Shown here: positions 1 to 39,152 of the stretch, piece after piece
Layout of the letters: each line of letters opens with the position of its first letter
Position numbering within the stretch: the first letter of the stretch is position 1
Source: a phage
Direction: 5' to 3' (one strand)
Sequence record: PX759567.1
DNA: 39,152 nt
The notes under the pieces: model-generated
The model's database searches: none
The model's input: only the letters and a program-made list of their open reading frames with translations
Told to the model about the DNA's origin: nothing
Made by a program: the position numbers and the translations under genes

Positions 1-1843
1 CCTTGTGCTGTCACGATTGATTCACTCTAACCTGAAAGATACCGATATGGGTCTTCTGCGTTCCGGTAAGTTGCCGGGGAAACGCTTTGGGTCTCACGCT
101 CTGGAGGCGTGGGGCTATCGCTTGGGCGAGATGAAGGGTGAATACAAGGACGACTTTAAGCGTATGCTTGAAGAGCAGGGTGAAGAATACGTTGACGGAA
201 TGGAGTGGTGGAACTTCAACGAAGAGATGATGGACTATAACGTGCAGGACGTTGTGGTCACTAAGGCTCTCCTTGAGAAGCTACTCTCTGACAAACATTA
301 CTTCCCTCCTGAGATTGACTTTACGGACGTAGGATACACTACGTTCTGGTCAGAATCCCTTGAGGCCGTTGACGTTGAACATCGTGCTGCATGGCTGCTC
401 GCTAAGCAAGAGCGCAATGGGTTCCCGTTTGACACTAAAGCAATCGAAGAGTTGTACGTAGAGTTAGCTACTCGACGCTCTGAGTTGCTCCGTAAATTGA
501 CCGAAACGTTCGGCTCGTGGTATCAGCCTAAAGGTGGCACCGAAATGTTCTGCCATCCGAGGACCGGTAAGCCACTACCTAAATACCCTCGCATTAAGAC
601 ACCTAAAGTTGGTGGTATCTTTAAGAAGCCTAAGAACAAGGCACAGCGAGAGGGCCGTGAGCCTTGCGAACTGGATACCCGCGAGTACGTTGCTGGTGCC
701 CCTTATACTCCAGTAGAGCACGTGGTGTTTAACCCTTCGTCTCGTGACCACATCCAGAAGAAACTCCAAGAGGCTGGATGGGTCCCAACGAAGTACACCG
801 ATAAGGGTGCTCCTGTGGTGGACGATGAGGTACTCGAAGGAGTGCGTGTAGATGACCCTGAGAAGCAAGCTGCCATCGACCTCATTAAAGAGTACCTGAT
901 GATTCAGAAGAGAATCGGACAGTCTGCTGAGGGAGACAAGGCTTGGCTTCGTTACGTTGCTGAGGACGGTAAGATTCATGGTTCTGTTAATCCCAACGGC
1001 GCTGTTACTGGTCGTGCTACTCACGCTTTCCCTAACCTAGCACAGATACCCGGTGTCCGTTCTCCTTACGGGGAGCAATGTCGCGCTGCTTTTGGCGCTG
1101 AGCACCATTTGGATGGGCTAACTGGTAAGCCTTGGGTTCAGGCAGGTATCGACGCATCCGGCCTTGAGTTGCGCTGCTTGGCTCACTTCATGGCTCGATT
1201 TGATAACGGTGAGTACGCTCACGAGATTCTTAATGGCGACATCCACACTAAGAACCAGATAGCTGCTGAATTGCCTACCCGTGATAACGCTAAGACGTTC
1301 ATCTATGGGTTCCTCTATGGTGCTGGTGATGAGAAGATTGGACAGATTGTTGGTGCTGGTAAAGAGCGTGGTAAGGAACTCAAGAAGAAATTCCTTGAGA
1401 ACACCCCTGCGATTGCAGCACTCCGCGAGTCTATCCAACAGACACTTGTCGAGTCCTCTCAGTGGGTAGCTGGTGAGCAACAAGTCAAGTGGAAACGCCG
1501 CTGGATTAAAGGTCTGGATGGTCGTAAGGTACACGTTCGTAGTCCTCACGCTGCCTTGAATACACTACTGCAATCTGCTGGTGCTCTCATCTGCAAACTG
1601 TGGATTATCAAGACCGAAGAGATGCTCGTAGAGAAAGGCTTGAAGCATGGCTGGGATGGGGACTTTGCGTACATGGCATGGGTACACGATGAAATCCAAG
1701 TAGGTTGCCGTACCGAAGAGATTGCTCAGGTTGTTATTGAGACATCACAAGAAGCAATGCGCTGGGTTGGAGACCACTGGAACTTCCGGTGTCTTCTGGA
1801 TACCGAAGGTAAGATGGGCCCTAATTGGGCCGTATGTCACTGA
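1..1843 (+). CDS. 5: DNA polymerase gp5, 3' portion (gene wraps around window boundary)
   Basis: ORF 5..1843 matches T7 gp5 C-terminal 612 aa (ends MGPNWAVCH*); reading frame continues from 38881..39152 (272+1843 nt = 704 codons + stop). Confidence 0.95.
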
Positions 1844-1862
1844 TTCTAAAGGAGAAATTATT

Positions 1863-2165
1863 ATGGCTATCACTAAGAAATTTAAAGTGTCCTTCGACGT
1901 TACCGCTGTAATTACTAGCGAAGGTGAACAAAACCTACAAGACTACGTCATGCGAGTTGCCAAGGCAGTAGCCGCTGGTGAACAAGTTGATGACTTTAAG
2001 AAAGAGTTGCTTGTCCAAGCGTTGACGAATGGTCCTGAGGGCCTCGCTACGTTCCTGATTAAGCATGGACTTCGCTCATTCGTTAAGGATAGCTACAATG
2101 ACCTGAGCGAGTCTGAGCGTAAACTGATTCGACTCTCTCCTGCAACAGTACGGGAGGTGTTCTGA
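1863..2165 (+). CDS. 5.5: gene 5.5 protein (H-NS binding in T7)
   Basis: ATG at 1863 preceded by AAGGAG; translation MAITKKFKVSFDV...ATVREVF; position directly after gene 5. Confidence 0.85.
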   Translation: MAITKKFKVSFDVTAVITSEGEQNLQDYVMRVAKAVAAGEQVDDFKKELLVQALTNGPEGLATFLIKHGLRSFVKDSYNDLSESERKLIRLSPATVREVF

Positions 2166-2374
2166 TGTCTGACTATCTGAAAGTGCTGCAAGCAATCAAA
2201 GGTTGCCCTAAGACTTTCCAGTCCAACTATGTACGGAACAATGCGAGCCTCGTAGCGGAGGCCGCTTCCCGTGGGCACATCTCGTGCCTGACTACTAGTG
2301 GGCGTAACGGTGGCGCTTGGGAAATTACCGCTTCCGGTACTCGCTTTCTTAAACGAATGGGAGGGTGTGTCTAA
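2165..2374 (+). CDS. 5.7: gene 5.7 protein
   Basis: 69-aa ORF, start overlaps 5.5 stop (TGATG); same length as T7 gp5.7. Confidence 0.85.
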   Translation: MSDYLKVLQAIKGCPKTFQSNYVRNNASLVAEAASRGHISCLTTSGRNGGAWEITASGTRFLKRMGGCV

Positions 2375-2532
2375 TGTCTCGTGACCTTGTGACTATTCCG
2401 CGCGATGTGTGGGACGATATGCAGGGCTACATCGACTCTCTGGAACGTGAGAACGATAGCCTTAAGAATCAACTGATGGAAGCTGACGAATACGTGGCTG
2501 AGCTAGAGGAGAAACTTAATGGCACTTCTTGA
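2374..2532 (+). CDS. 5.9: gene 5.9 protein, RecBCD inhibitor
   Basis: 52-aa ORF MSRDLVTIPRDVWDDMQGYIDSLERENDSLKNQLMEADEYVAELEEKLNGTS; below ORF-track cutoff, found by reading. Confidence 0.85.
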   Translation: MSRDLVTIPRDVWDDMQGYIDSLERENDSLKNQLMEADEYVAELEEKLNGTS

Positions 2533-3421
2533 CCTTAAACAATTCTACGAGTTACGTGAAGGCTGTGACGACAAGGGTATCCTCGTTATGGACGGCGACT
2601 GGCTGGTCTTCCAAGCGATGAGTGCTGCTGAGTTTGATGCCTCATGGGAGGAAGAGATTTGGCACCGCTGCTGCGACCACGCTAAGGCCCGTCAGATTCT
2701 GGAGGATTCCATCAAGTCCTACGAGACCCGTAAGAAGGCTTGGGTAGGTGCTCCGATTGTCCTTGCGTTCACCGATAGTGTTAACTGGCGGAAAGAACTG
2801 GTTGACCCGAACTACAAGGCTAACCGCAAGGCCACTAAGAAACCTGTAGGTTACTTTGAGTTCCTTGAGGCGCTCTTTGAGCGTGAAGAGTTCTATTGCA
2901 TCCGTGAGCCTATGCTTGAAGGTGATGACGTTATGGGGGTTATTGCTTCCAATCCGTCTGCATTCGGTGCGCGTAAGGCTGTAATCATCTCGTGCGATAA
3001 GGACTTTAAGACCATCCCTAACTGTGACTTCCTGTGGTGTACCACTGGTAACATCCTAACTCAGACAGAAGAGTCCGCTGATTGGTGGCACCTCTTCCAG
3101 ACAATCAAGGGTGACATTACCGATGGTTACTCTGGGATTGCCGGATGGGGCGATACTGCCGAGGACTTCTTGAATAACCCGTTCATAACCGAGCCTAAAA
3201 CGTCTGTGCTTAAGTCTGGGAAGAACAAAGGCCAAGAGGTTACTAAATGGGTTAAACGCGACCCTGAGCCTCATGAGACGCTTTGGGACTGCATTAAGTC
3301 CATTGGAGCTAAGGCTGGTATGACCGAAGAGGATATTATCAAGCAGGGCCAGATGGCTCGCATCCTGCGGTTCAACGAGTACAACTTTATCGACAAGGAG
3401 ATTTACCTGTGGAGACCGTAG
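2519..3421 (+). CDS. 6: 5'-3' exonuclease gp6
   Basis: 300-aa ORF, essentially identical to T7 gp6 as recalled. Confidence 0.95.
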   Translation: MALLDLKQFYELREGCDDKGILVMDGDWLVFQAMSAAEFDASWEEEIWHRCCDHAKARQILEDSIKSYETRKKAWVGAPIVLAFTDSVNWRKELVDPNYKANRKATKKPVGYFEFLEALFEREEFYCIREPMLEGDDVMGVIASNPSAFGARKAVIISCDKDFKTIPNCDFLWCTTGNILTQTEESADWWHLFQTIKGDITDGYSGIAGWGDTAEDFLNNPFITEPKTSVLKSGKNKGQEVTKWVKRDPEPHETLWDCIKSIGAKAGMTEEDIIKQGQMARILRFNEYNFIDKEIYLWRP

Positions 3422-3522
3422 CGTATATCGGCATTGGTCTTTGTGGTCTCGGAGTGTGCCTCATTTCGTGGGGCCTTTGGGACTTAGCCAGAATAATCAA
3501 GTCGTTACACGACACTAAGTGA
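3409..3522 (+). CDS. 6.3: gene 6.3 small protein
   Basis: GTG-initiated 37-codon ORF overlapping end of gene 6, ...IGIGLCGLGVCLISWGLWDLARIIKSLHDTK. Confidence 0.6.
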   Translation: METVAYIGIGLCGLGVCLISWGLWDLARIIKSLHDTK

Positions 3523-3524
3523 TA

Positions 3525-3590
3525 AACTCAAGGTCCCTAAATTAATACGACTCACTATAGGGAGATAGGGGCCTTTATGATTATTACTTT
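3525..3590 (+). promoter_or_regulatory. RNase III processing site R6.5 (hairpin around phi6.5)
   Basis: ACTCAAGGTC ... GGCCTTTATGATT arms typical of T7 RNase III sites. Confidence 0.6.
3543..3565 (+). promoter_or_regulatory. T7 RNAP promoter phi6.5
   Basis: exact TAATACGACTCACTATAGGGAGA. Confidence 0.9.
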
Positions 3591-3619
3591 AAGATTTAAC
3601 TCTAAGAGGAATCTTTATC

Positions 3620-3874
3620 ATGTTAACACCTATTAACCAATTACTTAAGAACCCTAACGATATTCCAGATGTACCTCGTGCAACCGCTGAGTATCTACAG
3701 GTTCGATTCAACTATGCGTACCTCGAAGCGTCTGGTCATATAGGACTTATGCGTGCTAATGGTTGTAGTGAGGCCCACATCTTGGGTTTCATTCAGGGCC
3801 TACAGTATGCCTCTAACGTCATTGACGAGATTGAGTTACGCAAGGAACAACTAAGAGATGATGGGGAGGATTGA
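3620..3874 (+). CDS. 6.5: gene 6.5 protein
   Basis: 84-aa ORF, position and sequence as T7 gp6.5. Confidence 0.8.
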
Positions 3875-3878
3875 CACT

Positions 3879-4145
3879 ATGTGTTTCTCACCGAAAATTA
3901 AAACTCCGAAGATGGATACCAATCAGATTCGAGCCGTTGAGCCAGCGCCTCTGACCCAAGAAGTGTCAAGCGTGGAGTTCGGTGGGTCTTCTGATGAGAC
4001 GGATACCGAAGGCACCGAAGTGTCTGGACGCAAAGGCCTCAAGGTCGAACGCGATGATTCCGTAGCGAAGTCTAAAGCCAGTGGTACTGGTTCAGCTCGT
4101 ATGAAATCTTCAATCCGTAAGTCCGCATTTGGAGGCAAGAAGTGA
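3879..4145 (+). CDS. 6.7: gene 6.7 virion protein
   Basis: 88 aa from ATG 3879 (MCFSPKIKTPK...). Confidence 0.8.
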   Translation: MCFSPKIKTPKMDTNQIRAVEPAPLTQEVSSVEFGGSSDETDTEGTEVSGRKGLKVERDDSVAKSKASGTGSARMKSSIRKSAFGGKK

Positions 4146-4537
4146 TGTACGAAGTTATCGACTGTGAGAGTCGCTTTCCGGCAACCATTTGGTCAGTCCG
4201 TCAGTTGGGTCTCCCTAAGGGATTCTCTGGGGAAGTGACGTATAGTCTCTACGTAGACGAAGTTATGGATGCCTCTGGTCTTGAAGAGTCCTTTGTGGTT
4301 GACTCTCAGGGTCGAAAGGTTGCGTACTTTGCGTGGAGCGTTGGCGCTGATGCGCATCATAAAGGGGACATTCTGGACCTGAACAGCGTGGTGATTAATC
4401 CCTACGTCGAAGCTCCGGGAATCCAGAAGTTCCTGAGTAAGCACTTCAAGACGCTGGCGAAGCTGAACGATTGTGCTTGGGTGTCCCGTTGCAAACACGA
4501 AGATGGGACTTTGAGAATTTACTTTAAGGAGGTTTAA
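4142..4537 (+). CDS. 7: gene 7 virion/host-range protein
   Basis: 131-aa ORF between 6.7 and 7.3; GTG 4142 or ATG 4145 start. Confidence 0.75.
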   Translation: MMYEVIDCESRFPATIWSVRQLGLPKGFSGEVTYSLYVDEVMDASGLEESFVVDSQGRKVAYFAWSVGADAHHKGDILDLNSVVINPYVEAPGIQKFLSKHFKTLAKLNDCAWVSRCKHEDGTLRIYFKEV

Positions 4538-4539
4538 TC

Positions 4540-4818
4540 ATGGGTAAGGTAGTTAAGAAAGTCAAGAAGGCAGTTAAGAAAGTTGCTAAGGAAGTGACCC
4601 GCCCGGTTAAACAGGTTGCTGGTGCGCTGGCTGGTGGTATTGGTGAAGCACAGGCAGTGGAAGCTCCACAGGCTGCTGCACCGATTGTTGACGTACCTGA
4701 GAAAGAGGTTTCCACTGAGGACGAAGCACAGACCGAAAGCGGACGCAAGAAAGCTCGTGCTGGCGGTAAGAAGTCCTTGAGTGTAGCCCGTAGCTCCGGT
4801 GGCGGCATCAACATTTGA
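4540..4818 (+). CDS. 7.3: gene 7.3 tail protein
   Basis: 92-aa Lys/Ala-rich ORF MGKVVKKVKKAVKK... Confidence 0.8.
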   Translation: MGKVVKKVKKAVKKVAKEVTRPVKQVAGALAGGIGEAQAVEAPQAAAPIVDVPEKEVSTEDEAQTESGRKKARAGGKKSLSVARSSGGGINI

Positions 4819-4832
4819 ACAGGAGGTGACAC

Positions 4833-6443
4833 ATGGCTGAGAAGCGTACAGGTCTAGCCGAGGAAGGCGCAAAGTCGGTCTATGAGAGATTAAAGAACGA
4901 CCGTGCTCCTTATGAGACTCGTGCTCAAAACTGCGCTCAGTACACCATTCCGTCCCTCTTCCCTAAGGATTCCGACAACTCATCCACAGACTACACAACT
5001 CCGTGGCAAGCTGTGGGTGCTCGCGGTCTCAATAACTTGGCCTCTAAGCTCATGCTGGCTCTCTTCCCGATGCAAACGTGGATGAAACTGACCATCTCTG
5101 AGTATGAGGCGAAACAGTTACTGAACGACCCCGATGGACTCGCTAAGGTCGATGAGGGTCTCTCGATGGTAGAGCGTATCATCATGAACTACATTGAGTC
5201 TAACAGTTACCGAGTGACTCTCTTTGAGGCTCTAAAACAGTTAGTCGTAGCTGGTAACGTCCTGCTGTACCTACCGGAACCGGAAGGGTCAAACTACAAT
5301 CCCATGAAGCTGTATCGATTGTCTTCTTATGTGGTCCAACGAGACGCATTCGGCAACGTTCTACAAATGGTGACTCGTGACCAGATAGCTTTCGGTGCTC
5401 TCCCTGAGGATATCCGTAAGGCTGTAGAAGGCAAAGGTGGAGAGAAGAAAGCCGATGAGACAATCGATGTGTACACTCACATCTATCTTGACGAAGACTC
5501 TGGTGAGTATGTCCGATACGAAGAGGTAGAGGGTATGGAAGTACAAGGCTCCGATGGGTCTTACCCTAAAGAGGCTTGCCCATACATCCCGATTCGTATG
5601 GTTCGACTGGACGGAGAATCCTACGGTCGTTCATACATTGAGGAATATTTAGGTGACTTACGGTCCCTTGAGAACCTCCAAGAGGCTATCGTTAAGATGT
5701 CCATGATTAGCTCTAAGGTTATCGGCTTAGTGAATCCTGCTGGTATCACCCAGCCACGCCGACTGACCAAAGCTCAGACCGGCGACTTCGTTACTGGTCG
5801 TCCAGAAGACATCTCGTTCCTCCAACTGGAGAAGCAAGCAGACTTCACTGTGGCTAAAGCCGTAAGTGACGCTATCGAGGCTCGCCTTTCGTTTGCCTTT
5901 ATGTTGAACTCTGCGGTTCAGCGCACAGGTGAACGTGTGACCGCCGAAGAGATTCGGTATGTAGCTTCTGAACTTGAAGATACTTTAGGCGGTGTCTACT
6001 CTATCCTTTCTCAAGAATTACAATTGCCTCTGGTACGAGTGCTCTTGAAGCAACTACAAGCCACGCAACAGATTCCTGAGTTACCTAAGGAAGCCGTAGA
6101 GCCGACCATTAGTACAGGTCTGGAAGCAATCGGTCGTGGTCAAGACCTTGATAAGCTGGAGCGGTGTGTCGCTGCGTGGGCTGCACTGGCTCCTATGCGT
6201 GATGACCCTGACATCAACCTTGCGATGATTAAGCTGCGAATTGCTAACGCTATCGGTATTGACACTTCTGGTATCCTTCTTACCGAAGAACAGAAGCAAC
6301 AGAAGATGGCTCAACAGTCTATGCAAATGGGTATGGATAATGGTGCCGCTGCGCTGGCTCAAGGTATGGCTGCACAGGCTACAGCTTCACCTGAGGCTAT
6401 GGTTGCTGCCGCTGATTCCGTAGGTCTACAGCCGGGCATTTAA
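4833..6443 (+). CDS. 8: head-tail connector (portal) gp8
   Basis: 536-aa ORF, same length as T7 gp8; RBS AGGAGG upstream. Confidence 0.95.
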   Translation: MAEKRTGLAEEGAKSVYERLKNDRAPYETRAQNCAQYTIPSLFPKDSDNSSTDYTTPWQAVGARGLNNLASKLMLALFPMQTWMKLTISEYEAKQLLNDPDGLAKVDEGLSMVERIIMNYIESNSYRVTLFEALKQLVVAGNVLLYLPEPEGSNYNPMKLYRLSSYVVQRDAFGNVLQMVTRDQIAFGALPEDIRKAVEGKGGEKKADETIDVYTHIYLDEDSGEYVRYEEVEGMEVQGSDGSYPKEACPYIPIRMVRLDGESYGRSYIEEYLGDLRSLENLQEAIVKMSMISSKVIGLVNPAGITQPRRLTKAQTGDFVTGRPEDISFLQLEKQADFTVAKAVSDAIEARLSFAFMLNSAVQRTGERVTAEEIRYVASELEDTLGGVYSILSQELQLPLVRVLLKQLQATQQIPELPKEAVEPTISTGLEAIGRGQDLDKLERCVAAWAALAPMRDDPDINLAMIKLRIANAIGIDTSGILLTEEQKQQKMAQQSMQMGMDNGAAALAQGMAAQATASPEAMVAAADSVGLQPGI

Positions 6444-6463
6444 TACGACTCACTATAGGGAGA
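6441..6463 (+). promoter_or_regulatory. T7 RNAP promoter phi9
   Basis: exact consensus 23-mer overlapping gene 8 stop. Confidence 0.9.
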
Positions 6464-6542
6464 CCTCATCTTTGAAATGAGCGACGACAAGAGGTTGGAG
6501 TCCTCGGTCTTCCTGTAGTTCAACTTTAAGGAGACAATAATA

Positions 6543-7463
6543 ATGGCTGAATCTAATGCAGACGTATATGCATCTTTTGGCGTGAACTCCGCTGTGATGT
6601 CTGGTGGTTCCGTTGAGGAACATGAGCAGAACATGCTGGCTCTTGATGTTGCTGCCCGTGATGGCGATGATGCAATCGAGTTAGCGTCCGACGAAGTGGA
6701 AACAGAACGCGACCTGTATGACAACTCTGACCCATTCGGTCAAGAGGATGATGAGGGCCGCATTCAGGTTCGTATTGGCGATGGCTCCGAGCCGACAGAT
6801 GTGGACACTGGAGAAGGCGTTGAGGGCACCGAAGGTTACGAAGAGTTTACCCCGCTGGGTGAGACTCCAGAAGAACTGGTAGCTGCCTCTGAGCAACTTG
6901 GTGAGCACGAAGAGGGCTTCCAAGAGATGATTAATATTGCTGCCGAGCGTGGCATGAGTGTCGAGACCATTGAGGCTATCCAGCGTGAGTACGAGGAGAA
7001 CGAAGAGTTGTCCGCTGAGTCCTACGCTAAGCTGGCTGAAATTGGCTACACGAAGGCTTTCATTGACTCGTATATCCGTGGTCAAGAAGCTCTGGTGGAG
7101 CAGTACGTAAACAGTGTCATTGAGTACGCTGGTGGTCGTGAACGTTTTGACGCACTGTATAATCACCTTGAGACGCACAACCCTGAGGCTGCACAGTCGC
7201 TGGACAATGCGTTGACCAATCGTGACTTAGCGACCGTTAAGGCTATCATCAACTTGGCTGGTGAGTCTCGCGCTAAGGCGTTTGGTCGTAAGCCAACTCG
7301 TAGTGTGACTAATCGTGCTATTCCGGCTAAACCTCAGGCTACCAAGCGTGAAGGCTTTGCGGACCGTAGCGAGATGATTAAAGCTATGAGTGACCCTCGG
7401 TATCGCACAGATGCCAACTATCGTCGTCAAGTCGAACAGAAAGTAATCGATTCGAACTTCTGA
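6543..7463 (+). CDS. 9: capsid assembly (scaffolding) protein gp9
   Basis: 306-aa acidic ORF matching T7 gp9. Confidence 0.95.
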   Translation: MAESNADVYASFGVNSAVMSGGSVEEHEQNMLALDVAARDGDDAIELASDEVETERDLYDNSDPFGQEDDEGRIQVRIGDGSEPTDVDTGEGVEGTEGYEEFTPLGETPEELVAASEQLGEHEEGFQEMINIAAERGMSVETIEAIQREYEENEELSAESYAKLAEIGYTKAFIDSYIRGQEALVEQYVNSVIEYAGGRERFDALYNHLETHNPEAAQSLDNALTNRDLATVKAIINLAGESRAKAFGRKPTRSVTNRAIPAKPQATKREGFADRSEMIKAMSDPRYRTDANYRRQVEQKVIDSNF

Positions 7464-7476
7464 TAGACTCCGAAAT

Positions 7477-7499
7477 TAATACGACTCACTATAGGGAGA
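7477..7499 (+). promoter_or_regulatory. T7 RNAP promoter phi10
   Basis: exact consensus followed by gene 10 leader (GGGAGACCACAACGGTTTCCC, AAGGAG, CATATG). Confidence 0.9.
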
Positions 7500-7561
7500 C
7501 CACAACGGTTTCCCTCTAGAAATCATTCTTTGTTTAACTTTCTTAAGAAGGAGACATACAT

Positions 7562-8599
7562 ATGGCTAACATGACTGGTGGACAGCAAATGGGTACTAAC
7601 CAAGGTAAAGGCGTAAGTACTGGTGGTGCCGATAAACTGGCGCTGTTCTTGAAGGTATTTGGCGGTGAAGTCCTGACTGCATTCGCTCGTACCTCCGTGA
7701 CTACCTCTCGTCACATGGTACGCTCCATCTCCAGCGGTAAATCAGCTCAGTTCCCTGTTCTGGGTCGCACTCAGGCAGCGTATCTGGCTCCGGGTGAGAA
7801 CCTCGACGATAAACGCAAAGACATCAAGCACACCGAAAAGGTAATCACCATTGATGGTCTCCTGACGGCTGACGTTCTGATTTACGATATTGAGGACGCG
7901 ATGAACCACTACGACGTTCGCTCTGAGTATACCTCTCAGTTAGGTGAATCTCTGGCGATGGCTGCTGACGGTGCTGTTCTGGCTGAGATTGCCGGTCTGT
8001 GTAACTTGACGAGCGCCCAGAACGAGAACATTGAGGGCTTAGGTGCTGCTACTGTAATTGAGACCACTCAGGCCAAGACTGCCCTTACCGACCAAGTTGC
8101 TCTTGGTAAGGAGATTATTGCGGCTCTGACTAAAGCTCGTGCGGCTCTGACCAAGAACTATGTTCCGGCTGCTGACCGCGTGTTCTACTGTGACCCAGAT
8201 AGCTACTCTGCGATTCTGGCAGCACTGATGCCGAACGCGGCAAACTACGCTGCGCTGATTGACCCTGAGAAGGGTTCTATCCGCAACGTTATGGGCTTTG
8301 AGGTTGTAGAAGTTCCGCACCTCACTGCTGGTGGCGCTGGCACCGCTCGCGATGGTACTGCTGGTCAGAAGCACGCCTTCCCCGAAGGCGTTGGCGATAA
8401 CAACAAGGTGGATAAAGTCAACGTTATCGGCCTGTTCATGCATCGTTCTGCGGTTGGTACTGTGAAGCTGCGTGACTTGGCTCTGGAACGTGCTCGTCGA
8501 GCTAACTTCCAAGCGGACCAGATTATCGCTAAGTACGCAATGGGCCACGGTGGTCTGCGCCCAGAAGCTGCTGGTGCAGTGGTTTTCAAAGCGGGGTAA
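7562..8599 (+). CDS. 10A: major capsid protein 10A
   Basis: 345-aa ORF MANMTGGQQMGTNQGKG..., same length as T7 gp10A. Confidence 0.97.
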   Translation: MANMTGGQQMGTNQGKGVSTGGADKLALFLKVFGGEVLTAFARTSVTTSRHMVRSISSGKSAQFPVLGRTQAAYLAPGENLDDKRKDIKHTEKVITIDGLLTADVLIYDIEDAMNHYDVRSEYTSQLGESLAMAADGAVLAEIAGLCNLTSAQNENIEGLGAATVIETTQAKTALTDQVALGKEIIAALTKARAALTKNYVPAADRVFYCDPDSYSAILAALMPNAANYAALIDPEKGSIRNVMGFEVVEVPHLTAGGAGTARDGTAGQKHAFPEGVGDNNKVDKVNVIGLFMHRSAVGTVKLRDLALERARRANFQADQIIAKYAMGHGGLRPEAAGAVVFKAG

Positions 8600-8751
8600 T
8601 GCAGGAAGTGACCTCAACGGTCGCTGCTAGTCCCGAAGAGGTAAGCATTACCGCCGAAGAGAGTCTAACGCCAGCACAAAAAGCTGCCCGTACACGCGCT
8701 GCCAACAAAGCCCGAAAGGAAGCTGAATTGGCTGCTGGCACTGACGAGTAA
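7562..8751 (+). CDS. 10B: minor capsid protein 10B via -1 ribosomal frameshift near 8570-8585
   Basis: -1 frame after GGTTTTC stays open: ...QSGVMQEVTSTVAASPEEVSITAEESLTPAQKAARTRAANKARKEAELAAGTDE*, ending 8751. Confidence 0.75.
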
Positions 8752-8757
8752 CTAGCA

Positions 8758-8797
8758 TAACCCCTTGGGGCCTCTAAACGGGTCTTGAGGGGTTTTT
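8758..8797 (+). terminator. T7 RNAP terminator Tphi
   Basis: AACCCCTTGGGGCCTCTAAACGGGTCTTGAGGGG hairpin followed by TTTTT. Confidence 0.85.
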
Positions 8798-8818
8798 GCT
8801 TAAAGGAGGAGGAACTAT

Positions 8819-9409
8819 ATGCGCTCATACGATATGAACGTTGAGACTGCCGCTGAGTTATCCGCTGTGAACGACATTCTGGCATCTATCGGAGAACCTC
8901 CGGTATCAACGCTGGAAGGTGACGCTAATGCGGATGTAGCGAACGCTCGGCGTATTCTCAACAAGATTAACCGACAGATTCAGTCTCGCGGCTGGACGTT
9001 CAACATTGAGGAAGGCATAACGCTACTACCTGATGTTTACTCCAACCTGATTGTATACAGTGACGATTATTTATCCCTAATGGCTACTTCTGGTCAATCC
9101 ATCTACGTGAACCGAGGTGGCTACGTCTATGACCGAACGAGTCAATCAGACCGCTTTGAGTCCGGTATTACCGTGAACATTATTCGTCTCCGAGACTACG
9201 ATGAGATGCCTGAGTGCTTCCGCTACTGGATTGTCACCAAGGCTTCCCGTCAGTTCAACAACCGATTCTTTGGGGCACCGGAAGTAGAGGGTGTACTCCA
9301 AGAAGAGGAAGATGAGGCTCGACGTCTCTGTATGGAGTACGAAGTGGACTACGGTGGGTACAATATGCTGGATGGCGATGCGTTCACTTCTGGTCTACTG
9401 ACTCGCTAA
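8819..9409 (+). CDS. 11: tail tubular protein A gp11
   Basis: 196-aa ORF, same length as T7 gp11. Confidence 0.95.
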
Positions 9410-9429
9410 TAATAAATAAGGAGGCTCTA

Positions 9430-11814
9430 ATGGCGCTCATTAGCCAATCAATCAAGAACTTGAAGGGTGGTATCAGTCAACAGCCTGACATCCTTCGTTA
9501 TCCAGACCAAGGGTCACGCCAAGTTAACGGTTGGTCTTCGGAGACCGAGGGCCTCCAAAAGCGTCCACCTCTGGTTTTCCTTAAGACCCTAGGAGGAAGT
9601 GGTGACTTAGGGCCAGCGCCTTACGTCCACCTGATTAACCGTGATGAGAACGAACAGTATTACGCTGTGTTCACTGGTAGTGGAATCAGAGTGTTCGACC
9701 TTGCTGGTAACGAGAAGCAAGTTAGGTATCCTAACGGTTCCAACTACATCCAGACCGCTCAGCCACGTAACGACCTGCGAATGGTTACTGTAGCAGACTA
9801 TACGTTCATCGTTAACCGAAACGTTGTTGTACAGAAGGACCCACTTCATATCAACTTACCGAATTATAACCCTAAGCAGGACGGATTGATAAACGTCCGT
9901 GGTGGTCAGTATGGTAGGGAACTAATTGTACACATTAACGGTAAAGACGTTGCGAAGTATAAGATCCCAGATGGTAGTAAACCTGAACACGTAAACAATA
10001 CGGATGCCCAATGGTTAGCCGAAGAGTTAGCCAAGCAGATGCGCACTAACTTGTCTGATTGGACTGTAGATGTAGGGCAAGGGTTCATCCATGTTACCGC
10101 ACCTAGTGGTCAACAGATTGACTCCTTCACGACTAAAGATGGCTACGCAGACCAGTTGATTAACCCTGTGACCCACTACGCTCAGTCGTTCTCTAAGCTG
10201 CCACCTAATGCTCCTAACGGCTACATGGTGAAAATCGTAGGGGACGCCTCTAAGTCTGCCGACCAGTATTACGTTCGGTATGACGATGGGCGTAAAGTCT
10301 GGACTGAGACTTTAGGTTGGGACACTGAGTCCCAAGTTCAATGGAACACCATGCCACACGCTCTTGTGCGAGCCTCTGATGGTAATTTCGACTTCAAGTG
10401 GCTTGAGTGGTCTCCTAAGTCTTGTGGTGACGTTGATACTAACCCTTGGCCTTCTTTTGTTGGTTCAAGTATCAACGATGTGTTCTTCTTCCGTAACCGT
10501 TTAGGTTTCCTTAGTGGGGAGAACATCATATTGAGTCGTACAGCAAAATACTTCAACTTCTACCCTGCGTCCATTGCGAACCTTAGTGATGACGACCCTA
10601 TAGACGTAGCTGTGAGTACCAACCGAATAGCAATCCTTAAGTACGCCGTTCCGTTCTCAGAAGGGTTACTCATCTGGTCCGATGAAGCACAATTCGTCCT
10701 GACTGCCTCGGGTACTCTCACATCTAAGTCGGTTGAGTTGAACCTAACGACCCAGTTTGACGTACAGGACCTAGCGAGACCTTATGGGATTGGTCGTAAT
10801 GTCTACTTTGCTAGTCCGAGGTCCAGCTACACGTCCATCCACAGGTACTACGCCGTGCAGGATGTAAGTTCCGTTAAGAACTCTGAGGACATTACATCAC
10901 ACGTTCCTAACTACATCCCTAATGGTGTGTTCAGTATTTGCGGAAGTGGTACGGAAAACTTCTGTTCGGTACTATCTCACGGGGACCCTAGTAAAATCTT
11001 CATGTACAAATTCATGTACCTGAATGAAGAGTTAAGGCAACAGTCGTGGTCTCATTGGGACTTTGGGGAAAACGTACAAGTTCTAGCTTGTCAGAGTATC
11101 AGCTCAGATATGTACGTTATTCTTCGCAATGAGTTCAATACGTTCCTAGCTAGAATCTCTTTCACTAAGAACGCCATTGACTTACAGGGAGAACCCTATC
11201 GTGCCTTTATGGACATGAAGGTTCGCTACACGATTCCTAGTGGAACATACAACGATGACACCTATACTACCTCTATTCACCTGCCAACAATCTATGGTGC
11301 AAACTTCGGTAGGGACGCAATCGCCGTATTGGAGCCTGATGGTAAGATAACCGTATGTGAGCAACCAACTGGTGGATGGAATAGTGACCCTTGGCTGAGA
11401 CTCAACGGTAACTTAGAGGGACGTGAAGTGTTCATTGGGTTCAACATACACTTCGTCTATGAGTTCTCTAAGTTTCTCATCAAGCAAACTGCCGACGATG
11501 GGTCTACCTCCACGGAAGACATTGGTCGTTTACAGTTACGCAGAGCGTGGGTTAACTACGAGGATTCTGGTACGTTCGACATTTATGTTGAGAACCAATC
11601 GTCCAACTGGAAGTACACAATGGCTGGTGCTAGATTAGGCTCTAACACTCTGAGGGCTGGGAGACTGAACTTAGGGACTGGACAATACCGATTCCCTGTA
11701 GTGGGCAACGCTAAGTTCAATACCGTATACATCGTGTCAGATGCGACTACCCCTCTGAACATCATTGGGTGTGGCTGGGAAGGTAACTACTTACGGAGAA
11801 GTTCCGGTATTTAA
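9430..11814 (+). CDS. 12: tail tubular protein B gp12
   Basis: 794-aa ORF, same length as T7 gp12. Confidence 0.95.
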   Translation: MALISQSIKNLKGGISQQPDILRYPDQGSRQVNGWSSETEGLQKRPPLVFLKTLGGSGDLGPAPYVHLINRDENEQYYAVFTGSGIRVFDLAGNEKQVRYPNGSNYIQTAQPRNDLRMVTVADYTFIVNRNVVVQKDPLHINLPNYNPKQDGLINVRGGQYGRELIVHINGKDVAKYKIPDGSKPEHVNNTDAQWLAEELAKQMRTNLSDWTVDVGQGFIHVTAPSGQQIDSFTTKDGYADQLINPVTHYAQSFSKLPPNAPNGYMVKIVGDASKSADQYYVRYDDGRKVWTETLGWDTESQVQWNTMPHALVRASDGNFDFKWLEWSPKSCGDVDTNPWPSFVGSSINDVFFFRNRLGFLSGENIILSRTAKYFNFYPASIANLSDDDPIDVAVSTNRIAILKYAVPFSEGLLIWSDEAQFVLTASGTLTSKSVELNLTTQFDVQDLARPYGIGRNVYFASPRSSYTSIHRYYAVQDVSSVKNSEDITSHVPNYIPNGVFSICGSGTENFCSVLSHGDPSKIFMYKFMYLNEELRQQSWSHWDFGENVQVLACQSISSDMYVILRNEFNTFLARISFTKNAIDLQGEPYRAFMDMKVRYTIPSGTYNDDTYTTSIHLPTIYGANFGRDAIAVLEPDGKITVCEQPTGGWNSDPWLRLNGNLEGREVFIGFNIHFVYEFSKFLIKQTADDGSTSTEDIGRLQLRRAWVNYEDSGTFDIYVENQSSNWKYTMAGARLGSNTLRAGRLNLGTGQYRFPVVGNAKFNTVYIVSDATTPLNIIGCGWEGNYLRRSSGI

Positions 11815-11844
11815 TTAAACGTTCTCCCTGTGGTGGTTCGAAAT

Positions 11845-11867
11845 TAATACGACTCACTATAGGGAGA
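11845..11867 (+). promoter_or_regulatory. T7 RNAP promoter phi13
   Basis: exact consensus 23-mer. Confidence 0.9.
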
Positions 11868-11894
11868 ACAATATGACTACGGGAGGGTTTTCTT

Positions 11895-12311
11895 ATGATG
11901 ACTATAAGACCTACTAAAAGTACAGACTTTGAGGTATTCACTCCGGCTCACCATGACATTCTCGAAGCTAAGGCTGCTGGTATTGAGCCGAGGTTCCCTG
12001 ATGCTTCCGAGTGTGTCACGTTGAGCCTCTATGGGTTCCCTCTAGCTATCGGTGGTAACTGCGAGGGCCGGTGTTGGTTCGTAACGAGCGACCAAGTGTG
12101 GCGACTTAGTGGAAAGGCTAAGCGAGAGTTCCGTAAGTTAATCATGGAGTATCGCGATAAGATGCTTGAGAAGTATGATACTCTTTGGAATTACGTATGG
12201 GTAGGCAATACGTCCCACATTCGTTTCCTCAAGACTATCGGTGCGGTATTCCATGAAGAGTATACACGCGATGGTCAATTTCAACTATTTACAATAACGA
12301 AAGGAGGATAA
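11895..12311 (+). CDS. 13: gene 13 internal virion protein
   Basis: 138-aa ORF as in T7. Confidence 0.9.
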   Translation: MMTIRPTKSTDFEVFTPAHHDILEAKAAGIEPRFPDASECVTLSLYGFPLAIGGNCEGRCWFVTSDQVWRLSGKAKREFRKLIMEYRDKMLEKYDTLWNYVWVGNTSHIRFLKTIGAVFHEEYTRDGQFQLFTITKGG

Positions 12312-12315
12312 CCAT

Positions 12316-12906
12316 ATGTGTTGGATGGCAGCTGTGCCGATTGCCTTGGCAGGCGCTCAGGCTATCAGTGGTCAGAACGCTCAGGCCAAAATGATTGCCG
12401 CTCAGACCGAAGCCGGTCGTCGTCAAGCTATGGAAATAATGAAGCAGACGAACATCCAGAATGCTGACCTATCGCTGCAAGCTCGAAGTAAACTTGAGGA
12501 AGCATCCGCTGAGTTGACCTCACAGAACATGCAGAAGGTACAAGCTCTGGGGTCAATCCGAGCGGCTATCGGAGAGAGTATGCTCGAAGGTGCCTCAATG
12601 GACCGCATTAAGCGAGTCACAGAAGGACAGTTCATTCGGGAAGCCAATATGGTAACTGATAACTATCGCCGCGACTACCAAGCAATCTTCGCACAGCAAC
12701 TTGGTGGCACTCAAAGTGCTGCAAGTCAGATTGACGAAATCTATAAGAGCGAACAGAAACAGAAGAGTAAGCTACAGATGGTTCTGGACCCACTGGTCGC
12801 CATGGGGTCTTCCGCTGCGAGTGCTTATGCATCCGGTGCGTTCGACTCTAAGTCCACAACTAAGGCACCTATTGTTGCCGCTAAAGGAACCAAGACGGGG
12901 AGGTAA
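12316..12906 (+). CDS. 14: internal virion protein B gp14
   Basis: 196-aa ORF as in T7. Confidence 0.9.
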   Translation: MCWMAAVPIALAGAQAISGQNAQAKMIAAQTEAGRRQAMEIMKQTNIQNADLSLQARSKLEEASAELTSQNMQKVQALGSIRAAIGESMLEGASMDRIKRVTEGQFIREANMVTDNYRRDYQAIFAQQLGGTQSAASQIDEIYKSEQKQKSKLQMVLDPLVAMGSSAASAYASGAFDSKSTTKAPIVAAKGTKTGR

Positions 12907-12912
12907 TGAGCT

Positions 12913-15156
12913 ATGAGTAAAATTGAATCTGCCCTTCAAGCGGCACAACCGGGACTCTCTCGGTTACGTGGTGGCGCTGGTGGTATGGGCTATCGTGCAG
13001 CAACCACTCAGGCTGAACAGCCAAGGTCAAGTCTATTGGACACCATTGGTCGGTTCGCTAAGGCTGGTGCTGATACGTATGCCGCTAAGGAACAGAGAGC
13101 ACGAGACCTAGCTGACGAACGTTCTAACGAGATTATCCGTAAGTTGACCCCTGAGCAACGCCGAGAGGCTCTCAACAACGGGACCCTTCTGTATCAGGAT
13201 GACCCATACGCTATGGAAGCACTCCGAGTCAAGACTGGTCGTAACGCAGCGTACCTTGTGGACGATGACGTTATGCAGAAGGTCAAAGAGGGTGTCTTCC
13301 GTACTCGTGAGGAGATGGAACAGTATCGTCATAGTCGTCTTCAAGAGGGCGCTAAGGCATACGCTGAGCAGTTCGGTATTGACCCAGAGGACGTTGATTA
13401 TCAGCGTGGTTTCAACGGGGACATCACCGAGCGTAACATCTCGCTGTATGGTGCACACGATAACTTCTTGAGCCAGCAAGCTCAGAAGGGTGCCATCATG
13501 AACAGCCGAGTGGAACTCAACGGTGTCCTTCAAGACCCTGATATGCTTCGCCGCCCAGACTCTGCTGACTTCTTTGAGAAGTACATCGACAATGGTCTGG
13601 TTACTGGGGCAATCCCATCTGATGCTCAAGCCACGCAGCTTATAAGCCAAGCGTTCAGTGACGCTTCTAGCCGTGCTGGTGGCGCTGACTTCCTGATGCG
13701 AGTCGGGGACAAGAAGGTAACGCTCAACGGGGCCACTACGACTTACCGAGAGTTGATGGGTGAGGAACAGTGGAATGCTCTAATGGTGACAGCACAACGC
13801 TCTCAGTTTGAGAATGACGCTAAGCTGAACGAGCAGTATCGTTTGAAGATTAACTCTGCGCTGAACCAAGAGGACCCGAGGACAGCTTGGGAGATGCTCC
13901 AAGGTATCAAGGCTGAACTCGATAAGGTTCAACCTGATGAGCAGATGACACCACAACGCGAGTGGTTAATCTCAGCACAGGAGCAAGTTCAGAATCAGAT
14001 GAACGCATGGACGAAAGCTCAGGCCAAGGCTCTGGATGACTCCATGAAGTCTATGAACAAACTTGACGTAATCGACAAGCAATTCCAGAAGCGAATCAAC
14101 GGTGAGTGGGTCTCAACGGACTTTAAGGATATGCCAGTCAATGAGAACACTGGTGAGTTCAAGCATAGTGATATGGTTAACTATGCCAATAAGAAGCTCG
14201 CTGAGATTGACAGTATGGACATTCCAGACGGTGCCAAGGATGCTATGAAGTTGAAGTACCTTCAAGCTGACTCTAAGGACGGAGCATTCCGTACAGCAAT
14301 CGGAACTATGGTTACTGATGCTGGTCAAGAGTGGTCTGCCGCTGTGATTAACGGTAAGTTACCAGAACGAACACCAGCTATGGATGCTCTACGCAGAATC
14401 CGCAATGCTGACCCTCAGTTGATTGCTGCGCTATACCCAGACCAAGCTGAGCTATTCCTGACTATGGACATGATGGACAAGCAGGGCATTGACCCTCAGG
14501 TTATTCTTGACGCTGACCGACTGACTGCCAAACGTTCCAAAGAGCAACGCTTCGAGGATGATAAGGCATTCGAGTCTGCACTGAATAGCTCTACGGCTCC
14601 TGAGATTGCCCGTATGCCAGCGTCACTTCGTGAATCTGCGCGTAAGATTTATGACTCCGTTAAGTATCGCTCAGGGAACGAAAGCATGGCTATGGAGCAG
14701 ATGACCAAGTTCCTTCAGGAGTCTACCTACACGTTCACTGGTGATGATGTTGATGGTGATACCGTTGGTGTAATTCCTAAGAACATGATACAGGTTAACT
14801 CTGACCCGAAATCGTGGGAGCAAGGTCGTGACATTCTGGAGGAAGCACGTAAGGGAATCATTGCGAGCAACCCTTGGATAACCAACAAGCAACTGACCAT
14901 GTATTCTCAAGGTGACTCCATTTACCTCATGGACACCACTGGTCAAGTCCGAGTACGTTATGATAAAGAGTTACTCTCGAAGGTCTGGAGTGAGAACCAG
15001 AAGAAACTCGAAGAGAAGGCTCGCGAGAAGGCTCTGGCTGATGTTAACAAGCGAGCACCTATAGTTGCCGCTACGAAGGCCCGTGAAGCTGGAGCTAAAC
15101 GAGTACGAGAGAAACGTAAACAGACTCCGAAGTTCATCTATGGACGTAAGGAGTAA
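12913..15156 (+). CDS. 15: internal virion protein C gp15
   Basis: 747-aa ORF as in T7. Confidence 0.95.
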   Translation: MSKIESALQAAQPGLSRLRGGAGGMGYRAATTQAEQPRSSLLDTIGRFAKAGADTYAAKEQRARDLADERSNEIIRKLTPEQRREALNNGTLLYQDDPYAMEALRVKTGRNAAYLVDDDVMQKVKEGVFRTREEMEQYRHSRLQEGAKAYAEQFGIDPEDVDYQRGFNGDITERNISLYGAHDNFLSQQAQKGAIMNSRVELNGVLQDPDMLRRPDSADFFEKYIDNGLVTGAIPSDAQATQLISQAFSDASSRAGGADFLMRVGDKKVTLNGATTTYRELMGEEQWNALMVTAQRSQFENDAKLNEQYRLKINSALNQEDPRTAWEMLQGIKAELDKVQPDEQMTPQREWLISAQEQVQNQMNAWTKAQAKALDDSMKSMNKLDVIDKQFQKRINGEWVSTDFKDMPVNENTGEFKHSDMVNYANKKLAEIDSMDIPDGAKDAMKLKYLQADSKDGAFRTAIGTMVTDAGQEWSAAVINGKLPERTPAMDALRRIRNADPQLIAALYPDQAELFLTMDMMDKQGIDPQVILDADRLTAKRSKEQRFEDDKAFESALNSSTAPEIARMPASLRESARKIYDSVKYRSGNESMAMEQMTKFLQESTYTFTGDDVDGDTVGVIPKNMIQVNSDPKSWEQGRDILEEARKGIIASNPWITNKQLTMYSQGDSIYLMDTTGQVRVRYDKELLSKVWSENQKKLEEKAREKALADVNKRAPIVAATKAREAGAKRVREKRKQTPKFIYGRKE

Positions 15157-15182
15157 CTAAAGGCTACATAAGGAGGCCCTAA

Positions 15183-18100
15183 ATGGATAAGTACGATAAG
15201 AACGTACCAAGTGAGTATGATGGTCTGTTCCAGAAGGCGGCTGATGCCACAGGGGTCTCTTATGACCTTTTACGTAAAGTCGCTTGGACAGAATCACGAT
15301 TTGTGCCTACAGCAAAATCCAAGACTGGACCATTAGGCATGATGCAATTCACCAAGGAAACCGCTAAGGCCCTCGGTCTGCGAGTTACCGATGGTCCAGA
15401 CGACGACCGACTGAACCCTGAGTTAGCCATCAATGCTGCCGCTAAGCACCTTGCAGGTCTGGTAGGTAAATTCGATGGTGATGAACTCAAAGCTGCCCTT
15501 GCGTATAACCAAGGCGAGGGACGCTTGGGTAATCCTCAACTTGAGGCGTACTCAAAGGGAGACTTCGCGTCCATCTCTGAGGAGGGGCGTAATTACATGC
15601 GTAGCCTTCTGGATGTTGCTAAGTCACCTATGGCTGGACAGTTGGAAACTTTTGGAGGTATCACCCCAAAGGGTAAAGGCATTCCGGCTGAGGTAGGATT
15701 GGCTGGAATTGGTCATAAGCAGAAGGTGACACAGGAACTACCTGAGTCCACAAGTTTTGACGTTAAGGGTATCGAACAGGAGGCTCCGGCGAAACCATTC
15801 GCCAAGGACTTTTGGGAGACCCACGGAGAAACGCTTGACGAATACAACAGTCGTTCAACCTTCTTCGGATTCAAAAATGCTGCCGAAGCTGAACTCTCCA
15901 ACTCAGTCGCTGGGATGGCTTTCCGTGCTGGTCGTCTCGATAATGGTTTTGACGTGTTTAAAGACACCATTACGCCGACTCGCTGGAACTCTCACATCTG
16001 GACTCCAGAAGAGTTAGAGAAGATTAGAACAGAGGTTAAGAACCCTGCGTACATCAACGTGGTAACTGGTGGTTCCCCTGAGAATCTTGATGACCTTATT
16101 AAGCTGGCTAACGAGAACTTTGAGAATGACTCACTCGCTGCCGAAGCTGGTCTAGGTGCAAAACTGAGTGCTGGTATTATTGGCGCTGGCGTGGACCCTC
16201 TTAGCTATGTCCCTATGGTCGGTGTCACTGGTAAGGGCTTTAAGTTAATCAATAAGGCTCTTGTAGTTGGTGCCGAAAGCGCTGCTCTGAACGTTGCATC
16301 CGAAGGTCTCCGTACCTCCGTAGCTGGTGGTGACGCAGACTATGCGGGTGCTGCCTTAGGTGGCTTTGTGTTTGGTGCTGGTATGTCCGCAATCAGTGAC
16401 GCTGTAGCTGCTGGTCTGAAACGTAGTAAACCAGAAGCTGAGTTCGATAATGAGTTCATTGGTCCTATGATGCGAATGGAAGCCCGTGAGACAGCGCGTA
16501 ACGCCAACTCTGCGGACCTCTCTCGTATGAACACTGAGAACATGAAGTTTGAGGGTGAGCATAACGGAGTACCTTATGAGGACCTTCCTACTGAGAAGGG
16601 CGCTGTGGTACTGCACGATGGCTCCGTTCTAAGTGCAAGCAACCCAATCAACCCTAAGACCCTCAAAGAGTTCTCTGAGGTTTACCCTGAGAAGGCTGCG
16701 CGAGGAATCAAACTTGCTGGGTTCACCGAGATTGGCTTGAAGACCTTGGGGTCTGACGATGCTGACATCCGTAGAGTGGCTATCGACCTCGTTCGCTCTC
16801 CTACCGGTATGCAGTCTGGTGCCTCCGGTAAGTTCGGTGCAACAGCTTCTGACATCCATGAGAGACTTCATGGTACTGACCAGCGTACTTACAATGACTT
16901 GTACAAAGCAATGTCTGACGCTATGAAAGACCCTGAGTTCTCTACTGGTGGAGCTAAGATGTCCCGTGAAGAAACTCGCTACACTATCTACCGTAGAGCG
17001 GCACTGGCTATTGAGCGCCCAGAGTTACAGAAGGCACTCACTCCGTCTGAGAGAATCGTTATGGACATCATTAAGCGTCACTTTGACACCAAGCGTGAAC
17101 TCATGGAGAATCCCGCAATCTTCGGTAATACGAAGGCTGTGAGTATCTTCCCTGAGAGTCGTCATAAGGGAACCTACGTTCCCCACGTATACGACCGACA
17201 CGCTAAGGCAATGATGATTCAGCGCTACGGTGCCGAAGGTTTACAGGAAGGTATTGCTCGTTCGTGGATGAACAGCTACGTCTCCAGACCTGAGGTCAAG
17301 GCCAGAGTCGATGAGATGCTTAAGGAAGTACACGGGGTGAAGGAAGTAACTCCAGAGATGGTAGAGAAGTACGCTATGGATAAGGCTTACGGTATCTCCC
17401 ATTCAGACCAGTTCTCCAACAGTTCCATCATCGAAGAGAACATTGAGGGCTTAGTAGGTATTGAGAACAACTCATTCCTTGAGGCACGTAACTTGTTTGA
17501 TTCGGACCTATCAATCACTATGCCGGACGGACAGCAATTCTCAGTGAACGACCTAAGGGACTTCGATATGTTCCGCATCATGCCAGCGTATGACCGCCGT
17601 ATCAATGGTGACATCGCTATCATGGGGTCTACAGGGAAAACAACTAAGGAACTTAAGGATGAGATTTTGGCTCTCAAAGCGAAAGCTGAGGGAGACGGTA
17701 AGAAGACTGGCGAGGTTCACGCTCTAACGGATACCGTTAAGATTCTTACTGGTCGTGCTCGACGTAATCAGGACACTGTGTGGGAAACCTCACTGCGTTC
17801 CATCAATGACCTAGGGTTCTTCGCTAAGAACGCCTACATGGGTGCTCAGAACATTACGGAGATTGCTGGGATGATCGCCACTGGTAACGTTCGTGCTCTC
17901 GGTCACGGTATACCAATTCTGCGCGATACGCTCTACAAGTCTAAACCAGTTTCCGCTAAGGAACTCAAGGAACTCCATGCGTCTCTGTTCGGGAAGGAGG
18001 TGGACCAGTTGATTCGGCCTAAACGTGCTGACATTGTGCAGCGCCTAAGGGAAGCAACTGATACCGGACCTGCTGTGGCGAACATCGTAGGGACCTTGAA

Positions 18101-19139
18101 GTATTCCACACAGGAACTGGCTGCTCGCTCTCCGTGGACTAAGCTGCTGAACGGAACCACTAACTACCTTCTGGATGCTGCGCGTCAAGGTATGCTTGGG
18201 GATGTTATTAGTGCCACCCTAACAGGCAAGACTACCCGCTGGGAGAAAGAAGGCTTCCTTCGTGGTGCCTCCGTAACTCCTGAGCAGATGGCTGGTATCA
18301 AGTCTCTCATCAAGGAACATATGGTACGTGGTGAGGACGGGAAGTTTACCGTTAAGGACAAGCAAGCGTTCTCTATGGACCCACGGGCTATGGACTTATG
18401 GCGACTGGCTGACAAGGTAGCTGATGAGGCAATGCTGCGTCCGCATAAGGTGTCCTTACAGGATTCCCATGCGTTCGGAGCGTTGGGTAAGATGGTAATG
18501 CAGTTTAAGTCTTTCACTATCAAATCCCTTAACTCCAAGTTCCTGCGAACCTTCTACGATGGATACAAGAACAACCGAGCGATTGACGCTGCGCTGAGTA
18601 TTATCACCTCTATGGGTCTCGCTGGTGGTTTCTACGCTATGGCTGCACACGTCAAGGCATATGCTCTGCCTAAGGAGAAACGTAAGGAGTACTTGGAGCG
18701 AGCACTGGACCCAACCATGATTGCACACGCTTCATTGTCTCGTAGTTCTCAATTGGGTGCTCCTTTGGCTATGGCTGACCTAGTTGGTGGTGTCTTAGGG
18801 TTCGAGTCCTCCAAGATGGCTCGCTCTACGATTCTACCTAAGGACACCACGAAGGAACGTGACCCAAACAAACCGTACACCTCGAGAGAGGTAATGGGTG
18901 CTATGGGTTCAAACCTTCTGGAGCAGATGCCTTCCGCTGGCTTTGTGGCTAACGTTGGGGCTACCTTAATGAATGCTGCTGGCGTGGTCAACTCACCTAA
19001 CAAAGCAACCGAGCAGGACTTCATGACTGGCTTAATGAACTCTACCAAGGAGTTAGTACCTAACGACCCTCTTACTCAACAGCTTGTGATTAAGATTTAT
19101 GAGGCCAATGGTGTTAACTTGAGGGAGCGTAGGAAATAA
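15183..19139 (+). CDS. 16: internal virion protein D gp16 with N-terminal lytic transglycosylase domain
   Basis: 1318-aa ORF; N-terminus has SLT-like motifs (TESRF..., MMQFTKETAKALGL, AYNQGEG). Confidence 0.95.
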   Translation: MDKYDKNVPSEYDGLFQKAADATGVSYDLLRKVAWTESRFVPTAKSKTGPLGMMQFTKETAKALGLRVTDGPDDDRLNPELAINAAAKHLAGLVGKFDGDELKAALAYNQGEGRLGNPQLEAYSKGDFASISEEGRNYMRSLLDVAKSPMAGQLETFGGITPKGKGIPAEVGLAGIGHKQKVTQELPESTSFDVKGIEQEAPAKPFAKDFWETHGETLDEYNSRSTFFGFKNAAEAELSNSVAGMAFRAGRLDNGFDVFKDTITPTRWNSHIWTPEELEKIRTEVKNPAYINVVTGGSPENLDDLIKLANENFENDSLAAEAGLGAKLSAGIIGAGVDPLSYVPMVGVTGKGFKLINKALVVGAESAALNVASEGLRTSVAGGDADYAGAALGGFVFGAGMSAISDAVAAGLKRSKPEAEFDNEFIGPMMRMEARETARNANSADLSRMNTENMKFEGEHNGVPYEDLPTEKGAVVLHDGSVLSASNPINPKTLKEFSEVYPEKAARGIKLAGFTEIGLKTLGSDDADIRRVAIDLVRSPTGMQSGASGKFGATASDIHERLHGTDQRTYNDLYKAMSDAMKDPEFSTGGAKMSREETRYTIYRRAALAIERPELQKALTPSERIVMDIIKRHFDTKRELMENPAIFGNTKAVSIFPESRHKGTYVPHVYDRHAKAMMIQRYGAEGLQEGIARSWMNSYVSRPEVKARVDEMLKEVHGVKEVTPEMVEKYAMDKAYGISHSDQFSNSSIIEENIEGLVGIENNSFLEARNLFDSDLSITMPDGQQFSVNDLRDFDMFRIMPAYDRRINGDIAIMGSTGKTTKELKDEILALKAKAEGDGKKTGEVHALTDTVKILTGRARRNQDTVWETSLRSINDLGFFAKNAYMGAQNITEIAGMIATGNVRALGHGIPILRDTLYKSKPVSAKELKELHASLFGKEVDQLIRPKRADIVQRLREATDTGPAVANIVGTLKYSTQELAARSPWTKLLNGTTNYLLDAARQGMLGDVISATLTGKTTRWEKEGFLRGASVTPEQMAGIKSLIKEHMVRGEDGKFTVKDKQAFSMDPRAMDLWRLADKVADEAMLRPHKVSLQDSHAFGALGKMVMQFKSFTIKSLNSKFLRTFYDGYKNNRAIDAALSIITSMGLAGGFYAMAAHVKAYALPKEKRKEYLERALDPTMIAHASLSRSSQLGAPLAMADLVGGVLGFESSKMARSTILPKDTTKERDPNKPYTSREVMGAMGSNLLEQMPSAGFVANVGATLMNAAGVVNSPNKATEQDFMTGLMNSTKELVPNDPLTQQLVIKIYEANGVNLRERRK

Positions 19140-19159
19140 TACGACTCACTATAGGGAGA
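19137..19159 (+). promoter_or_regulatory. T7 RNAP promoter phi17
   Basis: exact consensus overlapping gene 16 stop codon. Confidence 0.9.
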
Positions 19160-19211
19160 GGCGAAATAATCTTCTCCCTGTAGTCTCTTAGATTTACTTT
19201 AAGGAGGTCAA

Positions 19212-20888
19212 ATGACTAACGCAATTAAAACCGTTTTGACTTACCAGTTAGATGGATCCAATCGTGATTTTAATATCCCGTTTGAGTATCTAGCCCGTAA
19301 GTTCGTAGTGGTAACTCTTATTGGTGTAGACCGAAAGGTCCTTACGATTAATACAGACTATCGCTTTGCTACGCGTACTACTATCTCTCTGACAAAGGCT
19401 TGGGGTCCAGCCGATGGCTACACGACCATCGAGTTACGTCGAGTAACCTCCACTACCGACCGATTGGTTGACTTTACGGATGGTTCAATCCTCCGAGCGT
19501 ATGACCTTAACGTAGCTCAGATTCAAACGATGCACGTAGCGGAAGAGGCCCGTGACCTCACTGCTGATACTATCGGTGTCAATAATGATGGTAACTTGGA
19601 TGCGCGTGGTCGTCGCATTGTAAACCTAGCGAACGCCGTGGATGACCGCGATGCTGTTCCGTTTGGTCAACTTAAGACCATGAACCAGAACTCGTGGCAG
19701 GCTCGTAATGAGGCACTACAGTTCCGTAATGAGGCTGAGACTTTCAGAAATCAAGCGGAGGGCTTTAAGAACGAGTCCAGTACCAACGCTACGAACACAA
19801 AGCAGTGGCGCGATGAGACCAAGGGTTTCCGAGACGAAGCCGAGCAGTCCAAGAATACGGCTGGTCAATACGCTACATCTGCTGGGAACTCTGCTACTGC
19901 TGCGCATCAATCTGAGGTAAATGCTGGGAGCTCTGCTACAGCATCTACTAACTCTGCGCATTTGGCAGAACAACACGCAGACCGTGCGGAACGCGAAGCA
20001 GACAAGCTGGGGAATTTTAACGGACTAGCTGGCGCAATTGACAGGGTGGATGGAACCAATGTGTACTGGAAAGGAGGTATCCATGCGAACGGACGCCTTT
20101 ACCTTACCTCAGATGGTTTTGACTGTGGCCAGTATCAACAGTTCTTTGGTGGTGGCACTAATAGTTATTCTGTCATGGAGTGGGGAGATGATAGCGGATG
20201 GCTGATGCATGTTCAACGTAGAGAGTGGACAACAGCGATAGGCAGTAACATCCAGTTAGTAGTAAACGGACAGATCATCACCCAAGGTGGAGCCATGACC
20301 GGTCAGCTAAAATTGCAGAATGGGCATGTTCTTCAATTAGAGTCCGCATCCGACAAGGCTCACTATATTCTATCTAAAGATGGTAACAGGAATAACTGGT
20401 ACATTGGTAGAGGGTCAGATAACAACAATGACTGTACCTTCCACTCCTATGTACATGGTACGACCTTAACACTCAAGCAGGACTATGCAGTAGTTAACAA
20501 ACACTTCCACGTAGGTCAGGCCGTTGTGTCCACTGATGGTAATATTCAAGGTACTAAGTGGGGAGGTAAGTGGCTTGATGTTTACCTAAACGATACTTAC
20601 GTTAAGAAGACAATGGCTTGGACTCAAGTATGGGCTGCTGATAGTGGTAAGTACCTGCCAGGAGGTTCTCAGACTGATACTCTCCCACAGGACTTGCGAT
20701 TCCGCAACATATGGATTAGGACCAGAAACAACTATTGGAACTTCTTCCGAACTGGTCCTGATGGTATCTACTTCCTTTCAGCCGAGGGCGGTTGGCTAAA
20801 ATTCCAGATACACTCTAATGGCAGGGTATTTAAGAACATATCGGATGGAAATGCTCCTCCAACAGCAATAGCCGTAGAGGACGTGTAA
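19212..20888 (+). CDS. 17: tail fibre protein gp17
   Basis: 558-aa ORF; N-terminal and central parts T7-like, C-terminal tip divergent. Confidence 0.95.
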   Translation: MTNAIKTVLTYQLDGSNRDFNIPFEYLARKFVVVTLIGVDRKVLTINTDYRFATRTTISLTKAWGPADGYTTIELRRVTSTTDRLVDFTDGSILRAYDLNVAQIQTMHVAEEARDLTADTIGVNNDGNLDARGRRIVNLANAVDDRDAVPFGQLKTMNQNSWQARNEALQFRNEAETFRNQAEGFKNESSTNATNTKQWRDETKGFRDEAEQSKNTAGQYATSAGNSATAAHQSEVNAGSSATASTNSAHLAEQHADRAEREADKLGNFNGLAGAIDRVDGTNVYWKGGIHANGRLYLTSDGFDCGQYQQFFGGGTNSYSVMEWGDDSGWLMHVQRREWTTAIGSNIQLVVNGQIITQGGAMTGQLKLQNGHVLQLESASDKAHYILSKDGNRNNWYIGRGSDNNNDCTFHSYVHGTTLTLKQDYAVVNKHFHVGQAVVSTDGNIQGTKWGGKWLDVYLNDTYVKKTMAWTQVWAADSGKYLPGGSQTDTLPQDLRFRNIWIRTRNNYWNFFRTGPDGIYFLSAEGGWLKFQIHSNGRVFKNISDGNAPPTAIAVEDV

Positions 20889-20946
20889 TAAGCATCAAAG
20901 GAACTACTTTAAGTCCACGGATGGACTATCACACTAAGGAGGACAC

Positions 20947-21150
20947 ATGTTGTCATTGGATTTTAACAACGAACTAATTAAAGCGGCACCGATTGTAGGT
21001 ACAGGTGTTGCGGATGTTAGTGCAAGACTGTTCTTCGGGCTAAGCCTGAATGAATGGTTCTATGTGGCTGCTATCGCCTACACAGTGGTTCAGATTGGTG
21101 CCAAGGTAGTCGATAAGGTGATTGACTGGAAGAAAGCCAATAAGGAGTGA
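20947..21150 (+). CDS. 17.5: holin gp17.5
   Basis: 67-aa ORF with hydrophobic segment, same length as T7 gp17.5. Confidence 0.9.
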   Translation: MLSLDFNNELIKAAPIVGTGVADVSARLFFGLSLNEWFYVAAIAYTVVQIGAKVVDKVIDWKKANKE

Positions 21151-21155
21151 TATGT

Positions 21156-21425
21156 ATGGAAAAAGATAAGAGCCTCATTACGTTCTTAGAGATGTTGGAT
21201 ACTGCGATGGCTCAGCGTATGCTTGCGGACCTTTCGGACCCTGAGCGCCGCTCTCCACAACTCTATAACGCCATCAATAAACTGTTAGACCGCCATAAGT
21301 TCCAGATTGGTAAGTTGCAGCCGGATGTTCACATCTTGGGTGGCCTTGCTGGTGCTCTTGAGGAGTACAAAGAGAAAGTCGGTGACAACGGTCTTACGGA
21401 TGACGATATTTATACACTACAGTGA
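21156..21425 (+). CDS. 18: terminase small subunit gp18
   Basis: 89 aa from ATG 21156 (MEKDKSLITFLEML...); ORF track begins at upstream GTG 21147. Confidence 0.85.
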   Translation: MEKDKSLITFLEMLDTAMAQRMLADLSDPERRSPQLYNAINKLLDRHKFQIGKLQPDVHILGGLAGALEEYKEKVGDNGLTDDDIYTLQ

Positions 21426-21465
21426 TATGCTCAAGGTCCTACATATTGGGGCCTTTATGGATGTC
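21426..21465 (+). promoter_or_regulatory. RNase III site R18.5
   Basis: CTCAAGGTCC ... GGGGCCTTTATGG motif. Confidence 0.55.
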
Positions 21466-21518
21466 ATTGTCTATACGAGATGCTCCTACGTGAAATCTGA
21501 AAGTTAACGGGAGGCATT

Positions 21519-21962
21519 ATGCTAGAATTTTTGCGTAAACTCGTCCCTTGGGTTCTCGCTGGGATGCTATTCGGATTGGGATGGCACCTTGGGTCAGACT
21601 CAATGGACGCTAAATGGAAACAGGAGGTACAGAATGAGTACGTTAAGAGAGTTGAGGCTACGGCGAGTACTCAAAGAGCAATCAATGAAATATCGGCTAA
21701 GTATCAAGAAGACCTTGCCGCGATGGAAGGGAGCACTGATAGGATTATTTCTGATTTGCGTAGCGACAATAAGCGGTTGCGCGTCAGAGTCAAAACTACC
21801 GGAACCTCCGATGGTCAGTGTGGATTCGAGCCTGATGGTAGAGCCGAACTTGACGACCGAGATGCTAAACGTATTCTCGCAGTGACCCAGAAGGGTGACG
21901 CATGGATTCGTGCGTTACAGGATACTATTCGTGAACTGCAACGTAAGCAGGAAATCAAGTAA
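21519..21962 (+). CDS. 18.5: gp18.5 i-spanin (Rz-like)
   Basis: 147-aa ORF with N-terminal TM segment; position as T7 gene 18.5. Confidence 0.85.
   Translation: MLEFLRKLVPWVLAGMLFGLGWHLGSDSMDAKWKQEVQNEYVKRVEATASTQRAINEISAKYQEDLAAMEGSTDRIISDLRSDNKRLRVRVKTTGTSDGQCGFEPDGRAELDDRDAKRILAVTQKGDAWIRALQDTIRELQRKQEIK
21634..21885 (+). CDS. 18.7: gp18.7 o-spanin lipoprotein (Rz1-like), embedded in 18.5 in another frame
   Basis: 83 aa from ATG 21634; signal and lipobox LICVATISGCAS; Pro-rich. Confidence 0.75.
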   Translation: MSTLRELRLRRVLKEQSMKYRLSIKKTLPRWKGALIGLFLICVATISGCASESKLPEPPMVSVDSSLMVEPNLTTEMLNVFSQ

Positions 21963-21971
21963 GGAGGCAAC

Positions 21972-22454
21972 ATGTCTACTCAAGCCAATCGTAATGCGCT
22001 CGTAGTGGCGCAACTGAAAGGAGACTTCGTGGCGTTCCTGTTCGTCTTATGGAAGGCGTTAAACCTTCCTGTTCCAACTAAGTGTCAGATTGACATGGCT
22101 AAGGTGCTGGCGAATGGAGACAACAAGAAGTTCATCTTACAGGCTTTCCGTGGTATCGGTAAGTCGTTCATCACGTGTGCGTTCGTTGTGTGGTCCTTAT
22201 GGAGAGACCCTCAGTTGAAGATACTTATCGTATCAGCCTCTAAGGAACGTGCAGACGCTAACTCCATCTTTATTAAGAACATCATTGACCTGCTGCCGTT
22301 TCTCAGCGAGTTGAAGCCAAGACCCGGACAGCGTGACTCTGTGATTAGTTTCGACGTAGGTCCAGCTAAGCCTGACCACTCTCCTAGTGTGAAATCGGTA
22401 GGTATCACCGGTCAGTTAACTGGTAGCCGTGCTGACATTATTATTGCGGACGAT
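21972..22454 (+). CDS. 19: terminase large subunit gp19, exon 1
   Basis: N-terminal 161 codons matching T7 gp19 (...[15 protein letters not shown]); frame then hits GAA TAA inside the intron. Confidence 0.9.
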
Positions 22455-23290
22455 GAATAACCATGTCGTCCTTAAACCCATCTAAACAGGGAAACCCGGA
22501 GCCTAACATGGTATACGGCAATCCTGTGCTAAATGAGACAGCCATAAAGAGCCTTATAGGCCCCCTAAGCGTCTCTAAATGCCAAACGACTAAGTAGTAG
22601 GGCCAAGTGGCTCGAAACGGTGGGAGAGCATTTACGGATGCTCTAAGATATAGTCTCGTCTATGGTGAGAAGCCATAGCACCATTTATTACGTAACACAT
22701 AAGGAGTCTAACATGACCACTATGAAGAAAACTCGATATGAAGTAGGTTCAATCCATGAGTCCCCTAAAGGTCCGCTCAAGGTCCTCGAGTACATTCCGG
22801 GATATAAGGACCGCTCAACAGGTAAAAAAGTACATCCTCGCGTAGTAATTCGTATGATGAACACAGGGACTGTGCTCAACGTTCAAACCACGAATATACC
22901 AGATGGTAAGTTTGAGGACTATCGACGTACCACAGTTTACGGCATTGGGTATATAGGGTCTTCCATTAAAATCACCGCTAGAGGGACATTCATCCGGCGT
23001 GTGTATGACCTATGGGCCAACATGCTTAAGCGCGTGGTTCATGAGTATCAGGGAGTATCCGTGGACCCAAGATGGCTCAACTTTACGAATTTCTTGGCGA
23101 CTATTCCGGATGTTAAGGGATATGCTGCGTGGGAGCGTGGTGAGGATGTTCATCTGGATAAAGACCTAGCTGGGAATAAACGATACTCATTGGAGGACTG
23201 TGCGTTCATTCCAGCTAAAGACAACATTCGAGAGTCTTCGTTACGTAGGTGGCGTAAGAAATAACGAGCTTACGTTAAGATAATTATTCG
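22455..23290 (+). mobile_element. group I self-splicing intron (probably IA-type) within gene 19
   Basis: P1: exon GGACGAU (22448-22454) pairs with IGS GUCGUCC (22465-22471), U.G at splice site; ends in G; R/S-like core CGACUA (22587-22592) and AAGAUAUAGUC (22645-22655); P8-like hairpin 22625-22644; ligated exons restore D-D-V-E. Confidence 0.85.
22713..23264 (+). CDS. intron-encoded protein, family not recognised (putative homing endonuclease)
   Basis: 183 aa from ATG 22713 with AAGGAG 6 nt upstream (ORF track starts at 22662); lies 3' of the P7 strand; no canonical HNH, GIY-YIG or LAGLIDADG motif seen. Confidence 0.7.
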   Translation: MTTMKKTRYEVGSIHESPKGPLKVLEYIPGYKDRSTGKKVHPRVVIRMMNTGTVLNVQTTNIPDGKFEDYRRTTVYGIGYIGSSIKITARGTFIRRVYDLWANMLKRVVHEYQGVSVDPRWLNFTNFLATIPDVKGYAAWERGEDVHLDKDLAGNKRYSLEDCAFIPAKDNIRESSLRRWRKK

Positions 23291-24568
23291 GTGGAAATTC
23301 CATCTAACAGTGCAACTATGGGTGCCCGTGAGAAGTTATGGACTCTTGTTCAGGAGTTCGCTGCGTTACTTAAGCCGCTGCCTTCCTCTCGTGTTATCTA
23401 CCTTGGAACACCTCAGACCGAGATGACTCTCTATAAGGAACTTGAGGATAACCGTGGGTATACCACTATTATCTGGCCTGCTCTGTACCCAAGGACACAC
23501 GAAGAGAACCTCTATTACTCACAGCGTCTTGCTCCTATGCTACGTGCTGAGTACGATGAGAACCCTGAGGCACTCGCTGGGACTCCAACAGACCCTGTGC
23601 GCTTTGACCGTGATGACCTGCGTGAGCGTGAGTTGGAATACGGTAAGGCTGGCTTCACACTACAGTTCATGCTTAACCCGAACCTGAGTGATGCTGAGAA
23701 GTACCCTCTGAGGCTCCGTGACGCTATCGTAGCGGCCTTAGACTTAGAGAAGGCCCCAATGCATTACCAGTGGCTTCCGAACCGTCAGAACATCATTGAG
23801 GACCTTCCTAACGTTGGCCTTAAGGGTGATGACCTTCATACTTATCATGATTGCTCCAACAACTCAGGTCAGTACCAACAGAAGATTCTGGTCATTGACC
23901 CTAGTGGTCGCGGTAAGGACGAAACAGGTTACGCTGTGCTGTACACTCTGAACGGCTACATCTACCTAATGGAAGCTGGAGGTTTCCGTGATGGTTACTC
24001 CGATAAGACCCTTGAGTTGCTCGCTAAGAAAGCGAAGCAATGGGGAGTCCAGACGGTTGTCTACGAGAGTAACTTCGGTGACGGTATGTTTGGTAAGGTG
24101 TTCAGTCCTATCCTTCTTAAACACCACAACTGTGCAATGGAAGAGATTCGTGCTCGTGGTATGAAGGAGATGCGTATTTGTGATACCCTTGAGCCAGTCA
24201 TGCAGACTCACCGCCTTGTCATTCGTGATGAGGTCATTAGGGCCGACTACCAGTCCGCTCGTGACGTAGACGGTAAGCATGACGTTAAGTACTCACTGTT
24301 CTACCAGATGACCCGTATCACTCGCGAGAAAGGTGCTCTGGCTCATGATGACCGATTGGATGCCCTTGCGTTAGGCATTGAGTATCTCCGTGAGTCCATG
24401 CAGTTGGATTCCGTTAAGGTCGAAGGTGAAGTAATTGCTGACTTCCTTGAGGAACACATGATGCGCCCTACAGTGTCTGCTACCCACATCATTGAGATGT
24501 CTGTAGGAGGAGTTGATGTGTACTCTGAGGACGATGAGGGTTACGGTACGTCTTTCATTGAGTGGTAA
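23291..24568 (+). CDS. 19: terminase large subunit gp19, exon 2
   Basis: translation (V)[22 protein letters not shown]...SFIEW continues the T7 gp19 sequence; the GTG at 23291 is codon V, not a start. Confidence 0.9.
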
Positions 24569-24605
24569 TTTATGAGGCCAAGGAAGGCCACTTTAAGGAG
24601 GTAAT

Positions 24606-25067
24606 ATGATAAACAAGAAGAAGTATGTTGTCGATAAGGAGACTGGTTGCTGGAACTTTAAGGGATGCAAGACTAAGACAGGCTATGGTCGTCTCCGTGT
24701 AAATGGAGTCCATTGGATGGCTCACAGGTATTCCCTGAGTTGTCATCTAGGTAGACCGATAGCTGATGGAATGGTTGTGATGCACCTTTGTGATAACCCG
24801 TCATGTGTTAACCCTGAGCACCTTAAGGAAGGGACTCAGAAGGAGAATATGGATGACTGTAAGGCCAAAGGTAGGATGTACAGACCGGGGGCCACAGGCA
24901 AACCAAAGACCAGTACGGCGAAGGTTATCTATCACGATGACTGGCGTAAAGACCAAGTTATCCGCTACCATGTACGCTGGAAATGGAAGCCGTCTCGTAT
25001 TGCTGAGAAGATGAGACTATCTATAACGTGGGTTAAGAGGGTCTTAGAGGAGTACGTAAGTCATTGA
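24606..25067 (+). CDS. free-standing HNH homing endonuclease (HNH_3-like)
   Basis: 153-aa ORF, strong RBS TAAGGAGG; motifs GCWNF..TGYGRL..AHRYS..HLCDNPSCVNPEHL..EN; no counterpart at this locus in T7. Confidence 0.85.
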   Translation: MINKKKYVVDKETGCWNFKGCKTKTGYGRLRVNGVHWMAHRYSLSCHLGRPIADGMVVMHLCDNPSCVNPEHLKEGTQKENMDDCKAKGRMYRPGATGKPKTSTAKVIYHDDWRKDQVIRYHVRWKWKPSRIAEKMRLSITWVKRVLEEYVSH

Positions 25068-25119
25068 TATTTGAAAATAGTGAAACAGGTCTAAATGTAT
25101 GTTTTTAAAGGCTGGAATC

Positions 25120-25142
25120 TAATTCGACTCACTATAGGGGAG
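25120..25142 (+). promoter_or_regulatory. T7 RNAP promoter phiOR
   Basis: TAATTCGACTCACTATAGGGGAG, two mismatches to consensus. Confidence 0.75.
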
Positions 25143-25245
25143 AGCCTACCTAAAGATAACTATAAGACTTACTATCAGACTTAAAGTGTCCTATAAGGTA
25201 GGTTGTTATTATTGTTAATACAACCAACATAAAGGGAGGAGACTC

Positions 25246-25395
25246 ATGTTCCGCTTATTGTTGACCTTGTTGCGGCATAGAGTCACCTACCGATTTCTTG
25301 TGGTACTTTGTGCTGCCCTTGGGTACGCATCTCTTACTGGAGACCTCAGTTCACTGGAGTCTACCGTTTGCTCTATACTCACTTGTAGCGATTAA
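25246..25395 (+). CDS. 19.5: gene 19.5 protein
   Basis: 49-aa ORF MFRLLLTLLRHRVTYRFLVVLCAALGYASLTGDLSSLESTVCSILTCSD. Confidence 0.8.
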   Translation: MFRLLLTLLRHRVTYRFLVVLCAALGYASLTGDLSSLESTVCSILTCSD

Positions 25396-25635
25396 GGTCT
25401 TCCTGACCGACTGATGGCTCACCGAGGGATTCAGCGGTATGATTGCATCACACCACTTCATCCCTATAGAGTCAAGTCCTAAGGTATACCCTATAAAGAG
25501 CCTCTAATGGTCTATCCTAAGGTCTATACCTAAAGATAGGCCATCCTATCAGTGTCACCTAAAGAGGGTCTAAGAGAGGGCCTAAGGAGTTCCTAGAGGG
25601 TCCTTTAAAATATACCATAAAAATCTGAGTGACTA

Positions 25636-25800
25636 TCTCACAGTGTACGGACCCAAAGTTCCCCCATAGGGGGTACCTAAAGCCCAGCCAATCACCTAAA
25701 GTCAACCTTCGGTTGACCTTGAGGGTTCCCTAGGGGTTGGGATGACCCTTGGGTTTACCTTTGAGTGTTGCCTTGGGTGTAACCTTGAGTGTCTCTCTGT
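25636..25800. repeat. terminal repeat region / concatemer junction (single copy in this permuted representation)
   Basis: TCTCACAGTGTACGGACC... matches the T7 left-end sequence as recalled; TR extent (about 160 bp) inferred from T7. Confidence 0.5.
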
Positions 25801-25819
25801 GTCCCTATCTGTTACAGTC

Positions 25820-25975
25820 TCCTAAAGTATCCTCCTAAAGTCACCTCCTAAAGTCATTCCTACCGTCTACAACCTAAAGCCTACACCTAAAGACGCCATC
25901 AAGTCAATGCCTATCTTAAAGTTAAAACATAAAGACCATACCTAAAGACACTACATAAAGACCATACCTAAAGAT
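25820..25975. repeat. array of short CCTAAAG-type repeats flanking the terminal repeat
   Basis: repeated CCTAAAG / ACCTAAAGAC units at irregular spacing, as at T7 genome ends. Confidence 0.6.
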
Positions 25976-26022
25976 GCCTTGTTGTTAGCCATAAAGAGAT
26001 AACCTTTAATCATTGTCTTTAT

Positions 26023-26045
26023 TAATACGACTCACTATAAGGAGA
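26023..26045 (+). promoter_or_regulatory. T7 RNAP promoter phiOL
   Basis: TAATACGACTCACTATAAGGAGA. Confidence 0.8.
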
Positions 26046-26097
26046 GACTACTTAAAGAGGCCTTAAAGATGGATTAATTTAAAGATTTATTAAAAAA

Positions 26098-26140
26098 GAG
26101 TATTGACTTAAAGTCTAACCTATAGGATACTTACAGCCAT
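26098..26140 (+). promoter_or_regulatory. host RNAP early promoter A1
   Basis: TTGACT (-35) ... TAGGATACT (-10), spacing about 17. Confidence 0.8.
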
Positions 26141-26224
26141 TGAGAGGGACACGGCGAATAACCATCCCAATCGATACCGGGGTCAACCGGATAAGTAGAC
26201 AGCCTGATAAGTCGTATGAAAAAC

Positions 26225-26270
26225 AGGTATTGACAACACGAAGTAACATGAAGTAAGATACACAGCGCTA
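26225..26270 (+). promoter_or_regulatory. host RNAP early promoter A2
   Basis: TTGACA ... TAAGATAC. Confidence 0.75.
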
Positions 26271-26349
26271 GGTAACACTAGCAGCGTCAACCACTGATAC
26301 GGTGTCTTCTAGGTGACTTAAGCGCACCACGGCACATAAAGTGAAACAA

Positions 26350-26392
26350 AACGGTTGACAACATGAAGTAAACACGGTACGATGTACCACGA
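26350..26392 (+). promoter_or_regulatory. host RNAP early promoter A3
   Basis: TTGACA ... TACGATGTACC. Confidence 0.75.
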
Positions 26393-26479
26393 AATGACGG
26401 AACAGTGAGTCACCACACTGAAAGGTGATGCGGTCTAACGAAACCTGACCAAAGACGCTCTTTAACAATCTGGTAAACG

Positions 26480-26545
26480 GCTCTTGAGTGTACACACGTA
26501 GCGGATAACTCAAGGGTATCGCAAGGTGCCCTTTATGATATCCAC
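26480..26545 (+). promoter_or_regulatory. RNase III site R0.3
   Basis: CTCTTGAGTG ... ACTCAAGGGTATCGCAAGGTGCCCTTTATGAT. Confidence 0.55.
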
Positions 26546-26570
26546 TAACAACACTATGAGGTAACACACA

Positions 26571-26933
26571 ATGGCTATGTCTAACATGACTTATAACAAC
26601 GTTTTCGACCACGCTTACGAAATGCTGAAAGAAAACATCCGTTATGATGACATCCGTGACGCTGATGACCTGCACGATGCAGTACACATGGCAGCCGATA
26701 GCGCCGTTCCGCACTATTACAGCGACATTTTCAGCGTAATGGCAAGCGAGGGCATTGATCTTGAGTTTGAGGACTCTGGTCTTATGCCGGACACCAAGGA
26801 CGTAATCCGTATCCTACAAGCGCGTATCTATGAGCAATTAACGATTGACCTCTGGGAAGACGCTGAGGACTTGCTGAACGAGTATCTTGAGGAAGTCGAG
26901 GAAGATGAAGACTACGAAGAGGATGAAGAGTAA
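26571..26933 (+). CDS. ocr: Ocr, DNA-mimic anti-restriction protein gp0.3
   Basis: 120-aa highly acidic [25 protein letters not shown]...EEDEE. Confidence 0.95.
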
Positions 26934-27088
26934 TGGCTAACAACACCACGCAATACGGTCTGACCGCTCAAACTGTACTGTTTTATAGTGACATGGTGCG
27001 CTGTGGCTTTGATTGGTCGCTCGCAATGTCACACCTTAAGGAACTGTACGAAAACAACAAGGCAATAGCCTTGGAGTCTGCTGAGTGA
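26933..27088 (+). CDS. 0.4: gene 0.4 protein (FtsZ inhibitor in T7)
   Basis: 51-aa [54 protein letters not shown]. Confidence 0.8.
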   Translation: MANNTTQYGLTAQTVLFYSDMVRCGFDWSLAMSHLKELYENNKAIALESAE

Positions 27089-27130
27089 TAAACTCAAGGT
27101 CGCTCCTTGTGAGTGGCCTTTATGATTATC
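27088..27130 (+). promoter_or_regulatory. RNase III site R0.5
   Basis: ACTCAAGGTC ... GGCCTTTATGATT. Confidence 0.55.
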
Positions 27131-27148
27131 ACTTTACTTACGGGAGTA

Positions 27149-27283
27149 ATGTATATGCTTACTATCGGTCTACTCACCGCTCTGGGTCTAGCTGTAGGCG
27201 CATCCTTTGGGAAGTCTTTGGGTGTAGCTGTAGGCTCTTACTTGGTCGCTTGTATCATTACGGGAGCACTGCGCAAATGCTGA
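27149..27283 (+). CDS. 0.5: gene 0.5 small membrane protein
   Basis: 44-aa hydrophobic ORF MYMLTIGLLTALGLAVGASFGK... Confidence 0.6.
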   Translation: MYMLTIGLLTALGLAVGASFGKSLGVAVGSYLVACIITGALRKC

Positions 27284-27414
27284 AATATTACGTTATGCCT
27301 ATCCACACCAATAACGGTGCTACAGTTTGCACACCTGATGGCTTCGCAATGAAACAACGAATCGAACGCCTTAAGCGTGAACTGCGCACCAATCGCAAGC
27401 TCAACAATATCTAA
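27277..27414 (+). CDS. 0.6: gene 0.6 protein
   Basis: 45-aa ORF MLKYYVMPIHTNNGATVCTPDGFAMKQRIERLKRELRTNRKLNNI; start ambiguous (27277 or 27295). Confidence 0.6.
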   Translation: MLKYYVMPIHTNNGATVCTPDGFAMKQRIERLKRELRTNRKLNNI

Positions 27415-27432
27415 TCACATTAACACGGGAGA

Positions 27433-28521
27433 ATGCACAAAGTGAACGCTATCGACATCATGAACACTATCGACGCAATCAAAGCACTGCCAATCTGTGA
27501 ACTTGATAAGCGTCAAGGTATGCTCATTGATTTGCTGGTTGAGATGGTCAACAGCGAAACGTGTGACGGTGAGATCACCAAGCTGGACAAGCCGCTTGAA
27601 TTCCAAGACTGGTGGACTACCTTAAAGTGCTTGACTGCGGACGCTGGATTTATGATGCTCGGTAATGGTCACTTCTCAGCTGCTTATAGCCACCCGCTGC
27701 TGCCTAACAGGGTGATTAAGGTGGGCTTTAAGAAAGAGGATTCAGGCGCTGCATATACCGCATTCTGCCGCATGTATCAGGGTCGTGCTGGTATCCCTAA
27801 CGTCTACGATGTACAGCGTCACGCTGGATGCTATACGGTGGTACTGGATGCACTGAATGATTGCGAGCGTTTCAACAATGATGAACATTATAAATACGCT
27901 GAGATTGCAAGCGACATCATTGACTACAAGTCCGATGAGCACAACGAGTTAACTGGATGGGATGGGGAGTTCGTCGAGACTTGCAAGCTAATCCGCAAGT
28001 TCTTTGAGGGCATCGCTTCGTTCGACATGCACAGTGGGAACATCATGTTCAGTGACGATGGTACGCCATTCATTACCGACCCTGTATCGTTCTCACAGAA
28101 GAAAGACGGTGGTGCATTCAGCATGGACCTTGAGGAACTCATCAAAGAAGTCGAGGAGGTCGCACACCAGAAAGCAATAGACCGCGCTAAGGCACGTAAA
28201 GCACGCCACGTGGGGCGCTTAGAGGCTCGCAAAGTGCAACGCCGCAACCGTAAGGCACGTAAAGCACACAAAGCTAAGCGTGAAAGAATGCTTGCTGCGT
28301 GGCGCATGGCTGAGCGTCAAGAACGACGTAACCATGAGGTAGCTGTGGATGTACTAGGAAGAACCAATAACGCTATGCTATGGGTTAACATGTTCGCTGG
28401 GGACTTTAAGGCGCTTGAAGAACGAATAGCGGCCAACTGGTTAGAGGCTGACCGCATGGCTATCGTTAATGGTATGCCGCTAAACATTGATAAGAAACTT
28501 GACGCAATGCTAATGGGCTGA
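27433..28521 (+). CDS. 0.7: Ser/Thr protein kinase and host transcription shutoff gp0.7
   Basis: 362-aa ORF matching T7 gp0.7 (…[32 protein letters not shown]…). Confidence 0.95.
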
Positions 28522-28575
28522 TAGTCTTATCTTACAGGTCATCTGCGGGTGGCCTGAATAGATACGATTTCTGAC
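28522..28575 (+). promoter_or_regulatory. RNase III site R1 region upstream of gene 1
   Basis: CTTACAGGTC ... GGCCTGAATAG hairpin. Confidence 0.45.
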
Positions 28576-28590
28576 CGAAAGAGGTATAAA

Positions 28591-31242
28591 ATGAGCACGA
28601 TTAACATCGCTAAGAACGATTTCTCTGACATCGAACTGGCTGCTATCCCGTTCAACACTCTGGCTGACCACTATGGTGAGCGCCTAGCTCGCGAGCAGTT
28701 GGCCCTTGAGCATGAGTCTTACGAAATGGGAGAAGCACGTTTCCGCAAGATGTTTGAGCGTCAACTCAAGGCCGGTGAGGTTGCAGACAATGCGGCTGCT
28801 AAACCTCTCATTACTACCCTACTCCCTAAGATGATTGCACGCATCAACGACTGGTTTGAGGAAGTGAAAGCTAAGCGAGGTAAGCGCCCGACAGCCTTCC
28901 AGTTCCTGCAAGAAATCAAGCCGGAAGCTGTAGCGTACATCACCATTAAGACCACTCTGGCTTGCCTAACCAGTGCAGACAATACAACCGTTCAGGCTGT
29001 AGCAAGTGCAATCGGTCGAGCCATTGAGGACGAGGCGCGCTTTGGTCGAATCCGCGACCTTGAAGCTAAGCACTTCAAGAAAAACGTTGAGGAACAACTC
29101 AACAAGCGCGTAGGGCACGTCTACAAGAAAGCATTAATGCAGGTTGTAGAAGCGGACATGCTCTCTAAGGGTCTACTGGGAGGTGAGGCGTGGTCTTCGT
29201 GGCATAAGGAAGACTCCATTCACGTTGGTGTGCGCTGCATTGAGATGCTCATTGAGTCAACCGGAATGGTTAGCTTGCATCGTCAAAACTCTGGTGTAGT
29301 TGGTCAAGACTCTGAGACTATCGAACTGACACCGGAATACGCTGAGGCTATCGCAACCCGTGCAGGTGCTCTGGCTGGCATCTCTCCGATGTTCCAACCT
29401 TGTGTAGTTCCTCCTAAGCCTTGGACTGGTATTACTGGTGGTGGCTATTGGGCTAACGGTCGCCGTCCTCTGGCACTGGTACGCACTCACAGTAAGAAAG
29501 CACTGATGCGCTACGAAGATGTTTACATGCCTGAGGTATACAAGGCGATTAACATTGCGCAAAACACCGCATGGAAAATCAACAAGAAAGTCCTAGCGGT
29601 AGCCAATGTAATCACCAAGTGGAAGCACTGCCCCGTAGAGGACATCCCAGCGATTGAGCGTGAAGAACTCCCGATGAAACCGGAAGACATCGACACGAAT
29701 CCTGAGGCGCTGACCGCTTGGAAACGTGCCGCTGCCGCTGTGTACCGTAAAGACAAGGCCCGTAAGTCTCGCCGCATTAGTCTGGAGTTCATGCTTGAGC
29801 AAGCCAACAAGTTTGCTAACCATAAAGCAATCTGGTTCCCTTACAACATGGACTGGCGTGGTCGTGTATACGCTGTGTCAATGTTCAATCCGCAAGGTAA
29901 CGACATGACCAAAGGTCTGCTGACACTGGCTAAAGGTAAACCAATCGGCAAAGAAGGATTCTACTGGCTGAAAATCCACGGGGCAAACTGCGCGGGAGTT
30001 GATAAGGTTCCATTCCCTGAGCGCATCAAGTTCATTGAGGACAACCACGATAACATCATGGCTTGCGCTAAGTCCCCACTGGAGAACACTTGGTGGGCTG
30101 AGCAAGATTCTCCGTTCTGCTTCCTTGCGTTCTGCTTTGAGTACGCTGGAGTGCAGCACCACGGATTAAGTTACAACTGCTCTCTTCCTCTGGCGTTCGA
30201 TGGGTCTTGCTCTGGTATTCAGCACTTCTCCGCAATGCTCCTTGATGAGATAGGCGGTCGTGCGGTTAACCTGCTGCCTAGTTCAACAGTTCAGGACATC
30301 TACGGGATTGTCGCTAAGAAAGTAAATGTGATTCTGCAAGAAGATGTAATCAACGGGACCGACAACGAAGTAGTTACCGTGACCGATGAGAACACTGGCG
30401 AAATCTCTGAGAAAGTCAAGCTGGGCACTAAGGCATTGGCTGGTCAGTGGTTGGCTTACGGTGTTACTCGTAGCGTGACTAAGCGTTCAGTCATGACGCT
30501 GGCTTACGGGTCCAAAGAGTTCGGCTTCCGTCAACAAGTGCTGGAAGATACCATTCAGCCAGCTATTGATTCAGGCAAGGGTCTGATGTTTACTCAGCCG
30601 AATCAGGCCGCTGGATACATGGCGAAACTGATTTGGGAAGCTGTGAGTGTGACGGTGGTAGCCGCTGTGGAAGCTATGAACTGGCTTAAGTCTGCTGCTA
30701 AGCTGCTTGCTGCTGAGGTCAAAGATAAGAAGACTGGAGAGATTCTACGCAAGCGTTGCGCTGTACATTGGGTTACTCCTGATGGGTTCCCTGTGTGGCA
30801 GGAATACAAGAAGCCAATCCAGACTCGCTTGAACCTGATGTTCCTCGGTCAGTTCCGCTTACAGCCGACCATTAACACCAACAAAGATAGCGAGATTGAC
30901 GCGCACAAGCAGGAGTCCGGTATTGCTCCTAACTTTGTGCACAGCCAAGACGGTAGCCACCTGCGTAAGACTGTAGTGTGGGCACACGAGAAGTACGGAA
31001 TCGAATCGTTTGCATTGATTCACGACTCCTTCGGGACCATTCCCGCTGACGCTGCCAACCTGTTCAAAGCTGTACGTGAAACTATGGTTGACACATATGA
31101 GTCTTGTGATGTACTGGCTGACTTCTACGACCAGTTCGCTGACCAGTTGCATGAGTCTCAATTGGACAAAATGCCAGCACTTCCTGCTAAAGGTAACTTG
31201 AATCTCCAAGACATCCTTAAGTCAGACTTCGCGTTCGCGTAA
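28591..31242 (+). CDS. 1: T7-type single-subunit DNA-directed RNA polymerase
   Basis: 883-aa ORF near-identical to T7 RNAP (MSTINIAKNDFSDIELAAIPFNTLADHYGERLAREQ...). Confidence 0.98.
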   Translation: MSTINIAKNDFSDIELAAIPFNTLADHYGERLAREQLALEHESYEMGEARFRKMFERQLKAGEVADNAAAKPLITTLLPKMIARINDWFEEVKAKRGKRPTAFQFLQEIKPEAVAYITIKTTLACLTSADNTTVQAVASAIGRAIEDEARFGRIRDLEAKHFKKNVEEQLNKRVGHVYKKALMQVVEADMLSKGLLGGEAWSSWHKEDSIHVGVRCIEMLIESTGMVSLHRQNSGVVGQDSETIELTPEYAEAIATRAGALAGISPMFQPCVVPPKPWTGITGGGYWANGRRPLALVRTHSKKALMRYEDVYMPEVYKAINIAQNTAWKINKKVLAVANVITKWKHCPVEDIPAIEREELPMKPEDIDTNPEALTAWKRAAAAVYRKDKARKSRRISLEFMLEQANKFANHKAIWFPYNMDWRGRVYAVSMFNPQGNDMTKGLLTLAKGKPIGKEGFYWLKIHGANCAGVDKVPFPERIKFIEDNHDNIMACAKSPLENTWWAEQDSPFCFLAFCFEYAGVQHHGLSYNCSLPLAFDGSCSGIQHFSAMLLDEIGGRAVNLLPSSTVQDIYGIVAKKVNVILQEDVINGTDNEVVTVTDENTGEISEKVKLGTKALAGQWLAYGVTRSVTKRSVMTLAYGSKEFGFRQQVLEDTIQPAIDSGKGLMFTQPNQAAGYMAKLIWEAVSVTVVAAVEAMNWLKSAAKLLAAEVKDKKTGEILRKRCAVHWVTPDGFPVWQEYKKPIQTRLNLMFLGQFRLQPTINTNKDSEIDAHKQESGIAPNFVHSQDGSHLRKTVVWAHEKYGIESFALIHDSFGTIPADAANLFKAVRETMVDTYESCDVLADFYDQFADQLHESQLDKMPALPAKGNLNLQDILKSDFAFA

Positions 31243-31250
31243 CGTCAAAT

Positions 31251-31273
31251 TAATACGACTCACTATAGAGGGG
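31251..31273 (+). promoter_or_regulatory. T7 RNAP promoter phi1.1A
   Basis: TAATACGACTCACTATAGAGGGG. Confidence 0.85.
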
Positions 31274-31315
31274 ACAAACTCAAGGTCATTCGCAAGAGTG
31301 GCCTTTATGATTGAC
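31272..31315 (+). promoter_or_regulatory. RNase III site R1.1
   Basis: ACTCAAGGTC ... GGCCTTTATGATT. Confidence 0.55.
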
Positions 31316-31326
31316 CTTCTTCCGGT

Positions 31327-31349
31327 TAATACGACTCACTATAGGGAGA
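31327..31349 (+). promoter_or_regulatory. T7 RNAP promoter phi1.1B
   Basis: exact consensus. Confidence 0.9.
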
Positions 31350-31428
31350 ACCTTAAGGTTTAACTTTAAGACCATTAAGTGTTAATTAGAGATTTAAATT
31401 AAAGAATTACTAATAGAGGACTTTAAGT
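31350..31428 (+). other. AT-rich primary origin of replication region downstream of phi1.1A/B
   Basis: AT-rich stretch after paired promoters, as in T7; functional assignment by homology. Confidence 0.5.
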
Positions 31429-31557
31429 ATGCGTAACTTCGAAAAGATGACCAAACGTTCTAACCGTAACGCTCATGACTTCGAGGCAACTAAGGGTCGC
31501 AAGTTGAATAAGACTAAGCGTGACCGTTCTCATAAACGTAGCTGGGAGGGTCAGTAA
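31429..31557 (+). CDS. 1.1: gene 1.1 protein
   Basis: 42-aa basic ORF MRNFEKMTKRSNRNAHDFEATKGRKLNKTKRDRSHKRSWEGQ. Confidence 0.8.
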   Translation: MRNFEKMTKRSNRNAHDFEATKGRKLNKTKRDRSHKRSWEGQ

Positions 31558-31558
31558 G

Positions 31559-31831
31559 ATGGGACGTTTATATAGCGGCAATCTGGCAGCATACAAAGAT
31601 GCTATCAAGCGCCTCAGAGAAGACCATGCCGTCGATGTGGTCACTGAGACTTATCGACGTGAAGACTACGCACAGCGCCGATGGGTAGCTGGTGAGACTC
31701 TTCGAGTGGTCTTGCGGAATGGCGTAGAGTTAACATCTAATAAGTTCGAGCACGATGATGAAGATGTACGCTGTAACGCACAGACCGAATGGTTACGCAA
31801 GGTGCATAGTGATTTGAAGCACTGGAAGTAA
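31559..31831 (+). CDS. 1.2: gp1.2, host dGTPase (Dgt) inhibitor
   Basis: 90 aa from ATG 31559 (MGRLYSGNLAAYKDAIKRL...). Confidence 0.85.
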   Translation: MGRLYSGNLAAYKDAIKRLREDHAVDVVTETYRREDYAQRRWVAGETLRVVLRNGVELTSNKFEHDDEDVRCNAQTEWLRKVHSDLKHWK

Positions 31832-31851
31832 TACGACTCAGTATAGGGACA
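31829..31851 (+). promoter_or_regulatory. T7 RNAP promoter phi1.3
   Basis: TAATACGACTCAGTATAGGGACA. Confidence 0.85.
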
Positions 31852-31890
31852 ATGCTTAAGGTCGCTCATTGAGTGGCCTTAGTCATTTAA
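31850..31890 (+). promoter_or_regulatory. RNase III site R1.3
   Basis: GCTTAAGGTCGCTCATTGAGTGGCCTTAGTCATT. Confidence 0.5.
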
Positions 31891-31909
31891 CCAATAGGAG
31901 ATAAACATT

Positions 31910-32932
31910 ATGATGAACATTAAGACCAGTCCGTTTAAAGCCGTGTCCTTTGTTGAATCCGCTGTGAAGAAGGCGTTAGACAATGCTGGATACCTAATTG
32001 TCGATTGTAAATATGATGGTGTACGTGGTAACATCTGCGTAGACAATACCGCCAACAGTTGCTGGCTCTCTCGTGTATCTAAAACGATTCCGGCACTGGA
32101 GCACCTAAACGGGTTCGATGTTCGCTGGAAGCGTCTACTGAACGATGACCGTTGCTTCTACAAAGATGGCTTTATGCTCGATGGGGAACTCATGGTCAAG
32201 GGAGTAGACTTTAACACTGGGTCCGGCCTACTGCGTACCAAATGGACTGACACCAAGAACCAAGAGTTCCACGAAGAGTTATTCGTTGAACCAGTCCGTA
32301 AGAAAGATAGAGTTCCCTTTAAGCTACACACTGGACACCTCCACGTCAAACTATACGCTATCCTTCCGCTGCACATCGTTGAGTCTGGAGAAGATTGTGA
32401 CGTTATGACGTTGCTCATGCAGGAACACGTTAAGAACATGCTGCCTCTGCTACAGGAATACTTCCCTGAAATTGAATGGCAAGCGGCTGAGTCTTACGAG
32501 GTCTACGACATGGTGGAACTTCAACAACTGTACGAGAAGAAGCGTGAAGAAGGGCATGAGGGTCTCATTGTGAAAGACCCGATGTGCATCTATAAGCGCG
32601 GTAAGAAGTCCGGCTGGTTCAAAATGAAGCCAGAGAACGAGGCTGACGGTATCATTCAAGGTGTAAACTGGGGAACAGAAGGACTTGCTAACGAAGGTAA
32701 AGTTATCGGCTTTAGTGTGTTGCTAGAAAGTGGATGCGTAGTCAATGCCAATAACATCTCACGGGAACTGATGGATGAATTTACAGCTAACGTTAAAGAA
32801 CATGGCGAGGACTACTACAACGGCTGGGCTTGTCAAATTAGCTTCATGGAAGAGACACCCAATGGAAACCTCAGACACCCTTCCTTCACCTGCTTCCGTG
32901 GCACCGAAGATAATCCTCAAGAGAAAATGTAA
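31910..32932 (+). CDS. 1.3: ATP-dependent DNA ligase gp1.3
   Basis: 340-aa ORF; KYDGVRG adenylation motif; T7-like but about 19 aa shorter. Confidence 0.95.
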   Translation: MMNIKTSPFKAVSFVESAVKKALDNAGYLIVDCKYDGVRGNICVDNTANSCWLSRVSKTIPALEHLNGFDVRWKRLLNDDRCFYKDGFMLDGELMVKGVDFNTGSGLLRTKWTDTKNQEFHEELFVEPVRKKDRVPFKLHTGHLHVKLYAILPLHIVESGEDCDVMTLLMQEHVKNMLPLLQEYFPEIEWQAAESYEVYDMVELQQLYEKKREEGHEGLIVKDPMCIYKRGKKSGWFKMKPENEADGIIQGVNWGTEGLANEGKVIGFSVLLESGCVVNANNISRELMDEFTANVKEHGEDYYNGWACQISFMEETPNGNLRHPSFTCFRGTEDNPQEKM

Positions 32933-32939
32933 CCACACT

Positions 32940-32970
32940 GGCTCACCTTAGGGTGGGCCTTTCTGCGTTT
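32940..32970 (+). terminator. early terminator TE
   Basis: GGCTCACC-TTAG-GGTGGGCC hairpin followed by TTTCTGCGTTT. Confidence 0.8.
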
Positions 32971-32992
32971 AATACGACTCACTAAAGGAGGT
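32970..32992 (+). promoter_or_regulatory. T7 RNAP promoter phi1.5
   Basis: TAATACGACTCACTAAAGGAGGT. Confidence 0.8.
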
Positions 32993-32999
32993 ACACATC

Positions 33000-33092
33000 A
33001 TGATGTACTTAATGCCATTACTCATTGTCATCATAGGATGCCTTGCGCTCCACTGTAGCGATGATGATGATATGCCAGATGGTCACGCTTAA
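33000..33092 (+). CDS. 1.5: gene 1.5 small protein
   Basis: 30-aa ORF MMYLMPLLIVIIGCLALHCSDDDDMPDGHA downstream of phi1.5. Confidence 0.5.
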   Translation: MMYLMPLLIVIIGCLALHCSDDDDMPDGHA

Positions 33093-33112
33093 TACGACTC
33101 ACTAAAGGAGAC
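33090..33112 (+). promoter_or_regulatory. T7 RNAP promoter phi1.6
   Basis: TAATACGACTCACTAAAGGAGAC. Confidence 0.8.
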
Positions 33113-33117
33113 ACTAT

Positions 33118-33378
33118 ATGTTTCGACTTCATTACAACAAAAGTCTTGAGAATTTCACGGTTCGCCGTGCTGATCGTTCAATCGTATGTGCGAGCGAGCG
33201 CCGAGCTAAGTTACCTCTTATTGGTAACACAGTTCCTTTGGCACCGAGCGTCCACATCATTATCACCCGTGGTGACTTTGAGAAAGCAATAGACAAGAAA
33301 CGTCCGGTTCTTAGTGTGGCAGTGACCCGCTTCCCGTTCGTCCGTCTGTTACTCAAGAGAATCAAGGAGGTGTTCTGA
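33118..33378 (+). CDS. 1.6: gene 1.6 protein
   Basis: 86-aa ORF at T7 gene 1.6 position. Confidence 0.8.
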
Positions 33379-33608
33379 TGAGCAAAGACATGGTAAACCA
33401 ACCTGCGCATTATACTTCTGGTGGTATTGAGTGCCTTGACGCTATCAGGGCTTCGATGACAGAGGAGGCATTTAAGGGCTTCCTGAAAGGTAACGTACTT
33501 AAGTATATGTGGCGCTACGAGAAGAAATTTAATCCAACTGAGGACTTAAAGAAAGCTAAGTGGTATTTGAAGCGTCTGGAGGAAGTAAATGAAAAGGATA
33601 AATCCTAA
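33378..33608 (+). CDS. 1.7: short gene 1.7 homologue (C-terminal-domain-only form of T7 gp1.7 nucleotide kinase)
   Basis: 76-aa ORF overlapping 1.6 stop; PAHYTSGGIECLDAIRASMTEEAFKGFLKGNVLKYMWRY aligns with the C-terminal part of T7 gp1.7 as recalled. Confidence 0.7.
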   Translation: MSKDMVNQPAHYTSGGIECLDAIRASMTEEAFKGFLKGNVLKYMWRYEKKFNPTEDLKKAKWYLKRLEEVNEKDKS

Positions 33609-34009
33609 AACAGGAGAACCTTTCAAACGTGGTGATGTGAGAGAAGACTGATACGTGTTCTCCACATACCAAAAGTCCATTATCAAATCTGACGGGTATT
33701 TCAAGGAATGCTGGCTTAGGCCAGACCGTTTAGAAGCTCAGAAAGTAGCATCCTCTAAGTGCGGAGTAATCTGGCAGAGAAAGAAGAGGGCTGAAGCGAA
33801 GCAATGGGTAGATGCCTTTAAGGTTGAGAAAGGGTGTGCTATGTGCGGGTACAATGCCCATCCTGCTGCTCTGGACTTTGACCACATTGATAGAAGTACA
33901 AAGGCGTTTGAAGTGAGTCAATTCCTTGGAATAAAGTCAGATGAAGACATTAAGCTAGAGATAGCGAAGTGTCGCGTTATGTGTGCAAACTGTCATAGGA
34001 TAAAATCAT

Positions 34010-34376
<367 letters not shown>

Positions 34377-34379
<3 letters not shown>

Positions 34380-34399
34380 TACGACTCACTATTAGGGAA
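34377..34399 (+). promoter_or_regulatory. T7 RNAP promoter phi2.5
   Basis: TAATACGACTCACTATTAGGGAA. Confidence 0.85.
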
Positions 34400-34444
34400 G
34401 ACTCCCTTTGAGAAACCAAACGAAACCTAAAGGAGATTAACATT

Positions 34445-35143
34445 ATGGCTAAGAAGATTTTCACCTCTGCACTGGGTACTGCCGAACCTTACGCTTACAT
34501 TTCTAAGCCGGACTACGGTAACGAAGAGCGTGGCTTTGGGAACCCTCGTGGTGTATACAAAGTTGACCTGACTATTCCCAACAAAGACCCGCGCTGCCAA
34601 CGTATGGTCGATGAAATCGTGAAGTGTCACGAAGAGGCTTATGCTGCTGCCGTTGAGGAATATGAAGCGAACCCGCCTGCTGTAGCTCGTGGTAAGAAAC
34701 CACTGAAACCGTATGAAGGTGACATGCCGTTCTTCGATAACGGTGACGGCACGACTACCTTTAAATTCAAATGCTACGCGTCTTTCCAAGACAAGAAAAC
34801 CAAAGAGACCAAGCACATCAATCTGGTTGTGGTTGACTCCAAAGGTAAGAAGATGGAAGACGTTCCGATTATCGGCGGTGGCTCTAAACTGAAAGTCAAA
34901 TACTCTCTGGTTCCGTACAAGTGGAACACTGCTGTAGGTGCGAGCGTTAAGCTGCAACTGGAATCCGTAATGCTGGTCGAACTGGCTACATTTGGTGGCG
35001 GTGAAGACGATTGGGCCGATGAAGTCGAAGAGAACGGCTATGTTGCCTCTGGTTCTGCCAAAGCGAGCAAACCACGCGACGAAGAAAGCTGGGACGAAGA
35101 CGATGAAGGGTCCGAAGAAGCAGACGAAGACGGAGACTTCTAA
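34445..35143 (+). CDS. 2.5: single-stranded DNA-binding protein gp2.5
   Basis: 232-aa ORF with acidic C-terminal tail ...EEADEDGDF, as T7 gp2.5. Confidence 0.95.
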   Translation: MAKKIFTSALGTAEPYAYISKPDYGNEERGFGNPRGVYKVDLTIPNKDPRCQRMVDEIVKCHEEAYAAAVEEYEANPPAVARGKKPLKPYEGDMPFFDNGDGTTTFKFKCYASFQDKKTKETKHINLVVVDSKGKKMEDVPIIGGGSKLKVKYSLVPYKWNTAVGASVKLQLESVMLVELATFGGGEDDWADEVEENGYVASGSAKASKPRDEESWDEDDEGSEEADEDGDF

Positions 35144-35599
35144 GTGGCTGGCGCATACGCTGCGCGTGGTATCCGAAAGGTCGGGACATTCCGTTCCGGC
35201 CTAGAAGATAAGGTCTCTAAGCAGCTAGAGGGTAAGGGCATTAAGTTCGACTATGAACTGTGGAAAATCCCTTACGTTGTCCCTGCGAGCAACCATGTGT
35301 ATACTCCAGACTTCCTGCTGCCTAACGGAATCTTTATTGAAACCAAAGGTTTATGGGAGAGTGACGACCGAAAGAAACACTTATTGATTCGCGAACAGTT
35401 TCCTGAACTGGACATCCGACTGGTGTTCTCAAGCTCACGCACCAAGCTGTACAAAGGGTCCCCGACCAGTTACGGTGAGTGGTGTGAGAAGCATGGTATC
35501 CTGTTTGCTGACAAATTAATTCCTGTAGAATGGCTCAAAGAACCCAAAAAGGAGGTGCCATTTGACAAGCTGAAACAATCGAAGGGAGGAAAGAAATAA
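35144..35599 (+). CDS. 3: endonuclease I (Holliday junction resolvase) gp3
   Basis: 151-aa ORF, GTG start, matches T7 gp3 (…HLLIREQFPELDIRLVFSSSRTKLYKGSPTSYGEWCEKHG…). Confidence 0.95.
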   Translation: MAGAYAARGIRKVGTFRSGLEDKVSKQLEGKGIKFDYELWKIPYVVPASNHVYTPDFLLPNGIFIETKGLWESDDRKKHLLIREQFPELDIRLVFSSSRTKLYKGSPTSYGEWCEKHGILFADKLIPVEWLKEPKKEVPFDKLKQSKGGKK

Positions 35600-36054
35600 T
35601 GGCTCGTGTACAGTTTAAACAACGTGAATCTACTGACGCAATCTTTGTCCACTGCTCGGCTACCAAGCCAAGTCAGAATGTAGGTGTCCGTGAGATTCGC
35701 CAGTGGCATAAAGAGCAAGGTTGGCTTGATGTTGGGTATCACTTTATCATCAAGCGCGATGGCACTGTAGAGGAAGGCCGAGATGAGATGGCTGTAGGCT
35801 CTCACGCTAAGGGCTACAATCACAACTCTATTGGTGTCTGCCTTGTAGGTGGTATTGATGATAAGGGTAAGTTCGACGCTAACTTTACGCCAGCCCAAAT
35901 GCAATCCCTCCGCTCACTGCTTGTCACACTTCTGGCTAAGTACGAAGGCGCTGTGCTTCGCGCACATCACGATGTGGCCCCTAAGGCTTGCCCTTCGTTC
36001 GACCTTAAGCGTTGGTGGGAAACTAACGAACTGGTCACTTCTGACCGTGGATAA
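35599..36054 (+). CDS. 3.5: lysozyme (N-acetylmuramoyl-L-alanine amidase, RNAP inhibitor) gp3.5
   Basis: 151-aa ORF matching T7 lysozyme. Confidence 0.95.
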   Translation: MARVQFKQRESTDAIFVHCSATKPSQNVGVREIRQWHKEQGWLDVGYHFIIKRDGTVEEGRDEMAVGSHAKGYNHNSIGVCLVGGIDDKGKFDANFTPAQMQSLRSLLVTLLAKYEGAVLRAHHDVAPKACPSFDLKRWWETNELVTSDRG

Positions 36055-36055
36055 T

Positions 36056-36078
36056 TAATTGAACTCACTAAAGGGAGA
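36056..36078 (+). promoter_or_regulatory. T7 RNAP promoter phi3.8
   Basis: TAATTGAACTCACTAAAGGGAGA. Confidence 0.8.
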
Positions 36079-36110
36079 CCACAACGGTTTCCCTTTGTTC
36101 GCATTGTTGA

Positions 36111-37826
<1,716 letters not shown>

Positions 37827-37844
37827 CAGGATTCTTGATGATTT

Positions 37845-37867
37845 TAATACGACTCACTAAAGGAGAC
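37845..37867 (+). promoter_or_regulatory. T7 RNAP promoter phi4.3
   Basis: TAATACGACTCACTAAAGGAGAC. Confidence 0.85.
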
Positions 37868-37872
37868 ACACC

Positions 37873-38085
37873 ATGTTCAAACTGATTAAGAAATTAGGCC
37901 AACTGCTGGTTCGTATGTATAACGTGGAAGCAAAGCGTCTGAACGATGAGGCTCGTAAAGAGGCCACACAATCACGCGCTCTGGCTATTCGCTCCAACGA
38001 ACTGGCTGATAGTGCATCCACTAAAGTTACAGAAGCTGCTCGTGTAGCAAACCAAGCTCAACAGCTTTCCAAATTCTTTGAGTAA
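37873..38085 (+). CDS. 4.3: gene 4.3 protein
   Basis: 70-aa ORF at T7 gene 4.3 position. Confidence 0.8.
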   Translation: MFKLIKKLGQLLVRMYNVEAKRLNDEARKEATQSRALAIRSNELADSASTKVTEAARVANQAQQLSKFFE

Positions 38086-38104
38086 TCGAACAGGAGAAAC
38101 CATT

Positions 38105-38374
38105 ATGTCTAACGTAGCTGAAACTATCCGTCTATCCGATACCGCTGACCAGTGGAACCGTCGAGTCCACATCAACGTTCGCAACGGTAAGGCGACTATG
38201 GTTTACCGCTGGAAGGACTCTAAGTCCTCTAAGAATCACACTCATCGTATGACGTTGACAGATGAGCAAGCACTGCGTCTGGTCAATGCGCTTACCAAAG
38301 CTGCCGTGACAGCAATTCATGAAGCTGGTCGCGTCAATGAAGCTATTGCTATCCTCGACAAGATTGATAGCTAA
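38105..38374 (+). CDS. 4.5: gene 4.5 protein
   Basis: 89 aa from ATG 38105. Confidence 0.8.
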   Translation: MSNVAETIRLSDTADQWNRRVHINVRNGKATMVYRWKDSKSSKNHTHRMTLTDEQALRLVNALTKAAVTAIHEAGRVNEAIAILDKIDS

Positions 38375-38375
38375 G

Positions 38376-38420
38376 AGTGGTATACTCAAGGTCACCCAAG
38401 TGGTGGCCTTCATGAATACT
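38376..38420 (+). promoter_or_regulatory. RNase III site R4.7
   Basis: ACTCAAGGTC ... GGCCTTCATGAAT. Confidence 0.5.
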
Positions 38421-38441
38421 ATTCGACTCACTATAGGAGAT
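38419..38441 (+). promoter_or_regulatory. T7 RNAP promoter phi4.7
   Basis: CTATTCGACTCACTATAGGAGAT. Confidence 0.7.
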
Positions 38442-38447
38442 ATTACC

Positions 38448-38861
38448 ATGCGTGACCCTAAAGTTATCCAAGCAGAAATCGCTAAGCTGGAAGGTGAACT
38501 AGCCGATGTACTGGCCCATGAGTCCATGACGCGTTCGGCTGTCCACATCTTGAAGAACTTAGGGTGGACTTGGACTCGTAAAGGTGGCTGGAAGAAACCT
38601 GAACCTAAGATGGACTTTAAGACGTTCGATAAGGACTCAATGACCCACATAAAGGCTGGTGATTGGGTTAAGGTTGACACTGGAACAACTGGAGGATATG
38701 GCTACGTGAGGAACGTAAGCGGTAACATTGCACGAGTCTCGTTTGTAGAACGCGTAACTTTCGCTGGTGCTGTGGTCCAAGAGTCGTCCAGAATGTACAC
38801 TACTAACTACCTGAAAGTTGTATCGCATACCGAAATCGTTCGTGCTCTGACAGGTAAGTAA
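38448..38861 (+). CDS. 4.7: gene 4.7 protein
   Basis: 137 aa from ATG 38448. Confidence 0.8.
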   Translation: MRDPKVIQAEIAKLEGELADVLAHESMTRSAVHILKNLGWTWTRKGGWKKPEPKMDFKTFDKDSMTHIKAGDWVKVDTGTTGGYGYVRNVSGNIARVSFVERVTFAGAVVQESSRMYTTNYLKVVSHTEIVRALTGK

Positions 38862-38880
38862 TCAAATAGGAGAAATCAAT

Positions 38881-39152
38881 ATGATCGTTTCTGACATCGA
38901 AGCTAACGCCCTCTTAGAGAGCGTCACTAAGTTCCACTGCGGGGTTATCTACGACTACTCCACCGCTGAGTACGTAAGCTACCGTCCGGGTGACTTCGGT
39001 GCGTATCTGGATGCGCTGGAAGCCGAGGTTGCACGAGGCGGTCTTATTGTGTTCCACAACGGTCACAAGTATGACGTTCCTGCATTGACCAAACTGGCAA
39101 AGTTGCAATTGAACCGAGAGTTCCACCTTCCTCGTGAGAACTGTATAGACAC
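38881..39152 (+). CDS. 5: DNA polymerase gp5, 5' portion (continues at window position 1)
   Basis: MIVSDIEANALLESVTKFHCGVIYDYSTAEYVSYRPGDFGAYLDALEAEVARGGLIVFHNGHKYDVPALTKLAKLQLNREFHLPRENCID; last 2 nt plus window nt 1 form codon ACC (T). Confidence 0.95.
   Translation, partial: MIVSDIEANALLESVTKFHCGVIYDYSTAEYVSYRPGDFGAYLDALEAEVARGGLIVFHNGHKYDVPALTKLAKLQLNREFHLPRENCID

What the first reader, a model, noticed from the sequence alone, without database searches (positions are those of the whole stretch)
1844..1862. Gene 5.3 absent: gene 5 is followed after 19 nt by gene 5.5
In T7 an HNH-like gene 5.3 of about 118 aa lies between genes 5 and 5.5 (from memory). Here the gene 5 stop at 1843 is followed directly by the 5.5 RBS and ATG at 1863. 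Related gp5.3-type endonucleases are implicated in marker exclusion between T7-group phages, so this phage has a clean empty site at that locus.
Basis: partly seen in the sequence, partly recalled or inferred. Interest (0 to 1): 0.4.

Follow-up and report, generated by a model that had tools for sequence, protein, structure and literature searches.

The report
Ordinary empty gene 5.3 slot
This T7-like phage has no gene 5.3 between its DNA polymerase gene and gene 5.5, but that is the normal state of most T7 relatives, because gene 5.3 is a rare selfish nuclease gene that T7 happens to carry.

Summary
Gene 5 ends with TGA at 1841-1843. A 19-nt spacer (1844-1862) carries the gene 5.5 ribosome-binding site, and gene 5.5 starts at 1863. 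T7 has 383 nt here, including gene 5.3 (118 aa). The interpretation needs three corrections.

1. T7 gp5.3 is not HNH-like. It is a PD-(D/E)XK (Pfam PDDEXK_5, I-Ssp6803I-like) nuclease. The HNH "gp5.3" belongs to T3-group phages, is unrelated, and sits in the same slot.
2. The empty slot is the majority state, not a peculiarity. The same 19-nt spacer, differing by one base, is in 13a, JacobBurckhardt, Bas103, Sekstaphage-1 and 066044. Only 107 of 50,697 phage records encode a T7-type gp5.3, and 57 of them match T7's protein at 95% or more.
3. I could not verify any role of gp5.3 in marker exclusion.

One new point emerged. In Teseptimavirus, Przondovirus and Kayfunavirus, phages with gp5.3 carry a distinct variant of the last 4-5 codons of gene 5. 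This window has the variant found in phages without gp5.3 (GCC GTA TGT CAC TGA). That pattern marks the end of gene 5 as the likely gp5.3 homing site or co-conversion tract. This is inferred, not shown.

Verdict: real, already known, low interest.

The parts
1..1843 (+). 3' 1843 nt of gene 5 (T7-type DNA polymerase). The 5' end of the gene lies at the end of the window because the record is circularly permuted. The gene has no intron.
   Evidence: 94.7% identical to T7 14625-16468 without gaps; ORF list; 13a and T7 annotation.
1829..1843 (+). Last four codons plus stop of gene 5, GCC GTA TGT CAC TGA (A V C H *). This is the allele linked to absence of PD-(D/E)XK gp5.3, and the candidate gp5.3 recognition or co-conversion segment (inferred).
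   Evidence: gp5.3-negative phages share CCGTATGTCACTRA; gp5.3-positive T7, 64795_ec1 and KP32 have [G/A]ATTTGCCA[C/T]T[G/A]A. IMG/VR scans: 0 of 58 versus 4 of 5 contigs followed by gp5.3. There are 4-6 mismatches in the last 15 nt in plus/minus pairs, against 0-2 in pairs of the same state.
1844..1862 (+). 19-nt intergenic spacer TTCTAAAGGAGAAATTATT, the unoccupied gene 5.3 slot. T7's 365-nt gene 5.3 segment replaces the single base 1845.
   Evidence: The spacer is TTCTATAGGAGAAATTATT in 13a, JacobBurckhardt, Sekstaphage-1 and 066044, one base different from the window. T7 keeps CTATAGGAGAAATTATT to the right of gene 5.3.
1849..1854 (+). Shine-Dalgarno sequence AAGGAG of gene 5.5, 8 nt upstream of the ATG.
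   Evidence: Read directly; conserved in all empty-site relatives.
1863..2165 (+). Gene 5.5 (H-NS-binding protein family), 100 aa plus stop.
   Evidence: Pfam Phage_T7_55 E 8.6e-21 over the full length; 'host HNS-interacting protein' in JacobBurckhardt.
1686..1688 (+). Unoccupied insertion site of the gene 5 group I intron that carries an HNH endonuclease in 13a, Bas103, Sekstaphage-1 and PDP351P2. It lies in the codons for V-H-D-E.
   Evidence: PDP351P2 has 602 extra nt between window 1686 and 1688. 13a and Bas103 gene 5 are annotated as two joined pieces with an internal HNH gene.

Best explanation
The 19 nt at 1844-1862 are the ordinary spacer between genes 5 and 5.5 of T7-group phages and carry only the gene 5.5 ribosome-binding site. 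The slot is the natural unoccupied allele of a site that, in a minority of phages, holds a free-standing homing-endonuclease gene. In T7 and scattered members of four genera the occupant is a PD-(D/E)XK gp5.3. In the T3 group it is an unrelated HNH gp5.3. Shown: the anatomy, the sporadic distribution, the precise insertion without target duplication, and the nuclease family. Inferred: gp5.3 cuts the empty allele at or near the end of gene 5, repair from a gp5.3-carrying co-infecting genome copies the gene in, and the variant last codons of gene 5 in carriers are either a self-immunity change or a co-converted flank. On that reading this phage has the cleavable, invadable allele. Whether its lineage never held gene 5.3 or regained the empty allele by recombination cannot be told.
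For: Anatomy. The same spacer occurs in published genomes of two genera (13a, JacobBurckhardt, Bas103, Sekstaphage-1, 066044), with equivalent 17-22 nt spacers in most of 58 IMG/VR contigs. T7-type gp5.3 is rare: 107 of 50,697 phage records, of which 57 match at 95% or more and the listed ones are all T7 strains. It always sits between genes 5 and 5.5, in Teseptimavirus (T7, 64795_ec1), Przondovirus (KP32), Kayfunavirus (YZ1, ST66) and Berlinvirus (Kvp1). Nuclease family: Pfam PDDEXK_5 E 1.1e-10; best PDB match 2OST. Insertion is precise: T7 equals the empty spacer plus 364 nt, and the gene 5.3 stop codon uses the spacer's own TAG. Allele linkage holds in three genera. Mismatches are enriched in the last 15 nt of gene 5 in plus/minus pairs, with binomial P of 1e-4 to 0.04. 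The AVCH allele is followed by gp5.3 in 0 of 58 contigs and the AICH allele in 4 of 5 (Fisher P 8e-6, not corrected for relatedness). A laboratory T7 deletion of gene 5.3 leaves a 45-nt scar and keeps the T7 allele, unlike this site.
Against: No cleavage or homing activity of T7 gp5.3 was found in the papers I could search; gene 5.3 is only described as non-essential. The allele linkage rests on few independent lineages, and the pattern scans were conditioned on two exact alleles. One distant contig (L026) has the carrier-type allele without gp5.3. The gp5.3-negative phage 066044 has an intermediate GTC TGC CAC. The linkage could be simple hitch-hiking of a short flank, with the real target elsewhere.
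Confidence: 0.85

Rival explanations
1. Secondary loss: an ancestor carried a T7-type gene 5.3 and this lineage deleted it.
For: Homing-endonuclease genes are expected to decay and be lost. T7 laboratory lines do lose gene 5.3.
Against: A real T7 deletion leaves a 45-nt spacer with the gene 5.3 ribosome-binding site, its last codons and the carrier-type gene 5 allele. The window has the exact 19-nt spacer type shared by gp5.3-negative phages of other genera, the non-carrier allele, and no gp5.3 remnant. Loss by recombination with an empty allele cannot be excluded, but it would give the same present state.
Confidence: 0.1
2. Assembly artefact: about 364 nt were dropped from the record.
For: The record is a circularly permuted assembly with the terminal repeat collapsed.
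Against: The junction differs by only one base from that of several independently sequenced phages and is typical of dozens of IMG/VR contigs. Reading frames on both sides are intact.
Confidence: 0.01
3. The slot is just a permissive spot for small accessory genes, and gp5.3 is a domesticated or inactive nuclease with no homing activity. The variant end of gene 5 is then a passively linked flank.
For: Other small ORFs of roughly 50-85 codons, which I did not check for nuclease domains, occupy the same slot in a few contigs (L046, L069, L070). PHROGs lists the gp5.3 family as 'unknown function'. No biochemical data were found.
Against: gp5.3 keeps the aligned PD-(D/E)XK core (DLV...KVQVK) shared with 2OST. 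It occurs sporadically at one site in four genera. More distant homologues lie at or next to DNA polymerase genes in other phage groups (PJNS034, phiIBB-PAA2, BUCT640). The contigs with other small ORFs keep the non-carrier allele, so the allele change is specific to gp5.3.
Confidence: 0.25

Closest known systems
Gene 5/5.5 junction of Escherichia phages 13a (NC_011045) and JacobBurckhardt (MZ501078)
   Same: Gene 5 stop, a 19-nt spacer (TTCTATAGGAGAAATTATT), then the gene 5.5 ATG. Same gene 5 end, GCC GTA TGT CAC TGA. No gene 5.3.
   Different: One base in the spacer (A instead of T at window 1849). 13a also has a group I intron with an HNH gene inside gene 5, which this phage lacks.
T7 gene 5.3 locus (NC_001604 16468-16850)
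   Same: Same flanking genes. The right-hand 17 nt of the spacer and the gene 5.5 start are identical.
   Different: T7 has 364 extra nt encoding a 118-aa PD-(D/E)XK protein with its own ribosome-binding site, and a different end of gene 5 (GCG ATT TGC CAC, A I C H).
I-Ssp6803I (PDB 2OST; name from my own knowledge), the PD-(D/E)XK homing endonuclease that I recall as the founding member of Pfam PDDEXK_5
   Same: T7 gp5.3 aligns over residues 5-97 with the conserved DLV...KVQVK core.
   Different: I-Ssp6803I is intron-encoded in a cyanobacterial tRNA gene (own knowledge). gp5.3 is free-standing. The single-sequence match is weak (E 0.013). No such gene exists in this window.
T3-group gp5.3 (T3 NP_523323, phiYeO3-12, SH2, F2M1C)
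   Same: Occupies the same slot directly after gene 5 and is annotated as a homing endonuclease.
   Different: It belongs to the HNH family and is 51% identical to the HNH protein of the 13a gene 5 intron. It is unrelated to T7 gp5.3. From memory (Bonocora and Shub 2009, not readable here) this group targets the intron insertion site inside gene 5, not the junction.
Free-standing homing endonucleases of T4 (SegB, SegG, MobE)
   Same: Intergenic nuclease genes that are sporadic among relatives and cause preferential inheritance of their locus in mixed infection (abstracts of PMC2330249 and PMC2790892).
   Different: They belong to the GIY-YIG and HNH families, and their activity has been shown experimentally. 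For gp5.3 it is only inferred.

Membership tests
T7-type gp5.3 (Pfam PDDEXK_5 / PHROG 5018) present in this window | An ORF or remnant homologous to T7, Kvp1 or ST66 gp5.3 | tested here: not met
   tblastn of three gp5.3 variants against the window gives best E values of 0.05-4.4, which are chance-level. T7 16469-16833 has no counterpart.
   The only Pfam match of T7 gp5.3 is PDDEXK_5. T7 gp2.8, gp3.8 and gp7.7 do match HNH_3 in the same run. T3 gp5.3 matches HNH PHROGs, whereas T7 gp5.3 matches only phrog_5018.
PD-(D/E)XK homing endonucleases (I-Ssp6803I-like), for T7 gp5.3 | Sequence membership above the curated threshold | tested here: met
   PDDEXK_5 scores 42.1 bits against a cut-off of 26.1. 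The best PDB match is 2OST.
PD-(D/E)XK homing endonucleases (I-Ssp6803I-like), for T7 gp5.3 | Site-specific cleavage of the allele that lacks the gene | not testable with these tools
   No experimental report was found.
Empty homing site of a free-standing endonuclease gene | Presence or absence of the gene at one fixed position among close relatives, scattered across lineages | tested here: met
   gp5.3 lies between genes 5 and 5.5 in members of four genera, while close relatives are empty.
Empty homing site of a free-standing endonuclease gene | Precise insertion without target-site duplication | tested here: met
   T7 equals the empty spacer plus 364 nt, with both flanks retained once.
Empty homing site of a free-standing endonuclease gene | Sequence change in the flank of carrier genomes (immunity or co-conversion signature) | tested here: met
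   4-6 changes in the last 15 nt of gene 5 in plus/minus pairs of three genera, all synonymous in Kayfunavirus. The sample is small, there is one counter-example (L026), and the carrier Kvp1 was not compared with a gp5.3-negative Berlinvirus.
Gene 5.5 family (Pfam Phage_T7_55) | Full-length profile match for ORF 1863-2165 | tested here: met
   E 8.6e-21, residues 1-100 on profile positions 1-99 of 99.

The most novel reading that the evidence does not exclude
The last four or five codons of gene 5, together with the 19-nt spacer (window about 1826-1862), form the natural homing site of the uncharacterised PD-(D/E)XK endonuclease gp5.3. Carriers in at least three genera protect themselves by recoding those codons, mostly silently. 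This phage would therefore be cut and converted by T7 in a mixed infection. That would make gp5.3 a rare example of a free-standing PD-(D/E)XK homing endonuclease in a model phage.
Probability: 0.4. Interest if true: 0.35.

Novelty: already known. Interest (0 to 1): 0.12.

Why it matters
As stated, the finding matters little. A missing gene 5.3 is the usual condition of T7 relatives and is already visible in published genomes. The useful by-products are threefold. First, a corrected annotation: T7 gp5.3 is PD-(D/E)XK, and only the T3-type gp5.3 is HNH. Second, the gene 5/5.5 slot is a shared landing site for two unrelated nuclease genes and a few small ORFs of unknown function. Third, there is a concrete, cheap prediction of where gp5.3 cuts, which could be tested with T7 and any empty-site phage.

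Tried and rejected
- A MAFFT alignment of the window against T7 across the junction scattered the short spacer over the large gap and was not usable for boundaries. I used blastn coordinates and anchored flank comparison instead.
- Bonocora and Shub 2004 and 2009 and Zhao et al. 2007 are not held. Reviews that cite them gave only reference-list hits. Searches for 'gp5.3', 'gene 5.3', 'I-TslI' and 'F-TslI' gave no functional data on either gp5.3. What I recall of the 2009 paper is therefore marked as memory only.
- Several paper queries failed on term-length or character rules.
- The IMG/VR scan for the carrier allele returned 21 unrelated chance matches out of 26. I filtered them by requiring a gp5 C-terminus upstream.
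- I considered a hidden regulatory element in the spacer and rejected it. No promoter-like or terminator-like site lies in it on the + strand, no T7-type promoter is near it, and the single sigma-70-like match overlapping it, on the minus strand, is at the level expected by chance.
- An Rfam scan of the whole window at gathering threshold found nothing.
- I considered deletion of a T7-type cassette and assembly error and rejected both (see the rival explanations).

Full report
**What the window is.** The 39,152-nt window is a complete, circularly permuted genome of a Teseptimavirus. It aligns with T7 from gene 5 through the right end. It then crosses a single collapsed terminal repeat (about 25636-25806) into the T7 left end, and runs on to the start of gene 5. 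The best overall matches over the first 25 kb are phage 13a (94.1%) and T7 (93.6%). PDP351P2 is about 95% identical over most of the genome. Nine T7-type promoter matches are present, six of them perfect.

**The observation.** It is correct as written.
- Gene 5 ends ...GCC GTA TGT CAC TGA at 1841-1843.
- The next 19 nt, TTCTAAAGGAGAAATTATT (1844-1862), contain AAGGAG 8 nt before the ATG at 1863.
- ORF 1863-2165 is a full-length gene 5.5 protein (Pfam Phage_T7_55, E 8.6e-21).
- In T7, gene 5 ends at 16467, gene 5.3 (118 aa) is 16483-16839, and gene 5.5 starts at 16851.
- T7 16469-16833 has no counterpart in the window, and no gp5.3 remnant exists anywhere in the window.
- Nothing else is in the spacer: no promoter-like or terminator-like site on the + strand, and no phage promoter nearby.

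**What gene 5.3 is.**
- The only Pfam match of T7 gp5.3 is PDDEXK_5, at 42 bits against a cut-off of 26.
- Its best solved relative is 2OST, which I recall to be the PD-(D/E)XK homing endonuclease I-Ssp6803I. The alignment covers residues 5-97 and shares a DLV...KVQVK core.
- PHROGs files the family as unknown function.
- The HNH genes of T7 are 2.8, 3.8 and 7.7.

The confusion probably comes from the T3 group. T3, phiYeO3-12, SH2 and F2M1C have a 101-110 aa protein, also called gp5.3, in the same slot. It matches HNH families. [quoted passage not shown] It has no similarity to T7 gp5.3. So two unrelated nuclease genes use the same landing site.

**How unusual the empty site is.** It is not unusual.
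- A protein search with T7 gp5.3 found matches in only 107 of 50,697 phage records. Of these, 57 match at 95% identity or more, and the listed ones are all T7 laboratory strains.
- The exact spacer type TTCTATAGGAGAAATTATT, one base different from the window, follows gene 5 in 13a, JacobBurckhardt, Sekstaphage-1 and 066044. Bas103 has a near-identical version.
- In a spread sample of 1,047 matching records, most rows that span the junction are collinear with the window. The rows with extra DNA are T7 strains, two T3-group phages, and one phage whose extra DNA is the gene 5 intron.
- Of 58 IMG/VR contigs with the window's gene 5 end, 53 run straight into the gene 5.5 ATG after 15-22 nt. The other five hold small ORFs of unknown function.

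**Signs that gp5.3 is a homing element.**
- Its homologues sit in the same slot in members of four genera: Teseptimavirus (T7, 64795_ec1), Przondovirus (KP32), Kayfunavirus (YZ1, ST66) and Berlinvirus (Kvp1). Close relatives of the first three are empty.
- More distant homologues lie at or next to DNA polymerase genes of other phage groups.
- The T7 insertion is precise. It equals the empty spacer plus 364 nt, with no duplication, and the gene 5.3 stop codon uses the TAG already present in the spacer.

**The allele linkage.** The most informative result concerns the end of gene 5.

| Genus | gp5.3 carriers | Non-carriers |
|---|---|---|
| Teseptimavirus and Przondovirus | GC[G/A] ATT TGC CA[C/T] T[G/A]A | GCC GTA TGT CAC T[G/A]A |
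| Kayfunavirus | AAA GAA TGC CAT TGA | AAG GAG TGT CAC TAA |

- In Kayfunavirus the five changes are all silent.
- Carrier versus non-carrier pairs show 4-6 mismatches in the last 15 nt of gene 5, against about 1 per 15 nt further upstream. Pairs of the same state show 0-2.
- Binomial P values run from 1e-4 to 0.04.
- In IMG/VR, the carrier allele in a gene 5 context is followed by gp5.3 in 4 of 5 contigs, and the non-carrier allele in 0 of 58.
- The right flank is not recoded.

This is the pattern expected if the end of gene 5 is the enzyme's target and carriers are immune, or if a short left flank travels with the gene. I cannot separate those two readings. The sample is small, one distant contig (L026) breaks the rule, and 066044 is intermediate. 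I did not compare the Berlinvirus carrier Kvp1 with a gp5.3-negative Berlinvirus.

**Never invaded or lost?** A laboratory T7 mutant without gene 5.3 has a 45-nt scar and keeps the T7-type gene 5 end. The window has the natural 19-nt spacer and the non-carrier allele. A simple deletion of a T7-type cassette is therefore unlikely. Replacement by recombination with an empty allele cannot be told apart from never having been invaded.

**Conclusion.** The finding is a correct description of an ordinary, already documented state. Its interpretation mislabels the protein family and overstates the peculiarity of the site. The prediction that this junction is sensitive to gp5.3 is reasonable and now more specific, but it is untested.

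Noticed in passing
window 22455-23290 (gene 19 exons 21972-22454 and 23291-24568): The terminase large-subunit gene is split by an 836-nt insert that looks like a group I intron. Rfam Intron_gpI scores 49 bits against a gathering score of 50, E 3.4e-11, at 22415-22678. The 5' exon ends in T and the insert ends in G. The two exons add up to 1761 nt, exactly the length of T7 gene 19. The insert carries a 200-aa ORF (22662-23264) with no Pfam match but PHROG 2081 'HNH endonuclease' at E 7e-44. The same insert is in PDP351P2 (98.8%), Salmonella phages Vi06, CHRF and Sal_R1S (88-89%) and, partly, Yersinia fPS phages (72%). There it is annotated as a split terminase plus an HNH gene. I found no paper describing it as an intron.
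   Followed up: partly
window 24606-25067: A free-standing HNH_3 endonuclease gene lies after gene 19. It is 96.7% identical to 13a gp19.4 and absent from T7.
   Followed up: partly
window 4827/4833, 35147/35168, 36106/36141, 32970/32971: The three T7 HNH genes (7.7, 2.8, 3.8) and gene 1.4 are also missing. All four T7 nuclease-type accessory genes are therefore absent, while the phage carries two different ones of its own, the gene 19 intron ORF and a gp19.4 homologue.
   Followed up: partly
window 1686-1688: The insertion site of the gene 5 group I intron is unoccupied here. 13a, Bas103, Sekstaphage-1 and PDP351P2 carry an insert of about 600 nt at this site with an HNH gene. In Sekstaphage-1 the intron is annotated as a truncated polymerase plus two extra genes.
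   Followed up: partly
window 1906-2136: The interior of gene 5.5 does not align with T7 at the DNA level but matches JacobBurckhardt. This is a mosaic segment inside an otherwise T7-like region.
   Followed up: no
window about 25636-25806: The record is a circular permutation of a linear genome, with the roughly 170-nt terminal repeat present once. The stretch aligns to both the right and the left end of T7.
   Followed up: no
IMG/VR loci L046, L076, L089, L069, L070, downstream of the gene 5 stop: Small ORFs of unknown function (roughly 50-85 codons; not checked for nuclease domains) occupy the gene 5/5.5 slot in a few Przondovirus-like and Teseptimavirus-like contigs that keep the non-carrier gene 5 end.
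   Followed up: no

What the first reader, a model, noticed from the sequence alone, without database searches (positions are those of the whole stretch)
8565..8751. Programmed -1 frameshift producing capsid 10B is conserved
Just before the 10A stop codon the sequence GTG GTT TTC AAA GCG GGG TAA allows a -1 slip, and the -1 frame is open for 56 further codons ending at 8751, immediately before Tphi. Conservation of this open -1 frame supports functional 10B synthesis.
Basis: partly seen in the sequence, partly recalled or inferred. Interest (0 to 1): 0.2.

Follow-up and report, generated by a model that had tools for sequence, protein, structure and literature searches.

The report
T7-type capsid 10A/10B −1 frameshift
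This is the textbook ribosomal frameshift that lets T7-like phages make a longer minor capsid protein (10B) from the end of the major capsid gene; it is intact and under selection in this phage, so it is real but ordinary.

Summary
The window is a circularly permuted genome of a T7-like phage (Teseptimavirus, about 91-94% identical to T7 and 13a). Gene 10A (7562-8599) carries the T7 shift heptamer G GTT TTC at 8581-8587, three codons before its stop. After a -1 slip, 54 more codons are open (8587-8748). The stop is TAA at 8749-8751, 7 nt before the Tphi hairpin (8759-8794). Predicted 10B is 396 aa.

In this sequence alone, neither the heptamer (4 copies found, 4.8 expected) nor the open frame (P about 0.12) exceeds chance. 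The support is comparative:
- All 85 related loci have an in-register slippery motif 0-6 codons before the 10A stop.
- The -1 frame stays open 37-92 codons past the stop in 84 of 85, against 2-17 codons for the +1 frame.
- In the T7-type group, pN/pS is 0.26 in the -1 frame and 1.4-1.6 in the other two frames.

The feature is already known.

One extra result: a predicted stem-loop (8592-8656) starts 4-8 nt 3' of the heptamer. It is in the top 1% of the genome for stability. Its core (8608-8640) has the lowest synonymous variation in gene 10, so it may be a proximal stimulator.

The parts
7477..7499 (+). phi10-type T7 RNA polymerase promoter (TAATACGACTCACTATAGGGAGA) that drives gene 10
   Evidence: Read directly from the sequence. 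It sits at the same place as the annotated phi10 promoter in T7 V01146 and phage 13a.
7562..8599 (+). Gene 10A, major capsid protein, 345 aa, stop TAA at 8597-8599
   Evidence: ORF list. Pfam PF21703 Gp10A-like, E = 5e-112. PDB T7 10A chains 2xvr and 3j7w, E = 1e-202.
8581..8587 (+). Shift heptamer G GTT TTC. The P-site codon GUU re-pairs on GGU and the A-site codon UUC re-pairs on UUU.
   Evidence: The identical heptamer is in register in 71 of 85 related loci, and the other 14 have a different in-register slippery motif. It is named as the T7 gene 10 shift site in PMC5009743 and PMC1635266.
8587..8751 (+). 10B-specific -1 frame: 54 codons (QSGVMQEV...LTPAQKAARTRAANKARKEAELAAGTDE) plus the TAA stop. 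The first four codons overlap the end of 10A.
   Evidence: pN/pS is 0.26 in this frame. It matches PHROG 12582 'head protein', E = 3e-25. The tail is 100% identical to that of Teseptimavirus PDP351P2. No Pfam domain was found.
8592..8656 (+). Predicted bipartite RNA stem-loop 3' of the heptamer. The outer helix is 8592-8602 with 8645-8656, and its conserved 7 bp are 8596-8602 with 8645-8651. The inner hairpin is 8607-8613 with 8619-8625, loop UCAAC. A candidate proximal frameshift stimulator (inferred).
   Evidence: MFE is -27.6 kcal/mol with z = -3.2. It is in the top 1% of 1564 genome windows. Pairing probability is 0.97-1.0 in the 236-nt context. 98.3% of cells are paired in 36 distinct relatives, but covariation is only suggestive, with 17 of 500 shuffles reaching the observed score.
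8608..8640 (+). Eleven codons of the 10B tail (aa 350-360) with almost no synonymous variation, which indicates a nucleotide-level constraint overlapping the coding sequence
   Evidence: Only 1 of 11 third positions varies, against a background of 72%. This is the lowest of about 398 sliding windows across gene 10. The invariant codons include the non-preferred TCA, ACG and AGT.
8759..8799 (+). Tphi-type terminator hairpin (stem 8759-8794) plus T-run. It contains the CCCC tract at 8761-8764, about 175 nt 3' of the shift site.
   Evidence: Terminator scan. It aligns with T7 Tphi. The review PMC5009743 reports that a CCCC in the terminator is involved in T7 gene 10 frameshifting.

Best explanation
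This is the programmed -1 ribosomal frameshift of gene 10 of a T7-like phage.

Most ribosomes decode 10A to its TAA at 8597-8599 and release the 345-aa major capsid protein. A minority slip back one base when GUU is in the P site and UUC is in the A site (heptamer 8581-8587). The A-site tRNA-Phe re-pairs on UUU and the P-site tRNA-Val re-pairs imperfectly on GGU. Those ribosomes then read 54 further codons in the -1 frame to TAA at 8749-8751. The result is a 396-aa minor capsid protein, 10B, that co-assembles into the shell with a C-terminal tail containing a conserved basic segment (LTPAQKAARTRAANKA).

What is shown here: the anatomy, the orthology, and purifying selection on the -1 frame.

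What is inferred from T7: that the fusion protein is made, at roughly 10%; that it is not essential; and that 3' context raises efficiency about 10-fold. That 3' context probably includes the predicted stem-loop at 8592-8656 and the Tphi region.
For: - Anatomy.
- 91% DNA identity to T7, where 10B is annotated as a joined CDS. The 13a record notes a slippery sequence at this junction.
- All 85 loci have an in-register slippery motif 0-6 codons before the 10A stop. The -1 frame is open 37-92 codons past the stop in 84 of 85, against 2-17 codons for +1.
- Variable columns by codon position of the -1 frame are 17, 13 and 34, and pN/pS is 0.26 against 1.42 and 1.59 in the other frames.
- The conserved basic segment of the tail (aa 367-381) has pN/pS of 0.05.
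- Relatives whose tails have no start codon at the junction (34 Klebsiella-type and 5 T3-type) still keep the frame open, so fusion is the only general route to the tail.
- Literature: G_GU heptamer and terminator CCCC (PMC5009743); about 10% in wild type but under 1% with the heptamer alone (PMC1635266); 10B not essential (PMC5592923).
- Stem-loop and synonymous constraint. An analogous hairpin with compensatory pairs occurs in Klebsiella-type relatives.
Against: - No protein evidence exists for this phage.
- Single-sequence statistics are weak.
- The P-site re-pairing (GUU to GGU) is imperfect.
- The tail tolerates loss in relatives: L063 is truncated to 17 aa, and L005 and L068 lack 7 codons. 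So selection on it is not absolute.
- Covariation for the stem-loop in the T7-type group is not significant.
- Some relatives show no comparable local structure (z about 0 in the L032-type group, about -1 in T3-type).
Confidence: 0.93

Rival explanations
1. The 50-codon ORF 8599-8751 is a separate small gene. It would be translated from the ATG that overlaps the 10A stop (TAATG) by termination-reinitiation, giving a free peptide rather than a fusion.
For: The ATG at 8599 overlaps the TAA at 8597-8599. This overlap is kept in 21 of 85 loci, mostly in the T7 core group. Many GenBank records annotate such a stand-alone CDS, and PHROG 12582 is built from them.
Against: - 64 of 85 loci, including all Klebsiella-type and T3-type ones, lack any such overlapping start yet keep the -1 frame open. 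Two T7-type relatives with the GTAACAC variant (L068, L119) have ACA in place of the ATG.
- The purine tract (GGGG or GGAG) lies only 2 nt before the ATG, too close for a normal Shine-Dalgarno spacing. This is read from the sequence.
- The slippery heptamer is conserved at synonymous positions (pS = 0 at codons 341-342). A separate gene would not require that.
- T7 10B is reported as a frameshift fusion that shares all but its C-terminal ~53 residues with 10A (PMC5592923).
Confidence: 0.04
2. The open -1 frame is an unselected relic. It would be conserved only because the DNA or RNA between 10A and Tphi is constrained for other reasons, such as mRNA 3'-end structure or termination.
For: Part of the region (8608-8640) does show nucleotide-level constraint. 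10B is dispensable in T7. Some relatives carry truncated tails.
Against: Outside the constrained core, synonymous change is as frequent as in 10A (pS 0.27 against 0.31) while non-synonymous change is suppressed (pN/pS 0.26, and 0.05 over aa 367-381). Indels in the aligned tails are whole codons. Three unrelated tail modules are all kept in the -1 frame across lineages.
Confidence: 0.02
3. The longer product arises from transcriptional slippage of T7 RNA polymerase on the T4 run, not from ribosomal slippage.
For: A short homopolymer (TTTT, 8583-8586) lies at the site.
Against: - Four T is much shorter than the runs known to give appreciable polymerase slippage. This rests on established knowledge and was not tested here.
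- Relatives use heptamers of the tandem tRNA-slippage form without long homopolymers: C CCA AAG, G GTA AAG and T TTA AAG.
- The review classes T7 gene 10 as ribosomal X_XXY_YYZ frameshifting.
Confidence: 0.01

Closest known systems
Bacteriophage T7 gene 10A/10B -1 programmed ribosomal frameshift (Dunn and Studier 1983; Condron, Atkins and Gesteland 1991, cited from reference lists)
   Same: - The heptamer G GTT TTC is identical and sits three codons before the 10A stop.
- The gene order is the same: phi10, gene 10, Tphi, gene 11.
- The tail is homologous (...STVAASPEE...LTPAQKAARTRAANKARKEAELAA...).
- The Tphi hairpin with its CCCC tract is retained.
   Different: - The tail is 54 aa rather than 56. 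It has a one-codon deletion and a different last few residues (GTDE against ATAEQ).
- 10A ends KAG instead of KVE.
- The outer helix of the predicted stem-loop is Watson-Crick here (GCAUUAC) where T7 has two G-U pairs (GUGUUAC).
- Tphi has 5 T instead of 6.
Teseptimavirus PDP351P2 (OZ035763.1) and Salmonella phage C2 (MN026740.1), the nearest database relatives at this junction
   Same: PDP351P2 is 98.7% identical over 8450-8830, and its tail protein is 100% identical. C2 is 94% identical over 7400-8900.
   Different: PDP351P2 is unannotated. C2 annotates the tail as a separate 153-nt CDS rather than as a frameshift product.
Phage T3-type capsid frameshift that adds an Ig-like domain
   Same: A -1 frameshift occurs at the very end of the orthologous capsid gene and gives a minor capsid protein with a C-terminal extension.
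   Different: T3-type loci use C CCA AAG and add a Big_2 Ig-like domain (E = 1e-15). The tail in the window has no Pfam domain and is short. The review also notes that the T7 extension is not Ig-like.
E. coli dnaX -1 frameshift (upstream Shine-Dalgarno, A AAA AAG, 3' stem-loop)
   Same: It is a bacterial-ribosome tandem -1 slip with a stem-loop a few nucleotides 3' of the heptamer. For the window that stem-loop is predicted only.
   Different: No Shine-Dalgarno-like tract lies 10-14 nt upstream here. The heptamer is weaker. Efficiency is about 10% in T7 against 50% for dnaX. T7 also has a reported long-range terminator effect.

Membership tests
T7-type gene 10A/10B -1 programmed frameshift | The host gene is a T7-like major capsid protein (gp10A) | tested here: met
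   PF21703 Gp10A-like, E = 5e-112. T7 10A PDB chains, E = 1e-202.
T7-type gene 10A/10B -1 programmed frameshift | A slippery heptamer in X XXY YYZ register within a few codons of the 10A stop | tested here: met
   G GTT TTC at 8581-8587, three codons before the TAA. It is conserved in register in 71 of 85 loci, and the rest have other in-register slippery motifs.
T7-type gene 10A/10B -1 programmed frameshift | The -1 frame is open beyond the 10A stop and evolves as coding sequence | tested here: met
   54 open codons. pN/pS is 0.26 in the -1 frame against 1.4-1.6 in the other frames, with no stops against 2-5.
T7-type gene 10A/10B -1 programmed frameshift | Synteny: phi10 promoter, gene 10, Tphi terminator, gene 11 | tested here: met
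T7-type gene 10A/10B -1 programmed frameshift | The 3' stimulatory context, including the CCCC tract of the terminator, is present | tested here: met
   CCCC at 8761-8764 lies within a Tphi hairpin nearly identical to that of T7. Only its presence was tested. Its role comes from PMC5009743.
T7-type gene 10A/10B -1 programmed frameshift | A trans-frame 10B protein is made at about 10% and incorporated into capsids | not testable with these tools
   This needs SDS-PAGE, western blotting or mass spectrometry of this phage. The T7 values are taken from PMC1635266 and PMC5592923.
Frameshift-appended Ig-like capsid decoration domain (T3-type) | The extension folds as an Ig-like (Big_2) domain | tested here: not met
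   The 54-aa tail has no Pfam hit at E <= 0.1. The T3-type relative's extension hits Big_2 at 9.6e-16.
dnaX-type stimulated -1 frameshift | A Shine-Dalgarno-like stimulator 10-14 nt 5' of the heptamer | tested here: not met
   The sequence at 8561-8580 (CCAGAAGCTGCTGGTGCAGT) contains no GGAGG- or AGGAG-like tract, only GGTG.
dnaX-type stimulated -1 frameshift | A stable stem-loop about 5-9 nt 3' of the heptamer that is needed for efficiency | tested here: inconclusive
   A stable structure is predicted at 8592-8656 (z = -3.2, top 1% of the genome), with synonymous constraint. Covariation is only suggestive. Function was not tested.

The most novel reading that the evidence does not exclude
The proximal stimulator of gene 10 frameshifting in T7-like phages may be a local bipartite stem-loop, here 8592-8656, whose base lies 4-8 nt 3' of the heptamer and encloses the 10A stop codon.

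Evidence in its favour:
- The segment just 3' of the heptamer that contains it (8588-8662) is among the most stable 1% of 75-nt segments in this genome.
- Its core (8608-8640) has the lowest synonymous variation in gene 10.
- Lineages with non-homologous tails have their own stable hairpin starting 20 nt 3' of the heptamer, the same offset as the inner hairpin here. In Klebsiella-type phages it is 18 bp with two compensatory pairs.

This could explain why the heptamer alone gives under 1% against about 10% in native context. It could also bear on the still unexplained long-range terminator effect in T7.

I could not read Condron et al. 1991, so this structure may already have been tested and dismissed.
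Probability: 0.35. Interest if true: 0.35.

Novelty: already known. Interest (0 to 1): 0.1.

Why it matters
For this window it matters mainly for annotation. Gene 10 should be annotated with a joined 10B CDS (7562..8587, 8587..8751). It should not be annotated with a stand-alone 50-codon 'head protein' ORF, an error seen in many GenBank relatives.

Biologically it confirms that the minor capsid form, although dispensable in the laboratory, is kept under purifying selection in T7 relatives.

The side result may interest recoding specialists, because the stimulators of T7 gene 10 frameshifting are described as unexplained in the 2016 review. That result is a synonymous-constrained stem-loop just 3' of the shift site, with structural analogues in lineages whose tails are unrelated.

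Tried and rejected
- **Single-sequence significance.** The heptamer count (4 against 4.8 expected) and a shuffle of the open frame (P = 0.12) show nothing beyond chance. I therefore dropped any argument from the window alone.
- **Resemblance of the inner hairpin apex (GACCTCAACGGTC) to the Tphi apex (GGCCTCTAAACGGGTC).** I considered a duplication or a long-range partner. The local alignment score is not above shuffles (P = 0.37 for the window, 0.10 for T7), so I rejected it as chance.
- **Rfam.** No family matched 8450-8850, even at E <= 1.
- **Covariation for the stem-loop in the T7 core group.** It was not significant with 17 sequences and only suggestive with 36 (17 of 500 shuffles). All changes but one are G-U wobble transitions.
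- **An upstream Shine-Dalgarno-like stimulator.** None is visible.
- **The primary papers.** Condron et al. 1991 (PMC209055, PMC328964) are not held in the library. What they tested is taken second-hand.
- **tblastn of the 54-aa tail.** It returned only 28 records, because the Ala/Lys-rich half is masked as low complexity. It is therefore useless as a census.
- **A second IMG/VR scan anchored 5' of the heptamer.** It added only two new T7-core sequences.
- **The PDB hit of the tail to VirS (E = 4e-5).** I treated it as a low-complexity match and did not pursue it.

Full report
**What is in the window**

The region carries these features in order:
- a consensus T7 promoter (TAATACGACTCACTATAGGGAGA, 7477-7499);
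- a 345-codon ORF at 7562-8599;
- a G+C-rich hairpin with a T-run at 8759-8794;
- the next gene, starting at 8819.

The ORF product is a T7-type major capsid protein (Pfam PF21703, E = 5e-112; T7 10A PDB chains, E = 1e-202). Over 7400-8900 the DNA is 94% identical to Teseptimavirus PDP351P2 and Salmonella phage C2, and 91% identical to T7. Over the first 25 kb it is 94% identical to phage 13a and T7. The window begins inside gene 5, and the T7 left-end sequence occurs once, at 25636. So the window is a circular permutation of a complete Teseptimavirus genome.

**Checking the observation**

The quoted string lies at 8579-8599 in the 10A frame. The heptamer G GTT TTC is at 8581-8587. After a -1 slip the next codon starts at C8587. 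There are 54 sense codons up to 8748, followed by TAA at 8749-8751.

Predicted 10B is 342 + 54 = 396 aa. The 10B stop lies 7 nt before the terminator stem. The stated start, 8565, lies on no codon boundary of either frame. Otherwise the description is accurate.

**Is it more than chance?**

Not from this sequence alone:
- GGTTTTC occurs four times in the window, against 4.8 expected.
- 12% of shuffles of the 162-nt stretch lack an in-frame stop.
- A second in-register G GTT TTC, in gene 12 (9573-9579), meets a -1 stop after one codon.

The case rests on comparison. I collected 84 related loci (80 IMG/VR contigs and four GenBank records).
- With the window, all 85 loci have a slippery motif in X XXY YYZ register 0-6 codons before the 10A stop. 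The motifs are G GTT TTC in 71, A or C GTT TTC in 4, C CCA AAG in 5, T TTA AAG and G GTA AAG in one each, and GGTTTTCAAAAAG in 3.
- The -1 frame stays open 37-92 codons beyond the stop in 84 of 85. The +1 frame closes after 2-17 codons.
- The 17 distinct T7-type sequences have no stops in the -1 frame, against 2-5 in each other frame.
- Variable columns fall 17, 13 and 34 on codon positions 1, 2 and 3 of the -1 frame, and indels in the aligned tails are whole codons.
- Pooled pN/pS is 0.26 in the -1 frame, against 1.42 and 1.59 in the other two frames. For the window against T7 the values are 0.19, 1.83 and 1.93.
- Synonymous divergence in the tail (pS 0.27) is like that of 10A (0.31). The basic segment LTPAQKAARTRAANKA has pN/pS of 0.05.

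The tail is therefore translated and selected as protein.

**How the tail is reached**

A rival reading is a separate small gene starting at the ATG that overlaps the 10A stop (TAATG). Many GenBank records annotate it that way, and PHROG 12582 is built from such entries.

This fails as a general explanation. Only 21 of 85 loci have such an overlap. The 34 Klebsiella-type and 5 T3-type relatives have no start codon there, yet keep long -1 extensions. The heptamer codons are invariant at synonymous sites. T7 10B is reported as a frameshift fusion that shares all but its C-terminal ~53 residues with 10A.

The Atkins et al. 2016 review lists T7 gene 10 as an X_XXY_YYZ site with X_XX = G_GU. Frameshifting is put at about 10% in wild-type T7. 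10B is stated to be non-essential. I take these as established for T7 and infer them for this 91%-identical relative.

**Stimulators**

A reporter carrying only GGTTTTC, with foreign 3' sequence, frameshifted in under 1% of translations, against about 10% in native context (PMC1635266). The review says a CCCC tract in the terminator is involved and that the effect is unexplained. The window retains that tract (8761-8764) in a near-identical Tphi.

I also found a local candidate. The RNA at 8588-8660 folds into a bipartite stem-loop spanning 8592-8656:
- The outer helix is GGGGUAAUGC with GCAUUACC.
- The inner hairpin is AGUGACC-UCAAC-GGUCGCU.
- MFE is -27.6 kcal/mol, z = -3.2, and no shuffle out of 200 folds as well.
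- The 75-nt segment ranks in the top 1% of 1564 genome windows for both energy and z-score.
- Pairing probabilities are 0.97-1.0 when folded within 8575-8810.
- Its base lies 4-8 nt 3' of the heptamer, the usual spacing for -1 stimulators.

Codons 350-360 of 10B (8608-8640), which form the inner hairpin and a small adjacent one, have one variable third position out of 11, against a 72% background. That is the lowest of about 398 windows in gene 10. These invariant codons include the non-preferred TCA, ACG and AGT. The non-synonymous changes that do occur are either structure-neutral (A-U to G-U) or fall in unpaired positions.

In 36 distinct T7-type sequences, 98.3% of cells pair. The 7-bp outer helix pairs in all 36, with three pair types at two positions. 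However, covariation only borders on significance, with 17 of 500 shuffles reaching the observed score.

Lineages with unrelated tails have their own stable structures at the same position. The Klebsiella-type group has an 18-bp hairpin with two compensatory pairs that exceeds all 500 shuffles. Two groups do not show this: the L032-like group (z about 0) and the T3-like group (z about -1).

I regard the stem-loop as a plausible proximal stimulator, not a demonstrated one. I could not read the 1991 mutational papers to learn whether it has already been tested.

**Function of the tail**

The tail has no Pfam domain, and no solved T7 capsid chain includes it. T3-type relatives append a Big_2 Ig-like domain instead (E = 1e-15). 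Klebsiella-type relatives append a 96-aa module (PHROG 7473). So the junction acts as a swap point for capsid-surface decorations made at sub-stoichiometric level.

Some relatives have truncated or shortened tails (L063, L005, L068). This fits dispensability in T7.

**Verdict**

The feature is the known T7 10A/10B frameshift in a close relative. PDP351P2 has an identical tail protein and is 98.7% identical in DNA over 8450-8830. Novelty: already known. Interest is low. The only part with some research value is the candidate 3' stem-loop.

Noticed in passing
window 1-39152 (junction at 25636-25689): The window is a circular permutation of a whole T7-like genome. Position 1 corresponds to about T7 14626, inside gene 5. 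The T7 left-end sequence occurs once, at 25636-25689, with one mismatch, so the terminal repeat is collapsed to one copy.
   Followed up: partly
window 9573-9579: A second G GTT TTC lies in the correct X XXY YYZ register inside gene 12 (codons L-V-F). The -1 frame stops after one codon. It serves as an internal control showing that the heptamer alone means little. Any slippage there would give a truncated gp12.
   Followed up: partly
window 8608-8640: Eleven consecutive codons of the 10B tail have almost no synonymous variation among 17 relatives (1 of 11 third positions, against a 72% background). This is the most constrained stretch of gene 10. It coincides with a predicted hairpin (8607-8625) and a small adjacent one.
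   Followed up: yes
L003, L004, L104-L110, L113-L116, L118-L120 (GenBank relatives): Many deposited T7-like genomes annotate the 10B tail as a stand-alone 150-160 nt CDS ('head protein', 'capsid and scaffold protein', 'hypothetical protein') rather than as a frameshift product. PHROG 12582 is built from these entries.
   Followed up: partly
L022-L026 (T3-type) and L029-L084 (Klebsiella-type) relatives: Three unrelated C-terminal modules are attached by a -1 frameshift at the same junction: the T7-type basic tail, a Big_2 Ig-like domain reached through C CCA AAG, and a 96-aa module (PHROG 7473, no Pfam domain) in Klebsiella-type phages.
   Followed up: partly
L029 and 25 other Klebsiella-type loci, 20-62 nt 3' of the heptamer: An 18-bp hairpin (ACCUUUAGUGCUCGGRYGG...CCRYCUGAGUAUGAGGU) has two adjacent compensatory pairs (A-U to G-C in 8 sequences, C-G to U-A in 6). 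No shuffle out of 500 reaches the observed covariation.
   Followed up: yes
L035, L063, L069: These loci have tandem slippery motifs, GGTTTTCAAAAAG. G GTT TTC is followed directly by C AAA AAG, and both lead into the same -1 frame. L063 also has a premature stop that leaves a 17-aa tail.
   Followed up: no
L068 and L038: These are variant shift sites. L068 (a Vi06-like Salmonella phage) has G GTT TTA AAG, which creates the canonical T TTA AAG heptamer. L038 has G GTA AAG in place of G GTT TTC.
   Followed up: no
L111 (PV596791), L112 (MZ833439), L117 (PV596790): Three GenBank T7-like records have a deletion of about 105 nt that removes the C-terminal half of the tail and all of Tphi. They also lack most of gene 10A and the phi10 promoter. 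In two of them the -1 frame runs on into gene 11. These are either assembly artefacts or deletion mutants.
   Followed up: partly
window 8795-8818: Compared with T7, the Tphi T-run has 5 T instead of 6. The gene 11 ribosome-binding region carries an extra GGA (AAAGGAGGAGGAACT against AAAGGAGGAACT).
   Followed up: no
window around 27051, 11801, 21401, 36026-36051, 6451: The 75-nt windows with the most extreme folding z-scores in the genome (-5 to -6.3) lie at these positions. They may correspond to the RNase III processing sites of T7-like phages. They were not examined.
   Followed up: no

What the first reader, a model, noticed from the sequence alone, without database searches (positions are those of the whole stretch)
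20590..20888. Divergent C-terminal tip of tail fibre gp17
The N-terminal and central parts of the 558-aa fibre match T7 as recalled, but the last roughly 90 residues (…LDVYLNDTYVKKTMAWTQVWAADSGKYLPGGSQTDTLPQDLRFRNIWIRTRNNYWNFF…NISDGNAPPTAIAVEDV) differ at many positions, including indels, from my recollection of the T7 receptor-binding tip. This suggests a different LPS receptor specificity or host range.
Basis: partly seen in the sequence, partly recalled or inferred. Interest (0 to 1): 0.4.

Follow-up and report, generated by a model that had tools for sequence, protein, structure and literature searches.

The report
T3/13a-type tail-fibre receptor tip
The end of this T7-like phage's tail-fibre gene really does differ from T7, but it is the already known T3/13a-type receptor-binding tip, carried as a recombination module, and differs from phage 13a by only two amino acids in one receptor-facing loop.

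Summary
Gene 17 (window 19212-20888, 558 aa) is 94% identical to T7 gp17 over residues 1-454. Over the last 104 residues it is only 62/104 identical, with one 5-residue insertion. The changes fall mainly in the outward, receptor-facing loops: 16/21 positions differ there against 17/66 elsewhere.

The tip is not new. It is the T3/13a-type allele: 102/104 identical to phage 13a and 95/104 to T3. The literature already reports 62% identity between the T3 and T7 tips. It also shows that putting T3 or 13a C-terminal fibre regions into T7 changes host range.

The T7-divergent block is a recombination module. It covers about 20571-21050 (tip, spacer, 5' part of holin gene 17.5) and has T7-like sequence on both sides. 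Synonymous divergence from T7 is about 2.0 in the tip against 0.15 upstream.

The one unusual feature is in the HI loop. R546G and D547N come from three substitutions within 9 nt. I found them in no public sequence I searched, and they sit at a position where T3 host-range mutants arise (D547G).

Verdict: a new allele of a well-known kind. Interest is low.

The parts
19137..19159 (+). phi17 class III T7-type promoter, overlapping the gene 16 stop codon
   Evidence: Perfect 23/23 match to TAATACGACTCACTATAGGGAGA. The window holds 9 such sites against 0 expected by chance. T7 and 13a annotate phi17 at the same relative place.
19201..19207 (+). Shine-Dalgarno AAGGAGG, 4 nt upstream of the gene 17 ATG
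   Evidence: Read directly from the sequence.
19212..20888 (+). Gene 17, tail fibre protein gp17, 558 aa (stop codon included)
   Evidence: ORF. 96.4% nt identity to PDP351P2, 94.9% to 13a, 93.3% to T3 and about 91% to T7 gene 17. Pfam PF03906, PF20744 and PF12604 all score above their cut-offs.
19212..19697 (+). N-terminal tail-attachment domain (aa 1-162)
   Evidence: PF03906 Phage_T7_tail, 244 bits. Nearly invariant across T7, T3 and 13a. Matches PDB 8dsp and 8e4g.
20322..20600 (+). Pyramid (trimerisation) domain, aa 371-463, of T7/13a type
   Evidence: PF20744 gp37_trimer, 128.6 bits. 0-2 nt mismatches per 90 nt to T7, 13a and PDP351P2, against 5-13 to T3.
20604..20885 (+). Receptor-binding tip domain, aa 465-558, beta-sandwich of T3/13a type
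   Evidence: PF12604 gp37_C, 32.9 bits against a cut-off of 22.5. AF2 model pLDDT is 80-94 over aa 471-558 (block means), and the model's confident part begins at about aa 467; strands are at 470-475, 499-504, 509-513, 518-524, 527-533, 540-546 and 550-556. The only strong PDB fold hits are 4A0U and 4A0T, E about 1e-21. 102/104 identical to 13a and 62/104 to T7.
20637..20669 (+). BC outward loop (aa 476-486, AADSGKYLPGG-S). It holds the 5-residue insertion relative to T7 (aa 479-483, window 20646-20660)
   Evidence: Alignments and the loop position in the model. The T3 BC loop (AASGSYMGG, 476-484) is a host-range-determining region, and G483R is a natural host-range mutant (bioRxiv 10.1101/699090).
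20847..20858 (+). HI outward loop (aa 546-549, GNAP). It carries R546G and D547N plus a synonymous change in codon 548, relative to every other T3-type tip examined
   Evidence: Window GGA AAT GCT against AGA GAT GCG in 13a, T3, PDP351P2 and AH67C600_Q5. No phage record matches the last 89 nt better than 86/89. Not found in IMG/VR or metagenome contigs. The T3 HI-loop mutants D545N/Y/V, D547G and P549H/R expand host range.
20571..21050 (+). T3-type recombination block that diverges from T7: tip domain, 58-nt spacer and the 5' part of gene 17.5
   Evidence: Mismatches per 60 nt to T7 are 11-36 inside the block and 0-4 on both sides. To T3, 13a and phiA1122 they are 0-8 inside the block, then 8-15 (12, 8-10, 14-15 in the three 60-nt windows) across 21108-21287 in gene 18, falling back to 0-4 by 21288-21407.
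20947..21150 (+). Gene 17.5, class II holin (67 aa). Its 5' part belongs to the T3-type block
   Evidence: ORF. Position and annotation in T7, T3 and 13a. Mismatch profile.

Best explanation
Window 20574-20888 encodes the distal tip domain of the T7-group tail fibre gp17, in its T3/13a allelic form rather than the T7 form.

Shown here:
- The gene is intact. It sits in the canonical place, between gene 16 and the gene 17.5 holin, behind a perfect phi17 promoter.
- It has the three gp17 domains: tail-attachment domain, pyramid and tip.
- The tip is predicted with high confidence as the same beta-sandwich as T7 4A0T.
- Compared with T7, the substitutions and the single 5-residue insertion concentrate in the distal loops BC, DE, FG and HI. 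The inward loops CD and EF are unchanged.
- The tip is 98% identical to that of phage 13a.
- The T7-divergent sequence is a discrete block of about 480 bp (tip, spacer, start of the holin gene) flanked by T7-like sequence. Its synonymous divergence from T7 is saturated. It is therefore an old allele moved by homologous recombination, not recent point-mutation drift. 13a and PDP351P2 share the same junction.

Inferred from published work on T3, T7 and 13a:
- Six gp17 trimers make the first, reversible contact with the LPS core through these loops.
- The T3/13a-type tip gives a host range different from T7. In a T7 chassis, T3 and 13a tips allow plating on ECOR16, which T7 does not infect.
- This phage should therefore adsorb like 13a, not like T7.

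Additional inference: the unique HI-loop pair R546G/D547N probably modulates which LPS cores are accepted. It removes the arginine conserved in all close T3-type tips. It also changes the aspartate that mutates to glycine when T3 adapts to truncated LPS.
For: - Gene structure and context.
- Domain matches.
- Comparison with the true T7 sequence: (428/454 against 62/104 identical, one 5-aa gap).
- Loop enrichment of the differences: 16/21 outward against 17/66 elsewhere, Fisher p = 6e-5.
- Fold: tip pLDDT 80-94; Foldseek finds only 4A0U and 4A0T, E about 1e-21.
- Allele identity: 13a 98.8% nt and 107/109 aa; 22 T3-type records at 89% aa identity or more, against 66% or less for all T7-type records.
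- Block borders and mosaicism.
- dS against T7 is about 2.0 in the tip and 0.148 upstream. Among T3-type tips dN/dS is about 1-2.6, against 0.08-0.18 upstream.
- Sites that vary among T3-type tips are also enriched in the outward loops: 11/21 against 6/66, p = 7e-5.
- Literature: tip swaps move host range, and T3 versus T7 tips are 62% identical (10.1101/020891). T3 loops BC and HI are host-range-determining regions, with natural mutants G483R, E525G, D545N/Y/V, D547G and P549H/R (10.1101/699090). The T7 exterior loops drive specificity, including the R542 'hook' and D540 (PMC8043750). Natural T3/T7 recombination occurs inside gene 17 (PMC3276506).
Against: - No adsorption or host-range data exist for this phage. 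The functional consequence rests entirely on homology to T3 and 13a.
- The model is a monomer built from a 14-sequence alignment. Its pyramid half is poorly predicted (pLDDT below 60), and no T3-type tip structure has been solved. Loop boundaries and side-chain orientation are therefore approximate.
- Ando et al. found that the rest of the fibre also affects infectivity: T7 carrying whole 13a gp17 behaved differently from T7 carrying only the 13a C-terminal region on K-12. The tip alone does not fix host range.
- The dN/dS values within T3-type tips rest on very few substitutions (1-3 synonymous).
Confidence: 0.85

Rival explanations
1. The HI-loop double change R546G/D547N is the functionally important feature. 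On this view it is an adaptation, natural or acquired during isolation and propagation, that shifts receptor preference away from that of 13a and T3. Examples would be a different LPS core type or a truncated core. This tip would then be a distinct specificity variant, not just another 13a allele.
For: - Three of the four nt differences from 13a in the last 329 nt fall within 9 nt. The permutation probability is about 0.006.
- R546 is invariant in all 22 close T3-type tips and in several distant long fibres, which read ADRDAPP.
- D547G is a recurrent T3 host-range mutation and is even the representative sequence of the public T3-type protein cluster.
- Aligned T7 positions S541 and R542 are specificity drivers.
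- The SDGN motif was found in none of the collections I searched.
Against: - The net charge of the loop is unchanged, since one positive and one negative residue are lost together. The pair could be compensatory and nearly neutral.
- More distant natural tips vary freely here (ADNN, ADSG, ADHS, ADSR).
- The linked synonymous change in codon 548 argues against a fresh laboratory point mutation.
- No phenotype data exist.
Confidence: 0.35
2. The divergence from T7 is functionally neutral variation of a tolerant domain. On this view host range is set elsewhere, for example by gp11/gp12, internal proteins or anti-defence genes, and the tip difference has no consequence.
For: - Overall dN/dS of the tip against T7 is 0.14, which indicates purifying selection on the fold.
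- Deep mutational scanning of T7 shows that many tip positions tolerate substitution.
- Post-adsorption factors also limit T3 and T7 plating (PMC3276506).
Against: - The differences are concentrated in the outward loops and absent from the inward loops CD and EF.
- Swapping only the C-terminal gp17 region between T3, T7 and 13a exchanges plating on K-12 and ECOR16, and changes adsorption by about 4 orders of magnitude.
Confidence: 0.08
3. The feature is an artefact. One possibility is that the first reader mis-recalled T7. Another is that the tip, or its HI-loop variant, comes from sequencing or assembly error or from a chimeric assembly of mixed T7-like phages. A third is that the phage is an engineered T7(13a C-gp17)-like construct.
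For: - Mixed T7-group lysates are common. T3 and T7 contigs co-occur in one metagenome assembly.
- Engineered T7 with a 13a tip exists.
Against: - The real T7 sequence was used for the comparison.
- The reading frame is intact and the same length as T3 and 13a.
- The same T7-like-pyramid plus T3-like-tip junction is present in independent records for 13a and PDP351P2.
- The whole window is only about 93-94% identical to T7 or 13a, so it is not a laboratory T7.
- The engineered 13a gene was codon-optimised, whereas this sequence is 98.8% identical to natural 13a DNA.
- The three HI-loop changes are substitutions, not homopolymer indels.
Confidence: 0.03

Closest known systems
Escherichia phage 13a gp17 (YP_002003979, NC_011045)
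   Same: 558 aa. Same domain order and the same chimeric layout, with a T7-identical pyramid domain followed by a T3-like tip. Tip 102/104 aa identical and last 329 nt 325/329 identical. Same T3-type spacer and gene 17.5 start.
   Different: In the tip, R546G and D547N in the HI loop, plus two synonymous changes. Upstream, the shaft differs: in aa 241-315, 13a shows 8-14 nt mismatches per 90, and this region of the window is PDP351P2/T3-like. The whole gene is 94.9% nt identical.
Enterobacteria phage T3 gp17 (NP_523342), the reference T3-type tip used to define host-range-determining regions
   Same: 558 aa, same long BC loop, tip 95/104 identical. The outward loops BC, DE, FG and HI are defined as host-range-determining regions. 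The LPS outer-core glucose is reported as its receptor.
   Different: Nine tip substitutions (V457, D477, K480, L482, P483, R503, S544, G546, N547). Six of them lie in the BC and HI loops, including positions 483 and 547 where T3 host-range mutants map. The pyramid domain of the window is T7-type, not T3-type.
Phage T7 gp17 tip domain (PDB 4A0T/4A0U; full fibre 7BOZ/7EY9)
   Same: Same fold, with Foldseek E about 1e-21 and 77% identity over aa 371-558. Hydrophobic core and inward loops are identical. Residues 346-439 are identical.
   Different: The T7 tip is 5 residues shorter in the BC loop and only 62/104 identical. The T7 'hook' R542 aligns with N547 here, S541 with G546 and G476 with A476. 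dS is about 2.0.
Teseptimavirus PDP351P2 gene 17 (OZ035763, unannotated)
   Same: Best whole-gene match at 96.4% nt, identical over gene nt 721-900. Same tip type. It also shares the intron-containing gene 19 region at 99.3%.
   Different: The tip is 96/104 identical. All 8 differences are non-synonymous and loop-biased: K480R, Y481F, D489G, R505K, N506H, S544E, G546R, N547D.
Engineered T7 carrying the 13a C-terminal gp17 region (Ando et al., bioRxiv 10.1101/020891)
   Same: The same architecture in principle: a T7-like N-terminal fibre with a 13a-type tip. It plated on ECOR16 as well as on K-12 BW25113 and MG1655. This is the best available functional proxy.
   Different: It is a synthetic, codon-optimised 13a segment joined at residue about 150 in a true T7 genome. 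The window is a natural mosaic with several junctions in a genome only about 93-94% identical to T7, and it carries G546/N547.

Membership tests
T7-group (Studiervirinae) tail fibre gp17 | N-terminal tail-attachment domain (Pfam PF03906 Phage_T7_tail) | tested here: met
   244.1 bits against a cut-off of 25.2, aa 1-162. Matches PDB 8dsp and 8e4g at E about 1e-101.
T7-group (Studiervirinae) tail fibre gp17 | C-terminal pyramid domain followed by a beta-sandwich tip domain (PF20744 plus PF12604; the fold of 4A0T) | tested here: met
   PF20744 128.6 bits and PF12604 32.9 bits against a cut-off of 22.5. phmmer to 4a0t gives E 4.9e-99. The AF2 tip has pLDDT 80-94 and Foldseek hits 4A0U and 4A0T. 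The pyramid half of the monomer model is of low confidence.
T7-group (Studiervirinae) tail fibre gp17 | Conserved genomic position: downstream of gene 16, behind the phi17 promoter, upstream of holin gene 17.5 and gene 18 | tested here: met
   ORF order. Perfect phi17 promoter at 19137-19159. Same layout in the annotated T7, T3 and 13a records.
T7-group (Studiervirinae) tail fibre gp17 | Forms homotrimeric fibres that bind LPS core reversibly | not testable with these tools
   Inferred from T7 and T3 literature only.
T3/13a-type tip allele | 558-aa protein with the long BC loop (5 extra residues relative to T7) | tested here: met
   Alignments A1 and A2. The gap in T7 lies opposite window G479-P483.
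T3/13a-type tip allele | High identity to T3-type tips and low identity to T7-type tips | tested here: met
   89-98% aa identity to 22 T3-type records and 66% or less to all T7-type records. 102/104 to 13a, 95/104 to T3 and 62/104 to T7.
T3/13a-type tip allele | HI-loop motif D545-R546-D547 shared by close members. This is a conserved trait, not a formal definition. | tested here: not met
   The window has D545-G546-N547. All close relatives have DRD, or DRG in YpYeO9 and the cluster representative P0003. This is allelic variation inside a known hypervariable host-range loop, so it does not remove the sequence from the allele class.
T7-type tip allele | Identity to T7 in the receptor-contact loops: short glycine-rich BC loop SGSAGGG and HI loop ADSRSV with R542 | tested here: not met
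   BC differs at 9/11 positions with a 5-aa insertion, and HI at 4/4. T7 R542 aligns with N547.

The most novel reading that the evidence does not exclude
The HI-loop pair R546G/D547N came about through three clustered substitutions. It is absent from every public phage, virome, metagenome and protein collection I searched. It could define a naturally occurring specificity variant of the T3/13a tip. Such a variant would have lost the conserved arginine and would recognise a different LPS core, or a truncated core, compared with 13a and T3. It would be a natural counterpart of the engineered HI-loop 'phagebodies'.
Probability: 0.3. Interest if true: 0.3.

Novelty: new member of a known kind. 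Interest (0 to 1): 0.15.

Why it matters
The finding matters mostly as a correct annotation. For adsorption, this phage should be treated as 13a/T3-like, not T7-like, when predicting its host range or choosing propagation and indicator strains.

It is also a clean natural example of the tip, spacer and holin start moving as one recombination cassette. One junction lies at the pyramid/tip boundary, about where engineers cut when swapping tips.

The only point with some research value is the unique SDGN HI loop. If it alters LPS-core preference, it adds a natural data point to the known map of host-range-determining residues in T3 and T7 fibres. That map is used for phage-therapy engineering.

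Tried and rejected
1. I searched the 5.8-billion-protein collection with only the C-terminal 188 aa. It returned 2 hits among 25 candidates. The word index works poorly on this fragment, so I repeated the search with the full protein.

2. An exact look-up of the 558-aa protein found nothing on record.

3. I looked for a donor of the HI-loop patch in several ways:
- The exact 23-mer in IMG/VR gave 0 hits.
- Peptide-pattern scans that included FKNISDGN, run on IMG/VR and on metagenome contigs, returned only T3, phiA1122 and T7 themselves.
- A sensitive blastn of the last 89 nt found no record better than 86/89.
No donor was found, so I could not decide between short-patch recombination and stepwise mutation.

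4. Only 15 of the 32 members of the T3-type 90% protein cluster could be listed. An SDGN variant among the 17 unnamed members is therefore not excluded.

5. The Garcia-Doval & van Raaij 2012 structure paper (PMC3386108) is not held. I took strand and loop boundaries from my own AF2/DSSP model and from the descriptions in Yehl et al. and Huss et al.

6. AF2 on a monomer cannot model the intertwined pyramid domain (pLDDT 33-58). The global TM-score to 4A0T is therefore only 0.46, even though the tip matches.

7. I considered that the window might be an engineered T7(13a) construct or a laboratory T7/T3 hybrid. I rejected this because the whole genome is only about 93-94% identical to any reference, and the 13a-type DNA has natural codons rather than optimised ones.

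Full report
**1. What is at the coordinates**

The finding lies at the 3' end of a 558-codon ORF, window 19212..20888 on the + strand. The ORF follows gene 16 (15183..19139). A perfect T7 class III promoter lies at 19137-19159 and an AAGGAGG ribosome-binding site at 19201-19207. Downstream come a 67-codon holin gene (20947..21150) and gene 18.

Pfam finds the three parts of a T7-group fibre:
- Phage_T7_tail, aa 1-162, 244 bits.
- gp37_trimer (pyramid), aa 371-463, 129 bits.
- gp37_C (tip), 33 bits against a cut-off of 22.5.

The window as a whole is a circularly permuted, nearly complete Teseptimavirus genome. It is about 93-94% identical to 13a and T7, and the T7-type left end lies at 25636.

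**2. Checking the observation against the real T7 sequence**

I used the PDB sequences of T7 gp17 and NC_001604. Residues 1-454 are 428/454 identical to T7, and residues 346-439 are identical. Residues 455-558 are only 62/104 identical, with one 5-residue gap in T7 opposite window G479-P483.

At the DNA level, T7 mismatches per 60 nt jump from 0-2 (20271-20570) to 15-36 (20571-20927).

The quoted peptide begins at 20574, not 20590. About 104 residues are involved, not about 90. There is one indel.

**3. What the tip is**

It is the T3/13a-type allele.
- The last 329 nt are 98.8% identical to phage 13a and 95.7% to T3.
- At the protein level, 22 phage records carry a tip 89-98% identical. Every T7-type record is 66% or less.
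- Tip identities are 13a 102/104, AH67C600_Q5 98/104, PDP351P2 96/104, T3 95/104 and phiA1122 93/104.

This contrast is already published. Ando et al. state that the last 104 aa of T3 gp17 are only 62% identical to the last 99 aa of T7 (bioRxiv 10.1101/020891).

Among more distant fibres the long BC loop is the commoner form. The short T7 loop is also seen in Tarrare-like fibres.

**4. Structure mapping**

I made an AlphaFold2 model of aa 371-558 from an alignment of 14 homologues. The tip is predicted at pLDDT 80-94. The pyramid half is poor in a monomer, as expected for an intertwined trimer. Foldseek against the PDB finds only 4A0U and 4A0T, E about 1e-21.

I combined the model's strands with the B-I nomenclature of Yehl et al. 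and Huss et al.. The differences from T7 then distribute as follows:
- Outward loops: BC 9/11, DE 2/4, FG 1/2, HI 4/4.
- Inward loops: CD 0/6, EF 0/4, GH 2/6.
- Outward loops against the rest of the tip: 16/21 against 17/66, Fisher p = 6e-5.

The T7 specificity-driver positions map as follows:

| T7 residue | Window residue |
|---|---|
| N501 | N506 |
| G479 | G484 |
| D540 | D545 |
| D520 | E525 |
| R542 (the 'hook') | N547 |
| S541 | G546 |

**5. Origin as a recombination module**

The T7-divergent block runs from about 20571 to about 21050. It takes in the tip, the 58-nt spacer and the first part of gene 17.5. Across 21108-21287 in gene 18 the window is T7-like again and differs from T3 and 13a at 8-15 positions per 60 nt; by 21288-21407 all of them are 0-4 mismatches from the window.

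Synonymous divergence from T7 is about 2.0 in the tip against 0.148 upstream. The two tip types are therefore old alleles that are exchanged, not recent drift.

The same junction, a T7-identical pyramid followed by a T3-like tip, is present in 13a and PDP351P2. The exchange therefore predates this phage.

Gene 17 is mosaic further upstream too. Gene nt 721-900 are identical to PDP351P2 and close to T3 and AH67C600_Q5, but differ from T7 and 13a at 13-15 positions per 90 nt. Natural T3 x T7 crossovers inside gene 17 have been documented (PMC3276506).

**6. How it most likely works**

The following is shown by others for T3, T7 and 13a, and is inferred here for this phage. Six gp17 trimers make the first reversible contact with the LPS core through the distal loops of the tip.
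- T3 uses an outer-core glucose and fails on K-12 BW25113 and MG1655. T7 plates on those strains.
- T3 and 13a tips, but not the T7 tip, allow plating on ECOR16.
- Moving only the C-terminal part of gp17 transfers these properties.

The window's fibre has a T7-like N-terminal part and pyramid with a 13a-type tip. It resembles the engineered T7 carrying the 13a C-terminal region, which plated on both ECOR16 and K-12. I therefore expect 13a-like rather than T7-like adsorption. This is homology-based and untested.

**7. The one unusual detail**

Relative to 13a, the tip has only four nucleotide differences. Three of them lie within 9 nt, at 20847, 20850 and 20855. The window reads GGA AAT GCT where others read AGA GAT GCG. 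This gives R546G, D547N and a synonymous change. The probability of such clustering by chance is about 0.006.

All close T3-type tips have R546. They have D547, or G547 in YpYeO9 and in the representative of the public protein cluster.

D547G, D545N/Y/V and P549H/R are the natural HI-loop mutations by which T3 gains the ability to infect waaG and waaC mutants. G483R in the BC loop is another, and the window, like 13a, has P483 at that position.

I did not find the SDGN motif in any of these searches:
- 50,697 phage records.
- IMG/VR.
- Metagenome contigs.
- An exact-protein look-up in the 15-billion-protein collection.

Seventeen unnamed members of the T3-type cluster could not be inspected.

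Among T3-type tips, variable sites are enriched in the outward loops: 11/21 against 6/66, p = 7e-5. Pairwise dN/dS is about 1-2.6, against 0.08-0.18 in the rest of the gene. These dN/dS values rest on very few changes. The pattern fits ongoing diversification of the receptor loops, and the G546/N547 pair may be part of it. It may equally be a charge-compensated, nearly neutral pair.

**8. Comparison with what is known, and verdict**

This is a bona fide T7-group gp17, with all the sequence, fold and synteny features met. It carries a T3/13a-type tip, and it fails the test for a T7-type tip.

It is a new allele of a known kind, two residues away from 13a. It is not a new kind of receptor-binding domain.

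The implied novelty is not there. Interest is low at 0.15. The most novel reading still open is that the SDGN HI loop retargets the fibre, with probability about 0.3 and modest interest.

Noticed in passing
window 21972-24568 (+): The terminase large-subunit gene 19 is split into a 162-codon ORF (21972..22460) and a 425-codon ORF (23291..24568, Terminase-T7 RNaseH-like domain). About 830 nt separate them. That spacer holds an Rfam group I intron match at 22415-22678 (RF00028, 49 bits against a gathering score of 50, E 3.5e-11) and a 200-codon ORF (22662..23264) with no Pfam hit. The same insert is 99.3% identical in PDP351P2 and about 89% identical in Salmonella phages Vi06, CHRF_10025/10027 and Sal_R1S, where it is annotated as an HNH endonuclease between two terminase pieces. 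T7, T3 and most relatives lack it.
   Followed up: partly
window 24606-25067 (+): A 153-codon ORF just downstream of gene 19 carries an HNH_3 endonuclease domain (36.9 bits) and a weak zinc-binding homing-endonuclease loop match. It is probably a free-standing homing endonuclease near the right genome end.
   Followed up: no
window 25636-25665 (+): The T7-type left genome end (TCTCACAGTGTACGGACC.AAAGTTCCCCC, 1 mismatch) lies at 25636 (the query string was recalled from memory of T7). Several phage records start exactly there. The window is therefore a circular permutation of a whole genome. No direct repeat of 60 nt or more exists, so the terminal repeat is present only once.
   Followed up: partly
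window 19930-20110 (gene 17 nt 721-900, aa 241-300): A second mosaic patch lies in the fibre shaft. It has 0 mismatches to PDP351P2 and 0-4 to AH67C600_Q5 and T3, but 13-15 per 90 nt to T7 and 8-14 to 13a. Gene 17 is thus built from at least four segments of different ancestry.
   Followed up: partly
window 21108-21290 (gene 18, 5' half): Ancestry switches at the gene 17.5/18 boundary. Upstream the window matches T3, 13a and phiA1122 (0-1 mismatches per 60 nt). Downstream it matches T7 and AH67C600_Q5 (2-7) and differs from T3 and 13a (8-15).
   Followed up: no
public protein cluster P0003 (related sequences, not the window): The representative of the 90% cluster of T3-type fibres, seen on 5 Logan contigs, carries D547G, the laboratory host-range mutation of T3. 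Near-identical T3 fibres are deposited under Xylella fastidiosa assemblies, which presumably reflects phage contamination of those data sets.
   Followed up: no
window 3543, 6441, 7477, 11845, 19137, 26023, 31251, 31327, 31829 (+): There are nine matches to the 23-nt T7 RNA polymerase promoter consensus, six of them perfect, all on the + strand. This confirms T7-type rather than T3-type promoter specificity for this phage.
   Followed up: no

Follow-up and report, generated by a model that had tools for sequence, protein, structure and literature searches.

A group I intron directly after the Walker B strand of the large terminase gene of a T7-like phage

The 39,152-nt stretch of phage DNA analysed here (PX759567.1; hereafter the window) is a T7-like genome whose gene 19, encoding the large terminase (TerL), is interrupted by an insert of 836 nt (22455-23290) between codons D161 and V162. 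What is this insert, can a complete terminase still be made across it, and why does it lie at this particular point of the gene? A first-pass annotation had proposed an intron inserted at a Walker B-like motif of the packaging ATPase, with its splice junction between ADD and VE, somewhere within 22430-22460.

The interrupted reading frame of gene 19

Exon 1 closes with GCG GAC GAT (ADD, to 22454), followed in frame by GAA TAA, that is, by a stop codon, and exon 2 opens at 23291 with GTG GAA ATT CCA (VEIP). Joining 22454 to 23291 yields an open reading frame of 586 aa, 580 of them identical to T7 gp19, so that an intact frame is restored by removal of the intron, and the resulting protein matches the deposited T7 large-terminase sequence (PDB 4BIJ). 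The junction 22454/22455 falls inside the interval in which it had been proposed, and at the same codons. The main features of the locus are the following:

21972-22454, + strand: gene 19 (TerL) exon 1, residues 1-161, from the open reading frame and its translation, matching residues 1-161 of T7 gp19 (4BIJ); it contains Q39, Walker A and Walker B
22152-22166, + strand: Walker A (P-loop), codons G61-S65 (GIGKS), with invariant K64
22437-22454, + strand: Walker B, codons I156-D161 (IIIADD), with D160 the Walker B Asp and D161 aligned with the T4 catalytic Glu256
22455-23290, + strand: group I intron, 836 nt, from Rfam RF00028 and covariation
22713-23264, + strand: intron ORF, 183 aa, putative homing endonuclease, with the Shine-Dalgarno sequence TAAGGAG upstream
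23291-24568, + strand: gene 19 exon 2, residues 162-586 (open reading frame; PF22530)
23294-23296, + strand: E163, in exon 2
23408-23410, + strand: T201 of the C-motif, in exon 2
23897-23899, + strand: D364 of the nuclease domain, in exon 2
24606-25067: HNH_3 gene encoding a canonical HNH_3 protein, situated between genes 19 and 19.5 and not part of the intron

The label 'intron' is absent from all three annotated records examined (Vi06, CHRF_10027 and fPS-9). For CHRF_10027 and fPS-9 the annotation gives a pair of terminase CDSs together with an 'HNH endonuclease' or a hypothetical protein, and the Vi06 record (FR667955) treats gene 19 as a two-piece pseudogene. The Vi06 annotation would agree with the view that the insertion has simply inactivated gene 19, to which we attach next to no probability: a phage needs its TerL, and Vi06, the fPS phages and other carriers of the insert have nevertheless been deposited as isolates with named hosts; strong purifying selection acts on the two exons, which keep 99% amino-acid identity to T7; and the ribozyme between them has been kept with compensatory changes. 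The conservation of the exons effectively refutes this view.

Ribozyme core and splice sites

The Rfam model RF00028 (Intron_gpI) matches positions 22415-22678 with 49.0 bits (E = 3.7e-11); the gathering score being 50, the intron is absent from a scan at the gathering threshold because it lies one bit below that curated value. Relatives at the same site score 45-72 bits against this model, most of them above threshold (Vi06 and the loci L087, L091, L094, L135 and L144), and the Rfam scan of the whole window revealed no other intron. The boundary IIIADD/VE is also used in Vi06, CHRF_10027, fPS-9 and about 57 IMG/VR loci, a recurrence which, together with the strength of the Rfam match, argues that the insertion boundary is not due to chance. 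Alignment of 28 distinct copies of the intron 5' core with MAFFT and structure prediction with RNAalifold gave helices P1, P3, P4, P5, P6, a P7.2-like hairpin, P8 and P9. In PX759567.1 the elements are located as follows:

22448-22454, + strand: 5' strand of P1, exon bases GGACGAU, pairing with 22465-22471; 5' splice site after U22454
22461-22471, + strand: internal guide, made up of CCAU (22461-22464, P10 partner of exon-2 GUGG) and GUCGUCC (22465-22471, 3' strand of P1)
22477-22678, + strand: ribozyme core, from RNAalifold and pair counts
22477-80 with 22621-24, + strand: P3
22487-92 with 22522-27, + strand: P4
22497-99 with 22516-18, + strand: P5
22600-04 with 22609-13, + strand: P7.2, with 5 of 5 pairs covarying
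22625-29 with 22640-44, + strand: P8
22645-22655, + strand: span containing the 3' strand of P7 (GACUA...UAGUC), inside the AAGAUAUAGUC element; assigned by eye on the alignment
22660-67 with 22672-78, + strand: P9
23253-23274, + strand: 3'-terminal hairpin CGUAAG-loop-CUUACG, overlapping the end of the ORF, with compensatory variants in relatives
23290, + strand: terminal G (omega G); 3' splice site 23290/23291

Across the 28 copies, paired cells amount to 94.3%, against 35-42% in controls whose partners were slid by 1-3 columns, and changes on both sides (compensatory) are seen in 29 of the 41 pairs. The covariation score reaches 0.56, compared with 0.06-0.11, and none of 500 shuffles attained the observed values. 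P7 shows one compensatory change, in L141 and L145, and the 3'-terminal hairpin occurs in relatives as UGCAGA/UCUGCA and GCAAG/CUUGC. The pairing extends to the exons themselves: every one of the 28 copies has the U.G wobble at the 5' splice site, position -7 of P1 is found as G-C, A-U or U-A (exon with guide), and position +3 of P10, the wobble base of the first exon-2 codon, as G-C, U-A or A-U, the guide matching in each case. Such covariation between exon and guide leaves no explanation other than splicing at exactly these bonds. The terminal G is present in all correctly delimited intron copies. Many relatives also have a P7.1-like hairpin (UUCCGAAAGGAA), which is not clear in the PX759567.1 copy; the hairpins between P7 and P3' suggest that the intron belongs to subgroup IA (IA2-like), the usual phage type of group I intron. 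Judged by its Rfam match, its covarying helices, the P1 and P10 pairings at its splice sites and the frame restored by its removal, the gene 19 insert is a genuine group I intron, and its initial identification as an intron holds.

These same pairings bear on the possibility that a selfish endonuclease gene was inserted into gene 19 and that TerL is made as separate pieces, of 162 aa and about 425 aa, which then reassemble. Such an arrangement would accord with the two terminase CDSs annotated in CHRF_10027 and fPS-9 and with the GTG at the beginning of exon 2 in PX759567.1, a possible start codon, but it would place a complete, covarying ribozyme core between the fragments and leave the covariation of P1 and P10 with exon bases without purpose. 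Moreover, the first exon-2 codon of relatives is GTT, GTA, ATT or ATA, none of them a start codon, with no Shine-Dalgarno sequence before it, and the break would fall within the catalytic DD/VE cluster. We consider this split-gene arrangement very improbable.

It is, by contrast with both alternatives, highly probable from these comparisons that the gene 19 transcript contains a group I intron of 836 nt, subgroup-IA-like, which is spliced and which homes by means of its ORF. In this transcript, P1 would arise from the guide GUCGUCC and GGACGAU, the seven bases that close exon 1, its U.G wobble lying at the bond to be cut, and a free guanosine would cleave after U22454. The guide bases CCAU would hold the first exon-2 bases, GUGG, in P10, and exon 1 would then attack after the terminal G23290, ligation giving GAU/GUG and a full-length TerL 99% identical to T7 gp19. 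Without splicing, translation would stop one codon into the intron and the product would carry Walker A and Walker B cut off from E163, the C-motif and the nuclease domain. As this stop separates the Walker motifs from the rest of the enzyme, packaging should depend on splicing, which we infer to be obligatory for it.

Position relative to the ATPase motifs of TerL

Among 101 TerLs at 37-55% identity to T7 gp19, 16 columns are invariant, and the invariant residues include Q39, R60, K64, D160, D161, E163, T201 and D364. To place them in the fold, we read across by alignment from the AlphaFold model of a 98%-identical protein (P0001; pLDDT 92.5). The surroundings of GIGKS are modelled as a strand (53-58), a loop (the P-loop, 59-63) and a helix (64-78), and IIIAD as a strand (156-160). 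The GIGKS sequence that had been pointed out upstream in exon 1 as Walker-A-like does lie there (22152-22166) and contains the invariant K64. In Foldseek comparisons, the closest solved fold to the TerL model is the PhiV-1 terminase (8DGC), followed by T4 gp17, Sf6 gp2, D6E, HK97 and P74-26.

Since an HMM profile search of the PDB with the TerL alignment matched only T7 and PhiV-1, the residue-level link to T4 was drawn with hhalign. The family profile aligned to T4 gp17 places IIIAD160-D161 on MIYID255-E256, Q39 with Q143, GIGKS with LGKT and GTPQ with TTTP; all four of these motifs have been functionally characterised in T4 gp17. The hhalign probability is low (9%) because the T4 gp17 template is a single sequence, and the alignment rests on the joint register of the four motifs. 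In the PhiV-1 TerL, D161 was mutated as 'the ATPase Walker B aspartate' (2026; PMC13601566); with the PhiV-1 numbering offset of +1, this residue is D160 here.

The proposal that a hydrophobic run followed by acidic residues marks Walker B is thus upheld by the IIIAD strand, the invariance of D160 and D161, the register with T4 gp17 and the PhiV-1 aspartate. Its extension to a catalytic glutamate segment stands with one refinement: the acidic cluster is invariant, and the catalytic Glu of T4 aligns with D161, the last codon of exon 1, and not with E163. As E163 is invariant and acidic as well, the intron separates DD from VE within this cluster. According to the alignments and the predicted structure, it sits directly after the Walker B strand, between D161 and V162. 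The insertion therefore adjoins a conserved strand, in a model that matches T4 gp17, Sf6, D6E, HK97 and P74-26, and not a non-conserved loop, the case that would have told against the motif assignment.

Conservation at this point extends to the DNA. When 80 diverse intron-less genes are compared, the 30-nt window that has the junction at its centre comes 71st of 1585 (top 5%), with a conservation of 0.79 against a gene mean of 0.66, and the adjacent window, codons 152-162, ranks second. The junction would be a good homing target because few stretches of the gene are as conserved as the DNA that encodes the catalytic acidic cluster, and an imprecise deletion of the intron at this cluster would be lethal.

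The intron-encoded protein, mobility and related elements

The intron ORF matches phrog_2081 'HNH endonuclease' (E = 3e-43) and belongs to a family of proteins of ~185 aa with 57 members, essentially all inside TerL introns. A Pfam search gave no family match for any of the 57 members, with no HNH family even at E <= 1, and a PDB sequence search with the family gave no meaningful match. Nineteen residues are invariant across the 57 members, including L148, K150, D151 and N171; some of them have V, C, S, R or L instead of H147 of the HLDKD sequence, so that there is no invariant catalytic His. Given this variable His and the lack of a Pfam HNH match, we do not file the ORF as an HNH member. Its model (pLDDT 90.7) begins with a beta-barrel, continues with a helical part and closes with a strand-strand-helix at the C-terminus; Foldseek matches are mostly SH3/Tudor-like barrels and, among viral models, many uncharacterised phage proteins, some of them in other homing contexts. 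The ORF most likely encodes a homing endonuclease, possibly an atypical beta-beta-alpha-Me enzyme. The second encoded endonuclease mentioned in the first-pass annotation (24606-25067) has to be set apart from it: this HNH_3 gene is free-standing and bears no relation to the intron ORF, and hhalign of the ORF family against the free-standing HNH protein detected no relation.

Within the phage collection, the intron is present in 24 records, and the junction is uninterrupted in 255. Identity to the intron sequence is 99.4% in one Teseptimavirus, 88-89% in the Vi06 group of Salmonella Typhi phages and 71% in the Yersinia fPS phages (Helsettvirus), so that the intron occupies the same site in two genera, as well as in about 57 IMG/VR loci. 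An exact 19-mer scan of metagenome contigs for the intron core gave no match and a 36-mer scan of IMG/VR found Vi06 only; relatives were collected through the ORF protein and not through exact nucleotide patterns. In this way we obtained 59 protein clusters at 40-99% identity, and the scan of IMG/VR with the ORF family yielded 59 loci, about 57 of which have the ORF inside a T7-type TerL with the layout RAD-hhhx-DD, intron, [VI]E. Three distant members, one of them from a human oral metagenome, show the succession TerS, TerL N-terminal fragment (164-213 aa as called), ORF and TerL C-terminal part (~420 aa).

The flanking exon sequence carries a trace that may record the entry of the intron. 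Of the 169 sites that distinguish T7 from Vi06, 117 agree with T7 in gene 19 of PX759567.1, and the five informative sites nearest the junction (-4, -1, +3, +12 and +21) all follow the intron-bearing Vi06. This Vi06-like run is the longest in the gene, with a chance of P ~ 7e-4 at a pre-specified place, and resembles a co-conversion tract of 25-60 nt that dates from intron entry into a T7-like backbone. Exon 1 ends in GACGAT in all 61 intron-bearing loci extracted with the core, in none of 79 close intron-less alleles and in 8 of 80 diverse ones; all 79 close intron-less relatives, T7 included, have GATGAC. The intron-less sequence that had been put forward as a test target is therefore not that of T7, which reads GCGGATGAC/GTTGAGATTCC with C at -1 (in its longer form, GCGGATGAC/GTTGAGATTCCG). 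As the U.G wobble needs T at -1 and intron-less targets carry C, homing must import at least this T. We also considered, and rejected, an avoidance of the homing site through synonymous codons: 68% of intron-less alleles have GAT-GAC, other conserved Asp codons of the same genes range from 0.09 to 0.76 GAT, and D160 and D161 are not outliers among them.

Sporadic among close relatives, confined to one conserved site and flanked by what resembles co-converted exon sequence, the intron is apparently mobile. In a mixed infection, its endonuclease would cut intron-less gene 19 near the ADD/VE codons, and repair from an intron-bearing genome would copy in the intron together with a few tens of flanking bases. 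One may conceive instead that the intron splices but is no longer mobile, its ORF being a maturase-like or DNA-binding passenger and its distribution the outcome of vertical descent and ordinary recombination. This would fit an ORF in which sequence searches of Pfam and the PDB recognise no nuclease signature, whose putative catalytic His is variable and whose structural matches are mostly SH3/Tudor-like barrels, yet it accounts poorly for 19 invariant residues in 57 members that are essentially all at one site, for the patchy presence among near-identical T7-like backbones, for a co-conversion tract centred on the junction, and for PHROG relatives annotated as HNH endonucleases and fold relatives in other homing contexts. 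We regard such an immobile intron as unlikely.

Phage group I introns are best known from T4, whose td, nrdB and nrdD/sunY introns belong to subgroup IA2, encode the homing endonucleases I-TevI, I-TevII and I-TevIII from ORFs that loop out of the ribozyme fold, and co-convert flanking exon sequence when they home. The gene 19 intron resembles them as a phage group I intron in an essential gene of nucleotide or DNA metabolism, with a AAGAUAUAGUC-type J8/7-P7, apparently extra hairpins between P7 and P3', and an ORF looped out of the ribozyme. It differs in its host gene, terminase, and its T7-like podovirus carriers, in the position of its ORF, which follows P9 instead of lying in P6 or P7.1/P7.2, and in an ORF product that is neither GIY-YIG nor canonical HNH. 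Nearer in phage group are the introns in the DNA polymerase gene of the T7-like PhiI and W31 (Bonocora and Shub 2004, as cited in PMC11878797), which represent the same class of element in an essential enzyme gene, although in gene 5 and not gene 19; Xanthomonas phage phiL7, too, is reported to have its DNA polymerase gene interrupted by a group I intron (Lee et al. 2009, as cited in PMC9145550).

Terminase genes themselves are known to be interrupted. A group I intron is reported in the terminase of Lactobacillus phage LL-H (Mikkonen and Alatossava 1995, as cited in PMC9610469), and TerL group I introns occur in Bastillevirinae such as SIOphi, where splicing was shown experimentally (PMC11878797, 2025). 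In both cases the large terminase gene is interrupted as here, and some of their introns carry endonuclease ORFs, but the phage lineages and TerL families are unrelated to those of gene 19. In the Bastillevirinae the ORFs of TerL introns belong to phrog_559 (Vsr-like), and phrog_2081 ORFs, labelled HNH and with an I-HmuI-like NUMOD, are found in polymerase introns (PMC11878797). With I-HmuI and I-BasI, from SPO1-like polymerase introns, the gene 19 ORF shares intron encoding and PHROG neighbourhood, and its predicted C-terminal beta-beta-alpha element with an invariant Asn may resemble theirs; unlike them it has no Pfam HNH match and no invariant catalytic His, and an SH3-like barrel stands in place of their N-terminal HNH domain. 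[quoted passage not shown] In both cases a selfish element occupies the catalytic motif that an essential ATPase conserves most, but inteins are spliced at the protein level, whereas the in-frame stop codons and the ribozyme indicate that the gene 19 element is spliced at the RNA level.

A description of the gene 19 intron was not found in the searchable literature, whose coverage does not include the original Vi06 paper, and the fPS phage paper makes no mention of an intron. The gene 19 element is therefore a well-supported further case of a familiar class of intron, the gene 19 copy itself being newly recognised. More tentatively, and with rather less than even confidence in the whole, all these observations could be read together as revealing a widespread TerL intron lineage dedicated to Walker B and undescribed in the searchable literature. 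Its ORF would define a new family of homing endonucleases (built of an SH3-like barrel plus an atypical beta-beta-alpha, with invariant K, D and N and no catalytic His), some relatives would harbour a second, independent intron with a GIY-YIG ORF at nuclease motif I, and the catalytic motifs of podovirus TerLs would be recurrent homing hot-spots.

Recognition of the intron corrects the annotation of T7-like phages in which gene 19 appears as a pseudogene or as two terminase genes, including Typhi Vi and Yersinia phages of therapeutic interest, and should help TerL-based taxonomy and detection pipelines, since split genes can be missed. The family of putative endonucleases, uncharacterised and with a long, conserved and defined target, could be mined for a rare-cutting enzyme. 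As its TerL is 99% identical to that of T7, the most tractable phage system, the PX759567.1 phage offers a ready model of homing, in which intron homing, co-conversion and the splicing of the very fast transcripts of T7 RNA polymerase could be studied in a T7 setting, and it provides a clean example of a selfish element lodged within a catalytic acidic cluster.

Gene order around the interrupted terminase gene

At window positions 25100-28500, the late genes (16, 17, 17.5, 18, 18.5, 19, and 19.5) directly adjoin early genes, and the sequence is therefore circularly permuted with respect to the T7 map and crosses the genome-end junction. This region includes an ORF (26571-26933) that we take to resemble T7 Ocr (gp0.3) and another (27433-28521) that presumably occupies the position of the 0.7 kinase in T7. 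Genes 19 and 19.5 are separated by 677 nt, in contrast with a gap of only 258 nt in T7, and this interval contains an additional gene:

24606-25067, + strand: gene for a 153-aa free-standing endonuclease of the HNH_3 type (phrog_6254)

Vi06 shares this gene, annotated there as '7.7 predicted endonuclease'. The interrupted gene 19, encoding the large terminase (TerL), is recorded publicly either as a pseudogene or as two distinct 'terminase large subunit' CDSs, and an intron feature is absent from all three records inspected (FR667955, Vi06 gene 19; NC_047934, g046/g048; and PQ336905).

A conserved hairpin near the 3' splice site

The last codons and the stop codon of the ORF within the gene 19 intron coincide with a hairpin:

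23253-23274: hairpin, 16 nt upstream of the 3' splice site

The hairpin is preserved among relatives by compensatory changes (CGUAAG/CUUACG, UGCAGA/UCUGCA, and GCAAG/CUUGC) and might link translation of the intron ORF to folding of the 3' splice site.

Intron insertion at TerL catalytic motifs

Immediately upstream of the intron, at 22449-22454, GAC GAT encodes the two Asp residues of Walker B, as in every intron-bearing allele examined. By contrast, all 79 close intron-less relatives have GAT GAC at these codons. GACGAT does occur in 8 of 80 diverse intron-less genes, which could represent either susceptible alleles or precise intron losses.

In some relatives (L144 and L146, IMG/VR contigs of ~43.5 kb), TerL holds an additional, second group I intron, located in the first of them as follows:

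L144:2539-2757: second TerL group I intron (Rfam, 59.6 bits)

The insertion point lies directly 3' of the sequence encoding ...VIDPAGCG. This places the intron within nuclease motif I, where the catalytic Asp that corresponds to T7 D364 precedes it by five residues. The ORF of this second intron differs from that of the Walker B-site intron and, judging from its sequence (GYIGITKNS...), looks GIY-YIG-like. The catalytic motifs of TerL seem to be recurrent intron targets.

Follow-up and report, generated by a model that had tools for sequence, protein, structure and literature searches.

A predicted mobile group I intron interrupting the large-terminase gene in a relative of phage T7

Introduction

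Several phages related to T7 carry intervening sequences in essential genes. Gene 5 of PhiI and W31, which encodes DNA polymerase, contains a group I intron (Bonocora and Shub, 2004, J Bacteriol 186:8153; as given in PMC11878797). Escherichia phage K1E (40A/40.5/40B) and Lelliottia phage phD2B, both members of the Autographiviridae, have HEG-containing introns in their large-terminase genes, so that terL is split and an endonuclease ORF lies between its pieces (PMC4246154). Phage introns of subgroup IA2 are known from T4 (td, nrdB and sunY), Twort (orf142), Bacillus phage SPO1, and the DNA polymerase and TerL genes of the Bastillevirinae (PMC11878797).

Here we examine a window of 39,152 nucleotides from a phage (PX759567.1) that shares 94–95% identity with T7 and 13a and employs T7 promoters. 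An original prediction had placed an 836-nt self-splicing group I intron at positions 22455–23290 of this window, inside gene 19, which encodes the large terminase subunit. Our analysis indicates that this stretch is very probably a mobile group I intron of subgroup IA, IA2-like in character, residing in a T7-like large-terminase gene. The element is real but of an ordinary, known mobile kind.

As far as they are described in the source cited above, the PhiI and W31 introns resemble the present one as group I introns that interrupt an essential and conserved gene in phages of the T7 group and are associated with an HNH-type endonuclease; the difference is that they occupy the DNA polymerase gene and not the terminase. 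The K1E and phD2B introns share the gene but not the site, as their exon 1 encodes approximately 400 amino acids compared with 161 here. Their hosts are Molineuxvirinae, whereas the phage of the window belongs to the Studiervirinae, and their endonucleases are not among the matches to the ORF of the window intron. The 5′ ribozyme cores of K1E and phD2B score 63.6 and 58.1 bits, respectively, against the Rfam group I model RF00028; the K1E core is approximately 80% identical over 74 nt to one member of the present intron family, and in some metagenomic relatives both kinds of intron, that at the present site and that of K1E type, occur in one terL. With the IA2 phage introns the window intron has in common the P3–P9 core, extra hairpins between P7 and P3′ (P7.1/P7.2), GNRA loops on peripheral helices, an ORF placed outside the core, and a position within a DNA-metabolism gene where a conserved catalytic motif is encoded. 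It differs in having only one of the two P7.x hairpins, in lacking P2, and in that its splicing is a prediction, whereas that of the IA2 introns named has been demonstrated.

No published description of this intron site or family was found in the literature searched, and the paper on the fPS phages makes no mention of an intron. Introns in phage terminase genes as such are known, including, within the T7 supergroup, those of K1E and phD2B at another site.

Results

Removal of 836 nt restores a T7-like gene 19

All coordinates refer to the plus strand of the window. Exon 1 of gene 19 (21972..22454) comprises 161 codons ending in ...ADIIIADD (GAC GAU); it was taken from the ORF list, is colinear with T7 gp19, and matches Pfam Terminase_6N over residues 60–161. 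Exon 2 (23291..24568), delimited by the ORF list and by comparison with T7 gp19, opens with GTG GAA ATT CCA and supplies 425 codons, from VEIPSNS... to the stop; it matches Pfam Terminase-T7_RNaseH-like (E 3e-40). Without splicing the frame would read ADIIIADD-E-stop, where GAA TAA occupies 22455–22460 and the stop codon 22458–22460. Both the termination two codons into the insert and the resumption at 23291 had been predicted, and the ORF list and the sequence agree with them. An intein was also considered and rejected: inteins are in-frame, stop-free inserts bordered by splicing residues, and here the gene 19 frame meets TAA two codons into the insert.

When 21972–22454 is joined to 23291–24568, the product is 586 amino acids followed by a stop, the same length as T7 gp19, to which it is colinear and identical at 581 of 587 positions with no gap. 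The predicted coordinates of the insert are thereby upheld exactly, and ligation would give GAC GAU/GUG GAA (the slash marks the junction here and below), as predicted. The boundaries of the intron (22455..23290; 836 nt, subgroup IA-like) were set by comparison with intron-less T7 and JacobBurckhardt. It starts after U22454 and ends with G23290, the omega G. Because G22455 is the same base as G23291, the splice boundary is ambiguous by 1 nt; the ambiguity was settled by requiring the last base of the 5′ exon to be a U paired to G. Homologues of the intron are 776–837 nt long, and every one ends in G.

The predicted spliced junction reads ...GCGGACGAU/GUGGAAAUU. In T7 gene 19 DNA the insertion site is GCGGATGAC/GTTGAGATTCC, and the spliced-type sequence is GCGGACGAT/GTGGAA. 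Intron-bearing alleles have the junction codons GAC GAU/GUG GAA and intron-less T7 has GAU GAC/GUU GAG, synonymous changes that supply the U at position –1 and the P10 pairing. From the hhhhDD pattern that follows a GIGKS P-loop, we infer that the insertion point, between ...IIIADD and VEIP..., falls in the Walker-B region of the packaging ATPase.

Rfam matches and covariation

A scan of the whole 39-kb window with RF00028 gave one match only, the insert, at 49.0 bits (E 1.3e-9; E 3.7e-11 for the local match to the intron). The gathering threshold of this model is 50 bits, which leaves the window copy 1 bit short; at that threshold Rfam reports nothing in the window, Vi06 or fPS-9, and the match is visible in E-value mode only. 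The Rfam check proposed with the original prediction therefore turned out favourably in its E-value and unfavourably at default settings. Two homologues at the same site exceed the cut-off (L027 with 74.3 bits and L017 with 65.2 bits), and others score 47–49 bits. The RF00028 scan detected no other intron in the window, gene 5 included.

Covariation was assessed in 22 diverged sequences of less than 93% identity. When 23 cores were aligned with MAFFT alone, the window clade and the other sequences were wrongly matched in the P6–P7 region, and we therefore adopted an anchor-based, N-padded alignment in which the P6a, P7.1, P8, P9 and P9.2 hairpins were located in each sequence separately. In this alignment 97.7% of cells are paired, as against 73.9% in shuffles and 37–44% with slid partners, a percentage that is inflated for the hairpin helices, partly by construction, because their stems were chosen per sequence. 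Changes on both sides were seen in 52 of 74 pairs, and the covariation score was 0.566 against 0.156, a value matched by none of 500 shuffles. The signal is carried by the anchor-aligned long-range helices P3, P4 and P10. Overall, helices P1, P3–P9, P10 and a 3′ hairpin are maintained by compensatory changes, with P7 invariant. On an unguided MAFFT alignment, RNAalifold recovers P1, P3, P4, P5, P7.2, P8 and P9, and 25 of its 39 pairs show compensatory change; the centroid fold of the window RNA contains the same helices (z = –2.8). A set gathered from IMG/VR by scanning with CGACTAAGTAG...AAGATATAGTC contained Vi06 and unrelated IA introns of large phages (L008–L016); as this motif is common to the subgroup at large, the set was of no use for covariation.

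Predicted structure of the intron RNA

The predicted P1 (22448..22471) pairs exon GGACGAU (22448–22454) with the guide GUCGUCC (22465–22471) around loop L1 (22455–22464). Its 7 bp are fully complementary, with the U22454·G22465 wobble at the splice site, as had been proposed; 99.4% of P1 cells are paired in the 22 sequences, U·G is present in all 22, and the outermost pair covaries as A-U, G-C or U-A. The 5′ strand of P10, CCAU (22461..22464), pairs with GUGG (23291–23294), the first bases of exon 2. P10 and the terminal G were likewise part of the original prediction and are present; 86.4% of P10 cells are paired in the 22 sequences and two of the four pairs have changed on both sides (A-U, C-G, U-A), and the helix is weak or absent in a few family members (L024, L077).

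Within the core, the 5′ strand of P3, CCCAUC (22477..22482), pairs over a long range with GGUGGG (22619–22624) and is pseudoknotted with P7. Changes on both sides are seen in all six pairs, with 90.9% of cells paired, in an alignment that was fixed here by the anchors with no per-sequence tuning; in fPS-9, for example, the C22479–G22622 pair is replaced by U-A. Four P3 pairs are also found by RNAalifold. P4 (22486..22527) joins ACAGGG (22486–22491) to UCCUGU (22522–22527) and encloses J4/5 AAAC and P5, the last with an extension and formed by CCG (22496–22498) and CGG (22516–22518). P4 is 99.2% paired with three of six pairs compensatory, P5 is 89% paired, and the centroid fold of the window sequence yields the same P4 and P5 helices. 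P6 and P6a (22528..22582) consist of GC (22528–22529) with GC (22581–22582) and of GAGAC (22535–22539) with GUCUC (22571–22575). P6 is 100% paired, and a P6a hairpin occurs in 22 of 22 sequences with varied stem sequences; its distal extension (22540–22570) is clade-specific and is missing from fPS-9 and most relatives.

The 5′ strand of P7, GACUA (22588..22592), lies inside the conserved AACGACUA and pairs with UAGUC (22651–22655), at conserved core positions of RF00028. As P7 is invariant in 22 of 22 sequences, the covariation evidence does not touch it either way. The P8 hairpin, AGAGCAU...AUGCUCU (22625..22644), has a stem that differs in nearly every lineage and always pairs; P7 and P8 had both been recognised previously and take their places in a complete P1–P10 model. 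J8/7 AAGAUA (22645–22650) is followed by the 3′ strand of P7, and the combined AAGAUAUAGUC at 22645–22655 is invariant across homologues. The P9 hairpin, CUAUGG(U)-GAGAA-(G)CCAUAG (22660..22678), has six of seven pairs compensatory, and in most relatives its loop is a GNRA tetraloop.

Paired P7.1 and P7.2 hairpins between P7 and P3′ are a mark of subgroup IA2, the phage type, and P7.2 is a typical peripheral element of subgroup IA. The window has one of the two, a P7.2 hairpin GGGCC-AAGU-GGCUC (22600..22613), for which six of six pairs are compensatory across the family and which RNAalifold recovers. A P7.1 hairpin (e.g. UUCC-GAAA-GGAA) is found in 12 of 22 relatives, which have both, and is missing from the window clade. 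On the strength of the P7.2 hairpin between P7 and P3′, the sequence places the intron in subgroup IA, probably as IA2-like. No P2 helix was found in the window intron, an absence that is unusual among phage IA2 introns.

Near the 3′ end lies a peripheral hairpin that we name P9.2 (23250..23277; UGGCGUAAG - AAAUAACGAG - CUUACGUUA). Its 5′ arm consists of the last codons of the intron ORF (W R K), and its loop holds the stop codon and a conserved UAACGA. All 22 sequences have P9.2, and compensatory change affects 10 of its 11 pairs; its stems were picked per sequence around the loop motif. The 3′ tail that follows, AGAUAAUUAUUCG (23278..23290), ends in the terminal G23290, and in all homologues G directly precedes exon 2. 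The ORF could be looped out by a long-range pairing of ACGUAA (near 22693) with UUACGU (23271), but this pairing was rejected because fPS-9 does not have it and the local 3′ hairpin is the conserved alternative.

The intron ORF and its putative product

Downstream of P9, and running into P9.2, the intron contains an ORF (22713..23264) of 183 codons plus stop. A Shine-Dalgarno sequence read as AAGGAG (22701..22706) lies 6 nt upstream of its ATG, and AGGAG is kept before the ORF in Vi06, fPS-9 and metagenomic copies. This ORF, the P7.2 hairpin and the conserved 3′ hairpin with the ORF stop codon were absent from the original prediction.

The predicted fold of the product has an N-terminal small β-barrel and a C-terminal β-β-α region (VHLDKD...N171), and a β-β-α unit containing an invariant Asn lies at the end of the confident model. 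The ORF is full-length in at least 59 homologues, with invariant residues in this unit. It matches phage PHROG families labelled HNH endonuclease (E 3e-43). The best match is PHROG 2081, in which the ORF spans profile positions 21–201 of 433 and thus, unlike in the other IA2 phage introns compared, only the first half; the same PHROG is the endonuclease family of the Bastillevirinae polymerase introns (PMC11878797). Neither Pfam nor NCBIfam gave a match for the ORF or for 33 homologues, a PDB sequence profile search and Foldseek against the PDB returned nothing significant for the ORF, and hhalign of the ORF against the phage's own HNH_3 protein gave a probability of 0.1%. Comparison with Hpy99I and PacI, restriction endonucleases of the ββα-Me, HNH type, gave low scores and no detectable sequence similarity; the window ORF differs from them in having no evident Cys4 zinc sites and in that the catalytic His is not conserved across its family. 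The putative catalytic His147 is present in 22 of 33 homologues and replaced in 11. On the predicted model the product is likely to be a divergent ββα-Me/HNH-type homing endonuclease that has no Pfam family. The endonuclease assignment is nevertheless weak, because of the missing Pfam, NCBIfam, PDB and HNH_3 matches and because His147 is found in only 22 of the 33.

Distribution and public annotation

Altogether 65 loci, in several phage genera and in metagenomes, were found to carry the same intron, always following ...(A, S or P)DD, with the shared layout GACGAU/...GUCGUC...AAGAUAUAGUC, the ORF, and then G/(V or I)E. Carriers are Salmonella phages of the Vi06 clade, Yersinia fPS phages and many metagenomic podophage contigs of 36–46 kb, from gut, oral and environmental sources. 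A homologue search had been suggested with the original prediction, and among related phage records it located the insert in six at 88–99% identity and in 18 Yersinia phages at approximately 69%; in approximately 700 related records gene 19 matches in two pieces and the insert is absent.

Identity in the intron is close to that in the exons (73% and 74% to fPS-9; 88% and 90.6% to Vi06), and this parallel divergence gives no support to recent horizontal movement between genera. Around the junction, mismatches to intron-less relatives amount to 22 of 240 positions, compared with 48 of 1521 elsewhere (Fisher p = 1e-4), and several of the junction sites are common to Vi06. Raised divergence around the junction is the trace that co-conversion during homing would leave.

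In the public records of at least 24 isolates the gene is called a pseudogene or is given as two terminase genes and a hypothetical protein; among them are Vi06, CHRF_10025, CHRF_10027, Sal_R1S, PDP351P2 and 18 fPS records. One public record has a 'hypothetical protein' annotated inside the ribozyme core.

Discussion

The group I reading is supported by four independent lines, namely the restoration of gp19 on excision, the RF00028 match, the covariation of P1–P10 and the viability of carriers, and the hallmarks of such introns are present: U·G at P1, a terminal G with P10, a covarying P3–P9 core and a restored frame. One might instead suppose that a free-standing endonuclease gene splits gene 19 and that products of 162 and approximately 425 amino acids assemble with no splicing, much as the products of the split nrdA gene of phage Aeh1 reportedly work together. 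Exon 2 does begin with GTG, a possible start codon, 23291–24568 is listed by the ORF finder, and GenBank records give two 'terminase large subunit' CDSs and an HNH endonuclease. However, 23291 is not preceded by a Shine-Dalgarno sequence, exon 2 of relatives starts with GUU, GUA, GUC, AUC, AUU, AUA or CUA, mostly non-start codons, and the ATPase fold itself would be broken, at hhhhDD/VE. Moreover, approximately 250 non-coding nucleotides surrounding the ORF are kept as a group I structure by compensatory changes, and both exon ends pair with the same guide loop, none of which a simple gene insertion needs. We consider a gene in pieces highly improbable. There is just as slight a chance that the insert is a dead intron or other decayed insertion and gene 19 non-functional here, a reading to which the pseudogene-type misc_feature in the Vi06 gene 19 record, the Rfam score under threshold and the loss of P7.1 relative to other family members would be congenial. 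Terminase is essential, yet Vi06, the fPS phages and related isolates have been propagated with the intron in this gene; in the window copy both exons are intact and encode a protein 99% identical to T7 gp19, the core helices, U·G pair and terminal G are all in place, and the intron ORF is uninterrupted. On these grounds we reject the pseudogene reading.

A further alternative accepts a splicing-competent intron but holds that its ORF is no longer, or never was, a homing endonuclease, being maturase-like, DNA-binding or decaying, and that inheritance is vertical only. The lack of a recognised nuclease family, the replacement of His147 in a third of the homologues (11 of 33) and the parallel divergence of exons and intron speak for this. 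We nonetheless judge it quite unlikely, given full-length ORFs with invariant β-β-α residues, the strong matches to PHROG families labelled HNH, the patchy distribution, with the intron absent from approximately 700 close relatives, and the raised exon divergence around the junction.

For a mobile group I intron the following course of events can be proposed. Of the T7-type promoters upstream, the one at 19137 is closest, and the intron itself contains none. Gene 19 would be transcribed by the phage RNA polymerase within a late transcript. The intron RNA would fold into P1–P10, a structure whose conservation is evident from covariation and which is presumably catalytic. Free guanosine would attack after U22454, the U·G in P1, and the freed exon end would then attack after G23290 while P10 holds exon 2. 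GAU and GUG would be joined to give the normal gp19, and unspliced RNA would yield the 162-amino-acid fragment. The 183-amino-acid product would be translated from its own ribosome-binding site, and as an endonuclease it would cleave, close to the insertion site, the intron-less gene 19 alleles of relatives infecting the same cell; the break would then be repaired from the copy that has the intron, and the intron would spread together with flanking exon sequence.

We also put forward, as a tentative and unlikely extension, that the predicted endonuclease cuts the Walker-B-coding site in the terminase gene of rivals and so blocks packaging, and that the 3′ hairpin couples translation to splicing. 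Such a cut during co-infection may both spread the intron and block DNA packaging by rival, intron-less T7-like phages, a form of interference competition. Through the 3′ hairpin, whose 5′ arm is made of the last ORF codons and whose loop contains the stop codon, use of the 3′ splice site may be coupled to translation of the endonuclease. If such coupling were true, terminase production would be timed by ribosome traffic on the intron.

Current concepts are unchanged by this intron family. It represents a second intron site in the terminases of the T7 supergroup, at a Walker-B-like motif of the ATPase, and adds an endonuclease family for which there is no Pfam model. Once the family is recognised, terL can be annotated correctly in podophages of a widespread group. 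Its closeness to T7 and 13a and its use of T7 promoters would make the phage of the window a natural test case within the T7 system. A natural intron with its putative endonuclease in the best-understood phage system would allow splicing on transcripts made by T7 RNA polymerase, homing, co-conversion and competition between phages to be studied.

A group I intron interrupts the large terminase gene

Gene 19, which encodes the large terminase, starts at 21972, and its frame closes with GAA TAA at 22455-22460; reading resumes at 23291 and runs to 24568. When 21972-22454 and 23291-24568 are joined, the resulting 586 codons plus stop have the length of T7 gp19 and align with it ungapped, with 581 of 587 positions identical. 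This bears out the original prediction that the two halves are contiguous in T7 gp19, and every coordinate given there proved exact when checked against the sequence.

The intervening 836 nt (22455-23290) had been read as a group I intron, a reading upheld by a covariance-model match and by covariation among 22 copies. At the Rfam gathering threshold no match was reported anywhere in the window. With E-value reporting, RF00028 matched 22415-22678 at 49.0 bits against a cut-off of 50 (E-values of 3.7e-11 for the local search and 1.3e-9 over the full window), and this was the sole RNA-family match in the genome. The copies in Vi06 and Yersinia phage fPS-9 likewise fall below the threshold, whereas two metagenomic phages with introns at the same codon exceed it (L027, 74.3 bits; L017, 65.2 bits) and others score 47-49 bits. 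The intron family thus has members on either side of the curated cut-off, and the window copy, in which one peripheral hairpin has been lost, represents a reduced variant.

Structure and covariation of the intron RNA

P1 is formed by 22448-22454 with 22465-22471, and P10 by 22461-22464 with 23291-23294. The other elements are P3 (22477-22482 with 22619-22624), P4 (22486-22491 with 22522-22527), P5 (22496-22498 with 22516-22518), P6 (22528-22529 with 22581-22582), P6a (22535-22539 with 22571-22575, plus a clade-specific extension), P7 (22588-22592 with 22651-22655), P7.2 (22600-22613), P8 (22625-22644), the J8/7 segment AAGAUA (22645-22650), P9 (22660-22678), a 3′ hairpin (23250-23277) and the terminal G (23290); P2 is absent from the window intron. 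Most relatives carry two hairpins between P7 and P3′, namely P7.1, whose loop is often GAAA or GUAA, and P7.2, an arrangement that is a hallmark of phage-type subgroup IA introns (summarized in PMC3984707). The window clade has kept P7.2 and is missing P7.1. L9 is a GNRA tetraloop in most family members. A 44-aa ORF (22463-22597, plus strand) lies inside the ribozyme core (P1-P7), and its equivalent in Salmonella phage CHRF_10027 (positions 1991-2098 of the fetched locus L002) is annotated as 'hypothetical protein'; the 44-aa ORF is almost certainly structured RNA mistaken for a gene.

Covariation was assessed in 22 intron copies of less than 93% mutual identity, aligned on invariant anchors with N padding to give fixed columns. 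Standard pairs occupy 97.7% of 1449 cells; shuffling the 3′ partners lowers this to 73.9%, and sliding partners by 1-3 columns lowers it to 37-44%. Changes on both sides are seen in 52 of 74 pairs, the covariation score is 0.566 versus 0.156, and none of 500 shuffles reaches any observed measure. The strongest support comes from helices that were not tuned per sequence in the alignment (P3, P4, the outermost P1 pair and P10). All six P3 pairs are compensatory (CCCAUC/GGUGGG, CCUAUC/GGUAGG, GUCAUC/GGUGAC, CCCUCU/AGAGGG, CCAUGU/GCAUGG, CUUUGU/GCAAAG and others), as are three of six in P4. A-U, G-C and U-A are all seen at the outermost position of P1, where an exon Ala codon changes synonymously, and P10 occurs as GUGG/CCAU, GUUG/UAAC, GUAG/CUAU and AUAG/CUAU. 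P6a, P7.1, P8, P9 and the 3′ hairpin were placed per sequence, so that their 100% pairing arises partly by construction; their stems differ in almost all lineages. The helices proposed originally (P1, P7, P8 and P10) are all part of this model; P7, being invariant, is neither supported nor contradicted. Unguided RNAalifold analysis of a plain MAFFT alignment recovered P1, P3, P4, P5, P7.2, P8 and P9 (compensatory changes in 25 of 39 pairs), and the centroid fold of the window RNA alone reproduced P1, P3-P6a, P7.2, P8 and P9 (z = -2.8).

Distribution of the intron

About 700 related phage records align to gene 19 as two pieces that lack the 836 nt. The insert is present in six records (PDP351P2 at 99.4% identity; two Vi06 records, CHRF_10025, CHRF_10027 and Sal_R1S at 88-89%), and an approximately 69% identical copy is carried by 18 Yersinia fPS (Helsettvirus) records. 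Homologues of the ORF within the intron number 59 in a large protein collection and are found at 58 loci in IMG/VR; the contigs that hold them are podophage sequences of 36-46 kb from a range of samples, one of which bears the label human oral metagenome. In the fetched contexts this ORF always lies between an ORF of 160-213 aa (187 aa in the divergent contig L019) and one of 398-426 aa that bears the T7 terminase RNaseH-like domain. The layout common to 65 loci is ...GAC GAU | 9-13 nt | GUCGUC ... AAGAUAUAGUC ... ORF ... G | (G/A)UN GA(A/G), with the host protein reading ...(A/S/P)DD | (V/I)E... and intron lengths of 776-837 nt.

A second AAGATATAGTC motif occurs in 23 of 66 scanned loci, the window not counted. 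In three metagenomic loci a second group I intron lies further down terL exon 2 (L027, 2610-2873; L037, 2855-3306; L034, 2836-3534, in locus coordinates; RF00028 scores of 80.1, 64.1 and 32.4 bits respectively). Some podophage terminase genes therefore hold two introns. The core-motif scan also yielded an unrelated 15.7-kb viral contig (L016) with a tRNA gene and two strong group I introns (1660-1890 and 4950-5250; 105.7 and 89.9 bits), one containing a 349-aa ORF; their host genes look like terminase and portal-region genes.

The exon junction

Intron-bearing genes read GCG GAC GAU|GUG GAA at the junction, compared with GCG GAU GAC|GUU GAG in intron-less T7 and JacobBurckhardt; these synonymous differences create the U at -1 and make P10 pairing possible. 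Every one of the 65 loci has GACGAU, the counterpart of an equally unvarying guide, GUCGUC. Relative to the closest intron-less relative, exon mismatches cluster near the junction (22 of 240 nt versus 48 of 1521 nt elsewhere; Fisher p = 1e-4), which is the pattern left by co-conversion during homing, and the junction-proximal differences are common to the window and Vi06. Among intron-bearing lineages, intron and exon identities run in parallel (88% and 90.6% to Vi06; 73% and 74% to fPS-9), and recent transfer between genera is therefore without support. The insertion point follows an hhhhDD stretch downstream of the GIGKS P-loop, and by the general pattern of ATPase motifs it presumably falls in Walker B of the packaging ATPase. 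Residues 3-327 of the window gp19, its N-terminal ATPase half, are ~90% identical to a 'Terminase, large subunit' chain solved in PDB entries 8dgc (chain E) and 9o4e.

Alternative readings of the split gene

In the Vi06 record gene 19 is entered as a pseudogene-type feature, and later records give two terminase CDSs. That gene 19 is a pseudogene is unlikely, as both exons are intact, the phage cannot do without terminase, and the intron is carried by isolates that have been propagated. A gene divided into two separately translated pieces is likewise unlikely: exon 2 has no ribosome-binding site ahead of it, its first codons in relatives are mostly non-start codons, and both ends of the exons pair with the conserved ribozyme structure. 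The stop codon rules out an intein. The identification of the insert as a real group I intron, which holds a putative endonuclease ORF, is well supported.

A putative endonuclease within the intron

Downstream of P9, an ORF of 183 aa runs from ATG at 22713 to TAA at 23264, preceded by AAGGAG (22701-22706). Pfam and NCBIfam gave no match for this protein or for 33 homologues, and a PDB sequence search gave none for the protein. It matches the first half of the PHROG 2081 profile ('HNH endonuclease') with an E-value of 3e-43, a family to which endonucleases from polymerase introns of Bastillevirinae also belong (PMC11878797). In a confident AlphaFold model (pLDDT 89.9), the N-terminal part is an SH3/Tudor-like barrel and the C-terminal part a β-β-α unit; L148, K150, D151, Y158, F165 and N171 are invariant, and 22 of 33 homologues have H147, where a His would be expected on β1. 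Given this match, the model, the invariant residues and the lack of a curated-family match, the protein is a probable divergent ββα-Me homing endonuclease, and we do not claim membership of a curated HNH family. The conserved 3′ hairpin takes its 5′ arm from the last codons of the ORF (W-R-K) and has the stop codon in its loop, beside a conserved UAACGA, an overlap which suggests that translation of the ORF may be coupled to folding of the 3′ splice site.

Genomic context

The window holds the entire genome of a T7-like phage (Teseptimavirus) in circularly permuted form. Over the first 25 kb it shares 94% identity with phage 13a, and across gene 19 the closest public record is the unannotated Teseptimavirus PDP351P2 (97%). 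The permutation is apparent because ~25100-26050 crosses the genome end: after a 19.4-like ORF come matches to phage 13a gene 19.5 and to that phage's terminal repeat and a promoter, and at 26023 there is a T7-type promoter with a single mismatch. Six of the nine T7-type promoters in the window are identical to the queried 23-nt T7 consensus. No phage promoter was found inside the intron, the nearest upstream being at 19137, and no terminator-like site was found across 21800-25300; the intron would thus be transcribed as part of the late gene 17-19 message.

The terminase region is dense in endonuclease genes. In addition to the intron ORF, a free-standing HNH_3 ORF of 153 aa (24606-25067, plus strand; Pfam E-value of 2.7e-9) lies just 3′ of gene 19; it is a homologue of phage 13a gene 19.4, and T7 itself lacks it. 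The split terminase gene of fPS-9 is also flanked by two more endonuclease genes (1640-2035 and 4557-4772 of locus L003): g045 ('phage-associated homing endonuclease') directly upstream, overlapping the start of exon 1, and g049 (HNH) directly downstream.

Relation to known phage introns

Bonocora and Shub reportedly described, in 2004, a group I intron within genes for the DNA polymerase of T7-like phages. That phage terminase genes can contain group I introns is well known (reviewed in PMC3984707; for Bastillevirinae, PMC11878797), and within the T7 supergroup phD2B and K1E have been noted to have a split terL with a putative HEG-bearing intron (PMC4246154). The phD2B and K1E introns reside in Molineuxvirinae ~240 codons further downstream than the gene 19 intron, although their ribozyme cores are related to those of the gene 19 intron family. 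Introns are present at both terL sites in some metagenomic relatives, and the second intron of L027, L037 and L034 is probably at the K1E/phD2B-type site. We found no description in the literature of a group I intron at the gene 19 site, and the fPS phage paper makes no mention of it. The gene 19 intron is thus a so far undescribed member of an already known type of element and is not conceptually surprising; its value lies in annotation and in offering a natural intron in a genome close to that of T7.

Follow-up and report, generated by a model that had tools for sequence, protein, structure and literature searches.

A putative homing endonuclease with a predicted histidine-less beta-beta-alpha-Me site in the gene 19 intron of a T7-like phage

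Gene 19 (terminase large subunit) of the Teseptimavirus genome PX759567.1 is interrupted by a group I intron that carries an open reading frame (ORF) for a protein of 183 amino acids. The window analyzed was the whole stretch of 39,152 nucleotides, and all coordinates refer to it. We conclude that the ORF product is most likely the intron's own homing endonuclease. The full reading, in which that endonuclease has a variant beta-beta-alpha-Me site lacking the histidine, is on balance probable, and its main interest is that the variant is apparently very common and unrecognized by curated domain models.

The gene 19 intron and its open reading frame

Without splicing, the exon 1 frame of gene 19 meets a stop codon two codons into the intron (GAA TAA). 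Joining of the exons in silico gave a gp19 of 586 amino acids, with a Terminase_6N match that crosses the junction, and the junction reads ...GCG GAC GAT (22454) / GTG GAA ATT, or ...ADD/VEIP. The 5′ exon has a terminal U, and the last base of the intron is G. The full Rfam model RF00028 matched positions 22415 to 22678 with 49 bits (E = 6e-11), just under the gathering score of 50 bits; the same element scored 65 to 91 bits in three related loci and 44 bits in the copy L014. The internal guide sequence would pair with the exon end GACGAU to form P1, in which a U.G wobble falls at the splice site, and the guide string (T/G)GTCGTC is kept in most intron copies, the copy L012 having TGTTGTC. The P9 hairpin is the last element of the ribozyme core 5′ of the ORF, and the ORF occupies the intron from after the core to 26 nt short of the 3′ splice site. 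The initial annotation had described an intron-encoded ORF of 183 codons in the 3′ peripheral region; its coordinates and the RF00028 match agree with that description, and the location is right because the ORF takes up the part of the intron that follows the end of the ribozyme core at 22678. A 44-aa ORF at 22463 to 22597, annotated as a gene in phage CHRF_10025, was rejected because it lies within the ribozyme core. No published description of the gene 19 intron was found in the literature on T7-like terminase introns, Vi06, and the fPS phages.

The longest mechanically called ORF has 200 codons and begins at ATG 22662, a codon within the P9 hairpin. When six divergent intron copies are aligned, ATG 22713 is where their Shine-Dalgarno sequences and the string CTAACATG fall in register, and thus 22713 is the supported start; the earlier proposal that the ORF has its own ribosome binding site is supported. 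Start annotation differs between records, as the Vi06 RefSeq entry uses the internal Met and CHRF_10025 the upstream ATG. Comparison of the PX759567.1 ORF with the Salmonella phage Vi06 copy gave a dN/dS of 0.06 at a dS of 0.74 (Nei-Gojobori), which, together with 59 homologues at E<=1e-22, places the ORF far beyond chance. We conclude that the intron ORF is under strong purifying selection and encodes a maintained protein.

Table 1. Features of gene 19, its intron, and the intron-encoded protein in PX759567.1
Feature	Position	Strand	Remarks
Gene 19 (terminase large subunit) exon 1	21972..22454	+	Ends ...IIIADD (GAT)
Group I intron, 836 nt	22455..23290	+	Rfam RF00028, conserved insertion point, intact spliced gp19
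Internal guide sequence GUCGUC	22465..22470	+	Read from sequence
P9 hairpin CTATGG-TGAGAAG-CCATAG	22660..22678	+	End of Rfam match; stem covaries in six introns
Shine-Dalgarno AAGGAG	22701..22706	+	6 nt upstream of ATG 22713
Intron ORF, 183 aa, putative homing endonuclease (PHROG 2081 family)	22713..23264	+	ATG 22713, TAA 23262-23264
N-terminal SH3/Tudor-like beta-barrel, about residues 9-90	22737..22982	+	Predicted
C-terminal helical and beta-beta-alpha domain, residues 93-183	22989..23261	+	AlphaFold2 model, family signature
Codons D149-K150-D151	23157..23165	+	End of strand beta-1; position of canonical D-H and PacI D-R
Codon Y158	23184..23186	+	Invariant; loop between the two strands
Codon N171	23223..23225	+	Invariant Asn; first turn of helix
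Gene 19 exon 2 (VEIPSN...)	23291..24568	+	Includes Terminase-T7 RNaseH-like nuclease domain
Proposed target: gene 19 sequence across insertion point, Walker-B-coding			...ATTATCATTGCGGACGAC/GTTGAGATTCC...
Intron-less gene 19 (T7 / Salmonella phage C2) around insertion point			...GCGGACGAC/GTTGAGATT...

Distribution and relatives of the intron ORF

The intron insertion point is identical in PX759567.1, Vi06, CHRF_10025, fPS-9, and the copies L010, L012, and L014, and the end of exon 1 is also identical in Klebsiella Drulisvirus ZX22. Carriers with the same codon boundary comprise Teseptimavirus (PX759567.1, PDP351P2, Vi06, and the CHRF phages), the Helsettvirus fPS phages, and three metagenomic podovirus contigs. 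Among carriers of the gene 19 intron, the ORF is 43 to 99% identical: the copy of intron plus ORF in Teseptimavirus PDP351P2 has 99% identity to that of PX759567.1, the copies in Salmonella phage Vi06 and relatives of Vi06 have about 88%, and the protein is 74% identical in 18 Yersinia fPS records, the paper on which makes no mention of the intron ORF. Related ORFs are flanked by terminase fragments of 164 to 165 and 400 to 426 amino acids in metagenomic podovirus contigs and in ZX22, and the RefSeq record of Vi06 lists gene 19 as a pseudogene and the ORF as an "HNH endonuclease." In every T7-like copy the insertion follows the same GACGAT, where intron-less alleles have GAC and intron alleles have GAT. 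The distribution is sporadic, because only about 24 of the 281 phage records that match the query region carry the insert; the remainder match short exon ends only. We conclude that the intron and its ORF are a sporadically distributed, site-specific element.

The 183-aa protein matched no Pfam family at E<=10, the HNH models HNH_3 and zf-His_Me_endon included, and no NCBIfam family. Searches of PDB sequences with phmmer and with a profile of 35 family members returned nothing usable, weak matches to IFT80 and Get1 being noise, and there was no Pfam, PDB, or fold match to LAGLIDADG or His-Cys box enzymes. The translation had not been placed by eye in the HNH, GIY-YIG, LAGLIDADG, or His-Cys box families, and these searches likewise gave no placement. 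The protein did match PHROG 2081, named "HNH endonuclease" (E = 3.1e-43, 149.5 bits; ORF residues 3 to 181, profile positions 21 to 201), and more weakly phrog_953 and phrog_374, which bear the same name. Thus, of the proposal of a divergent or new homing endonuclease family, divergence is the best reading and novelty is wrong, because the family is already clustered (PHROG 2081) and labeled (RefSeq, on Vi06), though on weak grounds. The PHROG and RefSeq label has no detectable HNH domain behind it.

A word-seeded search collected 1,162 family clusters at 90% identity, and an exhaustive HMMER search collected 10,430 representatives (50% identity) at E<=1e-3 and 5,214 at E<=1e-10. When 62 diverse relatives were scanned against Pfam, the matches were to NUMOD1, I-HmuI NUMOD-like, NUMOD4, one HNH_3, and one ThyA (thymidylate synthase), with three marginal and presumably chance matches (Glyco_hydro_109_C, DUF2207_C, and Urocanase_N). 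The sole HNH_3 match is an extra N-terminal segment of the relative P0260, located before the DKD core, and the ThyA match is from P0271, an in-frame insertion. Longer relatives add NUMOD1, I-HmuI NUMOD-like, NUMOD4, AP2-like, or IENR1-like modules, and no second catalytic domain was found in those with DNA-binding modules, P0260 excepted.

The intron ORF and its relatives occur in settings typical of homing endonucleases: they lie inside self-splicing introns or stand alone, at conserved positions in essential genes, and are sporadic in spread. One relative lies between two fragments of a tape-measure gene, with no intron detected there, and one adjoins an intron-containing RNR gene; others are free-standing with no detectable intron, and their neighbors include DNA polymerase/helicase genes. 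In a 2025 survey, DNA polymerase introns of Bastillevirinae yielded nine proteins of PHROG 2081, and the domains detected in these were DNA-binding ones alone (PMC11878797). The PHROG 2081, 953, and 374 families, which include these Bastillevirinae intron ORFs, stand nearest to the PX759567.1 protein, a direct sequence member of PHROG 2081; the proteins are likewise encoded by introns in essential phage genes, and the published members likewise have no detectable catalytic domain. The PX759567.1 protein is the minimal form, consisting of barrel and core and lacking the NUMOD or winged-helix modules at the C terminus. Our literature search found no report of cleavage or homing activity for any family member and none on the chemistry of the family.

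Group I introns in which an essential gene of a T7-like podovirus carries an endonuclease ORF with its own ribosome binding site have been described in phages PhiI and W31 (I-TslI) and in cyanophage Pf-WMP3 (I-PfoP3I) (PMC3428280). Those introns, however, interrupt the DNA polymerase gene, have the ORF in P6a, and encode a canonical HNH enzyme, whereas the PX759567.1 intron interrupts gene 19, has the ORF after P9, and encodes a protein without the histidine.

Predicted structure and candidate active site

An AlphaFold2 model computed with the family alignment (pLDDT 89.8, pTM 0.77) predicts an N-terminal SH3/Tudor-like barrel, which is presumed to be a DNA-binding module and is repeated two to six times in some relatives. 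Residues 93 to 183 are modeled as four helices, a strand at 146 to 149, a loop, a strand at 164 to 167, and a helix at 168 to 181, such that a beta-hairpin followed by an alpha-helix, the layout of a His-Me finger, is present in the predicted model. Foldseek comparison of the whole model to the PDB returned SH3/Tudor barrel matches only, none at E<=1e-3.

The C-terminal family signature is YxxWxxMxxR...W..F..F...LDKD...YS...C.F.....N. Conservation was read across the close family, distant phage homologues, and 235 extracted cores, and the invariant or near-invariant residues were Y98, W101, M104, R107, W121, F127, L148, D149, K150, D151, Y158, S159, C163, F165, and N171. Five of these (D149, K150, D151, Y158, and N171) were invariant in the 235 relatives and the distant phage homologues; the regular expression used to extract the cores forces some positions, yet at 150, where either K or R would have passed, every core has K, and at 151, open to D or S, every core has D. 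In the model, beta-1 ends with D149 and K150 comes next. Where a catalytic histidine would be expected, at the C-terminal end of this strand, the protein has the invariant K150, and no histidine is conserved anywhere in the family, H147 being His in 54% of the 235 relatives. To our knowledge, there is no precedent for Lys at the general-base position. Cys4 zinc motifs were also absent, as the protein has no CxxC pairs and one conserved Cys (C163). Based on the model, N171 is a candidate metal ligand, and Y158 is, by analogy with PacI, a candidate general base or nucleophile. We conclude that the protein is probably a histidine-less variant of the known beta-beta-alpha-Me kind rather than a new fold, and we think it fairly likely that the protein uses the metal site proposed at D149 and N171, together with Y158 and K150.

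Residues K150 and N171 are separated by 21 residues and K150 and Y158 by 8. The catalytic residues of I-HmuI are D74, H75, and N96 according to PMC12724721, giving a distance from H75 to N96 that equals the distance from K150 to N171, and the same 21-residue spacing was counted on the sequence of the canonical HNH_3 gene of PX759567.1 itself. I-HmuI and the HNH_3 enzymes (His-Me finger group 2) share with the intron ORF family a modular logic of nuclease core plus NUMOD or AP2 modules in relatives, as well as the role proposed here. They differ from it in that the position of His75 is taken by the invariant Lys and in that I-HmuI has neither the YxxWxxMxxR helix nor the SH3-like barrel, and hhalign comparison of the family with the HNH_3 protein of PX759567.1 returned nothing.

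PacI (PDB 3LDY/3M7K; His-Me finger group 20) is also without the histidine and has D-R...Y...N where the intron ORF family has D-K...Y...N. Residues D92, R93, Y100, and N113 are invariant in the PacI family, with R93 and Y100 separated by 7 residues. In PacI, the metal is bound by the Asp and the Asn, and the loop Tyr replaces the His as base or nucleophile (PMC5714182, PMC4081073). PacI differs from the 183-aa protein in having two Cys4 zinc sites, in having Arg rather than Lys, in being a homodimeric restriction enzyme with an 8-bp site, and in lacking an SH3-like barrel. Moreover, hhalign returned nothing for the family against either PacI alone or a nine-member PacI alignment (probability <1%), the HMM of the 235 cores returned nothing against PacI, PacI homologues, and the "PacI-like" phi93_03 (hmmsearch, about 0 bits), and Smith-Waterman alignment to PacI with shuffling gave a z of 1.2. 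Because every sequence and profile test against PacI failed, the link to PacI is structural and motif-level only, and the residues were mapped to both PacI and I-HmuI by their spacing and by the predicted secondary structure.

A tblastn search of phages with PacI gave marginal matches only, including phi93_03 (IDRID...GY...CKYCN), which is closer to PacI than to the intron ORF family. The one "PacI-like" Skunavirus protein assayed in vivo, which comes from phi93 and is distinct from the intron ORF product, is not among the two endonucleases reported to reduce sk1 plaquing in a passage of PMC12724721. A 2017 census of His-Me fingers listed three His-less groups only, the PacI group being small and mostly from giant viruses (PMC5714182), and we infer that the DKD...Y...N phage family was apparently missed by that census.

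Proposed homing reaction and alternatives

As the homing endonuclease of the intron, the protein would be produced from late transcripts, with translation directed by its own Shine-Dalgarno sequence. In a mixed infection it would bind intron-less gene 19 at the conserved Walker-B-coding sequence, by means of its N-terminal SH3-like barrel together with the helical portion of its C-terminal domain, and would nick or cut near the bound site. Repair by recombination from the intron-containing genome would copy the intron and its ORF into the cut allele, and intron-carrying alleles would be immune because the intron splits the target site. The predicted structure and the conservation suggest that the chemistry would be that of a one-metal beta-beta-alpha-Me (HNH-type) site minus its name-giving His: D149 and N171 would hold a divalent metal, K150 would stand at the His position, and Y158 would activate the nucleophile or serve as the nucleophile, as proposed for PacI. 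We give roughly even chances to the broader proposition that phage homing endonucleases defined by the DKD...Y...N core form a very large clade, of about 10,000 clusters at 50% identity, with a His-free Lys and Tyr chemistry and outside Pfam, NCBIfam, and the 2017 census.

The family-wide loss of the catalytic His could instead indicate a catalytically dead derivative of a His-Me finger that binds only DNA or RNA and whose role would be to assist splicing, to regulate, or to serve another nuclease as partner or immunity factor. Dead His-Me fingers are known, for example Smad MH1 and Enpp (PMC5714182), a canonical HNH_3 gene that might supply the partner (24606 to 25067) lies 40 nt downstream of gene 19, and P0260 has a canonical HNH_3 segment ahead of its DKD core. 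We consider a dead finger unlikely, however, as D-K-D, Y, and N are invariant over thousands of clusters in the manner of an active site, most relatives lack any further nuclease domain yet occur in homing-type contexts with DNA-binding add-ons, and PacI is an active His-less site with a Tyr. A role in splicing is at odds with free-standing relatives, which have no intron to help; the earlier suggestions of a maturase-like factor, which does not fit for that reason, or of a hitch-hiking cargo gene are unlikely given relatives that stand outside introns and are fused to the DNA-binding modules of homing endonucleases. Were the beta-beta-alpha likeness misleading, the protein could be a nuclease of a new homing endonuclease class with another, undescribed site, formed for example by Y98, D99, and R107 in the first helix. 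Y98 and R107 belong to the conserved set, as do the residues of the proposed D149/N171 site, and we regard a first-helix or other novel site as quite improbable.

It is very doubtful that the protein is an over-diverged canonical HNH, GIY-YIG, or LAGLIDADG enzyme or an unrelated cargo gene. The "HNH endonuclease" label speaks for the first of these, and the letters of YGIGYIGS, part of which the initial annotation had taken as a weak YIGS hint, resemble both halves of GIY-YIG; that string proved to be an inter-domain linker conserved in the family (VYGVGYxG), and no GIY-YIG match was found in Pfam or by structure. A further hint, EDVHLD as a likeness of the EDxHD motif of the Vsr-like enzyme I-Bth0305I, did not survive. 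What favored it was the string E144-D145-V-H147-L-D149 in one sequence; EDxHD is not a contiguous string but is made up of catalytic residues scattered over a Vsr-like alpha/beta fold (PMC3239194), E144 and D145 are variable among relatives, H147 is not conserved, neither Vsr nor I-Bth0305I was matched, and helices with a beta-beta-alpha element, rather than a Vsr-like fold, were predicted. An EDxHD enzyme is refuted at the level tested, and we put its probability close to nil. I-Bth0305I does resemble the protein in being a recently recognized endonuclease of a phage group I intron, with a two-part architecture and an ATPase-type gene (recA) as target; it differs in its Vsr-like alpha/beta fold with dispersed E, D, H, and D catalytic residues (PMC3239194), none of which were found or conserved here.

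If the histidine-less homing endonuclease reading is true, a very common class of phage "HNH endonuclease" works without the histidine that names the superfamily, and such genes need a different annotation because they are now invisible to curated domain models. The family would be a second, and abundant, example of Tyr-assisted one-metal DNA cleavage, and the odd site of PacI would be the tip of a major lineage and not a curiosity. The terminase-intron enzyme would be the minimal, 183-aa form of the clade and a convenient model because T7 genetics is available, and its small size would make it a candidate site-specific nickase or nuclease. Targeting of the Walker-B site of T7-type terminases could also account for marker exclusion and for mosaic boundaries near gene 19 in Autographiviridae. 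If the site is dead, the family would illustrate on a large scale how a nuclease fold can be retained solely to bind DNA. The intron itself corrects records in which gene 19 appears as a pseudogene (Vi06) or as two separate "terminase" genes.

The gene 19 intron and its exon junction

In an alignment of six introns, compensatory changes were found in P9, the last hairpin of the ribozyme core, the stem of which read CTATGG/CCATAG, CTGTAG/CTGCAG, CTCTATG/CATAGAG, CCCTATG/CATAGGG, or CTGCATG/CATGCAG. This covariation supports a functional ribozyme in the group I intron that splits gene 19. The last codon of exon 1 (window 22452-22454) was GAT in all intron-containing alleles and GAC in the two intron-less alleles examined (L017 and L018), and GAT is consistent with the U.G pair needed in P1, the pairing of the exon end with its guide. 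Synonymous differences were also present close to the insertion site (GTG GAA versus GTT GAG), which could represent either co-conversion or target-immunity changes. A 44-aa ORF is almost certainly not a real gene, given its position within the ribozyme core; its counterpart in phage CHRF_10025 carries the annotation "hypothetical protein."

The split gene is wrongly described in the public records of Vi06, fPS-9, CHRF_10025, and Klebsiella phage ZX22, none of which annotates an intron. Gene 19 is a pseudogene in the Vi06 record, is divided into "Phage DNA packaging" and "terminase large subunit" in fPS-9, and appears as two separate "terminase large subunit" genes in CHRF_10025 and ZX22.

Features of the gene 19 region and of loci carrying related proteins
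Feature	Location	Strand	Remarks
44-aa ORF	window 22463-22597	+	inside ribozyme core
Counterpart of 44-aa ORF	CHRF_10025 (L003) 1656-1763
P9 hairpin	window 22660-22678		compensatory changes, six introns
HNH_3 endonuclease gene	window 24606-25067	+	canonical, free-standing; Pfam HNH_3 2.7e-9; motif HLCDNPSCVNPEHL...N
g045, "phage-associated homing endonuclease" (annotation)	fPS-9 (L002) 557-952		just upstream of split gene 19
g049, "HNH endonuclease" (annotation)	fPS-9 (L002) 3474-3689		just downstream of split gene 19
255-aa relative of the intron ORF	Lactococcus phage P1048 (L005) 1108-1875		directly upstream of ribonucleotide reductase gene
Group I intron	P1048 (L005) 2436-2814		Rfam 40.6 bits; 560 nt downstream of 255-aa relative
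141-aa relative of the intron ORF	Lactococcus phage C41431 (L009) 1237-1659		lacks barrel; annotated "HTH endonuclease"
Phi93_03	Lactococcus phage phi93 (L016) 492-1055		motif IDRIDSSKGY...CKYCN

Endonuclease genes around the terminase gene

The HNH_3 gene is separated from the end of gene 19 by 40 nt, and thus, with the intron ORF, two different putative homing endonuclease genes flank or fill the terminase gene. Vi06 has an equivalent gene order, the HNH_3 gene there being Vi06_50, named "7.7." Two more endonuclease genes lie around split gene 19 in the Yersinia fPS phages, with coordinates tabulated for fPS-9.

Relatives of the intron ORF in other settings

The layout in P1048 resembles "collaborative homing," in which an endonuclease encoded outside any intron is paired with an intron that has no ORF of its own. 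In C41431, the truncated relative is flanked by two "tail tape measure protein" fragments, and an Rfam scan of this locus (E<=1) indicated no intron. Phi93_03, a published "PacI-like" Skunavirus protein, may likewise sit in an insertion element, as its neighbors on both sides are "DNA methylase" fragments. The GKLTV...CxCxCGN...SCGC module at the N terminus of Phi93_03 is also present in some relatives of the intron ORF, such as P0151.

The metagenomic protein P0271 (533 aa) is a thymidylate synthase whose N- and C-terminal halves are separated by an in-frame insertion of the SH3-like barrel and DKD core. The gene caller may have read through an intron ORF here, or the inserted segment may be an in-frame insertion element. 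In a set of relatives that includes P0140, P0143, P0146, P0158, and P0190, some proteins are duplicated in tandem, with LDKD...Y...N kept in one copy and lost from the other, which suggests pseudo-dimeric enzymes with a single active site. Others in this set contain three to six repeats of the SH3-like module.

What the first reader, a model, noticed from the sequence alone, without database searches (positions are those of the whole stretch)
24606..25067. Free-standing HNH endonuclease gene between gene 19 and phiOR, next to the intron-containing gene
A 153-aa ORF with a clear HNH_3-type signature (GCWNF, TGYGRL, HLCDNPSCVNPEHL, EN) and a strong RBS occupies the gene 19 to phiOR spacer, which as I recall is only about 100 bp in T7. 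It lies about 2.1 kb downstream of the intron insertion site. Collaborative homing, in which a free-standing endonuclease mobilises a nearby intron, is documented in other phages. Here the intron has its own ORF, so two independent selfish elements flanking the terminase gene is equally plausible.
Basis: partly seen in the sequence, partly recalled or inferred. Interest (0 to 1): 0.55.

Follow-up and report, generated by a model that had tools for sequence, protein, structure and literature searches.

The report
Free-standing HNH endonuclease gene, T7-like phage
The ORF is a real, intact HNH homing-type endonuclease gene sitting just after the terminase gene of a T7-like phage, but the same gene at the same spot is already annotated in phage 13a (gene 19.4) and about thirty other phages, so it is an ordinary selfish element rather than a discovery.

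Summary
Window 24606-25067 (+) encodes a 153-aa protein with an AAGGAGGT ribosome-binding site. It scores above the Pfam HNH_3 cut-off, and its catalytic and Cys/His residues are intact and invariant across 38 homologues. The predicted layout is a His-Me-finger nuclease, a disordered linker and a C-terminal helix-turn-helix.

It is not new. It is gp19.4 of phage 13a (96.7% aa) at the same locus, and it is annotated as an HNH or homing endonuclease in about 31 of 181 related phage records.

Comparison of 88 loci shows a sharply bounded 648-nt block (24575-25222). The block holds the HNH gene, a diverged phiOR promoter and its leader, and it replaces 229 nt of T7. It is the only local difference that tracks HNH presence. 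HNH-carrying and HNH-lacking phages are interleaved by gene 19 similarity. dN/dS is 0.03-0.11. A different HNH gene occupies the same spacer in another clade.

The best reading is an active free-standing homing endonuclease gene whose target lies in the T7-type intergenic block. Cleavage itself is inferred, not shown.

Collaborative homing with the gene 19 intron is disfavoured:
- HNH-carrying, intron-less phages have the same intron insertion site as T7.
- The intron's recent transfer tract stops 1.2 kb short of the HNH.

The parts
24575..25222 (+). HNH-linked variable block (648 nt) that replaces T7 39137-39365 (229 nt). It holds the RBS, the HNH ORF, a 52-nt spacer, a phiOR-type promoter and a diverged leader.
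   Evidence: Homology to HNH-lacking phages breaks 6 nt after the gene 19 stop and resumes 23 nt before the 19.5 ATG. These two junction columns are the only ones with complete HNH+/HNH- association across gene 19 and 700 nt downstream. The post-HNH 158 nt is found as a near-full-length match (97-100% of the query) only in the 31 records that also carry the HNH.
24595..24602 (+). Shine-Dalgarno sequence AAGGAGGT of the HNH gene
   Evidence: Read directly from the sequence. It is conserved in all HNH+ alleles.
24606..25067 (+). HNH endonuclease ORF (153 aa plus stop), the orthologue of phage 13a gene 19.4
   Evidence: (96.7% aa to 13a gp19.4).
24606..24884 (+). N-terminal His-Me-finger (HNH_3) nuclease domain, aa 1-93. 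H60, N69 and N81 are the predicted catalytic and structural residues. C15, C62, C67 and H72 are probable zinc ligands.
   Evidence: Pfam HNH_3 matches aa 39-82 and zf-His_Me_endon matches aa 55-83. C15, H40, H60, C62, D63, N64, C67, N69, P70, H72 and N81 are invariant in 38 homologues. The model has pLDDT >90 with beta 56-60, beta 73-77 and helix 78-88. The top PDB matches are I-HmuI and I-PpoI. dN/dS is 0.03-0.11.
24885..24929 (+). Flexible linker, aa 94-108
   Evidence: pLDDT is below 50 for residues 94-108. The alignment is indel-rich in this segment.
24930..25064 (+). C-terminal three-helix helix-turn-helix DNA-binding domain, aa 109-153
   Evidence: The model has helices 111-125, 129-136 and 140-152. 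Foldseek matches the DeoR DNA-binding domain and sigma region 4 at probability 0.99-1.0 and rmsd about 1.5 A. HTH_23 is weak here (E=0.0085) but above the Pfam cut-off in the 147-aa allele P0006.
25120..25142 (+). phiOR-type T7 RNA polymerase promoter variant TAATTCGACTCACTATAGGGGAGA, with predicted +1 at 25137
   Evidence: Pattern search. The equivalent site is annotated as phiOR in 13a.
21972..22454 (+). Gene 19 (terminase large subunit) exon 1 (context)
22455..23290 (+). Group I intron in the Walker B codons of gene 19 (ADD|VE), carrying its own ORF at 22713-23264 (context, a separate element)
   Evidence: Rfam Intron_gpI 49 bits, E=1e-10. The flanking exons are contiguous in T7 and 13a. 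The ORF matches PHROG 2081 at E=7e-44.
23291..24568 (+). Gene 19 exon 2 (context)
25246..25395 (+). Gene 19.5 (context; the right flank of the block)

Best explanation
This is a free-standing homing endonuclease gene of the HNH (His-Me finger) class. It is the orthologue of phage 13a gene 19.4 and lives in the gene 19 / gene 19.5 spacer of T7-like phages.

It has no promoter of its own, so it is probably made from late T7-RNAP read-through transcripts together with the terminase. The protein is a monomeric, modular enzyme: a zinc-stabilised HNH nuclease head, a flexible linker and a helix-turn-helix that reads the DNA.

The proposed mechanism applies when an HNH-carrying and an HNH-lacking phage infect the same cell.
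1. The enzyme nicks or cuts the HNH-lacking genome in or at the edges of its T7-type intergenic block (T7 39137-39365).
2. Recombinational repair from the HNH-carrying genome copies in the whole 648-nt block, meaning the HNH gene plus its own phiOR and leader.
3. The carrier genome is immune because that block is replaced or diverged.

Shown here: gene identity, intact active-site residues, modular fold, purifying selection, sharp presence/absence boundaries, patchy distribution, and reuse of the site by another HNH gene. Inferred: cleavage activity, target location, nick versus double-strand cut, and mobility. The intron in gene 19 is a second, independently mobile element.
For: Identity and integrity:
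- Pfam HNH_3 is above its cut-off and PHROG 6254 gives 8e-63.
- H60, N69 and N81 and the residues C15, C62, C67 and H72 are invariant in 38 homologues.
- The AlphaFold model has mean pLDDT 85.6, with a beta-beta-alpha core, a disordered linker and a three-helix HTH.
- The best PDB matches are the homing endonucleases I-HmuI and I-PpoI for the head, and DeoR and sigma-4 HTH domains for the tail.
- dN/dS is 0.07 against 13a and 0.03-0.11 for the nuclease domain against five other alleles, with dS up to 1.3.

Behaviour as a mobile element:
- The gene is present in about 31 of 181 related records and absent from T7, phiA1122 and others whose flanks are 95-97% identical.
- Both junctions are exact to the base.
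- No HNH-linked substitution occurs anywhere in gene 19 or in the 700 nt downstream, apart from the two junction columns.
- The downstream phiOR and leader are found as a near-full-length match only in HNH-carrying records and are only weakly similar to T7's.
- HNH+ and HNH- phages are interleaved by gene 19 similarity.
- Diverged orthologues (47-55% aa) sit at the same spot in Helsettvirus and Berlinvirus-type phages.
- A different HNH_3 gene, 31% identical over the 68-aa core, occupies the same spacer in six loci of another clade.

Annotation: GenBank submitters already call it an HNH or homing endonuclease.
Against: No cleavage assay or cross exists for this protein or any close homologue that I could find. 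The target site is not identified. Strong purifying selection over a deep divergence (dS up to 1.3) fits continuing mobility but fits a benefit to the phage equally well. The block is not a clean insertion: phiOR and its leader come along in diverged form. An old allelic replacement by ordinary recombination, with no endonuclease drive, would give the same junctions. No precisely empty site with the 13a-type phiOR was found.
Confidence: 0.75

Rival explanations
1. Trans-homing or hitch-hiking. The free-standing HNH cuts near the 3' end of gene 19 in naive phages, and long co-conversion tracts drag the intron (1.3 kb away) along. On this reading the two elements spread as a linked pair. The analogue is T4 MobE mobilising the defunct I-TevIII intron (PMC2790892), or collaborative homing (PMC3984707).
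For: Every intron-bearing Studiervirinae genome seen also carries the HNH in the 19/19.5 spacer. These are the Vi06 clade, PDP351P2, this window and the two fPS Helsettvirus genomes whose 19/19.5 spacer was inspected (fPS-54-ocr and fPS-26). Homologues of the intron ORF are present in all the fPS records. Only about 17% of Teseptimavirus records carry the HNH. The intron ORF has no Pfam nuclease hit, and its putative catalytic His is conserved in only 23 of 32 homologues.
Against: The intron insertion site of HNH+ intron- phages is identical to T7's, so the HNH cannot target it without cutting its own genome. The window/PDP351P2 near-identity tract (7 mismatches across 22230-23335) is centred on the intron and ends 1.2 kb before the HNH, whose 3' half differs between the two phages. 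Intron-bearing alleles carry their own cluster of synonymous changes within 12 nt of the insertion site, as expected for an intron-specific endonuclease. A related intron exists without a downstream HNH in Gajwadongvirus vB_Kp_Z1. Many HNH+ phages lack the intron. The co-occurring lineages are few and physically linked.
Confidence: 0.1
2. The gene is a retained, phage-beneficial nuclease rather than a mobile element. One example would be a weapon that cuts the phiOR/packaging region of co-infecting T7-type competitors (marker exclusion without net gene drive). Another would be a DNA-binding regulator acting on the adjacent phiOR.
For: dN/dS is very low over a deep divergence. The HNH is always coupled to a particular diverged phiOR and leader. 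Orthologues are kept at the same locus across genera.
Against: The patchy distribution among near-identical relatives and the reuse of the site by a different HNH gene are the signature of selfish elements. Exclusion and homing are two outcomes of the same cleavage, so this differs little in mechanism. The catalytic residues are fully conserved, which argues against a purely regulatory role.
Confidence: 0.1
3. The gene is an accessory HNH subunit of the DNA-packaging machine, like HK97 gp74, needed for terminase cutting of concatemers.
For: It lies immediately next to the large terminase gene and about 0.5 kb from the genome end. The closest structural match, I-HmuI, is known from the literature to be a nicking enzyme (my own knowledge, not tested here).
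Against: It is absent from T7, phiA1122 and about 150 of 181 close relatives, whose terminases are 98-99% identical and which package normally. It belongs to the HNH_3 family and has an HTH specificity domain typical of homing enzymes. It is not the HK97-type HNH found beside small terminase genes of cos phages (the family distinction is from my own knowledge).
Confidence: 0.03

Closest known systems
Phage 13a gene 19.4 product (YP_002003987.1, 'HNH endonuclease'), with its orthologues Vi06_50 ('7.7'), Yanou ORF54 and HZ2R8 gp05
   Same: Same locus between gene 19 and phiOR. 96.7% aa identity to 13a, 82% to Vi06 and about 70% to the 147-aa alleles. Same block boundaries.
   Different: The window combines a 13a-type HNH and phiOR with a PDP351P2-type gene 19 intron, a mix not seen in the phage database. 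None of these orthologues appears to have been characterised biochemically.
I-HmuI (PDB 1U3E), the intron-encoded HNH homing endonuclease of Bacillus phage SPO1
   Same: Best structural match for the nuclease head (Foldseek probability 1.0, E=5.5e-3). Same modular plan of an HNH head plus a C-terminal helix-turn-helix DNA-binding module.
   Different: Only 24% identity over 94 columns, and no sequence-level PDB hit. I-HmuI is intron-encoded and lacks the Cys/His zinc cluster seen here. Whether this enzyme nicks, as I-HmuI is known to do (my own knowledge), was not tested.
T7 gp7.7 and related free-standing HNH_3 genes of T7-like phages
   Same: Same Pfam family. About 40% identity over aa 15-104 (H112-H114). 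Free-standing genes in intergenic positions.
   Different: Different locus (between genes 7.3 and 8) and a different C-terminal region. The window has no paralogue of the 19.4 gene elsewhere.
T4 free-standing homing endonucleases (Seg and Mob families, e.g. MobE; PMC2790892, PMC2988022)
   Same: Free-standing endonuclease genes lodged between conserved genes, patchily distributed among relatives, and spreading with flanking DNA by co-conversion.
   Different: Different phage family. Seg enzymes are GIY-YIG. Homing is demonstrated experimentally for the T4 enzymes and only inferred here.

Membership tests
HNH / His-Me finger nucleases (Pfam HNH_3, PF13392) | Profile match above the curated gathering score | tested here: met
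   36.9 bits against a cut-off of 24.8, E=2.7e-9, aa 39-82. PHROG 6254 E=7.9e-63.
HNH / His-Me finger nucleases (Pfam HNH_3, PF13392) | The catalytic His (general base), the structural Asn and the metal-binding Asn/His are present | tested here: met
   H60, N69 and N81 are present and invariant in 38 homologues, as are D63, N64 and H72. Assignment of roles is by motif position, not by experiment.
HNH / His-Me finger nucleases (Pfam HNH_3, PF13392) | A beta-beta-alpha metal-finger fold | tested here: met
   The model has strands 56-60 and 73-77 followed by helix 78-88 at pLDDT >90. The top Foldseek hits are I-HmuI and I-PpoI.
Free-standing homing endonuclease genes | Presence/absence polymorphism at one locus among close relatives, with sharp boundaries | tested here: met
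   Present in about 31 of 181 records. Junctions are base-exact at 24575 and 25222. HNH+ and HNH- phages are interleaved.
Free-standing homing endonuclease genes | A sequence-reading DNA-binding module joined to the nuclease | tested here: met
   A C-terminal three-helix HTH follows a disordered linker.
Free-standing homing endonuclease genes | Site-specific cleavage of the allele that lacks the gene, with resistance of the carrier allele | not testable with these tools
   Indirect evidence only: the sole fixed local difference between carriers and non-carriers is the block itself.
Free-standing homing endonuclease genes | Biased (super-Mendelian) inheritance in mixed infection | not testable with these tools
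   This needs phage crosses.
Collaborative homing (free-standing endonuclease plus intron sharing one target) | The endonuclease target coincides with the intron insertion site | tested here: not met
   The insertion site in HNH+ intron- phages is identical to that in HNH- phages, which would mean self-cleavage. This is an indirect test.
Collaborative homing (free-standing endonuclease plus intron sharing one target) | The intron lacks its own endonuclease ORF | tested here: not met
   The intron carries a conserved 183-aa ORF (PHROG 2081, E=7e-44, 59 homologues) with a C-terminal beta-beta-alpha HLDKD...N motif. Its nuclease activity is unproven.
Terminase-associated HNH packaging factors (HK97 gp74 type) | Conserved in all phages that share the terminase type, and required for packaging | tested here: not met
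   Absent from T7, phiA1122 and most relatives, whose gp19 is 98-99% identical.

The most novel reading that the evidence does not exclude
The HNH and its private, diverged phiOR and leader may form one functional module. On this reading the endonuclease attacks the T7-type phiOR and right-end processing region of co-infecting competitors. That would cripple their concatemer maturation while converting them, and its presence would favour establishment or co-spread of the gene 19 intron. This would explain why every intron-bearing Studiervirinae genome seen here also carries the HNH.
Probability: 0.1. Interest if true: 0.5.

Novelty: already known. Interest (0 to 1): 0.2.

Why it matters
The practical value is in annotation and comparative genomics. 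The gene 19/19.5 spacer of T7-like phages is a recurrent landing pad for HNH endonuclease genes, and the element carries its own phiOR. Whole-genome phylogenies and engineered T7 chassis should therefore treat 24575-25222 as a mobile block.

The analysis yields a concrete prediction: the enzyme should cut T7 DNA within or at the edges of 39137-39365.

The neighbouring unannotated intron in the terminase Walker B codons is the more noteworthy feature. Public records such as Vi06, the CHRF phages and the fPS phages list gene 19 as a pseudogene or as two genes.

Tried and rejected
- A sequence search of the PDB with the protein found nothing at E<=1.
- Rfam at gathering thresholds found nothing in the whole window. 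The intron appears only in E-value mode, at 49 bits against a gathering score of 50.
- I looked for HNH-linked substitutions in gene 19 and downstream that could mark a protected target site. There were none apart from the junction columns.
- I looked for a precisely empty site carrying the 13a-type phiOR. None exists in the phage database.
- A 16-nt direct repeat at the ends of gene 19 and of the HNH ORF (13 of 16 matches) is about what chance gives and is not conserved in other alleles, so I rejected it as an insertion scar.
- No sigma-70 promoter or intrinsic terminator signal exceeded the shuffle expectation around the gene.
- Literature searches for 13a gp19.4, for a Vi06 intron, for Teseptimavirus homing endonucleases and for terminase introns in Autographiviridae found no characterisation of this gene. 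One genome paper notes only that homing endonucleases among T7-like late genes are unusual (PMC5923468).
- A Foldseek search with the intron ORF model gave no nuclease match, only SH3/Tudor-like barrels for its N-terminal part.

Full report
**1. The observation**

The window is a circularly permuted T7-like genome (Teseptimavirus). It is about 94% identical in nucleotides to phage 13a and to T7 over 25 kb. Gene 0.3 follows gene 19.5 after the collapsed terminal repeat.

The ORF at 24606-25067 (+) exists and encodes 153 aa. It is preceded by AAGGAGGT at 24595-24602. The protein scores 36.9 bits against Pfam HNH_3 (cut-off 24.8) and matches the zinc-loop family zf-His_Me_endon below its threshold. 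It matches PHROG 6254 'HNH endonuclease' end to end at E=7.9e-63.

The ORF lies between the gene 19 stop (24566-24568) and a phiOR-type promoter, TAATTCGACTCACTATAGGGGAGA, at 25120-25142. In T7 the same interval is about 100 nt: gene 19 ends at 39130 and phiOR +1 is at 39229.

**2. It is already in the databases**

A megablast of 24400-25400 finds the full arrangement in phage 13a at 94.8% nt identity. There the ORF is annotated as gene 19.4, 'HNH endonuclease', and is followed by an annotated phiOR and gene 19.5. The protein is 96.7% identical to 13a gp19.4.

Thirty records cover at least 80% of the query. One more, PHB20, is split by its record ends. Together that is about 31 of the 181 records that match the flanks. 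Annotators call the gene 'HNH endonuclease', 'predicted endonuclease / 7.7' (Vi06), 'putative homing endonuclease' (JeanTinguely) or 'homing endonuclease' (Rambo). I found no paper that characterises it.

**3. The protein**

An alignment of 38 full-length homologues has these invariant residues: C15, G26, G28, A39, H40, H60, C62, D63, N64, C67, N69, P70, H72, N81 and K88. This means the HNH triad (H60, N69, N81 by motif position) and a Cys/His cluster are intact.

AlphaFold2 on that alignment gives mean pLDDT 85.6. The model has three parts:
- a beta-rich head with strands 56-60 and 73-77 followed by helix 78-88, the beta-beta-alpha metal finger;
- a disordered linker at residues 94-108;
- a three-helix bundle at residues 111-152.

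Foldseek against the PDB ranks the homing endonucleases I-HmuI (probability 1.0) and I-PpoI first for the head. It ranks DeoR, sigma-70 region 4 and resolvase-type helix-turn-helix domains (probability 0.99-1.0, rmsd about 1.5 A) for the tail. The 147-aa alleles score above the Pfam cut-off for HTH_23 in the same region, whereas the window's own tail is weak (E=0.0085). The protein therefore has the nuclease-linker-HTH plan of modular homing endonucleases.

Selection is strongly purifying. dN/dS is 0.07 against 13a. For the nuclease domain it is 0.03-0.11 against Vi06, PDP351P2, Yanou, HZ2R8 and two metagenomic alleles, with dS up to 1.3. This is not a decaying pseudogene.

**4. Anatomy of the element**

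I compared 88 loci: eight from GenBank records and 80 from IMG/VR.
- **Left junction.** Every genome shares ...GAGTGGTRATTTATG. Carriers then continue AGGCCAAGGAAGGCCAC..., and non-carriers continue CAYTRGGACTGCATAGGG....
- **Right junction.** Homology resumes at ACCAACATAAAGGGAGG, 23 nt before the 19.5 ATG.
- **The block.** It therefore spans 24575-25222 (648 nt) and replaces 229 nt of T7 (39137-39365).
- **Association scan.** Across all of gene 19 and 700 nt downstream, only the two junction columns associate completely with HNH presence.

The block is not a bare insertion. The 158 nt after the HNH stop, which include phiOR, are found as a near-full-length match (97-100% of the query) only in the 31 records that also carry the HNH; 17 other records show short partial matches. 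The leader after phiOR is recognisably but weakly similar to T7's (z about 2.3 against shuffles, with indels). The 75 nt that precede phiOR in T7 have no counterpart. The element therefore travels with its own version of this promoter.

Within Teseptimavirus there are three allele classes: the 13a type, the Vi06 type (82% aa) and a 147-aa type (about 70% aa). The nuclease half is 88-98% identical in nucleotides across classes. The HTH half plus the phiOR leader drops to 51-78%.

**5. Distribution**

By gene 19 similarity, carriers and non-carriers are interleaved. For example, the nearest gene 19 relatives of 13a are non-carriers, and the nearest relative of HZ2R8 is a non-carrier.

Diverged orthologues (47-55% aa) occupy the same spacer in Helsettvirus and Berlinvirus-type phages. 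In six loci of a clade whose gp19 is about 75% identical, the same spacer holds a different 144-aa HNH_3 gene that starts 13 nt after the gene 19 stop. That gene shares only 31% identity over the 68-aa core and lacks the Cys cluster. The spacer is thus a recurrent landing site for endonuclease genes.

**6. Mechanism**

The best-supported model is classical intron-less homing.
1. Late read-through transcription expresses the enzyme. No sigma-70 promoter or terminator signal exceeds the shuffle expectation near the gene, and the nearest T7 promoter is downstream.
2. In a mixed infection the enzyme cleaves the naive allele.
3. Repair copies in the block.

Carriers must be immune, and the only fixed local difference is the block itself. 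The target is therefore predicted to lie within T7 39137-39365 or across a junction (inference). The structural similarity to I-HmuI, which I know from the literature to be a nickase, leaves open whether this enzyme nicks or makes a double-strand cut. Cleavage, target and drive are all inferred. Gene identity, integrity, anatomy and population pattern are shown.

**7. Relation to the intron**

Gene 19 is interrupted at 22455-23290. The exons abut exactly as in T7 (ADD|VE, the Walker B region). The 5' exon ends in T and the insert ends in G. Rfam Intron_gpI scores 49 bits, E=1e-10, one bit below the gathering score.

Three observations argue against functional coupling with the HNH.
- HNH-carrying, intron-less phages have an insertion site identical to T7's. 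Intron-bearing alleles have their own cluster of synonymous changes within 12 nt of the site.
- Against PDP351P2, the window has only 7 mismatches between 22230 and 23335, compared with about 4-5% divergence outside. That tract ends 1.2 kb before the HNH, and the 3' half of the HNH differs between the two phages. This looks like a recent intron-only transfer.
- A related intron interrupts the terminase gene of Klebsiella Gajwadongvirus vB_Kp_Z1, which has no HNH downstream.

One observation points the other way. All intron-bearing Studiervirinae seen here also carry the spacer HNH: the Vi06 clade, PDP351P2, the window, and the two fPS Helsettvirus genomes whose spacer I inspected. The intron ORF homologue is present in all the fPS records. 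The intron ORF has no Pfam nuclease domain, and its putative catalytic His is conserved in only 23 of 32 homologues. I therefore keep a MobE-like hitch-hiking model (PMC2790892) at about 10%.

**8. Verdict**

This is a real, intact and probably active free-standing HNH homing endonuclease gene, and it is already annotated at this locus in many T7-like phages. Novelty is low and I score interest at 0.2. The added value is the exact block boundaries, the co-travelling phiOR, the site-reuse evidence and a testable target prediction.

Noticed in passing
window 22455-23290 (gene 19); also L003, L004, L089, L090, L091: A group I intron interrupts the terminase large-subunit gene in its Walker B codons (ADD|VE). 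Public records do not annotate it as an intron. Vi06 lists gene 19 as a pseudo misc_feature. The CHRF and fPS phages and vB_Kp_Z1 list two terminase or packaging CDSs with an ORF between them. Rfam scores 49 bits against a gathering score of 50.
   Followed up: partly
window 22713-23264 (intron ORF, 183 aa): The ORF belongs to a family with no Pfam domain (59 homologues, PHROG 2081 'HNH'). A confident model (pLDDT 90) shows an N-terminal SH3/Tudor-like barrel and a C-terminal beta-beta-alpha element carrying H147-LDKD...N171. H147 is conserved in only 23 of 32 homologues, and no nuclease came up in the PDB fold search. Its nuclease identity is provisional.
   Followed up: partly
window 22230-23335 vs L004 (PDP351P2): There are only 7 mismatches in about 1.1 kb, covering the intron plus about 225 nt of exon 1 and 45 nt of exon 2, against 4-5% divergence outside. 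This looks like a recent intron homing event with a short, asymmetric co-conversion tract.
   Followed up: yes
L048, L057, L058, L063, L068, L088 at about 3782-4216: A different 144-aa HNH_3 gene starts 13 nt after the gene 19 stop in a clade whose gp19 is about 75% identical. It has no Cys cluster, and its C-terminal half may be AP2-like (by eye, not tested). It shares only 31% identity with the window protein over the 68-aa core. In L058 it is truncated to 123 aa.
   Followed up: partly
L090 (Yersinia phage fPS-26) 1913-5279: Gene 19 of the Helsettvirus fPS phages is surrounded by three endonuclease-like ORFs: g045 ('homing endonuclease') just before it, g047 inside the intron, and g049, the orthologue of the window HNH, just after it.
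   Followed up: no
window 24585-24597 and 25180-25192: A 13-nt inverted repeat (12 of 13 complementary) lies near both ends of the HNH block. The left arm abuts the HNH ribosome-binding site and the right arm is in the phiOR leader. About 0.2 such pairs are expected by chance, and type-B alleles show lower complementarity and no covariation.
   Followed up: partly
window 24850-25222 vs L004, L005, L013, L017: Two haplotypes of the HTH-coding half plus the phiOR leader (51-78% nt identity) are joined to a conserved nuclease half (88-98%). The predicted recognition helix (WVKRV) is conserved between them.
   Followed up: partly
window 24566-24568: The gene 19 stop codon is TAA in the window and TGA in all 24 other Teseptimavirus loci compared.
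   Followed up: no
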